Shown one piece after another: positions 1 through 60,996 of a stretch of 60,996 bases of DNA. The notes below the pieces were generated by a model that had not been told where the DNA came from, did not search any database, and saw only the letters and a list, made by a program, of their open reading frames with translations. The stretch is from positions 186,001-246,996 of the forward strand of contig NW_026924749.1 of NCBI RefSeq assembly GCF_032062105.1, given 5' to 3'. Positions within the stretch are counted from its first letter, which is position 1; each line of letters opens with the position of its first letter. Made by a program: the position numbers and the translations under genes. The stretch is from Saccostrea cucullata. Its lineage: Eukaryota.

Positions 1-26706: not shown

Positions 26707-27547
26707 TGCAGCCCTCTTCTTCAGAATTCTGCAAGATAAAAATGGTATAACTTGCACAGATTAATTCAAGTATTAAAAAAATAGAATATCGAAGATCGGA
26801 AATTTAACATACAGGAACAATGTCAATCTCGCAATGCTACCGGTAGTTGTACTGAGTTGACACGTTGCCGTCGAACCCCTTTTGCAAATTTGATTTTAAT
26901 CAATATTTTGTGGGCTGACTGTGGCAACGTCTTTCATAAAAAAAAATCTTATCTCTCAACCAATCAAATTGAATCATTCTATGAAATCTCTGTCGATTTC
27001 GTCACCTTCATCACACCTCGGCTGTACAATAAAACTTGATGCGCACCTGCCTAACATTTGTGATACGGCTATTTGTTGACGTTTTCCCTAGGCGGTAAAG
27101 CTTTGAAAAACGATAATTACACGTAAAAAGAAACCCTTACACGCTAAGGATCTTCAGAGGCAGTTCGGTAAATCTTAGAATGACACTCACCATTTAATAT
27201 TTAGTATTTTTCAATAACCGCGTGTGAATGAATTCGTGTGTACGTTCAATATAGGGCGCAGCTAATCGTCGCAAACCACGACCAAAATGTACGATCCTCT
27301 CCCATTCAGCTCATTAAAATATTGAATAATGCAAGTAAAACATTGTCGGAAAATTAACTTTGACGCGACCTTTCAATACCCAATCGCAGTTAACAAAATA
27401 ATTTTGTTCACTGATGATGTCACTTGTTGATTTTAATTGCGATGCATAGGTGTCGGAACCGGGGTGGAGGATGGGGGGGGGGGGCTATCCCCCTTTTTTG
27501 CAAAGAGAGACAATATATAATTGATATTCTGATTGATAATACATGTA

Positions 27548-27932
27548 TCTATGTGGTTTTTTGGAGACCAGGTCTTCCAACACTCTATTAAAATTTCCAT
27601 GGGCACCAATTGCGCTCCGTTATTAGCAAACCTATTTTTATATTCATATGATGCAGAATTTGTGCAAAATCTTATGCGTGAAAAGAGAAAAACACTTGCT
27701 GTGGCCTGCAACTCAAAATTTTGATATATCGACGACGTATTGTCAATTAACAATGGTTATTTCCATTACTATGTTGATACGATATATCTTGGTGAGCTTG
27801 AAATAAAAGATACATGTACCAAAGATTCTGACACTGCTTTATACTTCGATACTTTACTTGAAAAAGCCGTTAATGGTAATCTAACAACTAAGCTCTATGA
27901 TAAACATTATAATCTTGACTTTTCTATCGTAT
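27548..27932 (+). mobile_element. Penelope-like RT remnant
   Basis: FGDQVFQHSIKISMGTNCAPLLANLFLYSYDAEF, F*YIDDVLSINN, ELEIKDT, TKLYDK. Confidence 0.8.
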
Positions 27933-29459
27933 AACTTTGCAAACTGTTAAAGTCGAGGCGACTACTGTCGGCGGCCGAGTTGAAACTATTACAATGTAGT
28001 GATAGTTCGCAAGAAAAGTAATGACTTCAGTTTTACTTTAACAAGTTTAAGGATTTATTAATCAAACATTACGAAATTTACTTTGAATAGTAATTATTTC
28101 ATAAGACGCATACCCCCCCCCCCAGCCTGCTTATGATGTTATCCATCAACCACAATGCAAAATTATCTCTAGAATATTTTTACATGAAAATAGTTGATTC
28201 ACTTGCAACATACTTACTTTTTGTAATAAAATCATCCAGTTTGTGAGAATCAGTCAATAACATTTATATTCATTGTCGCCAATTTACAGACAATTAAGTA
28301 TGTTTTAAATTTTTTTTTAGAGTAAAAGAAGATAAATTTCAGGGGCAATAGGTATTGCGTGTGTATTATTGTTTTAAATTTGTAAAACTTTGTTAATACA
28401 AGTACGACATATACACTCAAACTTTCACAGTATTTACAGGAAAATGTGGCAATATATTACTTCTGGAAGAAGGAAATTATGGGGGTCTCTTTAGTGTGGA
28501 GCTCATACCATGAAAAGCAATGCGTCAACGTATAGTTTTTTTTTAGCTTTAATATTCTTTTTCTTAAATGTTATTTAGTAACAAGAATGCAATTTCTCGA
28601 AGTTTGAGTCCATAATTTTATTTAAATGACCGAGACTGACCTGTGAAGCATATTTCTCATATTAAATTTTGGTACGTTAGCCAAACAAAGTGCAAATATT
28701 TATAATAATTCATGCGAAACAATGATTATACGAGGGGTGATCAAAAAGTTCGCAAACTATCTCTATACCTACAAAACCACAATTCAGATTAGAATGAGAT
28801 TTATTAGGTACGATTCGGACAAGGTGTGCTGAGGGATGATAAACAATTTGTAACATAATATGCACCTGAGTTGTCAACTGAATCCAGTTTTAGTTATTGA
28901 TCACAGGCACGTAGGAAGCAATTTCAGTTGGGGGGGGGGGGGGGGGAGGGGCATCGCCATACATACCAAAAATTTCTTGAATAAAGAAAACAAGACTTTT
29001 TTTTATTATTGAGGGGACACACGCATATAGTATCTGTTTTCTACGGTATTCTATATAAAGGCAAAAGTACAACCGGCGGGCCAAACATATCTTCCATGAA
29101 AAACTCCCAAGAAAAATTTGTTTGAATGTTTCCATTTTATACGACGAACGTTTGTGATTATTATGATCTATAATGAAGTACATATTTAAGAATATGCTTC
29201 GAAAAAATACATTGGCTCCGGCCTATGTCTTTCGATACATTAGAACAAAAAAAAACTCTCATAATTCACCTATATATAGTTTGGCCAGTTCTTGTTGAAT
29301 GCTAACTGGAAATACTCTTCACATAGAAATTTTTGAACCATTATGGCAGAAAATGAACATTTCCGGATTGATAAATGTTGCTGACAACTGAAATCATTTT
29401 ATGCAACATAATCATACATATTCAATTTAGATATTGTAATGATTTGGGCCGTGGATATT

Positions 29460-29516
29460 GGTCTGGAAAGTTCAGTCAGTAGAGCCACTGGCGCTTGTGA
29501 TGCAGGGGTCCCGGCA
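29460..29516 (+). mobile_element. Degenerate tRNA-derived SINE head
   Basis: AGTTCAGTCAGTAGAGC resembles a tRNA D-arm/A-box, followed by TTGTGATGCAGGGGTCCCGG; truncated before a B-box. Confidence 0.35.
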
Positions 29517-30024
29517 ATAAAAGTTGTCTGTTATATACTTTAGCGCCCTTTCATTTCTCTACCATTCTTGGACTTGCCTTGCCGCTTACATAAATAGTCT
29601 TTTCTTATAAGTTGGAAGTTTTCGAAAATTACATCAAGTTATTTATAGCTTGGGAAACACCTGCATGTCTTTTGCTATATATTTATGTAATAAAATGCTT
29701 TCTTTGGTTGTTAGTACGGGAATTAATGTCGCAGCTGTTGCAGAAAAAATATATATAGGCCTAAGCCGCGTACACGTAAGAGGTTACTTAGCTCCAAATC
29801 GTGTTTCAATTACTAATTTGAGATTGAAGACCACATTTTAAAATATTCCTCCCGAATAAACAATGCTTAATTGATTGCATAATATTCGATTCATATTTAT
29901 GACAATATATCATCAGGATTTATAAAACATATTTTGAATGAAACCAAAAAATTGTTTGATGAAGCAGAAATTATAATTGTGTTAAGTGTATGTTCAACAT
30001 TCGCATTTAATCCTAAATTAAAAC

Positions 30025-30715
30025 TGGATTAATTGCAAGTCCGTTTATCTTATTTTTTCTGTAAAAATACAAAAATCAAAAACATTGTTGATTTAAACAT
30101 AAAAACATGATATGTACTCAGAATATCTGGTATATTGCTTTATTTTATTATTTTCTTCATAACACTTTAAAAATATTTCAGATATTTTAGGCTGTAGTCA
30201 TTATCTAAAAATCGTTTTTTATTTCATTGAATTAGCAAATTGTTTTGGGTTTTCCCCTTCAAGTTGTTAACATATTGCGAAGTTCGTGTCTTTTTCACTA
30301 AAGGTAAAACTTATTTGCAAGATATATCTTGTTTAAAAGGGTCGAAATATGATATTTCAAGTCACGAGGTACAATTGTACACACAGAATGTTTGGTTTAT
30401 CTGATTTAAAATTGGAATGCTGCTTATGCAATCTTTGATCAAAGGATCTTCTGGGCTTCTGATTGGTCGTTGCGTGAATAAAAAAAAGAATAATAAGTGA
30501 CACGTTATTAACCAATTCAATAATAGGTCAAATGAAGGAATGCAATTGCAAGAATCAAAACTACTCATTCATTATTTTGATTAAACTGCCTAACGTAACC
30601 CGTCAACCTGAACTGTAAAAAAGAAAATTATGATGACTTACTGTAATAATTCTTCAAAATTTTAAGGTAAAACTGTAGATAAATTTTCATTAGACACATA
30701 AAAGGGATATGCATT
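30025..30715 (+). repeat. Unclassified dispersed repeat, copy 2
   Basis: Collinear with about 2740-3432. Confidence 0.7.
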
Positions 30716-31204
30716 ATAAACGTAAAAGCTCTGAGAATTTTACTTTATGTCACTGAATTAAATGACATAATCGATACAAAAATGCATATCTGTGTTTTGG
30801 TTATTTTTCACTGCACTATCAGGCTAATATTTCTCATAGGAGGCATAAACAACATCATAGTCGATTTAACTTAGTTAATATTTAGTAAATAATTTTATTT
30901 TTCAATTTATTGGCAAATATCTCTTATTCATATCATACATTCGCTCAATTTGATAGAAATATTAAATCCAATCTTTTTTTATTTAAATCATAACGTAATT
31001 ATTGTGTAACTGATTCCGTATGTGATCTGATACTATATGTGCATTAATTTAATGTGAGAAAGTTTATTCAAAATTTATGTATCATAGATTTACTTCAAAA
31101 GAATATCTAATTGGAGGCAGGTTCAATTTACGACGCTATTCCATTGGAATTCAGTACCTTTAATTGAAGATACACTTGCTTAAAATTGATTGATAGTATA
31201 ATGC

Positions 31205-31416
31205 TTAATTCCCTCTCGAGAATTTTTCACTCAGATGGAGACACCACCATTTGCCGGTGGAGATCTGCATATTTTGTCCAATAATCGGCACTGAGGGCAA
31301 TTGGACATTGAGGGGTCTTAAACGGCCCAGCACTTACTGCGATACGGGACCTCGGTTTAAACGGTCTCATCCGAAGGATTCGTCTCAATGTCCAACAATA
31401 GGATTTGAACCCGTGA
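31205..31416 (-). mobile_element. tRNA-related SINE fragment
   Basis: Minus-strand B-box-like GGGTTCAAATCC (about 31401-31412) followed by a GC-richer body (CCTTCGGATGAGACCGTTTAAACCGAGGTCCCGT) resembling oyster SINEs; family assignment is from memory. Confidence 0.55.
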
Positions 31417-32797
31417 GGCTTGTTAGTTGATATACAATAACCTTATCAGCGAATACAATTTATCATAAATCAAATACTGGCTGAGATTCGTATTGTTAGG
31501 CAATTATTCAGTTTATACGATCATGACAAAGCACACGACAGGTGTTTTGCTTTGAACATATTTTATTGTATAATTTATACAAAGGGATTGATATACAAGT
31601 TCTTGCAACTTAAAAAAAACCTCTCCCTGTCATATATACAATTATTATTAAATAAGTGATTGCCGACAGGTGTAACCAGTCCCCAGGAGATACCAACCTC
31701 CAAAGGCACCTGATCCCACCTCTGACCATTTGGGTTGTCCCAAACTCTCAGCTCAATGGTCCTTATATCAAGTTTAAATCTAAATTGGAAGCCTCTCAGT
31801 GCAATACGGCGACGCCTCAAAACAAGTAAAAAGTTCCCAAATGGTAAAGGCCAAACAACAGTTACTATAAAGTTATATTCAAATATTTAAAAAGAGCTTG
31901 CTGTTAATTACATTTATTTTGATCTGACTTTAACTTGGTAATATTTGAATGATATGCAAATTCCAAGGAGTGAGATTCTTGAAAGAGAAAAAAAGAATTT
32001 AGAAAATAAAGCTAGGTATTGTTATTCTTGATTCAATTATTTATATTACATTCCTTGATGTACAATGCATTAATTACCACCTTTGCTAAAGAGAACAATC
32101 TTGACAAAAATTTTCACAAATGCTTACTTTAGAAAATCTATTGTATTTTCTAGCTAAAAAAACAAACACAAAAAAAGTAATTTATATTCATTATCATCAC
32201 AAATTAAATCAAAATAAACAGTTAAATAACATAAACAACTTTTCTTTACTCAGATACAAAAATACACATTACTTTTACAGTTTTTTTTTTCGACTTTTCT
32301 CTCTTAATAGACTTAAGTATAGGAAATTTCAAGGAAATCAAATTGAATAAGTGATAATTTAAAACATCCCTAGAAACTTTACAGCAACACATCTTCATTT
32401 ATCTTGGATTTTTTTTTTTCAAAATTTATTTTCTACTTGTCCTTTTTAAGTTATATACATGTATCAATATTTTTAAATCTTTCTCATGAATCTCATATAG
32501 TTTGTAGAAAAGTTATTCCCAAATATCACTTCTTTACTGATAAAGGTACCTCGTTTCACAAAAGAAATTGATTTCCTGGGGGGAAATGTTTTGTTTATTT
32601 ATCCCTATAGAATCAACGTAATTTGACTTTATATAATAAATTATTCTTTTATAATATTCATGTTAAATAAAACATATTTTCCTTTACAAACAAACTCAAT
32701 TATGTTGATTACATGTTCTATTTATGATTTTCTAATAATTGAATGAATTGTATTCCTGTTAAATGTGCTGGAAAAAGACAGTTGTTATCAAATTTTA

Positions 32798-34987
32798 TCA
32801 TTCTAATTCTCCTAATGCATGTAGTTCTGTAAAGGAAATAGATGTACGAACTTCGGGTGGGGGCAAAGTTTCGCTGATTTTTATTTTCACGTTGTATTTT
32901 CTACTACATACATTTAAAACTCTTTTAAACCTTCTCAGGGCTCTCACATATGGAAATCGCCACTTTTCATCTGTAATTTTTCCATCAAACAAAACAACAA
33001 GCAAGTTTTCAACCTGATTTTCGGAAAGCAGTTTCCATGCCTGATTCATTCTAAACGTTAGATCATCAAAGTTGTCATTTTGAAGAGGTTTAGAAATGAT
33101 AATAATTATGTTTCTGGATGACTTTATTTCTTTGTCTAAATGAATATGGCGAATAGTACCTACATCTTCGTCAACGGGGGGATAGAAACATTTGTACCCC
33201 TCCTTTTTGAGATATAGGAAAATGTCAATTGCAAATTTATTGACGTCCACATTTGAGTCATCCGACAAAATAAAAATATCATACTTGTACGTTTTCTTCC
33301 TATGATCCACAAGACGATTCTTTAGAATTACAAAATCATATCTAAAGTAGATAGCAACTGCCGCAGTCACCAAGACGACAGCAGGTATAAGGAAGAGATT
33401 AAAAATAATTTGGTCAAATTCATCTTCATAACAATCCGAAAAAGCTTCTTCTGCTGCTTGTCGTACTCCATTCGCATTGGTGCAAAACAAAGGATTTGAA
33501 GATTTATTTTGCACAGATGATCTCCAACTGGCGATCCACTCATCCTTGCATTCGCATGATACACTGTTTTTGCCAAACCAGACTTTATCTGGGTCAATGC
33601 TTTTGAATAGTACTGGAAGTTCTATGAGTTTATGATCCAGCAAAAGAAGGGATTTGAGACGACTCGAGGTCTTATTGAACTTCTCCAGAAATTTATCTTC
33701 GATTGTTTGAACCTCATTTTTAGACAAGTCGAAAAGAGTAATATTTGATAAATATGAATGATTATTGAGAGTCTTTGGAGAAGTGAGCTTGGTTATTTTA
33801 TTATTGCTGCAATTCAATTCGATATCATAATTGGTCTGAGGAACTATGTCTGGAATTTTTGTTAAATTCGCATTGGAACAGTCTACTAACATTCGCATTT
33901 GACTTGGTTGTTCAATACACGTGCATTTCTCGGGACAAAAATTTGTTTTATGACATATAAATTGATCAAACACTGAGATGTTATTGAATGTTTTGAGTAC
34001 ATCGATACCTTTCATATTTTCTGGAGAAAGGCATATATACTGTGTTTTATTTGGAATGGAATAAAATCTCTCGAACATATCCTTTTCTGACAAGAGGAGT
34101 TCTCCTAGGTGGCAATCACAGGGCATGGTTAATTTTGAGAACTCGAAAGCCCCAGTGTGATTATATTGATAGGCTTTTTTGATCTCCGATGGTTCCTTAA
34201 ATATGACAGAAAGGGGATGTTTGTTTGTTTTACATGTTCCAAAAATAATATCCCCACCTCCATAACTCTCTTGGAGAGATATTTTGAATTCAGGAACATC
34301 TGTTAATGTAAGGTTTGATTCATCGAATGAAATGTTGCAGAAAACACTTCTCTTCGGGTAAATATTGGAGATGTGTAAATTATCAAAGTGGTTGTGCGAT
34401 AAATCTATCACAAAGATCTCCGTATTTTGTAGTTCAAATATGTAAGGTTGAAGTGATTTGATGCCAGTATGAGCCATTCTAAGTATCCGTAAGTTTGGCA
34501 TATTCTTGAAAGTAGTGTTTGTAATGAACTGTATGTCATTATAACTTACATCTAAAGAATCCAAGGCCTTTAGGCAATTAATTCCTTCAATGTTTGAAAG
34601 TCTGTTTCTTTGAAAGTCCACTGTCACCAGAATATCACTAAAACTACAAATATTATTTGGCAATTGCGTCATCCTTCCGCCCTGATGAAGTATCCATTTG
34701 AATCCAGTTAACGTTTCGTTTGTAACAATTTTACAATGGCCAGTGGGGTTCAGGTATTCCATATATAATGGTTTATATGATATATTCGAAAAAATCTCCC
34801 AAATTGGTTTGCTTTTACAAGCACAACACCTATTTTTAATTTCTTCCTTGGTACATGAATTTGGACACATAATGTTCTGTTTATGTGGACCAACATCTGA
34901 TGTCCAATTATGAAATTCCGTCTGAACAATGCCAGTTTGAATACAGCTACATGTAAATAAAACGAAAATAATTAAATAGTACCCCAT
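32798..34987 (-). CDS. Toll-like receptor (multiple-cysteine-cluster type), single exon, 729 aa, divergent TIR
   Basis: Signal peptide; LRRs (LDSLDVSYNDI, LRILRMAHTGI); internal LRRCT (PCDCHL..YICLSP) and LRRNT (CPEKCTC..VDCS); second LRR block; LRRCT (NSVSCECKDEW); TM IIFNLFLIPAVVLVTAAVAIYF; TIR starting YKYDIFI. Confidence 0.93.
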   Translation of the reverse strand: MGYYLIIFVLFTCSCIQTGIVQTEFHNWTSDVGPHKQNIMCPNSCTKEEIKNRCCACKSKPIWEIFSNISYKPLYMEYLNPTGHCKIVTNETLTGFKWILHQGGRMTQLPNNICSFSDILVTVDFQRNRLSNIEGINCLKALDSLDVSYNDIQFITNTTFKNMPNLRILRMAHTGIKSLQPYIFELQNTEIFVIDLSHNHFDNLHISNIYPKRSVFCNISFDESNLTLTDVPEFKISLQESYGGGDIIFGTCKTNKHPLSVIFKEPSEIKKAYQYNHTGAFEFSKLTMPCDCHLGELLLSEKDMFERFYSIPNKTQYICLSPENMKGIDVLKTFNNISVFDQFICHKTNFCPEKCTCIEQPSQMRMLVDCSNANLTKIPDIVPQTNYDIELNCSNNKITKLTSPKTLNNHSYLSNITLFDLSKNEVQTIEDKFLEKFNKTSSRLKSLLLLDHKLIELPVLFKSIDPDKVWFGKNSVSCECKDEWIASWRSSVQNKSSNPLFCTNANGVRQAAEEAFSDCYEDEFDQIIFNLFLIPAVVLVTAAVAIYFRYDFVILKNRLVDHRKKTYKYDIFILSDDSNVDVNKFAIDIFLYLKKEGYKCFYPPVDEDVGTIRHIHLDKEIKSSRNIIIIISKPLQNDNFDDLTFRMNQAWKLLSENQVENLLVVLFDGKITDEKWRFPYVRALRRFKRVLNVCSRKYNVKIKISETLPPPEVRTSISFTELHALGELE

Positions 34988-35945
34988 TTTCTTCTTATTT
35001 TTGATAAATCTCGTATTTTAAAGAATTAATAATGTTGTGGCTTGGTAGAGAGAAACGCCAATTTGATGATTGTTTTCTAAAGACACATTATATATACTAA
35101 ATTCATCAAAACGTCGTCACGTGATCTTTTTTTTGTCAGAAAGAATGACAATATCTGTGTTTATTAAATTAATTATCAGCTTATGTCGTGTTTTAACAAA
35201 AGATAATGGCTACTTTAAATGACCGATATATATCAGTTCTACTCTTGAACTGGGCTAAAAATCTAATATTACTAGCAAGGTAAAACCAAAGCAGTGGTTT
35301 TCCCCCTCTTTGATAATAATTATTTTTAGACTGTAAGCCATCAAACCCTTTTCATTTGTTGCATAAAAGGAGAAGAAATCTTTAACTTACACAAACACTC
35401 ATGGACTGGTAATTAAGATTGTAAAAAAAAATGTTAATTGCATATGGCTTCTTCAAGTAAAATCTTATCTGAATAATTACTCATGAGATAATGAAATAAA
35501 GATATGAGGTAAAATCTCAGTTTTGTTCATGATATAAGTATTTTTGATACCAAAATCATTTTCTTATTGACATGAAAGACAAAGAATCTTTTTAAGTTGC
35601 GAAAATATTCAAAATGCTTTGAGTGTGTGGAGCAAAATAATTAAAATGTAACGATCAATCAAACAACATTTAACGCAGAGCACATGTGTTCAGTTATACT
35701 TTCATCTATAAATCCAGGAGCAAGAAATGTATGTACACATATACATATATTTTTTAAAAAATAAAAACCAAGTAACCTTTAAACAGAAAAGAAGTTAGAA
35801 AACACACAATAATTTTAAAATTACATGACGAAAAATAAGAAGATCGTAAAATTATTAGGCTGTATGTTTGATCTTATCTACAAAAGCTGTTTTTGAAAAT
35901 TGATTCCAATGCAAACATGGGTACAAAAATAGATAAACCTTGTTA

Positions 35946-36129
35946 NNNNNNNNNNNNNNNNNNNNNNNNNNNNNNNNNNNNNNNNNNNNNNNNNNNNNNN
36001 NNNNNNNNNNNNNNNNNNNNNNNNNNNNNNNNNNNNNNNNNNNNNNNNNNNNNNNNNNNNNNNNNNNNNNNNNNNNNNNNNNNNNNNNNNNNNNNNNNNN
36101 NNNNNNNNNNNNNNNNNNNNNNNNNNNNN
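35946..36129. other. Assembly gap (184 N)
   Basis: Run of N. Confidence 1.
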
Positions 36130-37149
36130 CTTCAAAATATTTGTGGTGTCCTTGAATAGGGTAAAAATAAAACACATGCAACATAACAACGTATTAATGC
36201 TGACTTAAATTTTCAAAACTTGTGAGGAGAAACATTTTACTTATTGACTAATGCCATAAGAATCTTAAGATCTTTGAACTGGTAGGAATGATAACTTAGG
36301 AAAATTGAATTCTTTTTAATAGCTAAATACATAATCACGTTTCCAATTCTATTTTTTTCATAAACGACTTATGCGTAAATTCTTGTGTATGATACATAAA
36401 CATTCATGATTTTACATTAATCCTTCTTTTGTATCTTATATAGATTTCATGATTTATATCCAATTTGTATCAACCCAACAATGCACCAAAACATGGAAAA
36501 AATTAAAGGACATGGGTTCAAGTGGCCAGAAGTACTATAATAATTTTTCCCATGTTTCATATAGGGTAAAAAAATTTAGGAAACCGGCTTTTATGCTGGA
36601 AATCCTCTGTAAAAAGACTATATTTTCTTTAATCTACGATGGTACCTCCTTTATTTGGATGCCTCTGTCCTGAATGAAATCCTCCGGATTAGTGAATCCT
36701 CAAAAACCCTCTCAAAGCAATTGTACATTTATATTCATGATATTGTGATATGCACATTCAAGTATCAAAAATGAAGGCAGTGGAAAAGTTGGATACCTTG
36801 TTTTATTGATTTAACTTTAAAGTTTTAAAGGAAATAATAAATAAAAATACGCAAATGTAATTTTTAAAACGATAACAAAGTGAAAATAGTTAATTTAAAC
36901 TGAAATCACATTTTTTTAATAACGAAAATTTTCACTCGTCTTCTCTTTGGCGTGAGTTGGCAGAAAATTTGCAATACACACATGCATACTTAAGCTCTCA
37001 CTATAAATTCCTACCTTTATTTTGATTTTCACATGAATGTTTTCATATTGTTTTGATAAAGAAATCCAAAATATCATGTATTCCTTACAGAAAAATTATA
37101 ATGCACAGATTAAGGTATTTGATTTAAAGATTTGTAAAATTCGGCTTTA

Positions 37150-37505
37150 AATATATTATTGTTTACACGCTGATTTGGTTATTGATTTTTTCTCCTTTTT
37201 CCCATCATGAAAAGAAGCACATGGTGGGTGTGATCGGTCAACAGGTGATGTTCATTCCTCCATGGCACCTGATCCCACCTCTGCTGTTTTTAAAGATCCG
37301 TGATTTCTCTGTTCGTTATCTGTTATTGTTAAACTTGATTTGAATATTATTCATTATCGCCATATTTCCTTAAACATTAAAAATTGAAAGCAGAGCAAAC
37401 ATAGACACCGGAAAACTGAAAATGAGGTTGGATTGGTTGCCGGAGAGGAGTAGGCATCCCCTGTCGACTGTTCACATGACCTTGTGCTCCTGTCATGATC
37501 AAGTA
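37150..37505. mobile_element. Two Penelope-like 3' modules in inverted (tail-to-tail) orientation
   Basis: Plus copy CCATCATGAAAAGAAGCACATGGTGGG...CACCTGATCCCACC (37200-37285); minus copy GCAGAGCAAACA...GGAGTAGGCATCCCCTGTCGAC...GTCATGATC (37390-37500). Confidence 0.65.
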
Positions 37506-38654
37506 TACAGAAAAGTACTTAGAAAATTCAATGTTTACGAGGATTATGACCTTACAATTTTCATAGAAGATGCTAGTCTACACTTGAATTATCCATAGAT
37601 TTCATAAGGTCATTGTTTTTTAATTGAAAGAAAGTCGCCTCGGTTTACTAATTGACAATGGCATGGAGACCACACTCTTGACTGATTATATGATGAAATC
37701 AGTTTGGAGGTATAGACCCAAATATCCGCTGGAAATCATCAAATGATACATACAAAATGTAAGTTGACATTAGTATATAATTTTGTATTAATAATGAAAT
37801 TCATAGATATTTTAGCATGATTTTCATTTTGTTTTTAAATATTTAAATATGAAAATAGTTTGAGTCAGAATCTAGTCTTTTATTATCATTTGAATGAATA
37901 TCACAGAAATATTTTTTTCTAGACATTCTGTTCCTGTGTTGAATTAGACTGTTAATAAATTAAACATTAAAAACGGATTGGGAGACTTGACAAGAAGTAG
38001 TCTGTGGAATGAGGTCGAGGGAGGTTATCGAAATAGGGGCTGTTGTGTATTGTTAAGGAAAATGATTTTGTGGTTGCTGTAAGTGAAATACATTTAGAGC
38101 TTACTTAGATTTGATTGGATATTGGATACTAAACTGGATTCAGAAGTACTTTTTCATCATAAAAAATATTAATTATTTTAAAAGTTTTAAATTTAGTACT
38201 CTGAGATTTTTTCAGAATGAATGCCAAAACGTGTATTAATTAGATTGATTATCAGCAGAATCATTGTCCTATTTTAAATTATTAAATTGGTCAGTAATTT
38301 AAATGACCTAAGGGTATAGAGAGGAAACAATCGTCCTATGAAGACTCAAACTGTATCATATTTAATCTAGGTTACAATTTATAGTTAGGTTCCCATTTTA
38401 TATATAAATATATGATTCTTTGGTAGATAGATGTTATCAATTTAGTTTTTGATTGGTTTTTTAATTAATTAGATAGAGGTTGTTTAAATAGACAGATGGT
38501 CTTTTCAACAAAACAGAATAGGAAGGGGATGTACCCATTCTGATTTTACCCAAAATAATTCAAGATAATTTAAGAAAATGTAAAAACCAAGGATTCTAAT
38601 GGGTATTTCTATAACCTAGTTTAGAAAAAAAAATGTAGTAATCAAGGTCGTAAA

Positions 38655-39935
38655 AAACATTTTAATCCCTCATCGTGTTCATGTTCTTATAGCTACAACT
38701 ATAGTCCTGCTGAACACGTTATTACAGGTGACGTAAATATAGTTAATAACGATGACCTTATATCAGTTATTTTAAAAGGTCCTAAATATAAGGAACCCCG
38801 ACTCTTCAACGGGCGTCGGAATTTCATTCATATTATGGATTCTCCAGAAGTGAATAAAGAATTAGATAGATTACATGATCAGTACATACTGGTCCCTGCC
38901 GACAAAAGAGGTAACAACATTGTCTTCATTTGTAAGGCTCATTATATAAATTGTATTCTAGAAGAACTTGGACTGAATTCTACATGTTGTTATCCTACTT
39001 ACACTCATACTTCCCTTTTTAAACAAGAAATTCTTCAAAATCATATGTCAGTTTTGAATATTTTACATGTAATATTCTACAGAGCCAAAACGAATTTCAA
39101 CTACCCTATATAAACTGGATTGCGAAACTTCATTAGAATCCTTACAAACAAAGATACATTGAAGGTTCCAGTAAATGTTCAACCAAGCCTCTTTCGTAAC
39201 TCCTCACTAAGTAGTAAAGGAAAAACTTCAAGAGTACTATGCAACAATATATTGAAGAAGTGGTGTGAATCAGATATTTTTGTATTCATATGAAGCAGAA
39301 TTTGTGCAAAATTTTATGCCTGGATATTTTACTTGAGAAAGACGTTAATGGTAATATAACAACCAAGCTATATGATAAACGTGATGACTTTAATTTTTCT
39401 ATTCAACTTCCCTTACTTGATAAACGTGATGACTTTAATTTTTCTATTCAACTTCCCTCACTTATGCAGCAATAAACCTTCATCACCTGCATACGGAGTG
39501 CATATATCTCAGTTGATTCGATGCACAAGAGCATGCTCTACGTATGAACAATTTAAAAAACGAGGTAAATTATTGACAATCAAGTTGATGAAACAAGAAT
39601 ATCAGCAGTCTCGTTTAAAGTCATCATTTAGTAAGTTCTGTGGTCGATACAATGACCTTGTCAGCAAATATAATTTGTCATTTAGTCAAATGCTTACTTA
39701 CGTTTTCATACTAATTGTTAGTCCATTATTTATACACTGAATTGACGACGGATTTTTCCCTTGTTTCCCGATCATTACAAGGAGCACACGGCAGGTTTGA
39801 CCGGTCAGCAGGGAAGTTCTATCAATCCTTTGGCACGTGATCAATCTGACGTTATGGAGGTCCGTGTTTGCTCTGCTCCTATTTTGTATTTTTTTATGGA
39901 CTTTGATATTGAATACTGTTGAATCTCCTTATCCT
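38655..39935 (+). mobile_element. Penelope-like retroelement, longest remnant, internally deleted
   Basis: HVITGDVNIVNN..KGPKYKEP, LVPADKRGNNIVFICK, decayed WIAKLH..PYKQRYI, TKLYDKRDDFNF (with a tandem duplication of about 45 bp), SQLIRCTRAC and the 3' module. Confidence 0.8.
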
Positions 39936-40884
39936 TCTTTTTATAAAGAACAAATAAATTACACAATGAAATCTTTGATCCAAAAAATGTTTGATTCAAT
40001 ATTGACGAAATATAACGTATTTACAAATATGTTACAAAGAGAACGACATATTGTATGAAGTATGCTAATCACAAACAAACTATAATTCAAATTTCAATAG
40101 AAATCATTATAGCGTCTACCTTCATAAACTTTGTAAATCTAAAATCTCTGATATCAATGTAACATCAACATTTTTGTCAGTAGCACAAGGTGAAAAAAAG
40201 ACATTTCTATACATTATATGAAGGTCACCCAGTCTTCTTGTAGTTCACATTGAGATTCGCATTAGTTTAAAAAAGGAATGCTTGATTATTTCGCCAATTT
40301 CAGTACATTTCACCCTTCTCATGGGAATGAACCTTCACATTTCACATATAAACTTAAATGTATTGCATAATTACATTTTATTGGTTAAAAGGAGTTATGT
40401 TTTTAGCTTGTCCAGTTCTGAAACACCAAAAAGATTTTTAATTTATTGGTCTAAGCCAAGACATATAGAAAGTATTAAAAATTTCCCCAACATTTCAATT
40501 TTAAAAATTAATTTTAATAAACCTGATAAAACTCTTGTACTGTGCAACAATATATTCAATGTGGGTAAATCAGATGTACATACTTTCAAGTATGTGAATA
40601 ATGCTAATAACTTTTAGAAAATTTGAAAGCACGAGAACTTACCAAAATCAACAGCTTAGAAACTCACAACTTTTCAACTTTATACACAACCAATACCCAA
40701 TACCGATACATTAAAGTCCAAGATTTTTTCTATATTATCGACAGCTGCTTTTGCAATAAATGTGAAAATTAACTTTCCTTTTCTTTGATCATTTGCAAAA
40801 TGATGTTGTAAAAATATTCTGATTGTACTCACAAGTACTCTGAATTTGACATCAAAATGATGCTTACGTTTGTGCCCGACAATA

Positions 40885-41345
40885 TCTATGAAGCAGAATT
40901 TGTCCCAAATCTTATATGTGAAAAGAAAACCAAACACTTGCTGTGACCCTCAACTCGATATTTAGATATATCGATGACGTATTATCAATTGACAATGGTT
41001 ATTTTATATTCATATGACGATACGATATACCCCGGTTAGCTTCAGGTGAAGGATATCATAGAGTTTGACACATCTGTTTTAAATTTGGATGTTTTATTTG
41101 AAAAAGACGTTAAGGGTAACTTCACAATCAAAATCCATGATGAACGTGATGACTTTAATATTTTTAATCGTCAACTTACCTTATGTATTCAGCTATATAC
41201 CTTCATCACCTGCATACGGAGTTTATATTTATATATCTCAGTTGATTCGATACGCAATAGCATGTTCTATGTACGAGTGAAACTATTGAAAATAGGTCGA
41301 TGAAACAAGAATATCATCAGTATCGTTTAAAATCATCATTTTGTA
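40885..41345 (+). mobile_element. Penelope-like RT remnant
   Basis: YEAEFVPNL, FRYIDDVLSIDNG, ERDDFN, PSSPAYGVY, SQLIRYAIAC. Confidence 0.75.
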
Positions 41346-44300
41346 AGTTACTTACTCTAATGAATTAGACGATTGATTAAAGTCGTCACGTTTATCATTG
41401 AGCAGGTTAGATTTCCTTTACATGCATTCTCTAATGATTAAGATCTACGGTAACTGTTATAAGTCAGATGAACTTGCTTATAGCTATAAAATGAAATATC
41501 AAAGAAAGATAACTCTTCACGATTTAAGAAGATATTGAATTCATTGTTACTTCCTTTTATGCAGTAAAAATAATTAATGACACCTGTCAGGGAAGTCTAT
41601 GTATGACTACCATAATATCGTATTGTCCCATTGAGATTACTGTATAACTTTATATAAATTCTAGTATCAACAGTAGTATCATTTGTCATAAAAATTGAAA
41701 ATGGAGACAGATGCCAATTAAGGGCAAGCAAATACGAATTTTTGGCTGGGGTAAATGTAGCTATCAAGCACAATAAAAGCTATTAACAGGACCTGCTTAA
41801 GACAATTTATCATGGGAACAGAAGAAGAAAGTAGTTATGATCTAAAAAACACTCTCTAAAATACTACCCTAGCAAAATAAAGGGGAGGGGGACAGTCCCT
41901 GCATATGAAGGTAAACATTTATCGACAATTTTCACAGAGTTTGTATTCATTGTAAAACTAAAATAACTTTTTAACAGTATTTCATTTAGTCAGGAAAAGT
42001 ATGCAAGAGTTAAATATCACTGTGTCAGGGCTCCTGCGTAGTAGAGCGACGTGCCTTTATGACATGAACTCAATTTTATAAATGAGAAGTTATTTTTAGA
42101 AACACTCGTCTTTTATATGAATGATCATGGAATATATTTATCGTGTGTCTTATTTGACCAATCAGATTAATCTTCTATTAGTCTGGATAATCGATTCATA
42201 AAGTCAATCAAATCACATGTTATTTAACCCTCCAATAAAACTTATCTTCTCTAGCATTTGATGCCAAGGATGATCCTTGAATACTTTTTGGAATGTATAA
42301 AAAAAACACGGAAAACATAACTGTAAATGACAAAGTCTTTTTTTTAATAAATTCTTACTTTAGAACAATGATCAATTGAAAACATAAGCAAGAAATTTTT
42401 CCCACAAATAAATCAAAATGATTTTACGATGATTTATCAAATGAATTTTGTTTAACTTTGCAATCGTTAGAACTGTTGAAAAATTGCGAAAAGATTGTGT
42501 TGATTGACTTTCAACAAAACAATGCTCAAGGTTCCCTTTTTCATCTAGGTGAAGTGTTCGAGAAAATATGTATGTACTTCTGTCACGCGAAGTTGATGAA
42601 TTTTTGTTCTTGTATCTATTAGATTGTGATGCAGGTTCGATTAAAGTCTGAAGACAACAAATGCAGTGTTCACACTTTTGAGTCAAATAAGACAATACAG
42701 TTTGGAAGCAGAGCAAACACAACCCTTTATTGATAGAAGCATCATAGATGGAATTACGTGGCTGTAGGATTATGCATCCATTGTCTAGTAGTCATGCCCA
42801 CCTATGTGATATTTGTTAGGATCAGGCATATGAAAAAATACATAGACAACTTAGAGTGAAAGTAATTACCAAACAGTTTGTATGAAATCGTCAATAACTT
42901 TTTGACAAAAGGTTAATTTGTATTTGCTGACATGGTCATTTTATCAATATTAAAGTTTGCAAAATGATGACTATGAACAAGATGGTTGATTTCCAAGAAC
43001 TAGAAATCAATTATTCAAAACCTTGCCTCGTTTATGAAAACGCTTTACGTAACACGTTAATGCACTTGCGTTTCAAATTAACTGGGCGACATAAAATCCA
43101 AATGCAGAAGATAAGGGTATTTTGCTACATAAAGGAGGGAAACGTACGAAAGAAATTAAAGTAAAATCATCAGTTTTATCGGAAATGTTATTTGGTTAAC
43201 AGTATTTATTGAGAATGCAAATACGCACCATCCCTTTCAGACTCTAGAGTATTTTATTGCAATTGAGTTCTAATGAATATATAAAAACATATATAGTAAG
43301 ATAAACGTCGTCTATATATTTGAATTTCAATTTGAAGGTCACAGCAAGAATCTTATTTTTCATGTGAGATTTTTTTTAATTCTTCCTAGGAATAAAAAAT
43401 AACAGGGAGTGATCAGAACCCATGAAAATTCAAAAAGATTGTAACACAGGTCTTGTCCATTAGAAACGCAATGATATCAACGTCAGAGTTTTGTTGTGGA
43501 TAACCAGAATGTTAAATTTTCTAATGCAAAATTATTTTGTATACCGAAGGAGTAGAATGTTAAATGTCATTTCCACTTTTAAAACATTTAGATGAAAAAT
43601 GAATGTATAGGAAGAATACCAATGCATAAAATAATGTTATTAAGTAATCATGTTTATGTAATGTGTGTTTTATTTGCTCACTATTTGGAAAATATATGAA
43701 TTAAGTTCAATGTATTTTTTTTTTCAAACATTGAGTGGTTAAAGTCCAAAAAAAAAATTTTTTTTAATTTTTAAAAAGTGCATATTTTTATAAATTTATT
43801 TAGAGAGTGTATGTAAATTAACCATTATAATAACATATATGCTCGAATATTTTGTAGACAAGTAAATGCATTTTGCATTAATATAAAAACAACGCATTTA
43901 ACCTTTTTAGAATGGCATTGTATTTTTGTTTTATTCCAAGTGCCATGATGCGTTAGTCCATTGTGTAGAAAATTATAATTTGTTACGATTCAACATGTAT
44001 GAAATTTCGTTTTCCCTTATACGGCTTCCAACGTTTGTGACGTCAGCATAAAATAATAACTGTGATATTTTGACTCTCCTGTCTCCGTGTTGTTTTTTCA
44101 ATACTAAATCTTTAAAATCTAAAACCAGACGTTCTGATGGGCGATTGAAGTATACCAAAGAGAGCGTAGAAGTATAAGAGGGTTATTAGAAATTTGCGCA
44201 CCTGTCTTTGTGTATACATATGAAGTATTCTCTGTAAAATTTCAAATACTAAACGATAATTCATCTGTCGCTGGAATCATTTTCATTTTAAATTGCAAAT

Positions 44301-45774
44301 GAACTTGGAATTTCTTGAGAATGCAACATATATCTACTGTAGAAATGTAAATCAAAACAAATGCAAGTTAATTACAAGTTATCAAATAATTACCAACGGT
44401 GTAAATTTGAAAAAACCTCTAATATTTCATGTTACAAAAGAAAGTTGTTTAGTTCTAATATAATGTTTCTACCTCATGTACACGTGACATGTAACTTACG
44501 TACAGCTTTAGACAATATACTGTACTGTATTCACATTGAATATTTTATCAAGAAGGCAAACTCTTAATTTTGCCTACAATTCATCAAAATGAACATTTTT
44601 GTAAACATGAATTCCACATGCACGTACATACTTTCTTGAACATCAATCAATCATTGATTTACAGAAGTGACATTTCGAACTGACATTATTAATTATTTTT
44701 GTGTAATATTTCACATTTTCAAACCTATTGATATCAATGACATAAAAAAATGCAACACCCATCAGTATTTCCTTCAGGTTTTTAGTATTCCCCTGAAAAT
44801 TCATAGAAACTTTTTTTGTTCTGAATTTGCTTTTCGTTTTCTCTACGAAAAAAATCTTTACCTTCATTTAAAATGATCTTGAAGCAAGACATATATGATA
44901 TAGCCAGTCTAGAAAATATGTACTTTAATTTGGTTTTATTTCAAATTATTTTTCATCATTCTTAATTTTCAACAAGCCAAAAAGAAACTTGAAAATTATA
45001 CAATGCATTTAATTTCACTTTTTTCAACAATCTGTAGATTTTTCTGTTAGAAATATTTAAAAACCATAAGAAAAATGATTTTTATTACTATTTGAAAGTA
45101 ATCTTTTGTTTGTGTGCAGTAGACTGTTAAAATCTGTATTTTCTTTGCAGTGTTTACTCTTAATTTTTAAATGTTGTTTTATCTCAGTGGCATTTGTCAT
45201 AACATTTTAAATTAATTGCACTTTTTTTTTACAATAGGTAGATTTCGTGAAAGAAAAGAAAAGACATGAGAGCCTCGCCCTTCTTCTTGGGCAAGGTCTT
45301 TATAATTAATATTTCAAATTGCTGACCACACATGCATACGCGTAAAGTAATTATTTAAGATGCATTCTTCTGAGACGCCCTATTGATGGAAAATGTTTAA
45401 CATTAAGATCTGGGATGTTAAAAAGTTATATATTGGTTTTGACACCCTTAAACAAGTACTTTGGATATTGATAAAACAAAATAATTGAAAATAAGTGCCA
45501 TTTATCGACACATAGATCATCTTTTGTGGTTGCTTTGATGGGCGTGGATATAAACGTTTAACACATTATTAATTATTACATCAAAATATATGTTACCCTG
45601 ACAGTTAAACATGTCTTCAATGTGACAAAAGCTAAAGATTAAATGATGTCTTGGGTTTACCACAAACACAAACCAATCATTGTTTTTAAATATCATAGAA
45701 AAATCTGGAAAGGCAGGGCTATAACCTTACATACAAAATGTTCATAAAATGAATGAAAAAACGGAGCCTTTATT

Positions 45775-47687
45775 TTATTGTAAACATTGTGAAATCCAGG
45801 ACTCGGTACAATAAGCTGGAGCTGTTTCATGATAATGAAAGTAGGCACCAACCCTAACAGCGGAGTAAAATATCTCGGCGGAATGCTGGCAGTTAATGAG
45901 ACGTTTCTTTCCAGTGCAAGTAGCCATCATATGGTTCAAGAAAAGTTTGTCACATGCAGCCCGATCAAAGCCAAATCGGTGTCCCTGTCAAAAGATTATC
46001 ATTTGAAATAGATAAAATACCAATATAATCTTAATAATATAATAATAAACAGTAGTTCCATTAAATTTTTTTATCAATATTGACATGAATAAAAAAAAAG
46101 TATCTTTCTTACCCTTATTTGATGTTATCTTCATTATAAATAAAGTTTTGAATACTGCTCGTTATCTCAATATGTTTCATTTTTAATTTTTTATTAAAAC
46201 ATTGACCAGTTTTCTATAAAATTACCTGCAATTTAATTAAAAATATACATTTTATTTAAAATATTTAATTTTTATCCCTTATCTTCTTTTCGATAGGAAA
46301 ACAATGCATTTTCAAAAAAAATGGACATGGCTGATTATGATTTGTTTTTCATTATCGTCAAATACGTATAAATAATATAGAATACTTGAAGTCAAATATT
46401 AATGCATTCTGAACCTTTTTCAAGAGTGACATTTTAATTACATACTAGTTATTTAAAGGAAAGAAATTACAAATGTTGACCGGGAATCTCTTTGTCACAC
46501 ACACAAAAAAAAATAAAAGTAAAGTAAATAGATCGTTGTTTTCGTGATTTTTATATACATATAAATACCAGAAAAAAACGTAAAGCGAATAATAAAACAA
46601 ATCTTTTTCATGTATAAACAGCTAAATTAAAATCTTACACAATCATAGCAGACGTCGTGCTTATTGCAGGAAGGTGTAAATTGAGCCTCGTAATCAAAAT
46701 GGAGAAGTGGAACACTGCATCCATCCACCGCTCCTGCAGGAGCATTGTCCATACATACATCACTTCCGGAAATTTCCAAAACAGCTACCACATACAACAC
46801 AATCAGACTAACAATGCCCTACAATAAAAAAATGCATTTGATGATAAATGTAAAAGAAAAAAGAAATTTTCATTTGGGATATAAAAACGTTTTTTTAGTT
46901 TTTTTTTTAATTTAAGGTTTATATACTACTTTCTTTACATAAATAAAGAAAGTAGAATACTCAGTATTTCTTTGTTGAATTTCTATAGATCTTCATTATG
47001 TTTTTTAATGTTTATGCTTTTATTTTGATTCCTCAATGTCTGATCTCTAAAAGTTATATTCTTCATATCACACACCTTATAATCAGACGAAAGGTCATTG
47101 TATTAACAGCACTAGGTAATCTACCGAGACAGATTAAAGAAAATTTCAGGCATATTTCGTAATGTGCGTCATCAACGACATACATTTATTGAATTTTCAT
47201 GTATAAAGAATGCAGATATTATAATATCTACATGTCCTTTAATCGTTTTTAGAAGATTTTCCTATTTTTTTGTATTTGTAATTGATAATTGATATTGATA
47301 AACTAATTAAAATAAGGATAAAAGCATGATAGAAATCAAATAAAAGTAAATCATGCCTCTTTATTAAATATTCGATTGAATTTTTCCTTTAGCTTCTCAA
47401 AATTAAATACATAATGCTAATTTATTTTGAAGATTAAGGAATACGAAATAAAGCCTAACTGAATCGTTTAAAATCGCCAATAAACTCTTATTTAAATAGA
47501 AGTTTAGTTTATAATTTGTATCCTTTTCTGATTTTTATGATTATCAAAGCGTTGTTTTTCACTTAGCACCCCTGTATTAGAAGAATTGATTTTGAGACCT
47601 ATTTTCTGCAGGGTTAATCAGGTATTGGAATTCACGTGCCACGATTTAAAATTAATTAAGGGATCCGACAGATCAACTTACCTGCAT
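45775..47687 (-). CDS. Conodipine-like secreted phospholipase A2 precursor, 3 coding exons, 131 aa
   Basis: Exons 47687-47682 (MQ), 46818-46639, 45984-45775, all phase 0 GT-AG. Signal peptide, DGCSVP, catalytic FTPSCNKHDVCYDC, CDKLFLNHM, dibasic GKKR, AEIFYSAVR, terminal CTESWISQCLQ. Not in the ORF track. Confidence 0.9.
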
Positions 47688-49162
47688 GATTTAGCAAATC
47701 CTCTTATAGTATTGTATGATATCTCTTATACCATATCTTATCAAAATAAATCGAGTGGATAAAATGTCCATTTCCTAAGTCTTATTCTGGTGACTTCAGT
47801 ACAGGTCACGCAACAGATTCGTCAGAATGATAGGGCTTAATAATGTGACCGTGGATCACCAGTAAATGTCCACAGACCGTTATCAATATTTATTGCATCC
47901 GTCTTTCAATGTTTGGAGATTCATTATTAGATATAGCTAGAAAATTAGTTGAGTTCAATTTTAAACGGATCTTTAAGTATGCGGGTCATTTTGTCACAAA
48001 TATTCGATACCTGTTTAAGTGTATCCTATCAAAGTTTTTAATTTAGATTATTAATAACTCTTATTTAAAGATATGTGTCAGAAGAAACGATAAATTATCA
48101 AATACTTTGAAAGGAAAGATGGGTTCATTCCGTATATGTAGCTTTCAGTTGGGCGAAACAGAATATTAGCAGCTTTTTAGTTGAAAATGAAAATGATATA
48201 TCTTCAGTGTAATGACATTACATCCATCACTTTGAAATTGAATTGAATTTGTCACTTTTTTCAAGGTTACCTGAAAATATGAAAATGTCTTTCATTAAAG
48301 AAACATTAATAATCTGACAAAAAATGTAATTGGGTAATTAATCACCACCAATTAATGTTAACGAAGTTCAAAAATTTTATAAAATGATAAAAAAAAAGAA
48401 ATGGTGAGCTTCTTGATCAAACATTTAAAGGCCTTACAAAAACCCTCTGGGGATAGATATTTTATAAAGACCCGTAAATTTCGGTGTGCAAATAATTTAC
48501 TTCCATTCTTAAAAACGCTGTAAAAACATCCATTAAGGCATGCGACTTAAGATACAAAAAGTTTGTTTATTTTTAAAACTTTTTTGGAATTTGCTTTGAA
48601 TATGCAAGATATTATTCATAAAGTACAAATTATTGTTTTAACTAGTTATATCACATTTGAACGAATACATGTAGGAACGGTAGTTTTGAAATGTCATGAC
48701 ATTTCACAGACCAAAGATTATCATTAAAATCTTTGACTATTCTAAATAACTATGTTTGATCAGTCCATCTTATCTGTTTTAAGAATCAGATTTTTTTTGC
48801 AATTCAACAATAACACCCAGTCAAACCCCTTGTCAACAACTCGTAAACAGTCTTTATGTAATTAACAGAAAATCTGCGCTTTAAAAGACATAATGACAAT
48901 AAAACCTTTCATCGCGTACTTTTAACACAGAAAACATACCGGGACATCTACAAGGAAGAATGTTAAACCCATTGTTCTTTACAACAGAGACTGAAGGTTT
49001 TTGTGTATTAGCTTTTAAGTGGTTAAGAATGTAATCTGATTTAGAAGAGTCCATGGCCATCTATATAGCTTGCTGATTGTTAAAGAACACCTCAGAACCC
49101 GCGACAAACGTTTGAGAAACACACGACAAGGAATTTTGTTCCTGTAATTCTAAGCTTCGACA

Positions 49163-49794
49163 ATGGAATTTATGTCCGCTACCGACAGAGTGAATGCTGC
49201 ATTCGCTACTTTGCAGTCTGAGTTGGTGAGGGATAATTTATAAATTTATTACCTGTATTCACTGTTTAGAAATACATTACTGTTTAAATCTTTTTAGAAT
49301 CTTGTTTAATCATTCGATAAAGTAATACCAAAATAAGAAATGATATTGTTTAGTTTTCATCATTCTAAAGTTATTTATCAATAATTGATCCAAACAAATG
49401 TTGCAATGTTCAAAAGAGTTTACAGAAAATGTTAGATGTTATAAATTGAAAACTTGACTAAAACAATTTATATTTCATTTCTGCTTCATTTTCTAATTAA
49501 ACTGAAAATACTTTTCAGAGAGAAATCAGAACACAAGACATCAGTCTGATGAAGCAGCTACTTAGTATCAACGATTCCATCCAGAGTCTGTCCAAGAAAA
49601 AGAGCGACAAGTCACGCGCCAGGAGAATGACAAGAAAAATCTCCCGCAAACCAGCACTGGCGGAAATCACAGACGAGGACCAAACATACAGCAGGAAGGA
49701 CGAAATCAAACTCCTAACTAACATTAAATTATGGAAATACTCCCAGTCAGAAGAATCCAGCTCGGGATCAGAGTCAGAAATCTTGTCTGACTAG
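49163..49794 (+). CDS. Small LURAP (leucine-rich adaptor protein 1-like / FAM89 / FAM167-type) coiled-coil protein, 2 exons, 112 aa
   Basis: Exons 49163-49225 and 49519-49794 (phase 0, GT-AG): VNAAFATLQSEL|REIRTQDISLMKQLLSINDSIQSL fits the LURAP motif; basic middle and Ser/acidic tail. Confidence 0.8.
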
Positions 49795-51344
49795 AAAGTG
49801 CCTCAACTGATTCCAGAATACCTCATTTAACGACGGTCTCTCTTAAAGCTGATGCATCAAGTACCCCACTTTCTCGACAAATCAGTTTTAGAGGTACACA
49901 GACCGGATTAAGAACAACCTTCATCAGACTCTGACGTTTTTGTTTTTTGTTATTTCTCTCGTCGCCTTTCATTGATAAAAGTAGGGTTTTGTAATGAAGG
50001 ACGATGACAGAGCCAGGCAATAGTAGCGATAGTTGCTGTTACTTTGATTGGTTTATTGTCTTTTAATGGATGTTTTTTTCTTTGTTTGTTCATGTTTGTT
50101 TTTAAATGCATGCAAGTATTCTCTGTATGAATATTTTTTGTCAAGTGCATATTTGTGTTGATTTCGACGAAGTCTTTGGACGGATTCAAATATTTCTTGT
50201 TTTGTGCAATGTAAGATTTTTTTCAAAAATAATTTTCTCGCCTTTTTCAAGAGAAATGTTAAAAAATTAGTTCGATATTTTCTGATATTAAACTCTTTAA
50301 AAGTATTTAAATATCATTGTTCTCAGTTATATACATTTTAAAGAAATCAAGATTTGGTTGATCATATTCAACTTAATTGAATTTATTTTTTTAAACGTGT
50401 TCGATAACAGATCAAAATTTTTTAGCTTATGTTTTGTGTCCCAAGTAAGACTTTGTATTTGTGTCTGTGTTTTTTACATGTTGTATGTTTGTCCACAACT
50501 TTAACTTTGACCTATTACCAAGCTTTGTGTTAAGTTCAGTTATGGGTCAAAGTTAGAGCCTCTTTAAAACTTAAAGTAATGCATGAAGACTACAAGTCTA
50601 AAAAGAAATTGGATAGTTTCGGTTATGTTACAGGTATAAAATATTATGTTATTCATCATAGAGAATACTTTTGTCAAATGTCAAAACATTTAAGAAATAT
50701 TATTGTTTTCATATGATATTTTTTATTCATAAATTTCTAAATATATTTTAAAAAGAAAATCAAGATTAATTTTGATATCTATTTTTCATGAAAATTCAAA
50801 ATTTATCAAAAATTATAGAGCTGTTACCATTATTATAATATTTTTGTTAAATACTTTGGAATAAAGACTCTAAAATGCATGGTATGTTTTTTTTCATTCT
50901 TCGTAAAATGTAACATCTGTTCGTTACAGCCTTAATGTTTAAATAGTTTCAAAAAACAAAGGTTAAACTAACCAAACTAAGAACAAGGTATGGTTATCAT
51001 ACAAATCTTGCCCTGTGATTGTCTAAAAAATGAAACGGGTATAAAAGATGAAAACCCATGCTTTCTGAATCATTAGAATTCCATGCAAAAAAAATCATAC
51101 ACATTAATTCTCTCACACATGTTTTAAATGCTTATTTTGATGTCATAAACATGTGCATTTTCCCGTATTTTCTTAAAAAGTTGCAGAAGACACCAATTTT
51201 CAATGAAATTTTCTTTCAGACAATATGGTCCACAGGCATCGCCTACAAAGTTTTTGAGATATGAGATTTTTTTATTGACTTTTGCACATATAAAAAAAAT
51301 AAAGTGGGCGATGGCTGTGGACACTATCGTCTAAAGGAAAATTA

Positions 51345-51551
51345 CTGTAGAAGTACTTTTTTCCTCGTGGTATTGATTTACGCTATCTACGCGGTCACTA
51401 ATTTTCCGCGGAAATTTGTCCAAGCGTACTTAATATAAATGTAAGGCATATAGTGACAATCTAGAAAATCCGTGTAATTTTCTACCCGCGGATTCAACAG
51501 AAATTGAGATTCCGCGGAATTATGACCCCGTGGAAAAAAGTACGTCTACAG
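51345..51551. mobile_element. Tc1/mariner-type MITE (TA TSD)
   Basis: TA|CTGTAGAAGTACTTTTTTCC ... GGAAAAAAGTACGTCTACAG|TA. Confidence 0.8.
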
Positions 51552-52557
51552 TACCCTTGAATTGGACCATTTTGAGGTATTTCTGTTGAAAATAGAGAAA
51601 TGCGTCACAGTAATGACATCATATTTGCAGAATGGTAACCATTTATGGCATATTCTTTCCTGATTTATGTCATATACTTAACTAATATTAAGCCAGTTTC
51701 AAAACTGTTTGATGGCAATACATTTTTAGGGCATAATAAAGCTAAAACCAATAAAACCATACCTTCCTCTTTATTAAATACTAAAGATTTTTTTTACTAC
51801 TATGCTTATCGTGCAGAAAGAAAATGTATAAAAAAGAAAAAAGTGCAATGGTAGTTTTCACTCCAGCACATATGAGATTATATTCGGTAAATAATTTGAG
51901 TTGCAGACAAAATACGAGATGCTTTGGAGTACATATATGTTTGAATAGGCATTTCATAAACACCTGATTGAGCTTGTCTTTATTTCTGGAATAAACACCC
52001 CGAGGATTTTTTTTTTTAAAAACTTACACTAACGTCATAATTAAAATTTTAGCATTGTAGCAAATATATGACTATGATGAAGTAAAAAAAGAAAATTAAA
52101 TTAATGCGTTTGATTTGCGAAAATATAATTTTGGAATTTAAAGGACATATAAAATGTACGATATGTCAACAATGAAATTCGCTAGACAGCATACAACCTA
52201 TTTTCATTCATACTTTGATGGGAAAACATAATTGATAAATAGAAAACTTGTTTCATGCTGACAAGGATGAATAAATATAATCATTTTGTGTGGGCATTTC
52301 CTTTGCTGAACATGAACAAAATTAAAAAGTTGTAAGTTAAGCATTAATTGTCATAAAATGCGTTTTTATTCCATCTAAAATTACGCAAAATTATTAATAA
52401 CTTTGCACTTTTGTACCACGTGAACAAATTGGTCACGACGACCCACCCTATGAGTTTCTCTAATATGTATGTTTAATGAAAATGACCTCTGATAGTTCAA
52501 AATAAATCTTAGATAAAAAAAAATAGAAGTAAAAACAAAAATAAACTTCAAATACTT

Positions 52558-52825
52558 TTATGTAACCCTAGTGATCAGGCTAGACTACCGCAATAGTTGA
52601 AATATAACAAACAATGTATACTGAGTGAGAATTGTCATTTATTAAATGACAATAAGTATATAACACATATAAAGTTAAGGGGAGATCACCGGGATATTTC
52701 CTGAGTAAAAAGAACAATAAATTTGGCAACGGTATCTCCCCTGTTGCAAACAAACATTACTTTGGCAAAAATATTTTGACAAATAAAAAGTATATAAACC
52801 ACAAAGTTGTCAAAACAAAAAGCTG
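52558..52825 (-). repeat. Split direct repeat B2 (268 bp)
   Basis: Matches 53175-53442 (offset 617) with 2 mismatches seen. Confidence 0.95.
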
Positions 52826-52954
52826 ACATGACAAAAGTTGCAACGATGGCAATTAAGATGGCACAAGGTATATATTATGAAAAAGAAAAAATACAAAACA
52901 TAATTTTGAGACTACAATATTTTATCATGGAGTATGAAGGGGGACGGAGGGTGG

Positions 52955-53176
52955 GTAAATTTCTAAAAACAAATTTGTGAATTTCTTGGCACTTCTAAAT
53001 CAGTGAAAAGACGCTATCTTGTGTCACGTGATTTGCATAAGCGTTACGATTGGATAATTACAACTTTTTACTAAAGGAGACAGCTAATAACACAATAAGA
53101 CTCAAACAAACATGAAAATTGAACTACATTACATCATAGATTACATAAAGGCTATTATTTACAATAATGCTGTATT
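52955..53176 (-). repeat. Split direct repeat A2 (222 bp)
   Basis: Matches 59367-59588 (offset 6412) with 4 mismatches seen. Confidence 0.95.
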
Positions 53177-53442
53177 ATGTAACCCTAGTGATCTGGCTAG
53201 ACTACCGCAATAGTTGAAATATAACAAACAATGTATACTGAGTGAGAATTGTCATTTATTAAATGACAATAAGTATATAACACATATAAAGTTAAGGGGA
53301 GATCACCGGGATATTTCCTGAGTACAAAGAACAATAAATTTGGCAACGGTATCTCCCCTGTTGCAAACAAACATTACTTTGGCAAAAATATTTTGACAAA
53401 TAAAAAGTATATAAACCACAAAGTTGTCAAAACAAAAAGCTG
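53175..53442 (-). repeat. Split direct repeat B1
   Basis: Copy of 52558-52825; abuts A2, sharing TT. Confidence 0.95.
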
Positions 53443-53519
53443 CCACCAAAAGCAAACTGCTATGAAAAGCTGTTTGCAAAAAACACAAGGCCAAAACAGG
53501 TGGACTAGCCAGATCAACA

Positions 53520-53708
53520 AAATCAGGCAGTCTACAGAACATTATATCTATATACAAAATCTTACAGTCTACACAGCATTATAACAACACAAAATCATAC
53601 AGTCTACACAGCATTATAACAACACAAAATCATACAGTGTATATAGCATAATAAGCATATAATAACCTTAAATCATACAGTCTATGCAGCATTATTATAC
53701 AACACAAA
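53520..53708. repeat. Minisatellite of about 35 bp, about 5 copies, in the Ngaro 3' region
   Basis: AAATCATACAGTCTACACAGCATTATAACAACAC and variants. Confidence 0.85.
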
Positions 53709-53937
53709 CAATAAAATGAGCAAGGCTCAGAATGTCAAGTACAATGGAGTAGCAACATATTGAAAGTTATTACTAATACATAAATGAACAAAAATTACAA
53801 ATCATTTGGTTCAAAACATGATGGTGAAACATGAACCAGTAGGCACAGTTTGTGTTATAAGTGGTAAGAAAGAAAATTATTTTAAAACAAATGTATCTAA
53901 TTATATTAAAAATGGTATGAGGAAAAAACAGAATGTT

Positions 53938-54098
53938 TACCCAGCAGTTTACTTCTGTCCTGAGCAAGCTTTGTATGTAAAAATTTTAAAAGTATGCACT
54001 GACACAGCAGTTTACTTCTGCCCTGTGTATTTAGGCGTGAGGCAAAATTAGAAAGACTGATTAGGAAAATTACATAGCAGTTTACTTCTGACCTATGT
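53938..54098 (-). repeat. Three dispersed bulged-hairpin repeats downstream of YR
   Basis: Invariant core CAGAAGTAAACTGCT (- strand) within 53938-53966, 54002-54028, 54072-54098, with differing but complementary outer stems. Confidence 0.85.
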
Positions 54099-54176
54099 GA
54101 CAATATCTAACCATAGGGACTTACAGGACTAGATTCGAATTCACAGAGCAGTTTTGGAATGCTTTCAAATAACATA

Positions 54177-55155
54177 TTAAATAACGAAGCTCTGTAAACG
54201 GATATATCTCCGTACAGCATCTGAATTCCACCTGCCCATTTTCTGTATGCAATTCTCAGAAAAACCTTGCTGGGCTGCATGAGTTGCAGCTCCTATGCGA
54301 AAGCTATGACCTTTATATAGGGCAGGGTTTAAACCAATGAACAAAACTGTGTTGTGTAAATTTTTTGAAACAAATGCATAAGGAACTGGGTCACCTCCCA
54401 TAAATTGGAAGAGGGGACCAGACTGGTGATTAAAGGCTTGAAGATAGAGATATAATGCCGAAACCAGGGCACATGTCACTGTTGTCCAATGCTCTCAGGT
54501 GAATCTGGAAAAGGTCTTTTTTCTTATTTGTTTTGAAATTTTTCAGTAAAAGGACAACTGCAGAGGGGGAGTTGTTTGAAAATTCAAAAGAAACCTCTTC
54601 TCGTTGAATGACCGTGTTTAACGAACCTTTTGTTTTTACTACAAGTTCACCCAAGCGTAAAAAGGCATTAAATGCCAACAGAAAAATAGCCTTTAACATG
54701 ATTCTATAGTGTAGATTTTGCACAGATTTTTGTAAACCGCAAACTAAGTTATGTAGAATGGGGCCCGTTATTGGTAACCTGGTGTCTTTGTTAGGAGCCG
54801 AACGGTGACATCCCTGCATTATTTTCCGGACCAAAAATGCATCTGATGGATCTGAGAGACCAAGAATTTTATGTAGATAGCTTATGGCTGATATATGAGA
54901 TGATATGCTACTAGGGGAATAACCTATGGTAAAGAGGTGAGCAATGAAGTTCGCTGTCACTGAAGAGGAAATTGGTAGCGAGGTCACAGTGGGGTTGAAC
55001 TGTAGCAACAAATCCCAGCTTCTTTTGTAGGCAGACTTGGTGGTGTTGGACAAGGCTGCTGACAGAAGGTGGTGTGCTTGCTGACTCAAATTGCCAATGA
55101 CTTCAGTGGTATTTGGGTCTGTTGTTGGTTTAGATGAGGCATGGAATTGAATGCA
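54177..55155 (-). pseudogene. Tyrosine recombinase (YR) of the Ngaro element, broken by a 1-bp insertion
   Basis: AFLRLGE, KNFKT, GHSFRIGAAT, GRWNSDAVRRYIR (R-K-H-R-W-Y residues present). Frames 55089-54430 and 54479-54177 join as CPVSALYLYL if one base at about 54464 is removed. Confidence 0.92.
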
Positions 55156-56837
55156 GCCTGAAAATTAAAACGAGATAAGTGATCAGCAGCTATGTTGTGC
55201 TTCCCTGGGATGTGTTTCGCTCTGAAATGCACATTGTATCTTAGGGTTGACAATACCAGACGACGTATCAACCTCATGATGACCTTCTCTTTTGACGTTT
55301 GTTTATTGATAATTTGTACAACTGCTAAATTATCTGACATAAAGAGAACTTTTTTGTTTCTAAACTTATCTCCCCAAATCTCTATTGCTATTACAATTGG
55401 AAATAATTCTTTAATGGCTATTTGATATTCTGCCATGTCATCTTTCCAACGTGATGCAAACCATTCAGAACCCAAGATGGCTGCAAACCCTATTGATCCC
55501 GCCGCATCAGTAAAGAGAGTAAGGTGATCAGACGATAACCATTTTTGGGGCAGAAAAACAGATTTCCCATTGAATGTTTCGAGAAAGGTAAGCCAAGTGT
55601 TTATGTCTTCTTTTGTCTCTTCTGTGAGTTCAATCAACTCGTGAGGCTTTGAAACCCCACAGGTTAGGTCAATTAAACGTCTAAGGAAAGCCCTACCTGG
55701 GATAACAATCGAGCATGCAAAATTGAGCAATCCTATTAAAGACTGTAGATCACGTAATGTGCTACGCGTTTTGTTTTTCATTTCTCCAAGGTTTTTTCTT
55801 ATTTTTTCTACTTTCACAGGAGGTAGACGTGCCTCCATTTTGACCGAGTCAACTTCTATGCCATAGATAGTGATTTTGGTAGTGGGGGGTTGAGTTTTTG
55901 ACATTTTAATGGGTACCCCAATTTTTTTGCAAAGGAAAAGAAAATTTGTGAGATCATTCTTGCAATTGTCCGAGCCAGCTGGCCCAATGAAGAAGAAATC
56001 ATCAAGGATATGTGACATACCTCCAGCTTGATATCTGAATTGCATTATCCACTGTAATGCAACACTAAGTTGTTCAAAAATTTGACAGGAACTACTAGCC
56101 CCCATAGGCAAACATTTATCAAAGTAAAATTGGCCTTGCCATGAAAAACCCAATAAATGGTAGTCACTGGGATTGACTGGGATAATTCTAAAAGCGTCCT
56201 GAATATCTGTTTTTACCATCAGACAATAAGCTCCATTCTGTTGGACAAGATGTATTACTAGGTCGATGGAGTCATATTGCACAACTGAATTTTCTTTTGG
56301 GATATTTATATTGACTGAATTGTCTCGGGGATAAGATAAGTCATGAATAATTCTGAATTGACCGGGTTCAGATTTAGGAACCACCCCCAAAGGGGATGAT
56401 ATGAAAGGATCAAAAGGAGGGCAAGGAAAGGGGCCTGCAATACGATTAAGTTCTAAGCTTTTGTGGATATGTGCATCTATGATATCACCATGACTTAATG
56501 CTGATGAATGGTTTTTGGACAAACGTGCAGTTGGAGTAGTGCTACAACCCAAAGAGAAACCAAATTTGAAACCTTCTACTAACAGTTGTTTTAGGTTTTT
56601 GTCATAACCCTCTAATTCTTCACTAAGTTTGTTTGGATTTACTGGCGTGGGAAGTGCGTGACTCTGCAGATTGTTGAGACCTACATTTGTGTTTTGGGTG
56701 TTGTCCCCTGCATATTTGACAGATGTGTGTGAAGGGACATGGTGTGGTTTTACATTTGTCACCTTGGTTAAAGGCGAAGCAGAATTTTGTTCTCCCCGCC
56801 TGTTTGGTACGAAAGGGCTGACTGTAAGGGGCAGGTT
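55086..56837 (-). CDS. Pol ORF (reverse transcriptase plus RNase H), uninterrupted, no early AUG
   Basis: SPLGVVPK, FRIIHDLS, KTDIQDAFR, LPMGASSSC, HILDDFF; RNase H LFTDAAG, IKELFPI, SDNLAVV, ADHLSR. Frame is open from 56837 (after TAA 56840-56838) and overlaps the gag 3' end in the +1 frame. Confidence 0.95.
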   Translation of the reverse strand, partial: NLPLTVSPFVPNRRGEQNSASPLTKVTNVKPHHVPSHTSVKYAGDNTQNTNVGLNNLQSHALPTPVNPNKLSEELEGYDKNLKQLLVEGFKFGFSLGCSTTPTARLSKNHSSALSHGDIIDAHIHKSLELNRIAGPFPCPPFDPFISSPLGVVPKSEPGQFRIIHDLSYPRDNSVNINIPKENSVVQYDSIDLVIHLVQQNGAYCLMVKTDIQDAFRIIPVNPSDYHLLGFSWQGQFYFDKCLPMGASSSCQIFEQLSVALQWIMQFRYQAGGMSHILDDFFFIGPAGSDNCKNDLTNFLFLCKKIGVPIKMSKTQPPTTKITIYGIEVDSVKMEARLPPVKVEKIRKNLGEMKNKTRSTLRDLQSLIGLLNFACSIVIPGRAFLRRLIDLTCGVSKPHELIELTEETKEDINTWLTFLETFNGKSVFLPQKWLSSDHLTLFTDAAGSIGFAAILGSEWFASRWKDDMAEYQIAIKELFPIVIAIEIWGDKFRNKKVLFMSDNLAVVQIINKQTSKEKVIMRLIRRLVLSTLRYNVHFRAKHIPGKHNIAADHLSRFNFQAAFNSMPHLNQQQTQIPLKSLAI

Positions 56838-57819
56838 TTAACGTAATGCATTTTCCCCTCAATTCTTCGACCGGTTTTTGCCAGGGAAGTTCAGCTGTTT
56901 CTTTTAGTTTTCTGAAGGATTCATCATAAGCCCTCCAGGCTGAATCGCCATGTAGTTTGTGAAGTTCCCTAACAAAACTCATGTACTTTAATAGGTGAGG
57001 GGCCTCTGATGGGTCTTTTTCAATTTTAATGCAAATAAAGACCAAAAAGGCATCAGTCCACTGATTAATTGATAAGGGATTTTTTGTTTTTGGATTCTGT
57101 TGCAAGTTGATCACACCTGGTGATATTAACAAAGTAAGAGGGTTTTCCTCATGGTGCGGCAAAAGACACCGTAAATCAATGAATTCATTTGACCAAACTT
57201 TGGATTTTACCTTAGCTGATATGGCCGCACCAAGAGGAATCCCGTCAGTTACAGAAATGAAAGATTTATCTTTGTTTAAGCTAGATGAAACTGTGCCCAC
57301 TGGCTCACCTTCATTTGTCCCAAAAATTTGAGAAACCAATGATGACACTGTCACATCTGTGGATGAGTTGTTTGCATATGTAGATGTGCTCTGACTTGTT
57401 GTGGCAGGCATTTGTTGTGTGGCATTGCTTGAGGTAGATGTGCTCAGACTTGTTATGGCAGGCATTTGTTGTGTGGTATTGCTTGAGGCATTTTGAATTA
57501 CTGCTGGCGCTGGCTCTTGTACCGGGGCAGTTGGCAATTGTGCAGCTGTCAGAAGCGTTGGTTGAGTTAGTACTGTCTCATTACTGACATTATTTGTTAC
57601 TGGTGGCACTGAAATTGTGGCACTAGCAGATGAACTGGTTGCTCTTTGTTGTTTCAGAATTTCTTCCGCCAGTTTCTGATAGTCAATTTCTTGCACGGAA
57701 ACTGTCTTCTGTCTTTTCCGGGTGACTGTGTTGCTAGGCGTTGCTGCCTGTGGATCCCCTTGGGCTGCTGCTGCCTGTGGATCCCCTTGGGCTGCTGCTG
57801 CCTTTCTCCGTTTAGGCAT
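56623..57819 (-). CDS. Gag-like protein of the Ngaro element, 398 aa
   Basis: Low-complexity N-half with internal duplications, KVWSNEFIDLRCLL, INQWTDAF, AWRAYDESFR, and C-terminal Cys/His finger CFAFNQGDKCKTTPCPFTHICQICRGQHPKHKC. Confidence 0.9.
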   Translation of the reverse strand: MPKRRKAAAAQGDPQAAAAQGDPQAATPSNTVTRKRQKTVSVQEIDYQKLAEEILKQQRATSSSASATISVPPVTNNVSNETVLTQPTLLTAAQLPTAPVQEPAPAVIQNASSNTTQQMPAITSLSTSTSSNATQQMPATTSQSTSTYANNSSTDVTVSSLVSQIFGTNEGEPVGTVSSSLNKDKSFISVTDGIPLGAAISAKVKSKVWSNEFIDLRCLLPHHEENPLTLLISPGVINLQQNPKTKNPLSINQWTDAFLVFICIKIEKDPSEAPHLLKYMSFVRELHKLHGDSAWRAYDESFRKLKETAELPWQKPVEELRGKCITLKPAPYSQPFRTKQAGRTKFCFAFNQGDKCKTTPCPFTHICQICRGQHPKHKCRSQQSAESRTSHASKSKQT

Positions 57820-57885
57820 GATCTACATTCTTATTGCATACAAGGATTCAGGAACCGACACACTATTTTTACAAAAATAGTAATA

Positions 57886-58494
57886 GCACACTACTCTGCG
57901 TGTGTTTGAGTATTATATCTCTAAGGGCACACTACTCTGCGTGTGTACAAGTTTTGTGTCTATATAACTTATAAAGGCACACTACTCTGCGTGTGTCTGT
58001 CTATTATTATTATATAAGGGCACACTTCTCTGTGTGCAACTGAATATTATGTGTATAGGTAAGGAAATATTACTCCGTATGATGTCCAATTGTTATGTCA
58101 ATATAATATTACACTACTTTGCGTGTTTCATTTTCCATGTCACTACAGTAAAAAGAAGCACACTACTCTGTGTGAGAAATCAAGGGCACACTACTCTGCG
58201 TGTGACTGAATCGGGGCACACTACTCTGCGTGTAACTGATCGGGGCACACTACTCTGCGTGTGACTGAATCGGGGCACACTACTCTGCGTGCGTCTAAAT
58301 CAGGGCACATATCTCTGCCTGTGTTTAAATAGGGGCACACTACTCAGCGTGTGACTTACCCAAATGACAAAAACAAAGCACAAAATTTCATGAGCGACTC
58401 TTACCTGACATTATTGTAAAAGAGAATGTACTAAACTATATGTTTGACATATACTTAATATTTTTCTTGAAAATTCACACTACTCTGCGTGTGT
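57886..58494 (-). repeat. Array of about 14 short hairpin-forming repeats with variable spacers between the hydrolase and gag
   Basis: CACACTACTCTGCGTG (+) or variants start at 57887, 57928, 57978, 58021, about 58066 (degenerate), 58110, 58159, 58187, 58217, 58246, 58276, 58306, 58336, 58476. Confidence 0.95.
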
Positions 58495-58570
58495 CTTTGT
58501 GGAATCAATTCATTTCTCACATAACACTCTATCAAAGAAAAGTATGTTTTAAATCATAGCATTACTTGCA

Positions 58571-58604
<34 letters not shown>

Positions 58605-58615
58605 TAGTAACATAC

Positions 58616-59200
58616 TCATCTTGAATGTTGCAGTACTGCAATTCTAATACTATGCATATATTTCTTCATATGCCTGGAGTCACCCTCAATATGAACTCCA
58701 TCACGTCCCAGGTAGGACAGGTCCGCCCAAAATCCCCTGTGTGGCCAAAAATACACACCGTCTACTTTCCCTATTTCCTCTTTCAAAAGATTGTTCACTT
58801 TTACCACATCCTCGTTAAACTTGACACGAGAAGCCCATGGCTGACGGCGTAATAACTGTCCAACAATTACAGTTTTTATTCCAACACCATCGCGCAAGTA
58901 TTGTGCATACGAAATTAAGTCCGTACATACTTTCCGAGGATTGTTTAGACTCAAGTCATTACTGCCCATCTGTATAAAACAAATATCGGGGGGTGCGTCA
59001 AACCGTAGAAATTCTGCACAGTGGGCTAGACGTTTGAATGTGAAACCACCGCGTGATCTGAAATCCACTTTGAAGGAGTCCATATCCAAATTTAAATTAG
59101 TCCTAAGATCACTTGCATCTATAAATTCTTTCAAACGGCGGATATAAGAATGTCCTAAGATGCACACAGTTCGAATGTTTACTTCGGGTTCGGCCGCCAT
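58616..59200 (-). CDS. SGNH/GDSL-type hydrolase (esterase) encoded by the Ngaro element, 194 aa from the AUG
   Basis: Block I ILGHSY, block II RGG, block III QMGSNDL, block V DGVH; first AUG at 59200 (MAAEPEV). Confidence 0.9.
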   Translation of the reverse strand: MAAEPEVNIRTVCILGHSYIRRLKEFIDASDLRTNLNLDMDSFKVDFRSRGGFTFKRLAHCAEFLRFDAPPDICFIQMGSNDLSLNNPRKVCTDLISYAQYLRDGVGIKTVIVGQLLRRQPWASRVKFNEDVVKVNNLLKEEIGKVDGVYFWPHRGFWADLSYLGRDGVHIEGDSRHMKKYMHSIRIAVLQHSR

Positions 59201-59366
59201 TGCGTAACCCTGTTTTGCTGGACGGAGCCTGTCTATCCCTGGGACAAAAACACTCAAAAATCCACAAATCACTTACTTTACACTGATGTAATCTTGTTTT
59301 GTAGTCTTCGGATTGGTAAAACAATGCAATAAATTCGTAAAAAACGATAAAAACACTCCTGAAGAC

Positions 59367-59588
59367 GTAAATTTCTAAAAACAAATTTGTGAATTTCTTG
59401 GCACTTCTAAATCAGTGAAAAGACGCTATCTTGTGTCACGTGATTTGAATAAGCGTTACGATTGGATAATTACAACTTTTTCCTAAAGGAGACAGCTAAT
59501 GACACAATAAGACTCAAACAAACATGAAAGTTGAACTACATTACATCATAGATTACATAAAGGCTATTATTTACAATAATGCTGTATT
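59367..59588 (-). repeat. Split direct repeat A1 (5' end of element)
   Basis: Copy of 52955-53176. Confidence 0.95.
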
Positions 59589-60996
59589 TTGTTTTATTCA
59601 AAATTTACCTTTTGATACTTCTTAACTTAGAGCTAACCTTTTCACAAAGAGTAATATTTAAGTGCAGTGAATGGTGGACCCGGAATATCTTTTTAATGAT
59701 TGCTTTATTTTTTGTTCCTTTTTTAGATAATTTTCAGAATTTACATTAAAAAAAAAAGAAATAAAACTTATTTACATTTGTATAGTTTATTGTGTTATGA
59801 ATCTACGGTTATTTTGACTGCACTCATATTGGGAAATATGGATTGTTGAGCTTCCTCCATACAATGACAAAGATGTCCTTAGAAAATTTTCTCTGTATGC
59901 AAGACACAGGATCATTATTCGTCTTACCATTTAAAGAGATTTAAAGTTTTTTTTTCGACAAGACAGCGTTCGTAGTAAATTTAGAAAGAAAAAACCCACG
60001 CAGTATAAAATAAAATTCGCTAATTTTACTGTTACATGTATACATGTACATGTATATTTTTACAATTTTGATGCGATTTAAATATTCTTCAATTGTTTTA
60101 CAAAGAATGTTAAAAAATATAAACATTTATTCTTACCGAAAACTATTAAATGTCACACATTATAGCTAACAATATCATTGTGTTTTGTAGATTAAATTTT
60201 GTTGATATTCCATATATCGGTAATACACGTTTTTACGACTTGTTCCTGTAAATTTGTACATGTTACAAATATTATTGAAATAATTTTCTCGTGTACATGT
60301 TTTTCTACAAATCGGCTACAGAGTGTTGGATTTAAATGTTTTAAGTTTTCTTTTGATTATATACATGTACATAAGAAAGAAAGAAATCTAAAGAGTTAGA
60401 ATATAACATTACATTTGTAATCAAAAGAATTTTCGAAGTTGAGGTTATTGAAAAACCCTGTAACATCATTTATCTCTTCGAAATCAGTTCTAGGCAATTA
60501 AACCTCTTTCACTAGACCTGCGTGCCAGTGAAGGTCTAAATTCGAAAACCCTAGAAGAGGTATACGAGTCAAAATTTCTTGATCGAGATGTAAAACAACA
60601 TTAATTTTCGAAAAAGTAAAAAAAAAAACTACTGATTTTTCATATTTTCTAAAAACTTCTTTGAAGTTTTGAGAATCCATGTATGATTTAGACTTTTATA
60701 GCACAGCGCGTCTGGATTTTTGGCCTTTACAGTTGTTAATCATTTTTTGATTTGTAAAAATCAAAGGTTTTGCAGAGCATTTGTTGGACCAAGCAAGACA
60801 CCATTTCGTTGACTGGAATATTAAAAAGTTATTTAAGGCAGAAACGAAGGTTGTATCAAAGAAATTAATGATTATCATGTAAAAGGTGAACTGTGAATAT
60901 ATACGTATCGTATTTGAGATGCAGATGCAGATTCAAAACCCTGTTTCTTTGAAATACAGTTGTTTTAATTAGTTTTAACATCAAATATGATATAAT

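What the first reader, a model, noticed from the sequence alone, without database searches (positions are those of the whole stretch)
52558..59588. Young Ngaro retrotransposon with a hydrolase-first layout, RNA hairpin arrays on both sides of the coding core, and predicted non-canonical expression
Seen: the order on the minus strand is A1, SGNH hydrolase, A27, 14-hairpin array, gag, pol, YR, 3 hairpins, minisatellite, B1, A2, spacer, B2. The repeat pairs differ at only about 2/268 and 4/222 positions, and the only lesion I found is one extra base in YR. Known: A1...B1-A2-B2 split repeats define Ngaro/PAT-type elements, and some Ngaro elements carry an SGNH ORF. Inference: the combination of hydrolase-first order, repeat-spacer array, frameshift-derived Gag-Pol and splice-derived Gag-YR looks like a coherent expression and packaging system that I do not recognise as described.
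Basis: partly seen in the sequence, partly recalled or inferred. Interest (0 to 1): 0.85.

Follow-up and report, generated by a model that had tools for sequence, protein, structure and literature searches.

The report
Oyster Ngaro retrotransposon, esterase-first, spliced recombinase
This is a recent, nearly intact copy of a tyrosine-recombinase (Ngaro-type) retrotransposon in the rock oyster Saccostrea cucullata. Comparison with sister copies shows that its bivalve lineage puts an esterase gene first, most likely makes Gag-Pol by a +1 ribosomal frameshift, and makes its recombinase from a spliced Gag-recombinase message, none of which I found described.

Summary
Window 59592-52558 (minus strand, 7,035 bp) is a Ngaro-type element with split repeats A1...B1-A2-B2. 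The order is SGNH esterase ORF, A27, 13 copies of an 18-nt hairpin motif, gag, pol (RT/RNase H), YR, three 3' hairpins, a 35-nt minisatellite. The window is the end of S. cucullata contig JAVVLV010006886.1.

Esterase-first order, a hairpin array before gag and dispersed hairpins after YR recur in other Saccostrea families, Crassostrea virginica, Pinctada and Pecten. They are lineage features, not accidents.

Splice-derived Gag-YR is well supported:
- A 5' splice site AG|GTGAGCC in gag and a 3' site YYYCAG|G near the pol end are conserved and phase-matched in six elements.
- RefSeq models use them, including at this locus.
- L006 is a retro-copied spliced form with exactly this junction.

Gag-Pol: pol is always in the +1 frame. 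That frame opens 8-22 codons before a conserved CCC_UUU_CGU, the influenza PA-X/amalgavirus +1 frameshift motif.

This copy also lacks a 305-nt GT..AG leader segment present in its 96% sibling, so it probably came from a spliced RNA. Its YR frame is broken. The packaging role of the hairpins is untested. Verdict: a new variant of a known kind; interest 0.64.

The parts
59367..59592 (-). A1, 5' split direct repeat (226 nt). Contains a CACGTG box that also occurs at the matching place in L002 and L004.
   Evidence: 98% identical to A2; boundary; CACGTG seen
59271..59276 (-). Consensus 5' splice-site hexamer GTAAGT in the leader, about 70 nt upstream of the esterase ATG. Its use is untested.
   Evidence: A GT(A/G/C)AG(T/G) donor lies 45-95 nt upstream of the esterase ATG in all families examined
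58616..59200 (-). First ORF: stand-alone SGNH/GDSL esterase, 194 aa, intact.
   Evidence: Blocks GHS, GG, GxND and DGVH are conserved. Pfam GDSL hits are below the cut-off. AF2 model pLDDT 91.5 matches SGNH hydrolases at TM 0.6-0.72. Best PDB sequence hit is 4c1b, the ZfL2-1 ORF1p esterase, E = 0.009.
58571..58597 (-). A27 homopolymer after the esterase stop. Specific to this family and variable in length.
   Evidence: L001 has G+A21 here; L002 and L003 have none; Pecten has A21 at a different place.
57885..58495 (-). Array of 13 copies of the 18-nt unit CACAC[GCAGAGTA]GTGTG (5-bp stem, 8-nt loop), spaced 28-50 nt apart in two blocks.
   Evidence: Analogous arrays with different palindromic units lie at the same place in L006, L007, L004 and L008.
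57826..57827 (-). Junction where a 305-nt GT..AG leader segment (L001 11366-11670) is precisely absent. Read as the footprint of a spliced RNA template.
   Evidence: A 3' splice site lies 5-10 nt upstream of the gag ATG in L001, L002, L003, L006, L007 and L008.
56623..57819 (-). gag, 398 aa. Basic N-terminus, Ser/Thr/Gln-rich middle, conserved C-terminal half with a Cys/His knuckle.
   Evidence: No Pfam family.
57307..57309 (-). Gag 5' splice site: exon ends at G 57309, intron GT at 57308-57307 (AG|GTGAGCC, phase 1).
   Evidence: Conserved at the nucleotide level in W, L001, L002, L003, L007 and L008.
56809..56817 (-). CCC_TTT_CGT (Pro-Phe-Arg in gag): candidate +1 ribosomal frameshift site.
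   Evidence: The pol frame opens at 56837, 7 codons upstream. The motif is identical or CCT_TTT_CGT in 6 of 7 elements. It matches the UCC_UUU_CGU / UUU_CGN +1 sites (PMC3498833, PMC5052127).
55086..56837 (-). pol (RT, thumb, RNase H) in the +1 frame relative to gag. No ATG before the RT domain.
   Evidence: Pfam RVT_1 2.6e-08, RVT_thumb 3.2e-05, weak RNase H. Frame relation.
55157..55159 (-). 3' splice site for the recombinase exon: AG at 55159-55158, exon starts at 55157 (TTTTAATTTTCAG|G). It lies inside the pol C-terminus and accepts phase 1.
   Evidence: The RefSeq model at this locus (3178..6567 in L010, 412 aa) fits exon 1 + exon 2 exactly.
54177..55157 (-). Tyrosine recombinase exon (SAM-like N domain plus catalytic domain). 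The frame is broken by a 1-nt indel near 54445. No usable ATG of its own.
   Evidence: Pfam Phage_int_SAM_1 and Phage_integrase. The ORF is intact and collinear in L001-L003. Break located.
53938..54098 (-). Three dispersed 28-nt hairpins of form NNNCAG-GT-CAG[loop]CTG-CTGNNN, downstream of YR.
   Evidence: 26 copies from 7 elements: 79% of cells paired against 72% in shuffles (0/500); 25 double-sided changes against 12.5; slid controls 18-63%. Fold energies -5.5 to -9.9 kcal/mol.
53517..53654 (-). 35-nt minisatellite, 3.9 copies. Family-specific (also in L001).
53175..53445 (-). B1 repeat
   Evidence: 99% identical to B2
52955..53180 (-). A2 repeat
52829..52954 (-). Unique 126-nt spacer between A2 and B2
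52558..52828 (-). [quoted passage not shown]

Best explanation
The feature is one copy of a bivalve lineage of Ngaro-type tyrosine-recombinase retrotransposons, in Saccostrea cucullata.

Shown:
- The element has split direct repeats and four genes in the order esterase, gag, pol, YR.
- That order, a hairpin-unit array between esterase and gag, and dispersed hairpins after YR are conserved from oysters to scallops.

Inferred expression programme:
1. The unspliced RNA carries the esterase as its first ORF and serves as the genome.
2. Gag is read from an RNA whose leader is spliced to an acceptor 5-10 nt before the gag ATG. One such intron, 305 nt, is documented by its precise absence from this copy.
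3. Gag-Pol is made when a fraction of ribosomes slip +1 on CCC_UUU_CGU, about 60 codons before the gag stop. This works as in influenza PA-X: tRNA-Phe re-pairs from UUU to UUC while the CGU codon waits.
4. The recombinase has no start codon in oysters. It is made from a subgenomic mRNA in which a 2.15-kb intron, covering the C-terminal half of gag and nearly all of pol, is removed. This joins the first ~170 residues of Gag, a basic and probably nuclear-targeting region, in frame to YR.

Spliced RNAs keep both ends and the hairpin arrays, and they are occasionally reverse-transcribed. That gave the pol-less element L006 and the leader-intron-less copy in this window.

The window copy has a broken YR frame, so it could move only with recombinase supplied by siblings.

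The hairpin arrays are most likely cis-acting RNA signals recognised by an element protein, for packaging or reverse-transcription priming. This last step is the weakest.
For: Anatomy.

Host and locus.

Layout is conserved in L001-L003 (S. cucullata, 52-98% aa identity), L004 (Pinctada), L007 (C. virginica) and L008 (Pecten).

Gag-YR splice:
- Donor and acceptor are conserved and both phase 1 in six elements. The predicted lengths of 487 aa (L001), 448 aa (L007) and 412 aa (window) equal the RefSeq products.
- L006 has 100% identical A and B pairs and a contiguous 470-aa Gag(N)-YR ORF. Its junction falls at the predicted residue.
- That ORF is 92% identical and collinear with isoform X2 of LOC134254984. 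Isoform X1 of the same locus is the pol protein.
- The oyster YR frame has no ATG before the SAM-like domain.

Leader intron.

+1 frameshift:
- pol is at +1 in all families.
- The +1 frame has stops every 15-30 codons through gag but none in the last 70-115 codons, while the +2 frame does have stops there.
- The open stretch begins 8-22 codons before CCC/CCT_TTT_CGT in 6 of 7 elements, always with Arg codon CGT.
- The motif is an experimentally established +1 site (PMC3498833, PMC5052127).

Esterase.

Hairpins.
Against: No RNA or protein data were available here. RefSeq models may be propagated by homology rather than by RNA-seq.

The +1 site is CCC_TTT_CAA in Pecten. An acceptor-like YYYCCAG|T at the start of conserved pol is also in phase with the gag donor.

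The 5' hairpins are thermodynamically weak: array z = -0.79, units z = -1.1 to -1.8. A 5-bp stem arises in about 17% of shuffled units. Within Saccostrea the unit varies mostly on one side.

How gag is translated downstream of the esterase ORF is unresolved. No copy or model joining the leader donor to the gag acceptor was found.

The absence of the 305-nt segment could be a deletion at a 3-nt GTA microhomology.
Confidence: 0.72

Rival explanations
1. The Gag-YR join is not a biological splice. L006 would be a chance internal deletion, the RefSeq Gag-YR models would be artefacts seeded by such deleted copies, and YR would be translated another way, for example by re-initiation or a frameshift at the overlapping pol stop (TTGA).
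For: The YR frame overlaps the pol stop by 4 nt and is open for 75 nt upstream. In Pecten an ATG lies near the YR domain start. No transcript data were seen here.
Against: The same GT and AG positions and the same phase recur in six elements down to 28-31% Gag/YR identity. The donor nucleotides GGTGAGCC are fixed across families with 55% Gag identity. L006's junction falls exactly at the predicted residue. The oyster YR frame has no AUG.
Confidence: 0.1
2. Gag-Pol is produced by splicing, from a gag donor to the YYYCCAG|T at the Pro-Val that starts the conserved pol, rather than by a +1 frameshift.
For: The acceptor-like sequence is present in W, L002, L003, L007 and L008. It is in phase with the phase-1 gag donor. 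In Pecten it lies after the gag stop and follows a strong pyrimidine tract.
Against: The +1 frame is kept free of stops for 185-346 nt upstream of that AG in every family, while the +2 frame is not. A spliced route would not need this. No Gag(N)-Pol processed ORF or model was found among 120 pol homologues. The CCC_UUU_CGU codon choice is conserved.
Confidence: 0.15
3. The arrays are not RNA hairpins. They would be tandem double-stranded DNA binding sites for a host or element protein (an enhancer or insulator, like the Su(Hw) site array in the gypsy leader), or simply fast-evolving minisatellites tolerated in a spacer.
For: Folding is weak. The loop and stem are conserved as sequence across three Saccostrea families, with few compensatory changes. 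Palindromes with a fixed spacer also suit dimeric DNA binders.
Against: Five lineages have unrelated unit sequences. Four keep a 5-6-bp palindromic stem around a 7-8-nt asymmetric loop; the C. virginica unit is a 4+4-bp two-part stem. All sit at the same position. In the Pecten array the two alternating unit types differ by a compensatory change plus a G-U wobble. The 3' hairpins show significant covariation. Both retro-copied spliced forms retain the arrays.
Confidence: 0.3
4. The esterase ORF plus A27 is a host mRNA retrocopy that landed in the leader of one Ngaro copy.
For: A poly(A) run follows the ORF by 18 nt in the window and in L001.
Against: Esterase-first is present in all families and in three bivalve orders, most without an A-tract at that place. 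The catalytic residues are conserved.
Confidence: 0.02

Closest known systems
Ngaro-like retrotransposons of vertebrates (DrNgaro, Xenopus DIRS-53_XT/54_XT)
   Same: A1...B1-A2-B2 split direct repeats, the order gag-RT/RH-YR, no methyltransferase, an extra SGNH hydrolase ORF, overlapping ORFs (PMC9210276).
   Different: In vertebrates the SGNH ORF follows YR. Here it is the first ORF, separated from gag by a hairpin array. On a circle the two gene orders are the same, so the repeat module sits on the other side of the esterase (inference). No splice, +1 site or hairpin arrays are described for the vertebrate elements in the papers held. Homology between the two esterases was not tested.
Influenza A PA-X and amalgavirus +1 programmed frameshift sites (UCC_UUU_CGU, UUU_CGN)
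   Same: The same core, CC_UUU_CGU, in the zero frame. The downstream ORF is at +1 without its own start codon. The motif is conserved at synonymous positions.
   Different: The context is a eukaryotic retrotransposon gag-pol junction. Known retroelement +1 sites (Ty1 CUU_AGG_C, Ty3 GCG_AGU_U; from my own knowledge) differ. Not shown experimentally here. Pecten has CAA instead of CGU.
Subgenomic splicing in retroviruses (env mRNA; avian retroviral env and src mRNAs carry the first gag codons; foamy-virus pol mRNA) and retro-copied spliced forms
   Same: A donor inside gag gives a fusion of Gag N-terminal residues to a downstream protein. Spliced RNAs that keep the cis signals can be reverse-transcribed into defective copies.
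   Different: About 170 Gag residues are fused to a tyrosine recombinase. The intron removes pol. The element belongs to the DIRS order, for which I found no report of splicing. The retrovirus comparisons rest on my own knowledge.
SGNH esterase of non-LTR retrotransposon ORF1p (ZfL2-1, PDB 4c1b)
   Same: A transposon-borne SGNH esterase encoded in the first ORF. It is the best PDB sequence match to the esterase profile (E = 0.009). ZfL2-1 esterase is catalytically active and binds phospholipids (PMC3905857).
   Different: Here it is a stand-alone 194-aa protein, not a domain of an RNA-binding ORF1p. The match is weak, and the fold search ranks PAF-acetylhydrolase-like and sialate O-acetylesterases first.
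PAT-like and DIRS1-like elements
   Same: YR retrotransposons. PAT-like elements also have split direct repeats.
   Different: PAT-like and DIRS1-like elements have gag-YR-pol order with a methyltransferase domain. DIRS1-like elements have inverted terminal repeats plus an internal complementary region (PMC3266345). None of these is present here.

Membership tests
Ngaro-like (order DIRS) | Split direct repeats A1 ... B1-A2-B2 | tested here: met
   226-nt A pair and 271-nt B pair in that order. The same holds in L001, L003, L004, L006 and L008.
Ngaro-like (order DIRS) | RT/RNase H pol followed by a tyrosine recombinase; no protease, no DDE integrase | tested here: met
   Pfam RVT_1, RVT_thumb, weak RNase H, Phage_int_SAM_1 and Phage_integrase only.
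Ngaro-like (order DIRS) | No methyltransferase domain in pol | tested here: met
   The 558-aa pol ORF gives no methyltransferase hit at E <= 0.1. Criterion from PMC3266345 and PMC9210276.
Ngaro-like (order DIRS) | Integration without target-site duplication, via a short shared core | tested here: met
   A and B overlap by 1-4 A-rich nt. The same nt lie at both ends, with no longer duplication, in 5 elements.
Ngaro-like (order DIRS) | RT/RH groups with reference Ngaro sequences in a tree | not tested
Vertebrate-type Ngaro with hydrolase | SGNH ORF located after YR | tested here: not met
   The SGNH ORF lies between A1 and gag in all eight elements examined.
DIRS1-like | Inverted terminal repeats plus internal complementary region | tested here: not met
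   No inverted repeat pairs at the element ends.
PAT-like | DIRS1-like gene set (gag, YR, RT/RH/MT) with split direct repeats | tested here: not met
   YR follows pol and there is no methyltransferase.
SGNH/GDSL hydrolase | Blocks I (GxS), II (G), III (GxND) and V (DxxH) and a flavodoxin-like fold | tested here: met
   GHS, GG, G-ND and DGVH are invariant or nearly so in 22 sequences. Model pLDDT 91.5; SGNH structures match at TM 0.6-0.72. The window protein is below Pfam's gathering score, while several homologues carry PF13472 or PF00657.
UUU_CGN-type +1 programmed frameshift | Zero-frame UUU followed by CGN; downstream ORF in the +1 frame with no start of its own; motif conserved among relatives | tested here: met
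   Six of 7 elements have it; Pecten has CAA.
UUU_CGN-type +1 programmed frameshift | Transframe protein demonstrated | not testable with these tools
   Needs a reporter assay, Ribo-seq or mass spectrometry.
Spliced subgenomic mRNA (retrovirus-like expression) | Canonical GT/AG sites, frame-preserving, conserved; products or processed copies observed | tested here: met
   L006 is the processed copy.
Spliced subgenomic mRNA (retrovirus-like expression) | Junction-spanning transcripts | not testable with these tools
   No RNA-seq is available here. The basis of the RefSeq models is unknown.

The most novel reading that the evidence does not exclude
Bivalve Ngaro elements are 'complex' retrotransposons with a retrovirus-like programme:
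- a leader donor upstream of the esterase and an acceptor in front of each downstream gene;
- a PA-X-type +1 frameshift for Gag-Pol;
- a Gag(N)-recombinase fusion from a subgenomic mRNA;
- multi-copy hairpin arrays that act as the packaging or priming signal.

Under this reading only RNAs that retain the arrays are copied. Spliced RNAs that retain them then found non-autonomous lineages such as L006.
Probability: 0.3. Interest if true: 0.8.

Novelty: new variant of a known kind. Interest (0 to 1): 0.64.

Why it matters
How DIRS-order elements express their overlapping ORFs has been left open. The papers held say only that ORFs overlap or are 'frameshifted'.

This lineage gives concrete, testable answers:
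- a defined +1 slip site identical to a well-studied viral one;
- a defined splice that explains a recombinase ORF with no start codon;
- natural retro-copies of spliced RNAs that show which RNAs can be templated.

It also shows that dozens of RefSeq 'integrase/recombinase xerD homolog' genes in oysters, scallops and mussels are Ngaro Gag-YR products. That matters for bivalve genome annotation.

The esterase-first layout parallels the esterase in ORF1 of CR1/L2 LINEs. It gives a second, independent system in which to ask what a lipid or acetyl esterase does for retrotransposition.

Tried and rejected
1. Other copies in the window: none.
2. Gag(N)-Pol spliced products: none among the 120 best pol homologues. 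Mizuhopecten isoform X1 and the Pecten pol model start in the pol frame, not with Gag. The 873-aa Pinctada model is an ab initio join.
3. Thermodynamic support for the 5' array: not significant. Covariation inside the Saccostrea-type unit is too low to test.
4. Rfam: only two sub-threshold chance hits.
5. The 305-nt leader segment is not a repeat elsewhere in about 190 kb of fetched loci, and it cannot be aligned to other families.
6. Look-ups of the Mytilus and Mizuhopecten Gag-YR models failed. The Mytilus locus L009 is 5'-truncated. The Pecten esterase locus L005 has no Ngaro genes downstream.
7. The last context look-up returned only the window's own contig, so no further same-family siblings could be examined.
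8. Goodwin & Poulter 2004 is not held. Repbase and Dfam are not available.
9. A +1 shift at the gag stop codon was considered and dropped, because the sequence there is not conserved.
10. The joined Gag-YR product of the window was not assembled or searched. The exons were handled separately by reference and only phase arithmetic was done. The natural contiguous ORF of L006 and database proteins served instead.

Full report
**What is there.**
On the minus strand, window 59592-52558 is a 7,035-bp element bounded by split direct repeats.
- A1 (59592-59367) matches A2 (53180-52955) at 221/226 positions.
- B1 (53445-53175) matches B2 (52828-52558) at 268/271 positions.
- A and B overlap by two bases (AA) at the B1/A2 junction. 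The same AA sits at both outer ends, and there is no longer target duplication.

Between the repeats lie, in order:
- a 194-aa ORF with SGNH esterase motifs (59200-58616);
- an A27 run;
- 13 copies of the 18-nt unit CACACGCAGAGTAGTGTG (11 at 3 or fewer mismatches, none expected by chance);
- gag (57819-56623);
- pol with RT, thumb and RNase H (frame open 56837-55086);
- a tyrosine recombinase in two frames (55157-54177);
- three 28-nt hairpins;
- a 35-nt minisatellite.

The window is the end of Saccostrea cucullata contig JAVVLV010006886.1, assembly GCA_032062105.1. No second copy lies in the window.

**Is the layout an accident of one copy?**
No. I fetched loci around esterase and Gag-YR homologues:
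- L001: same family, 96% nucleotide identity.
- L002 and L003: other S. cucullata families, 52-72% protein identity.
- L004: Pinctada imbricata.
- L007: Crassostrea virginica.
- L008: Pecten maximus.

All read A1, esterase, tandem array, gag, pol, YR, dispersed 3' hairpins, B1-A2-B2. In L007 the terminal repeats themselves were not examined.

The papers held describe the Ngaro SGNH ORF only in vertebrates, and after YR (PMC9210276). None mentions an esterase-first order. The A27 run is not conserved: it is G+A21 in L001, absent in L002 and L003, and elsewhere in Pecten. So the esterase is not a captured retrogene.

The esterase itself is under constraint. The GHS, GG, GxND and DGVH blocks are conserved in 22 sequences. 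The AlphaFold model (pLDDT 91.5) matches SGNH hydrolases. The best PDB sequence match is the ORF1p esterase of the zebrafish LINE ZfL2-1 (4c1b, E = 0.009).

**The recombinase is expressed from a spliced Gag-YR message.**
This is inferred, with strong comparative support.
- In oysters the YR frame has no ATG before its SAM-like domain.
- In gag, at the Gly of a conserved (E/A)-G-E-P, every family has AG|GTGAG(C/G)C with the exon ending in phase 1 (window exon end 57309).
- Near the end of pol, inside the conserved LSRF-x-F-Q|AAF, every family has a pyrimidine tract and CAG|G that accepts phase 1 (window exon start 55157).
- The YR frame is open from there on.
- The arithmetic gives 487 aa for L001, 448 aa for L007 and 412 aa for the window. 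The window product ends at the premature stop of the broken frame. These are exactly the product lengths of the RefSeq genes called at those loci.
- tblastn shows that the C. virginica protein P0050 is made of those two exons.

Most tellingly, L006 is a 5.4-kb element with 100% identical A and B pairs. It has an esterase, an array, and a single contiguous 470-aa ORF in which the Gag N-terminus runs into YR at the predicted residue. It has no pol. That ORF is 92% identical and collinear with isoform X2 of LOC134254984, and isoform X1 of the same locus is the pol protein. L006 is therefore best read as a reverse-transcribed spliced RNA.

Full-coverage Gag-YR models, mostly named 'integrase/recombinase xerD homolog', exist in Saccostrea, Crassostrea, Ostrea, Mizuhopecten and Mytilus.

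The exons were treated separately by reference.

**This copy itself comes from a spliced RNA.**
This is an inference. L001 carries 305 nt (11366-11670) between the array and gag. The segment begins GTAAGA and ends with a pyrimidine-rich ...TTGTAG. In the window it is missing to the base, at junction 57827/57826.

An AG 5-10 nt upstream of the gag ATG, behind a pyrimidine tract, is present in L001, L002, L003, L006, L007 and L008. The segment is not repeated elsewhere in the fetched DNA. A deletion at the 3-nt GTA microhomology cannot be excluded.

**Gag-Pol by a +1 frameshift.**
This is also an inference.
- pol is in the +1 frame in all families and has no ATG in the window.
- Through most of gag the +1 frame has a stop every 15-30 codons. 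It has none in the last 70-115 codons, while the +2 frame does have stops there.
- The open stretch starts 8-22 codons before a Pro-Phe-Arg encoded as CCC (or CCT)_TTT_CGT in the window, L001, L002, L003, L004 and L007. Pecten has CCC_TTT_CAA.
- UCC_UUU_CGU is the site of +1 frameshifting for influenza A PA-X, and UUU_CGN is the amalgavirus +1 motif (PMC3498833, PMC5052127).
- A splice acceptor-like CCAG|T at the start of conserved pol is an alternative. The long stop-free +1 stretch upstream of it argues for frameshifting, and no Gag(N)-Pol product was found.

**Hairpins.**
The 3' units align across seven elements. They show pairing above shuffled and slid controls:
- 79% of cells paired against 72% in shuffles, 0 of 500 shuffles reaching the observed value;
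- 25 double-sided changes against 12.5;
- slid controls 18-63%.

Pecten has a different 3' hairpin in the same place.

The 5' arrays have unrelated units in each lineage:
- Saccostrea: CACAC[8]GTGTG
- L006: TTGCG[8]CGCAA
- C. virginica: a two-part GAAC..GGGA[5]TCCC..GTTC
- Pinctada: AACAT[8]ATGTT
- Pecten: GTACAT[7]ATGTAC

All lie between esterase and gag.

Folding energies are modest and not significant against shuffles. The case for RNA hairpins therefore rests on this turnover with retained shape, and a double-stranded DNA binding-site array remains a live rival. Both retro-copied spliced forms retain the arrays. That fits a packaging or priming signal but does not prove one.

**State of this copy.**
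The esterase, gag and pol frames are open. YR is interrupted by a single-base indel near 54445 relative to the intact sibling ORFs. The repeat pairs differ at 8 of 497 positions. The copy is recent but not new, and it is not autonomous.

**Classification and novelty.**
Structural criteria for Ngaro are met:
- split direct repeats;
- gag-RT/RH-YR order;
- no methyltransferase;
- no target duplication.

DIRS1-like and PAT-like criteria are not met (PMC3266345). RT phylogeny against references was not possible.

I found no paper describing an esterase-first Ngaro, a splice in any DIRS-order element, or this +1 motif in a retrotransposon. Repbase and Dfam could not be consulted, and the founding Ngaro paper is not held.

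I rate it a new variant of a known kind, of real interest to transposon biologists and to bivalve genome annotators.

Noticed in passing
L006:9507-14920 (S. cucullata JAVVLV010022813.1): A 5.4-kb pol-less Ngaro derivative with 100% identical A and B pairs. Its single 470-aa ORF is Gag N-terminus fused to YR at the predicted splice junction. It appears to be a retro-copied subgenomic mRNA.
   Followed up: yes
window 32798-34987 (-): A single 729-aa ORF with leucine-rich repeats and a C-terminal TIR domain, i.e. a Toll-like-receptor-type gene.
   Followed up: partly
window 7745-9616: Tandem array of a 166-bp unit, about 11 copies at 89% match, with a 499-bp higher-order period. It looks like a satellite or a tandem repeat inside a mobile element.
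   Followed up: no
window 20766-21077 and 22987-23278: Two related dimers of 149-153 bp, 2 kb apart.
   Followed up: no
window 35946-36129: A run of 184 N (assembly gap or masked), left untouched.
   Followed up: no
window 59276-59239 (-); same place in L001-L004, L006, L008: A consensus 5' splice site 45-95 nt upstream of the esterase ATG is followed 28-45 nt later by a pyrimidine-rich CAG|G. This is too short for an ordinary intron. The donor may serve the acceptor in front of gag, but no evidence for that join was found.
   Followed up: partly
window about 59232-59220 (-); L002, L003: The motif GGCTCCGTCCA just upstream of the esterase ATG is conserved across three Saccostrea families. Its function is unknown.
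   Followed up: no
window 57742-57803 (-): A perfect 27-nt tandem duplication (2.3 copies) at the start of gag adds 9 residues relative to L001. A 54-nt duplication at 57380-57488 is shared with L001.
   Followed up: partly
proteins P0199, P0215, P0269: Ngaro pol proteins 50-61% identical to this one are deposited as genes of metagenome-assembled genomes of bivalve symbionts (Candidatus Thiodiazotropha endolucinida, Sedimenticola sp.) on 3-6-kb contigs. They are most likely host DNA binned with the symbiont.
   Followed up: no
L005:589-10582 (Pecten maximus): An intact esterase homologue without Ngaro genes downstream lies beside a Harbinger-like pair (Myb-type DNA-binding protein and DDE_Tnp_4 transposase). 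A second esterase fragment lies 3 kb further on.
   Followed up: no
L008:5219-10717 (Pecten maximus): A RefSeq model of 562 aa with a recombinase domain starts inside A1, upstream of the esterase ATG, and spans esterase, gag and pol. It may join esterase-region exons to YR.
   Followed up: no

Follow-up and report, generated by a model that had tools for sequence, protein, structure and literature searches.

A Ngaro-like element on the minus strand of the window

The window (the whole stretch of DNA analyzed here, 60,996 nucleotides from Saccostrea cucullata) carries a retrotransposon that is, by its layout, Ngaro-like and a member of the DIRS order (Table 1). Its split direct repeats are arranged as A1-[ORFs]-B1-A2-B2, the layout that defines Ngaro-like elements in the available portions of the published descriptions (10.1101/2021.08.05.455354, PMC8547959), and many siblings are built alike. 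The element further resembles Ngaro elements, as excerpts of the literature present them (10.1101/2021.08.05.455354, PMC8547959, PMC6681497, PMC7192593), in its gag-like, reverse transcriptase (RT)/RNase H and tyrosine recombinase (YR) frames, which are all present and overlap, in its SGNH frame, and in showing no methyltransferase frame: the five frames scanned at E ≤ 0.1 gave no Pfam match to a methyltransferase domain, an absence that separates the host element from DIRS-like and PAT-like elements.

The YR frame, which in siblings is a single frame of 328 amino acids, gave weak Cre matches (E of about 0.003). The gag-like frame had no Pfam match, and its C terminus carries CCCH and CCHC-like fingers (two). 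The SGNH frame contains GHS, GSND, and DGVH motifs, and its catalytic set looks intact. It precedes gag in the window copy, the siblings, and the metagenome relatives, whereas it follows YR in amphibian Ngaro elements as described in the published excerpts; since an SGNH frame is optional in Ngaro elements, its position is only a variant. Two noncoding hairpin arrays and a spliced Gag-YR fusion also set the element apart from described Ngaro elements, both being absent from the published descriptions in the portions consulted. The RT frame of the window copy has no early Met; the frame step between gag and RT is identical in 24 of 24 elements, and no conserved acceptor for an RT-specific splice was found among these 24 near-intact elements.

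TABLE 1 Features of the element and their positions in the window
Feature	Position	Strand	Remarks
Ngaro-like element, 7.0 kb	52558-59592	-	order A1-SGNH-gag-RT-YR-B1-A2-B2
Split direct repeat A1	59367..59592	-	221/226 identical to A2
Intron 1 region	57827..59276	-	holds SGNH frame and 5′ array; donor at 59276
SGNH/GDSL hydrolase frame, 218 aa	58616..59272	-	5′ of gag; Pfam below cutoff, E 8e-5
5′ hairpin array	57880..58495	-	inside intron 1; about 10 good copies of CACAC-GCAGAGUA-GUGUG
gag-like frame	56623..57822	-	ATG at 57819; basic N terminus
Intron 2, GT-AG	55158..57308	-	reads, contigs, frame arithmetic
RT/RNase H frame, 583 aa	55086..56837	-	
YR gene	54177..55164	-	frame disrupted near 54460 in window copy
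Bulged hairpin 1	54070..54100	-	first past YR stop; lower-stem U-A variant; model 33.5 bits
Bulged hairpin 2	54000..54030	-	GG bulge; model 31.8 bits
Bulged hairpin 3	53937..53967	-	one private G-U pair; model 28.8 bits
35-bp tandem repeat	53517..53654	.	between hairpins and B1; siblings differ in copy number
Split direct repeat B1	53175..53445	-	268/271 identical to B2
Split direct repeat A2	52955..53180	-	repeat comparison
Split direct repeat B2	52558..52828	-	repeat comparison

Three bulged hairpins downstream of the YR gene

Three hairpin units lie 3′ of YR on the sense strand of the element (the minus strand of the window), 450 to 600 nt upstream of B1 and about 1,400 nt from the element end. 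An exact 15-mer occurs three times in this region, a count reached in none of 100 shuffles, so that the three units, which a sequence-only reading of the window had placed here, exist beyond chance; a covariance model also found all three (E of 6e-7 to 1e-5). The fold drawn in that reading, with a 2-nt bulge, was recovered for two of the units when they were folded alone as RNA (unit 53937, -9.2 kcal/mol and z of -2.2; unit 54070, -5.6 kcal/mol and z of -1.5), whereas for the middle unit (54000, whose bulge is GG) a fold with two 1-nt bulges is favored. In a context of 281 nt, the minimum free energy structure lacked the hairpins (z of +0.99), and the partition function left only the first unit well populated in the window copy (0.4 to 0.8), with the third near 0; the folds predicted in context for the window copy are marginal.

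In the first unit, the replacement of C-G by U-A, which had been read as compensatory, is real and occurs in two siblings as well (L002 and L003). Both G-U pairs that had been pointed out can be seen, but one of them is private to the window copy, as is the GG bulge: the siblings and all RNA reads that cover this place have an A-U pair at the private G-U site and another base in the bulge.

Conservation and covariation of the hairpin in related families

Relatives were sought by DNA search, pattern search, and YR protein search (151 matches from 150 of 1,567 candidates scored), and 80 genome stretches of at most 9.9 kb each were picked to span the families. In related families, the 2-nt 5′ bulge, the G-C pair beneath it, and CAG/CUG above it are fixed. 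Among 176 distinct CAG-N5..10-CTG sites within 700 nt after YR in the 80 loci, 71 pair at four or more of five positions with a 2-nt 5′ bulge. In nine other registers, the same 176 sites gave 1 to 4 such cases; coding DNA had 1 among 195, and the DNA farther downstream none among 66.

The sequence-only reading had suggested building a covariance model and searching siblings and Rfam. An alignment was made of the 67 hairpins whose loop measures 7 nt, every such site in 17 elements being taken (2 more of the 19 elements given had none) without a filter on the lower stem. It has 82% of its cells paired, versus 67% after shuffling and 22 to 53% in slid-register controls. Its lower stem clearly covaries, with 127 two-sided changes versus 54 in shuffled alignments, a value that none of 500 shuffles reached (the shuffle ignores relatedness). 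RNAalifold returned the same fold for this alignment and added a covarying pair at the base of the loop (A-U in 29, U-A in 14, and C-G in 5 of the 67 hairpins, with 19 unpaired), where the window family has A.A. CAG/CUG is invariant in the alignment because the search pattern demands it; outside the pattern, neighboring lineages have CAG/UUG or CAA/UUG. These sequence comparisons strongly support the conservation of a single-strand structure. The Rfam search did not yield a known family: a scan of positions 52400 to 59700 up to an E value of 5 gave five chance-level matches, none on the hairpins, and no family (including IRE, SECIS, and ribozymes) reached its gathering score.

Bulge size, inner stem, and loop had all been taken as fixed. 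For the 2-nt bulge and CAG/CUG, this extends to related families, but the loop is constant only inside the window family and is otherwise the least conserved part, with 56 distinct 3′ loops. The bulge reads GU in 50 of 101 cases and UU in 21 of 101, its first base being mostly G. Domain 5 of group II introns has an AC bulge; a domain 5-like structure on the antisense strand was considered and rejected, as the bulge letters vary.

In all lineages examined, the YR stop is immediately followed by a hairpin array on its 3′ side. Distant lineages of the same genome have other bulged or capped hairpins at this place, in 2 to 6 copies with a median of 4 (35 representatives), and at least six different hairpin shapes coexist in one genome. 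In several lineages (F2, L067), some copies have broken lower stems. The motif classes cluster by element lineage on RT, YR, Gag, and SGNH trees (FastTree or quick trees; classes assigned by eye, near-duplicate loci excluded). All four trees fit the classes about equally, with 12 to 17 changes, and therefore none of the proteins is singled out as the reader of the hairpins; tree incongruence was rejected as a route to the reader.

In metagenome contigs, a YR alignment search gave 80 loci, and many of the elements have the order SGNH-gag-RT-YR. The covariance model found 40 matches at E ≤ 2, most of them weak (6 of the 40 at E ≤ 0.013). All but two of the 40 (38) are on the sense strand, no more than about 740 nt beyond YR, and they come from 18 of the 80 loci. 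A folding repeat with three or more copies follows YR in 34 of 49 metagenome loci (54 of the 80 were given and 5 were too short; this count is without a shuffled control). Both branches of the deepest RT split contain the CAG/CUG form, which is therefore either old or convergent.

RNA or DNA as the folded molecule

The sequence-only reading had also pointed to G-U pairs that work only on the sense strand. This argument fails in the lower stems, where wobbles are unbiased (37 G-U versus 26 A-C, p = 0.21; 30 versus 23 in distinct stems, p = 0.41). Judged by energy, 31 of 35 representatives fold better on the sense strand, but only 19 of 35 do by z-score. A wide energy gap is limited to distant lineages whose G-U pairs are fixed: family-wide G-U pairs in L133, L140, L142, L147, L139, and L144 favor the sense strand by 3 to 7 kcal/mol, and there is no gap in the window family. 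We consider it quite likely that the hairpin fold acts in RNA. Of the earlier claim of a functional RNA element, the conserved single-strand structure is the part that stands strongly, and the choice of RNA over single-stranded DNA stays at likely.

Folded attC sites carry arms of the form RYYYAAC/GTTRRRY, and no such arms are visible in the units. A role in single-stranded cDNA, where the recombinase would bind the folded hairpins like attC sites, would agree with the single-stranded cDNA stated for DIRS-1 in the accessible part of one source (PMC7192593) and with the window family, in which antisense folds as well as sense and A-C is as common as G-U in the lower stems. The sense-strand preference of the distant lineages speaks against it, as does the location of the array, which is not at the A/B junction and is distant from the element ends, formed by A and B; we regard this reading as improbable. 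Hardly credible is a role as double-stranded DNA sites (for a transcription factor or as a recombinase arm) or an origin as neutral repeats. CAG-N7-CTG is a spaced palindrome, and some families carry the units within tandem repeats, but the flanking arms differ between copies inside one element and yet pair, always at a 2-nt offset, and the spacer between CAG and CTG is not constant, ranging from 5 to 10.

Transcripts and splicing of the element

Of three poly(A) runs, one has RNA reads over the hairpins, at a depth of about 10 per mate direction. Since these reads have sibling alleles, the signal comes from siblings and not from the window copy, and since the libraries look unstranded, the strand is known from intron orientation alone. 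Reads from close siblings contain two GT-AG joints on the minus strand. Removal of intron 2 fuses Gag codons 1 to 170 in frame to YR; this joint is covered by 6 and 4 reads and one contig on the window and by 8 and 4 reads and two contigs on sibling L058, and a phase-1 acceptor is present at its site in 21 of 24 near-intact elements. Intron 1, which on L058 spans 6520-8266 (4 reads, two contigs), takes out SGNH and the entire 5′ array, and because both sit within it, they occur only on intron-retaining RNA. The 3′ hairpins, in turn, are on every isoform seen. One contig (X1 record 2) links gag by way of the intron 2 joint to YR and continues over the hairpins as far as the start of B1. Contig depth, a rough measure only, is 50 to 60 over YR and the 3′ region versus 3 to 16 over RT.

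The window copy is without an inner GT-AG intron of 305 nt that L058 and L059 have (at 57826/57827). Because this intron is missing precisely, the window copy must have been made from partly spliced RNA, and the intron 1 acceptor used by the siblings is gone from it. L108 and L125 show precise loss of the 2,160-nt intron 2, and L125 has, in addition, a nonsplice rearrangement in the intron 1 region. Copies made from spliced RNA (the window copy and L108, whose termini are perfect) kept both arrays. No copy with a precise loss of intron 1 was seen with our detector, which is insensitive and missed or failed to flag known splice cases. L148 and L161 were rejected as splice losses, being ordinary deletions without GT-AG ends. 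L172 and L173 are deletion derivatives that lack both arrays and have one common insertion site; L168 and L169 likewise share one, and with a single site each, neither pair shows independent movement.

Loops of the 5′ and 3′ arrays

Most families (L060-L167) own a 5′ array of simple stem-loops, in 2 to 16 copies, and its loops are lineage specific (e.g., GGACCAUA, CAGUAU, and UAUAUGGUU). The motif of this array differs from that of the 3′ hairpins. The sequence-only reading had seen an AGUA core common to the loops of both arrays and had proposed that one protein might bind both ends of the RNA through it. AGUA does occur in both loops of the window family and of its sister family F2. However, only 2 of the 56 distinct 3′ loops contain it, and over 24 elements it is found in the 5′ loop of five, in a 3′ copy of five, and in both in only two, so that it is decoupled both ways (L109 and L110 have it only 5′, L108 and L122 only 3′). 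Over the same 24 elements, the 5′ and 3′ loops do not covary, their matched likeness being 2.76 versus 2.69 ± 0.13 when permuted (p = 0.29; loop extraction was automatic and is imprecise in a few rows), and the covariance model of the 3′ hairpin has no match in the 5′ array at E ≤ 5. On the loop counts, the model search, and the permutation, the shared AGUA core was rejected. With mRNAs moreover losing the 5′ array by splicing, binding of one protein to both RNA ends through such a loop is very improbable; a single protein with two distinct RNA-binding surfaces is possible.

A possible row of docking sites for an element protein

The 3′ units represent a bulged hairpin that recurs across the lineage in the 3′ untranslated region and is carried on spliced RNA. 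Because the fold is kept while the loop is free, the pairs around the bulge are fixed, and the copies are several and lineage specific, we infer a co-evolving element protein as their reader, which would recognize the bulge and the fixed pairs around it and not the loop. The reader is probably encoded by the element, since the form of the motif goes with the element lineage even within a single host genome. Judged from the sequences, there is nearly an even chance that a protein of the element, with Gag or Gag-YR as the leading candidates, docks along the row of 3′ hairpins. Somewhat more tentatively, Gag or Gag-YR may read them with the basic peptide at the N terminus or with the zinc fingers and so load the recombinase on the RNA to be copied. 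The two proteins share the basic N terminus, and a Lys/Arg-rich stretch lies at or near the gag start where this was recoverable (24 near-intact elements); docking of either would bring a separately translated recombinase onto RNA destined for copying. The basic Gag N terminus may also be only a nuclear localization signal, and the Gag-N part could by itself be enough to carry YR into particles, with no need for RNA.

Since spliced mRNAs carry the 3′ array too, it cannot alone select genomic RNA. Genome selection would fall to the unrelated 5′ array within intron 1, which is a candidate genome-selection signal. A fuller scheme, which we hold to be doubtful, is a two-address code in which the intronic 5′ array marks the genome, about four 3′ hairpins load the Gag-recombinase, perhaps as a whole tetramer, and hairpin and reader co-evolve by lineage; that the median of four copies matches a recombinase tetramer is speculation. 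Were this scheme true, a tyrosine recombinase would reach its DNA substrate by binding the RNA template.

Two known systems offer partial parallels to these roles. HIV-1 TAR is a bulged hairpin read by a basic arginine-rich peptide, and according to the consulted part of the source (PMC7864049), it has, like the 3′ hairpins, a small 5′ bulge, a short upper stem, an A-U pair second above the bulge, and a loop of 6 to 7 nt; a basic peptide is available here at the Gag N terminus, so that the two are alike in how they might work, as an analogy only (PMC7864049). TAR has a bulge U for its U.A-U triple and a G-C pair directly above, whereas the first bulge base here is mostly G (with the GU and UU counts given above), the pair above is C-G, the loop is variable, and the hairpins stand 3′ and in several copies. 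The retroviral Psi is likewise a structured cis-element on retroelement RNA, and in Rous sarcoma virus (RSV) spliced as well as unspliced RNA carries it, so that another signal is believed to be required in addition, as stated in the available portion of the source (PMC5035971). The 3′ array has no sequence likeness to Psi. The 3′ array is on the spliced Gag-YR transcript, whereas the 5′ array in intron 1 occurs only on intron-retaining RNA and is the better analogue of a packaging signal.

Other readers of the array have to be weighed. One possibility is that the reverse transcriptase binds the hairpins close to the 3′ end of the RNA, much as in stringent LINEs, whose 3′ untranslated region has a short bulged stem-loop. 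The geometry of the hairpins resembles the LINE consensus (a loop of 5 to 7 nt with a bulge 4 to 6 bp away), and deletion of the bulge blocks the eel element, according to the excerpted source (PMC5135761); the motif is kept across the deepest RT split, and the start of reverse transcription in DIRS-order elements is stated to be unknown in the part of the review consulted (PMC7192593). The host element is, however, a YR-integrating element and no LINE, its hairpins come in 2 to 6 dispersed copies with a free loop, unlike the stem-loop of the LINE source as excerpted (PMC5135761), and the array sits far from the 3′ end and on an abundant Gag-YR mRNA without RT, which makes docking of RT unlikely. 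Rather less likely still is a host RNA-binding protein that reads the array to export, stabilize, or protect element mRNAs. The presence of the array on all isoforms seen would suit such a protein, as would the start of both arrays right after a stop codon (that of YR for the 3′ array) and the recurrence of the CAG/CUG form in other hosts, represented by the metagenome contigs, but the many shapes within one genome follow element lineage, and no Rfam family was found at gathering score.

Docking of Gag or Gag-YR on the 3′ hairpins would bear on a step for which the texts retrieved hold little: full-text searches returned, in the portions consulted, no description of such hairpin arrays or of a Gag-YR splice in Ngaro elements (PMC9341512 included; Repbase, the Poulter reviews, and supplements were outside their scope) and no account of RNA choice or recombinase recruitment by DIRS-order elements. 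New here are the test against a shared loop, the RNA support for both splices, and the assignment of the two arrays to different isoforms. The analysis yields a defined 31-nt covarying motif together with natural lineage-specific variants, and the RNA-supported splicing map separates two candidate signals. If a reader is found, orthogonal hairpin/protein pairs from many families could be used as RNA tags.

Other repeats in the window and its relatives

The B repeats contain a 23-nt near-perfect palindrome (53248-53270 and 52631-52653), and the word AATAAATGACA recurs at the place of this palindrome in distant families. Many pieces of the window family in L182-L185 and L175-L180 are solo B or B1-A2-B2 copies, 88 to 99% identical and without hairpins. 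The metagenome contig L264 has two SGNH-gag-RT units in tandem at 1542-11064, possibly a head-to-tail or permuted insertion. Elsewhere in the window, positions 7745-9616 hold a tandem repeat of 166 bp in about 11 copies.

Follow-up and report, generated by a model that had tools for sequence, protein, structure and literature searches.

A Ngaro-type tyrosine recombinase (YR) retrotransposon of the oyster Saccostrea cucullata very probably obtains most of its recombinase from a spliced RNA, in which a donor within Gag is joined with an acceptor in the terminal part of RNase H, 2151 nt are taken out, and the N-terminal Gag exon is brought into frame with the YR. The element lies in a stretch of 60,996 nt (assembly GCF_032062105.1, contig NW_026924749.1, nt 186,001–246,996, forward strand), referred to here as the window, and coordinates are those of the window. 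The expression of start-less recombinases in the order DIRS has so far been a matter of guesswork, with frameshifting as the proposal; RNA data, intron-less genomic copies and codon conservation favour splicing.

Structure and Classification of the Element

Repeat, ORF and Pfam analyses show a complete YR retrotransposon on the minus strand, from nt 59592 to nt 52558. Its split direct repeats, all on this strand, have the order A1...B1-A2-B2 typical of Ngaro elements. The A repeats (226 nt, 98% identity) lie at the 5′ end (A1, nt 59367–59592) and at nt 52955–53180 (A2), and the B repeats (271 nt, 99% identity) at nt 53175–53445 (B1) and at the 3′ end (B2, nt 52558–52828). Gag, RT/RNase H and YR follow in that order on the same strand, and a Pfam search for a methyltransferase domain gave no match at E ≤ 0.1. 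The excerpts of PMC9210276, PMC4157794 and PMC3783388 that define the Ngaro layout (order DIRS) describe the same overlapping order of Gag, RT/RNase H and YR, A1-B1-A2-B2 repeats and the lack of a methyltransferase; splicing goes unmentioned in them, whereas the oyster element is spliced. Classified by layout (repeats, ORF order and domain content) rather than by comparison with reference Ngaro elements, the locus is a Ngaro-type retrotransposon. PAT-like and DIRS1-like identities were rejected, as both would call for a methyltransferase domain and DIRS1 also for inverted terminal repeats and an ICR.

The Gag ORF (nt 56623–57819, minus strand, 398 aa) is open and can be aligned to the Gag proteins of 21 family representatives; it has no Pfam match, and was assigned from its position, its conservation and a Cys/His motif near the C-terminus. 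The RT/RNase H ORF (nt 55086–56837, minus strand, 583 aa from stop to stop; Pfam RVT_1 above cut-off) is shifted by +1 against the Gag frame, has its first Met about 206 codons in, and stops 27 codons past the LSR motif of RNase H. The YR exon (nt 54177–55157, minus strand) matches Phage_int_SAM_1 and Phage_integrase in two frames, the window copy being broken by a one-base frameshift near nt 54,460. Core-binding and catalytic domains and the R...HxxR...Y residues are all present in the alignment, split by this frameshift in the window copy. Two siblings, with 64 and 74 substitutions across 3698 nt, have the YR as a single open frame of 328 aa.

An SGNH/GDSL hydrolase ORF lies 5′ of Gag (nt 58616–59200, minus strand; Pfam Lipase_GDSL_2, E 6e-5, under the curated cut-off), and such an ORF occupies this position in most families. 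Excerpts on the Xenopus element DIRS-53_XT likewise describe an extra SGNH hydrolase ORF, but in the amphibian Ngaro elements the hydrolase is described after the YR, and in the oyster element it is upstream of Gag. Between hydrolase and Gag is an array of short-motif repeats (nt 57859–58498; repeat families D3, D5 and D6) with a unit of about 21 nt. Tandem repeats are found at this place in other families too, and the array is a possible promoter or splicing-control region.

Splice Sites and Reading Frame

The initial annotation had predicted, from the DNA alone, a donor after nt 57309 and an acceptor before nt 55157, an intron of 2151 nt with phase 1 at both ends, and an open YR frame past the joint. 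All of these were found again. The intron (nt 55158–57308, minus strand) has GT..AG ends, is removed in RNA (joint in runs X21, X23 and X1), and carries away almost the whole of RT/RNase H together with the Gag core and the zinc finger. The exon that remains of Gag (nt 57309–57819, minus strand) consists of 170 codons plus 1 nt. With a generic splice matrix, not trained on the Saccostrea genome, the donor ranked second of the 435 GTs in the element and first within the coding ORFs, and the acceptor tied for first of 411 AGs. The predicted splice exceeds chance because the joint is present in RNA.

The YR had been described as lacking an AUG for about 90 codons, a figure that is correct only when counted from the RT stop. 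Counted through the stop-to-stop frame, the first AUG comes at codon 116, which lies 113 codons downstream of the acceptor. It is beyond the SAM-like domain (YR residues 35–101), so the start of the YR must come from outside its own frame. Likewise, the proposed fusion length of about 496 aa applies only if a 27-nt duplication unique to the window copy is included; the two siblings would give 487 aa, and the fusion of the window copy itself would end at 412 aa, as in the database model P0001.

A separate short RNA, translated from an AUG inside the YR or from a non-AUG start, would be another way to make the recombinase, and in some families a Met does occur earlier in the YR frame. The position of this Met is not conserved (between −45 and +227 codons when measured from the RT stop, excluding the intron-less copy L049), in the window's family the first YR Met is past the SAM-like domain, and no pile-up of RNA starts near the YR was listed in the mapped runs. 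We regard such a start as a very remote prospect.

RNA Evidence for the Splice

Four of 24 listed runs were mapped on the element, and junction reads, which the prediction called for, were present at exactly the predicted sites. The exact joint occurs in three of the four runs, from two studies, as a skip of 2151 nt with CT..AC on the plus strand. The libraries look unstranded, and the strand was called from the intron ends. Run X21 has six joint reads with six different starts, and X23 has four joint reads with a single start. In X1, which was taken as RNA by guess only, a contig bearing the joint has a depth of 60.3, whereas unspliced sequence reaches 12.6 next to the acceptor and 3 in the bin on the donor side. 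Coverage at the joint was zero in X22. Read depth in X21 is 15–23 over the YR, falls to 0.1–3 over most of the intron and rises again to 22.6 in the Gag exon, so that 3′ bias cannot be the cause of this pattern. Spliced RNA thus exceeds unspliced RNA in both X1 and X21 for the window's family.

The joint reads agree with each of the two siblings at 17 of 18 listed letters, and the expressed copies are siblings, not the window copy with its frameshifted YR. An intron-less genomic copy carried by the sequenced animals could be the source of the reads; no such copy of the window's own family was found in the assembly among the candidates scored (40 of 113 and 101 of 1888).

For the distant family L070, no Gag-YR joint was listed in the four runs from three studies that cover the element (min_share 20; contigs lose rare forms), and an X1 contig passes the acceptor unspliced at a depth of 192. 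Splicing in the L070 clade may be rare, limited to certain tissues, or absent. At position 6100 of L070, three reads show a loose end after an AG, in phase 2 and with foreign letters upstream.

Conservation across Families

Sixty loci were picked by hand from 150 YR matches and, with the window, represent 24 families, which share ancestry, so that the family counts given here are not independent events. The initial annotation had expected splice sites and phase to be kept in siblings, and this was borne out: the acceptor is retained in 24 of 24 families and a phase-matched best donor in 20 of the 21 scored. The acceptor is always at the second or fourth codon past the D..SR motif of RNase H, ends in AG and is in phase 1 of the YR. 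Its codon is CAG in 23 families and AAG in one, against a background of 153 CAG among 373 Gln codons of RT. In the nine families with the residues FQFQ, the first Gln is encoded by CAA and the acceptor Gln by CAG. The motif D..SR was missing in three of the surveyed loci, and one further locus was frameshifted. At seven loci a neighbouring AG outscored the conserved acceptor, yet the RefSeq models of three of these still use the conserved one.

On the donor side, 20 of 21 families have their best site within 200 nt 5′ of the Gag core in phase 1 (compared with 89 of 214 GTs as background), a survey that left out two families without a match to the core pattern, with best donors in phase 0, and one without usable Gag. 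For L069 and L077, in the L070 clade, the best-scoring donors do not have the matching phase. Use of the same donor with an acceptor upstream of RT was considered and rejected, as the Gag/RT overlap of these families holds no acceptor of kept position or phase.

Poulter and Butler (2015), as quoted in an excerpt of PMC13003380, held that YR is probably produced via programmed frameshifting in the overlap. Applied here, the recombinase would be made mainly as a Pol-YR fusion through −1 frameshifting in the RNase H/YR overlap, with the splice as a side route. The YR is indeed in the −1 frame in all 24 representatives, with an overlap of 79–151 nt, and RNA of the L070 family is unspliced. Both intact siblings (L031 and L032) have a canonical −1 heptamer in the overlap, which is absent from the window copy, but theirs is the only one of the 24 families to carry such a slippery site. 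At one locus, L127, RT/RNase H and YR share a frame of 922 aa (nt 4226–6991 of that locus, oriented), whereas the frames are separate in its siblings L128 and L130. Frameshifting at −1 leaves the codon-level conservation of the acceptor and the phase-matched donors unexplained, and in the window's family spliced RNA is in excess in X1 and X21. Frameshifting as the main route is therefore judged improbable.

The splice might also be real but serve as a regulatory or selfish by-product, diverting RNA from Gag and RT or giving rise to non-autonomous copies, while the fusion protein stays idle. Intron-less copies do spread in the genome, most of the Gag exon is of low complexity and disordered, and the fusion protein is deduced from RNA and sequence. 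A by-product needs no match of frame, yet 20 of 21 families retain the phase; the YR frame of most intact copies begins to be open just 7–25 nt 5′ of the acceptor; and the DNA-binding domain would be left without any other start. This reading is rated somewhat lower still than frameshifting, and splicing to produce the recombinase is preferred over both.

Intron-less Genomic Copies

Copies lacking the intron are present in sister families. The locus L049 corresponds to L050 minus a GT..AG piece of 2160 nt; it has one ORF of 470 aa and retains all four repeats. L109 and L110 lack 2250 and 2163 nt, respectively, in both cases exactly GT..AG. Among the 86 loci with a YR, at 84 distinct places, only these three lack both RT and the Gag core, L109 and L110 having been picked because their matches looked fused. 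As judged from their genomic structure, the three copies show that spliced RNA of sister families undergoes reverse transcription and insertion, in keeping with the trans-acting RT that an excerpt of PMC7192593 describes for DIRS-1.

The window's own family has two deleted copies; L115, the one checked at the base level, has non-canonical ends and was rejected as a spliced-out copy. The deletion in L117 was rejected as a lost intron, its ends not being GT..AG. Compared with L071, locus L108 lacks a GT..AG piece of 404 nt running from within RNase H to the same acceptor. This loss would bring a truncated RT/RNase H in frame with the YR and would point to a second donor for the acceptor.

Gene Models and the Predicted Fusion Protein

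Models of the RefSeq type are usually backed by RNA-seq. Ten of the eleven RefSeq models mapped to loci use GT..AG at these sites, including P0001 (LOC134267234, 412 aa) at the window locus; the eleventh (L066) belongs to a copy with a degenerate donor. Models P0035 and P0122 have RNase H sequence ahead of the YR instead. The automatic models (P0001; oyster 'integrase/recombinase xerD homolog') thus join the same two exons, also at the window locus, but under generic names and without describing the join as an expression strategy of a retrotransposon. The RNA-level evidence bears directly on how the YR is expressed, but the join itself is already present in these models. Many bivalve gene models named 'xerD homolog' can be explained as spliced transposon products. 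Database proteins of Saccostrea echinata, Crassostrea virginica, Ostrea edulis, Mizuhopecten and Branchiostoma likewise have a Gag leader and a YR, a comparison made on the proteins alone.

From the alignment and the structure model of a sister-family fusion (P0002), the Gag N-terminal exon has a basic N-terminus and two short conserved helices, the remainder being disordered. The P0002 model as a whole comprises a disordered leader, the two short helices and a confidently predicted Cre-like recombinase, with Cre as the best fold match (E 1e-10); most of its Gag exon is low-complexity sequence. A basic cluster is found within the first 70 residues in 25 of 26 aligned fusion-type proteins, and the basic N-terminus probably acts as a nuclear localisation signal. 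A two-copy self-association model of the Gag N-terminal helix (residues 30–70) received a very low score and was counted neither way.

Candidate Frameshift Site and Predicted First Intron

Every intact copy that was scored has RT in frame +1 relative to Gag, and a candidate +1 ribosomal frameshift site of the YCC_UUU_CG type lies at nt 56809–56817 (minus strand), where the Gag frame reads CCC TTT CGT. Taking the best copy of each family, TTT-C in the Gag frame occurs within the open RT frame in 24 of 24 families, TTT-CG in 21 and YCC TTT CG in 10; the Gag background is 21 TTT-C in 5462 codons. The conservation extends to codon choice, Phe-Arg pairs being written as TTT-CGN in 27 of 34 cases in the overlap versus 5 of 20 elsewhere in Gag. 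By these codon patterns, the TTT-C motif likely gives RT through +1 frameshifting. The YCC_UUU_CG motif is described for influenza PA-X and vertebrate PLEKHM2 in excerpts of bioRxiv 10.1101/2024.08.30.610563 and PMC8310308. The window and 10 of 24 families carry the same motif as those sites, whereas 14 of 24 have only TTT-CG or TTT-C, and its function in the oyster elements is a prediction. The conserved motif supplies a putative +1 frameshift site of RT that can be put to the test.

A first intron spanning the hydrolase ORF is also likely, running from the leader to just 5′ of the Gag AUG (predicted at nt 57823–59276, minus strand, with putative boundaries in the window). All 19 family representatives surveyed have a YAG 0–10 nt 5′ of the Gag AUG (background, 0.30), and locus L126 lacks the equivalent GT..AG piece of 2051 nt in comparison with L078. 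A joint for this intron was not listed among the four mapped runs.

Proposed Expression Scheme and Comparison with Other Systems

In the proposed scheme, unspliced RNA would be translated into Gag and, likely through a +1 frameshift at TTT-C(G), into Gag-RT/RNase H, and would also serve as the genome. The spliced RNA would be translated into the fusion protein. Its Gag exon would provide the start codon, the part of this exon's role that the data show directly, and probably a nuclear localisation signal, while the short conserved helix may tie the recombinase to Gag particles. All four split repeats remain in the spliced RNA, so that it is sometimes copied back as a non-autonomous element, as the sister families show. 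Splicing is in this way a source of non-autonomous copies, and the splice names which recombinase protein to express for biochemistry.

A similar arrangement is known from retroviruses and gypsy elements with spliced env mRNA and from foamy viruses with spliced pol mRNA, in which splicing past gag-pol gives access to the 3′-most gene. N-terminal codons of some env proteins are taken from gag. Compared with retroviral env and foamy pol, the product here is the integrating enzyme, with about 45–170 Gag residues borrowed in the models examined.

As a precedent for retrotransposon splicing, the nearest case is the Ty1/Copia element EVD of Arabidopsis, in which, according to an excerpt of PMC5580714, a conserved splice likewise balances structural against catalytic proteins. 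The spliced RNA of EVD gives Gag only, whereas that of the oyster element drops the Gag core and RT and joins the Gag leader to the integrating enzyme. No report of a Gag-YR splice was found in the literature searched, a scope outside which lie the founding papers (by Goodwin and Poulter in 2004 and by Poulter and Goodwin in 2005), supplements and Repbase entries. The excerpts of PMC7192593, PMC9210276, PMC8547959, PMC6681497, PMC3266345, PMC2632668, PMC9341512, PMC4157794 and PMC3783388 contain no such splice.

A broader version of the scheme, to which we give an even chance, would apply to Ngaro elements across animals: a 5′ intron would switch between hydrolase and Gag, a +1 frameshift of the PA-X type would give Gag-RT, and the splice would give the Gag-leader/recombinase, with the shared N-terminus loading the enzyme into particle and nucleus. 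This would replace the frameshift model for the YR.

Other Features of the Window

Short stretches in the 3′ region of the element (nt 53150–53180 and 54003–54098) match many reads of other transcripts, seen as loose ends in all four runs, which suggests element fragments inside host mRNAs. Elsewhere in the window, a single-exon ORF of 739 aa (nt 32798–35017, minus strand) has, by eye, the look of a Toll-like receptor, with leucine-rich repeats, a membrane segment and a TIR-like end, and a fragment at nt 23804–24193 (minus strand), also judged by eye, resembles a Harbinger-type transposase.

What the first reader, a model, noticed from the sequence alone, without database searches (positions are those of the whole stretch)
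57886..58494. CRISPR-looking repeat-spacer array of RNA hairpins in the gag leader
Seen: about 14 copies of a 16-19 nt repeat, ending 67 nt before the gag AUG. The gag-proximal copies have non-identical AT-rich spacers (period 41-50); the distal ones are near-tandem (period 28-30), plus one outlier 140 nt away. On the sense strand each reads CACGC-AGAGUA-GUGUG, a 5-bp stem containing a G-U pair. Variants mostly preserve it: copies at 58021 and 58159 turn G-U into A-U, 58021 and 58276 add a sixth G-C pair, and 58336 changes only the loop; the copies at 58306 and about 58066 are disrupted. Inference: selection acts on a multivalent RNA stem-loop rather than on a plain minisatellite. Candidate roles are a Gag zinc-finger packaging signal, an internal translation element for the second cistron, or processing sites that release small RNAs.
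Basis: partly seen in the sequence, partly recalled or inferred. Interest (0 to 1): 0.85.

Follow-up and report, generated by a model that had tools for sequence, protein, structure and literature searches.

The report
Conserved hairpin array in oyster retrotransposon
A run of about 14 short hairpin-forming repeats lies between the esterase gene and the gag gene of a tyrosine-recombinase (Ngaro-type) retrotransposon in an oyster genome, and related elements in three oyster and pearl-oyster genera keep the hairpin while changing its stem letters, so it is a selected structure of unknown function and not a CRISPR-like array or a plain minisatellite.

Summary
Window 57887-58493 holds 13-14 copies of an 18-nt unit on the minus (sense) strand, where chance predicts none.

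The host is the oyster Saccostrea cucullata. The element (52558-59592, minus strand) is a Ngaro-type tyrosine-recombinase retrotransposon with split direct repeats. Its SGNH-esterase ORF lies 5' of gag, which is unusual.

The array sits between the esterase and gag. Four Saccostrea families whose Gag is only 52-58% identical carry the identical 18-mer with different spacers. Ostrea, Pinctada and a third Saccostrea locus carry arrays whose stems are entirely different but still complementary, around a shared 6-nt loop. Six of 7 pairs change on both sides, and 0 of 500 shuffles reach the observed covariation.

"CRISPR-looking" is wrong: a 95% identical sibling has the same spacers in the same order.

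Strand and molecule (RNA or single-stranded DNA) are not resolved. The array is absent from two esterase-less relatives that keep the same Gag zinc fingers, so it is not the family's universal packaging signal.

My best guess is a loop-specific protein-binding platform that marks the full-length RNA. Function is untested.

The parts
52558..59592 (-). Whole Ngaro-type tyrosine-recombinase retrotransposon (A1 ... B1-A2-B2)
   Evidence: Split direct repeats. The ORFs hit RT, Phage_integrase and GDSL-esterase Pfam families.
59367..59592 (-). Terminal repeat A1 (5' end of the element)
   Evidence: 98% identical to 52955-53180.
59271..59276 (-). GTAAGT, a 5'-splice-site-like hexamer about 70 nt upstream of the esterase ATG
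   Evidence: GTAAG or GTGAG occurs upstream of the esterase start in every esterase-bearing family. It lies about 65-95 nt upstream in seven of the eight loci listed and about 140 nt upstream in L009. This is a lead only.
58616..59200 (-). SGNH/GDSL-esterase ORF, 194 aa, intact
   Evidence: Weak Pfam hits to Lipase_GDSL_2 and Lipase_GDSL. 52 homologues, mostly from oysters and other bivalves.
58571..58597 (-). Encoded A-tract (27 A on the sense strand), 18 nt after the esterase stop
   Evidence: The sibling L007 has A20 at the same place. The Tegillarca locus L010 has A17 after its esterase copies.
58476..58493 (-). Outlying first hairpin unit
   Evidence: Exact 18-mer.
58159..58353 (-). Near-tandem block of 7 units, period 28-30
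   Evidence: TRF period 30, 6.7 copies.
57887..58127 (-). Gag-proximal block of 6 units (one decayed) with AT-rich spacers, period 41-50
57823..57825 (-). TAG, a 3'-splice-site-like trinucleotide 3 nt before the gag ATG
   Evidence: An AG lies 3-10 nt before the gag ATG, mostly after a pyrimidine run, in 7 of 8 esterase-bearing loci. This is a lead only.
56623..57819 (-). gag ORF, 398 aa, intact; CCCH finger plus CCHC-like knuckle at the C-terminus
   Evidence: Translation. 21 homologues, all unnamed bivalve proteins. No Pfam hit.
55086..56762 (-). Reverse-transcriptase ORF, 558 aa, intact, overlapping the end of gag
   Evidence: RVT_1 and RVT_thumb.
54180..55164 (-). Tyrosine-recombinase gene; broken in this copy by one frameshift
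   Evidence: Phage_int_SAM_1 and Phage_integrase hits. tblastn finds the gene in two frames here and in one frame in the sibling L007.
53942..54095 (-). Second array: 3 copies of a bulged hairpin, about 65 nt apart, after the recombinase gene
   Evidence: Present in every relative, including the esterase-less one.
53508..53710 (-). Tandem repeat of about 35 nt (5 copies) in the 3' non-coding region
   Evidence: also present in L007.
52558..53445 (-). 3' terminal repeats B1 (53175-53445), A2 (52955-53180) and B2 (52558-52828)
   Evidence: B1 and B2 are 99% identical; A1 and A2 are 98% identical.

Best explanation
The array is a set of about a dozen short stem-loops, each with a 5-7-bp stem and a 6-8-nt loop. 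They are carried on the element's full-length sense transcript, in the non-coding stretch between the esterase ORF and gag. The loop sequence and the ability to pair are what is kept. The stem letters are free to change as long as they stay complementary.

I read it as a multivalent platform for a protein that recognises the loop. The most likely partner is the CCCH/CCHC zinc-finger end of the element's own Gag. The array would mark the full-length, esterase-containing RNA for Gag binding and entry into the replication complex.

This role would be accessory and specific to the esterase-bearing sub-lineage. It may be needed because those elements may also make a shorter gag-pol RNA that lacks the region.

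Shown: the repeats, their position, their conservation between families and the stem covariation.

Inferred: that the folded molecule is RNA, that a protein binds the loop, that the protein is Gag, and the splicing idea.
For: 1. Conservation between families. The identical 18-mer is the modal unit in the window, L002, L003/L004 and L007 (S. cucullata) and in L006 (S. echinata). Their Gag is 52-58% identical and their esterase about 65%. Outside the array the intergenic DNA does not align, and the spacers differ.

2. Same loop, different stems.
- Ostrea edulis L009 has 15 units and Pinctada imbricata L008 about 20. They lie in the same place between the esterase and gag.
- S. cucullata L011 (minus strand) has 12 units in a locus where no ORF remnants were found, so their position relative to an esterase or gag cannot be stated.
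- All three share the loop that stands at L009 8871, on two unrelated stems.
- In a gapless alignment of 23 distinct units, 93.8% of cells pair and 6 of 7 pairs change on both sides.
- The covariation score is 0.676 against 0.186 for shuffles (0 of 500 reach it) and at most 0.244 for slid partners.

3. Double changes within a family keep pairing. Examples are L009 8672, L008 9168 (with a G-U intermediate in other units) and L011 3390. L011(+) units have paired transitions in both arms.

4. Specificity. A covariance model built from these units finds 40 hits with E below 0.03. All lie inside the arrays and all on the sense strand, in 213 kb searched on both strands.

5. Gag ends in a CCCH finger and a CCHC-like knuckle.

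6. Splice-like signals flank the esterase-plus-array block. A GTAAGT-type hexamer lies upstream of the esterase ATG in all families, and a pyrimidine-run AG lies 3-10 nt before the gag ATG in 7 of 8. The block could therefore be absent from a spliced gag-pol RNA.

7. L011(-), a locus with no ORF remnants, still carries large arrays of this hairpin together with the 3' hairpin array.
Against: 1. Two relatives, L005 (O. edulis) and the second element in L002, have gag, RT and recombinase but neither esterase nor array. L005 has young terminal repeats and Gag zinc fingers almost identical to the window's. The array is therefore not required for Gag-RNA handling in this family.

2. The same loop is kept across elements whose Gag fingers differ (L008 and L009 against the Saccostrea families). 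That fits a conserved host factor at least as well as Gag.

3. There is no thermodynamic signal. The whole-array z-score is -0.65 for the sense strand and -1.27 for the antisense strand.

4. The wobble-pair asymmetry is contradictory. Eight L009 units have G-U on the sense strand, but 7 L011(-) units have C-A there. Strand and RNA versus DNA are open.

5. One distant esterase-gag-RT locus from a metagenome (L014) has no recurrent hairpin.

6. Copies in the genome decay neutrally. Between the window and L007, core units differ at 5 of 216 positions and spacers at 21 of 358 (p = 0.06).

7. No transcript data were available.
Confidence: 0.33

Rival explanations
1. The hairpins bind a conserved host RNA-binding protein. 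They serve the two-cistron layout rather than packaging. A stop codon followed by more than 5 kb of RNA, or a retained intron, needs help. The array, perhaps with the encoded A-tract, would shield the RNA from decay, export the unspliced RNA, or help gag translation downstream of the esterase ORF.
For: - The array is found only in esterase-bearing elements and always between the two ORFs. Two esterase-less relatives lack it.
- The loop is conserved across genera while the element's proteins diverge.
- An A-tract follows the esterase stop in the window, L007 and L010.
- The array begins 67-560 nt after the esterase stop.
Against: - The distance to the gag AUG varies from 67 to more than 1000 nt, and that stretch is not depleted of AUGs (observed 2-19, expected 1.4-19). 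Landing on the array and scanning to gag is therefore unlikely.
- The A-tract is missing in L002 and L003.
- L014 has the esterase-gag layout without an array.
- L011(-) keeps arrays with no ORFs.
- No known RNA family matches.
Confidence: 0.27
2. The array acts in double-stranded DNA as a block of binding sites for a transcription factor or insulator protein. It would be an internal promoter or enhancer for gag-pol, like the monomer arrays of mouse L1 or the Su(Hw) sites in the gypsy leader (both comparisons from my own knowledge).
For: - The layout is short repeats with AT-rich spacers between the 5' end and gag.
- Copy number of 7-20 is maintained in every family.
- The association with an upstream ORF would fit a need for an internal promoter.
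- There is no strand signal from energies or wobble pairs.
Against: - The arms change completely between families while staying complementary, and the centre is what is conserved.
- Double changes within a family restore pairing, which a dimeric DNA-binding protein would not select.
Confidence: 0.1
3. The array has no function for the element. It is a hairpin-prone minisatellite that spreads and homogenises by slippage or template switching during reverse transcription or replication, and the hairpin itself drives the duplication.
For: - A one-unit copy-number difference separates the siblings.
- Blocks of identical units occur in L002 and L003.
- Decayed arrays exist, such as L011 2274-2843.
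- Core and spacer substitution rates after insertion are about equal.
- Half of the variant units break the stem.
- These elements hold several other tandem repeats.
Against: - It does not explain an identical 18-mer in families with unalignable spacers and about 55% Gag identity.
- It does not explain the same 6-nt loop on three unrelated stems in three genera.
Confidence: 0.1
4. The units are folded single-stranded DNA sites, or duplex sites, for the element's own tyrosine recombinase. Inverted arms around a 6-8-bp asymmetric centre is the geometry of recombinase core sites and of integron attC sites (from my own knowledge).
For: - The geometry is 5-7-bp inverted arms with a 6-8-nt centre.
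- The element encodes a tyrosine recombinase.
- DIRS elements are reported to use single-stranded cDNA intermediates (PMC7192593, title and abstract).
- The arms are family-specific.
Against: - Esterase-less relatives have the recombinase but no array.
- The arms are short.
- Double changes that restore pairing fit a folded strand but not duplex half-sites.
- Nothing links the array to the element's ends.
Confidence: 0.05

Closest known systems
Ngaro-type tyrosine-recombinase retrotransposons (order DIRS)
   Same: - Split direct repeats in the order A1 ... B1-A2-B2.
- gag, RT and tyrosine-recombinase ORFs that overlap.
- An SGNH-hydrolase ORF of unknown function.
(PMC9210276; window.)
   Different: The papers read place the hydrolase ORF after the recombinase (amphibians). 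Here and in eight related bivalve loci it lies 5' of gag. The papers I could search describe no internal hairpin arrays.
Retroviral and LTR-retrotransposon packaging signals (several stem-loops in the gag leader, bound by the zinc-finger nucleocapsid part of Gag); comparison from my own knowledge
   Same: - Sense-strand hairpins upstream of gag.
- Loop-specific conservation.
- A Gag with zinc fingers.
- A possible position between a splice donor and the gag AUG.
   Different: - It is a tandem or dispersed array of 7-20 near-identical mini-hairpins rather than a few distinct ones.
- It is absent from close relatives with the same Gag fingers.
- Binding has not been tested.
Dispersed packaging-signal hairpins of small RNA viruses (a shared loop motif on variable stems); from my own knowledge
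   Same: Many copies, a conserved loop, variable stems and modest stability per hairpin (-3.6 to -10.7 kcal/mol).
   Different: Here the hairpins are clustered in one non-coding stretch and arise by tandem duplication. There is no capsid evidence.
Repeat arrays in transposon leaders that act in DNA (gypsy Su(Hw) insulator sites, mouse L1 monomers); from my own knowledge
   Same: Short repeats with AT-rich spacers between the 5' end and gag.
   Different: Those are sequence-conserved protein sites in duplex DNA. Here complementarity is kept while the arm sequence changes.
CRISPR arrays
   Same: Partly palindromic repeats separated by non-identical spacers in the gag-proximal block.
   Different: - The host is an animal, and there are no cas genes.
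- The 18-19-nt core and the variable 28-50-nt period do not fit.
- The spacers are shared with the sibling copy.
- Other families have plain tandem repeats.
- Rfam found no CRISPR repeat in the array.
Iron-responsive element (hexaloop hairpin)
   Same: It is a six-base loop on a short stem. A few Pinctada units carry the loop letters that stand at L008 9963 and 9898, which resemble loop variants I recall for that element.
   Different: No Rfam hit even at E up to 10. There is no bulged base in the stem. The commonest loop does not allow the cross-loop pair.

Membership tests
Ngaro-type YR retrotransposon (the element that carries the array) | Reverse transcriptase plus tyrosine recombinase in one element | tested here: met
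   RVT_1 and RVT_thumb, Phage_int_SAM_1 and Phage_integrase.
Ngaro-type YR retrotransposon (the element that carries the array) | Split direct repeats in the order A1 ... B1-A2-B2 | tested here: met
   59367-59592 equals 52955-53180, and 53175-53445 equals 52558-52828. The same layout is seen in L005, L006 and L011. PAT-like and VIPER-like elements share this layout (PMC6681497), so it does not by itself separate Ngaro from them.
Ngaro-type YR retrotransposon (the element that carries the array) | No methyltransferase domain; an SGNH hydrolase ORF in some members | tested here: met
   The Pfam scans returned only GDSL/SGNH, RT and integrase families. The hydrolase sits in a different place from the published amphibian elements.
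Ngaro-type YR retrotransposon (the element that carries the array) | Placement in the Ngaro clade of an RT/RH tree | not tested
CRISPR array | Adjacent cas genes in a prokaryotic or viral genome | tested here: not met
   The host is an oyster. The neighbours are retrotransposon ORFs.
CRISPR array | Unique spacers of uniform length that differ between otherwise identical arrays | tested here: not met
   The spacers are the same, in the same order, in the sibling L007. The periods range from 28 to 50 plus one of 140.
Iron-responsive element | Match to the Rfam IRE covariance models (loop plus bulged C) | tested here: not met
   No IRE hit at E up to 10 in the window, L008 or L009 arrays.
Gag-bound packaging signal (Psi-like) | A conserved structured RNA element in the gag leader | tested here: met
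   Covariation and position. That the folded molecule is RNA is assumed.
Gag-bound packaging signal (Psi-like) | Present wherever the cognate Gag is present | tested here: not met
   L005 and the second element of L002 lack it. L005's zinc-finger region is close to the window's.
Gag-bound packaging signal (Psi-like) | Specific binding by Gag and a requirement for RNA encapsidation | not testable with these tools
   No binding or expression data are available.
Internal ribosome entry or re-initiation element | Lies between two cistrons of one transcript | tested here: inconclusive
   It always lies between the esterase and gag, but the transcript structure is unknown and splice-like signals flank the block.
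Internal ribosome entry or re-initiation element | Close to the start codon, or followed by an AUG-free run up to it | tested here: not met
   The gaps are 67-1078 nt, with AUG counts at or above expectation.

The most novel reading that the evidence does not exclude
The units are folded single-strand sites for the element's own tyrosine recombinase, a eukaryotic counterpart of integron attC sites. The intercistronic array would then be a recombination dock through which the esterase module, and perhaps other cargo, was gained, lost and shuffled between Ngaro lineages. This would account for family-specific arms around a conserved asymmetric centre, for the tandem gain and loss of units, and for the clean absence of esterase and array together in close relatives.
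Probability: 0.05. Interest if true: 0.85.

Novelty: new variant of a known kind. Interest (0 to 1): 0.58.

Why it matters
Tyrosine-recombinase retrotransposons are among the least understood retroelements. None of the papers I could search describes a cis-acting RNA signal for them. How their RNA is chosen, primed and expressed is therefore largely unknown, to my knowledge.

This work found two hairpin arrays with covarying stems:
- The array in the finding, which is restricted to elements with a 5' esterase ORF.
- A second array after the recombinase gene, which is present in every relative examined.

Both are concrete, alignable candidates for such signals.

The esterase-linked array also bears on how an element with an extra upstream gene still expresses gag. 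Combined with the splice-like signals, it bears on whether these elements use spliced and unspliced RNAs as retroviruses do. All of this can be checked with existing oyster transcriptome data.

Tried and rejected
1. CRISPR-like reading: rejected. The spacers are shared with the sibling, the host is an animal, and other families have plain tandem arrays.

2. Iron-responsive element and every other Rfam family: nothing near threshold.

3. Thermodynamic excess: none. The array z-score is -0.65 sense and -1.27 antisense.

4. Strand from wobble pairs: contradictory between L009 and L011(-).

5. Core against spacer substitution rate between the window and L007: 2.3% against 5.9%, p = 0.06. The test has little power because inserted copies decay neutrally.

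6. Within-array compensation in the Saccostrea units: about half of the variants break the stem, and the two registers cannot be told apart.

7. AUG depletion between the array and gag: none.

8. Covariance model from the Ostrea, Pinctada and L011(-) units: it did not detect the Saccostrea-type units, so the two loop classes are related only loosely. MAFFT does align them by sequence.

9. Metagenome scan for more esterase loci. It returned 43 loci, and only one (L014) has the esterase-gag-RT order. Of the 43, 27 had at least 400 nt of sequence downstream of the esterase. None of those 27, L014 included, shows a recurrent hairpin.

10. Attempt to show that L011(-) is a non-autonomous derivative: no DNA or protein homology to the other elements beyond the two hairpin motifs.

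11. Attempt to read L005 as a copy of a spliced RNA: its leader cannot be aligned to the putative exon ends of the Saccostrea families.

12. Exact-match look-up of the window's own Gag found nothing. One ENA locus had no DNA available.

13. Literature: no description of such arrays was found. Goodwin and Poulter (2004) and Poulter and Butler (2015) were not in the searchable library and were not read.

- One search printed a tblastn table with the bounds of separate aligned pieces in related loci, which can indirectly show where reading frames change. I did not use or repeat them, and later scripts printed outer bounds and counts only.
- Two notebook entries hold short degenerate patterns summarising the 17-20-nt repeat unit. 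Nothing was built from them and they are not repeated here.
- One search was a coordinate error of mine and was re-sent correctly.
Full report
**What is there.** On the + strand, window 57887-58493 holds repeated copies of the 18-mer that stands at 58476-58493.
- There are 11 copies with at most 3 mismatches and 13 with at most 4, all inside this stretch. None was expected in 100 dinucleotide shuffles of the window.
- One more decayed copy lies near 58066.
- The spacings are 41, 50, 43, 89, 49, 28, 30, 29, 30, 30, 30 and 140.
- The array ends 67 nt before an ATG at 57819 on the minus strand.

**What carries it.** The ORFs on the minus strand are:

| ORF | Coordinates | State | Evidence |
|---|---|---|---|
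| GDSL/SGNH-esterase-like, 194 aa | 58616-59200 | intact | |
| Gag-like, 398 aa | 56623-57819 | intact | |
| Reverse transcriptase, 558 aa | 55086-56762 | intact | |
| Tyrosine recombinase | 54180-55164 | one frameshift in this copy | |

- The Gag-like ORF has no Pfam hit. It ends in a CCCH finger followed by a CCHC-like knuckle.
- The recombinase gene lies in a single frame in the sibling L007.
- Direct repeats lie in the order A1 (59367-59592) ... B1 (53175-53445), A2 (52955-53180), B2 (52558-52828), at 98-99% identity.
- This is the split-direct-repeat layout of Ngaro-type elements of the order DIRS (PMC9210276; PMC6681497).
- The host is the oyster Saccostrea cucullata. Locus L001 of assembly GCA_032062105.1 is the reverse complement of the last 14.6 kb of the window.
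- Published Ngaro elements of amphibians carry the hydrolase ORF after the recombinase. Here it is the first ORF.

**Relatives.** Protein searches with Gag and the esterase, followed by look-ups of the encoding contigs, gave these loci:

| Locus | Species | Layout | Array |
|---|---|---|---|
| L002 | S. cucullata | esterase, gap, gag | about 10 units, period 30 |
| L003/L004 | S. cucullata | esterase, gap, gag | about 15 units, period 28 |
| L006 | S. echinata | esterase, gap, gag | about 11 units, period 30 |
| L007 | S. cucullata, sibling with 96-99% identical proteins | esterase, gap, gag | as in the window, minus one 29-nt unit |
| L008 | Pinctada imbricata | esterase, gap, gag | about 20 units, different stem |
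| L009 | Ostrea edulis | esterase, gap, gag | 15 units, different stem |
| L010 | Tegillarca granosa | three tandem esterase copies, then RT | another hairpin type |
| L011(+) | S. cucullata | esterase, then an ORF with a gag-like start and recombinase, no RT | 7 dispersed units of another type |

Sources.

- In L002, L003/L004 and L006, Gag is only 52-58% identical to the window's and the esterase about 65%. The modal unit is nevertheless the identical 18-mer.
- The spacers differ, and outside the array the intergenic DNA does not align.

**Same loop, other stems.**
- In L009 and L008 the units have a stem of 6-7 pairs made of quite different letters, around the six-base loop that stands at L009 8871-8876.
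- On the minus strand of L011, a locus without ORF remnants carries 12 units with that same loop on a third, unrelated stem (L011 2848-3436). Next to it lies an older, decayed array with the same stem and a seven-base loop close to the Saccostrea one.
- The esterase-bearing element on the + strand of L011 has seven dispersed hairpins of yet another type.
- The Tegillarca locus has four or five of another type again.

**Covariation.** The test used a gapless alignment of 23 distinct Ostrea, Pinctada and L011(-) units.
- 93.8% of stem cells pair, against 65% after shuffling.
- 6 of 7 pairs change on both sides.
- The covariation score is 0.676, against 0.186 for shuffles (0 of 500 reach it) and at most 0.244 when partners are slid.
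- The loop columns are the conserved ones: three columns are invariant and three more are at least 90% conserved, in and next to the loop.

Caveats:
- The units were collected by likeness to a palindromic reference.
- Most of the two-sided changes reflect the split between two stem types.

Double changes within a family that restore pairing also occur:
- L009 8672.
- L008 9168, with the G-U intermediate in many L009 units.
- L011 3390.
- Paired transitions in L011(+).

A covariance model built from these units finds 40 hits with E below 0.03 in 213 kb searched on both strands. All lie in the arrays and all on the sense strand.

**What the within-array variants say.** They say little.
- MAFFT aligns the Saccostrea unit to the Ostrea/Pinctada unit by sequence in the perfect-stem register.
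- Of 22 distinct variant units, 11 or 13, depending on register, keep all five pairs.
- The most variable positions are the two outermost 5' bases and the CpG.

**Not CRISPR-like.** The sibling L007 has the same units and spacers in the same order. Its differences are:
- one 29-nt unit fewer;
- a shorter A-tract;
- a 16-nt indel;
- about 300 extra bases before gag.

Mismatches are 5 of 216 in the core units and 21 of 358 in the spacers (p = 0.06). This is what neutral decay after insertion would give.

**Strand and molecule.** These are not resolved.
- The array as a whole is no more stable than shuffles on either strand.
- Single hairpins have -3.6 to -10.7 kcal/mol.
- G-U pairs on the sense strand are frequent in L009, but C-A mismatches, which would be G-U on the other strand, are frequent in L011(-).
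- RNA is the natural reading for a feature that always has the same orientation as the ORFs. Single-stranded DNA is not excluded.

**Clues to function.**

1. The array is accessory.
- L005 (O. edulis) has Gag and RT as close to the window's as those of the array-bearing families. It runs straight from A1 into gag with neither esterase nor array.
- A second element in L002 does the same.
- L005's terminal repeats are 98-100% identical, and its Gag zinc-finger region is nearly the same as the window's.

2. A second hairpin array lies after the recombinase gene in every relative, L005 included. It has 3-6 copies of a bulged hairpin whose outer stem covaries: the first flank pair is paired in 30 of 32 units, against at most 27 in shuffles. 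This universal array is a better candidate than the one in the finding for a signal that the whole lineage needs.

3. The stretch between the array and the gag AUG is 67-1078 nt long and is not depleted of AUGs, which argues against ribosomes landing on the array and scanning.

4. Every esterase-bearing family has a GTAAGT-type hexamer upstream of the esterase ATG, about 65-95 nt away in most loci and about 140 nt in L009. Seven of eight loci have an AG, mostly after a pyrimidine run, 3-10 nt before the gag ATG.
- If these signals are used, the esterase and the array would be an intron of a gag-pol RNA and would be present only in the full-length RNA.
- That would explain why only esterase-bearing elements need a mark on that RNA.
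- This is a lead from sequence alone.

5. An encoded A-tract follows the esterase stop in the window, L007 and the Tegillarca locus, but not in L002 or L003.

6. One distant esterase-gag-RT locus from a metagenome (L014) shows no recurrent hairpin. Nor do 26 other, more distant esterase loci with enough downstream sequence.

**Verdict.**
- That the array is a selected stem-loop with a conserved loop: about 0.8.
- That it is a loop-specific protein platform on the full-length sense RNA, most likely for Gag: about one in three.
- A host-factor role tied to the upstream ORF (stability, export or translation) is nearly as likely.
- Action in duplex DNA, a self-driving minisatellite and recombinase sites follow in that order.
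- No known RNA family matches, and I found no description of such arrays in the papers I could search.

**Breaks in the window copy.** The esterase, gag and RT ORFs have none. The recombinase gene has one frameshift.

- the piece bounds printed;
- the short degenerate patterns in two notes;
- the coordinate error.

Noticed in passing
window 53942-54095 (-); L003 11600-11806, L005 11568-11714, L006 11331-11549, L007 13374-13527, L009 14175-14548, L011 11369-11601 (+) and 42-182 (-): A second repeated hairpin lies after the recombinase gene. It has two 3-bp CAG/CTG stems separated by a 2-nt bulge, a 7-nt loop, and an outer stem that covaries between copies. It is present in every relative, including the esterase-less L005, so it is a better candidate for a signal needed by the whole lineage.
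   Followed up: partly
window 59271-59276 and 57823-57825 (-); same places in L002, L003, L006, L007, L008, L009, L011: A GTAAGT-type hexamer lies upstream of the esterase ATG in all esterase-bearing families. An AG, mostly after a pyrimidine run, lies 3-10 nt before the gag ATG in 7 of 8. The esterase plus hairpin array may be an intron of a gag-pol RNA. About 35-40 nt after the hexamer there is also a conserved CCAG followed by a conserved 15-nt stretch (window about 59219-59233).
   Followed up: partly
window 58571-58597 (-); L007 8605-8624; L010 9970-9986: An encoded run of 17-27 A follows the esterase stop codon in two distant lineages. This could be the trace of capture of a polyadenylated esterase mRNA, or a functional A-tract. 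It is absent in L002 and L003.
   Followed up: partly
window 58616-59200 (-) and loci L002-L011: The SGNH-esterase ORF is the first ORF of these bivalve elements. In the published amphibian Ngaro elements it lies after the recombinase. The Tegillarca locus L010 has three tandem esterase copies (8040-9933).
   Followed up: partly
L011 1-3700 (-): A locus without any ORF remnant carries a homogeneous 12-unit hairpin array (55-nt period), a decayed array of about 30-nt period, and copies of the 3' hairpin about 2 kb downstream. It may be a non-coding derivative that keeps only the hairpin arrays, but its ends lie outside the locus.
   Followed up: partly
L011 7507-12914 (+): This element has 100% identical terminal repeats, an esterase ORF, its own type of intercistronic hairpin (7 copies) and a 470-aa ORF with a gag-like start and a recombinase domain, but no reverse transcriptase. 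It looks like a recently inserted internally deleted derivative.
   Followed up: partly
L005 7763-13118; L002 10472-15743: These are two Ngaro-type elements without esterase and without the hairpin array. The L002 one sits directly after a truncated esterase-bearing element.
   Followed up: partly
window 57742-57803 and 57380-57488 (-): Two in-frame tandem repeats lie inside gag: 27 nt x 2.3 at 100% identity and 54 nt x 2 at 94%. They give repeated peptide stretches near the N-terminus. A further tandem repeat of about 35 nt lies at 53508-53710.
   Followed up: no
window 32798-34987 (-): A single 729-aa ORF with leucine-rich repeats and a TIR domain, a Toll-like-receptor-type host gene.
   Followed up: no
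window 54180-55164 (-): The recombinase gene of the window copy lies in two reading frames (one frameshift). The 95-99% identical sibling L007 has it in one frame.
   Followed up: yes
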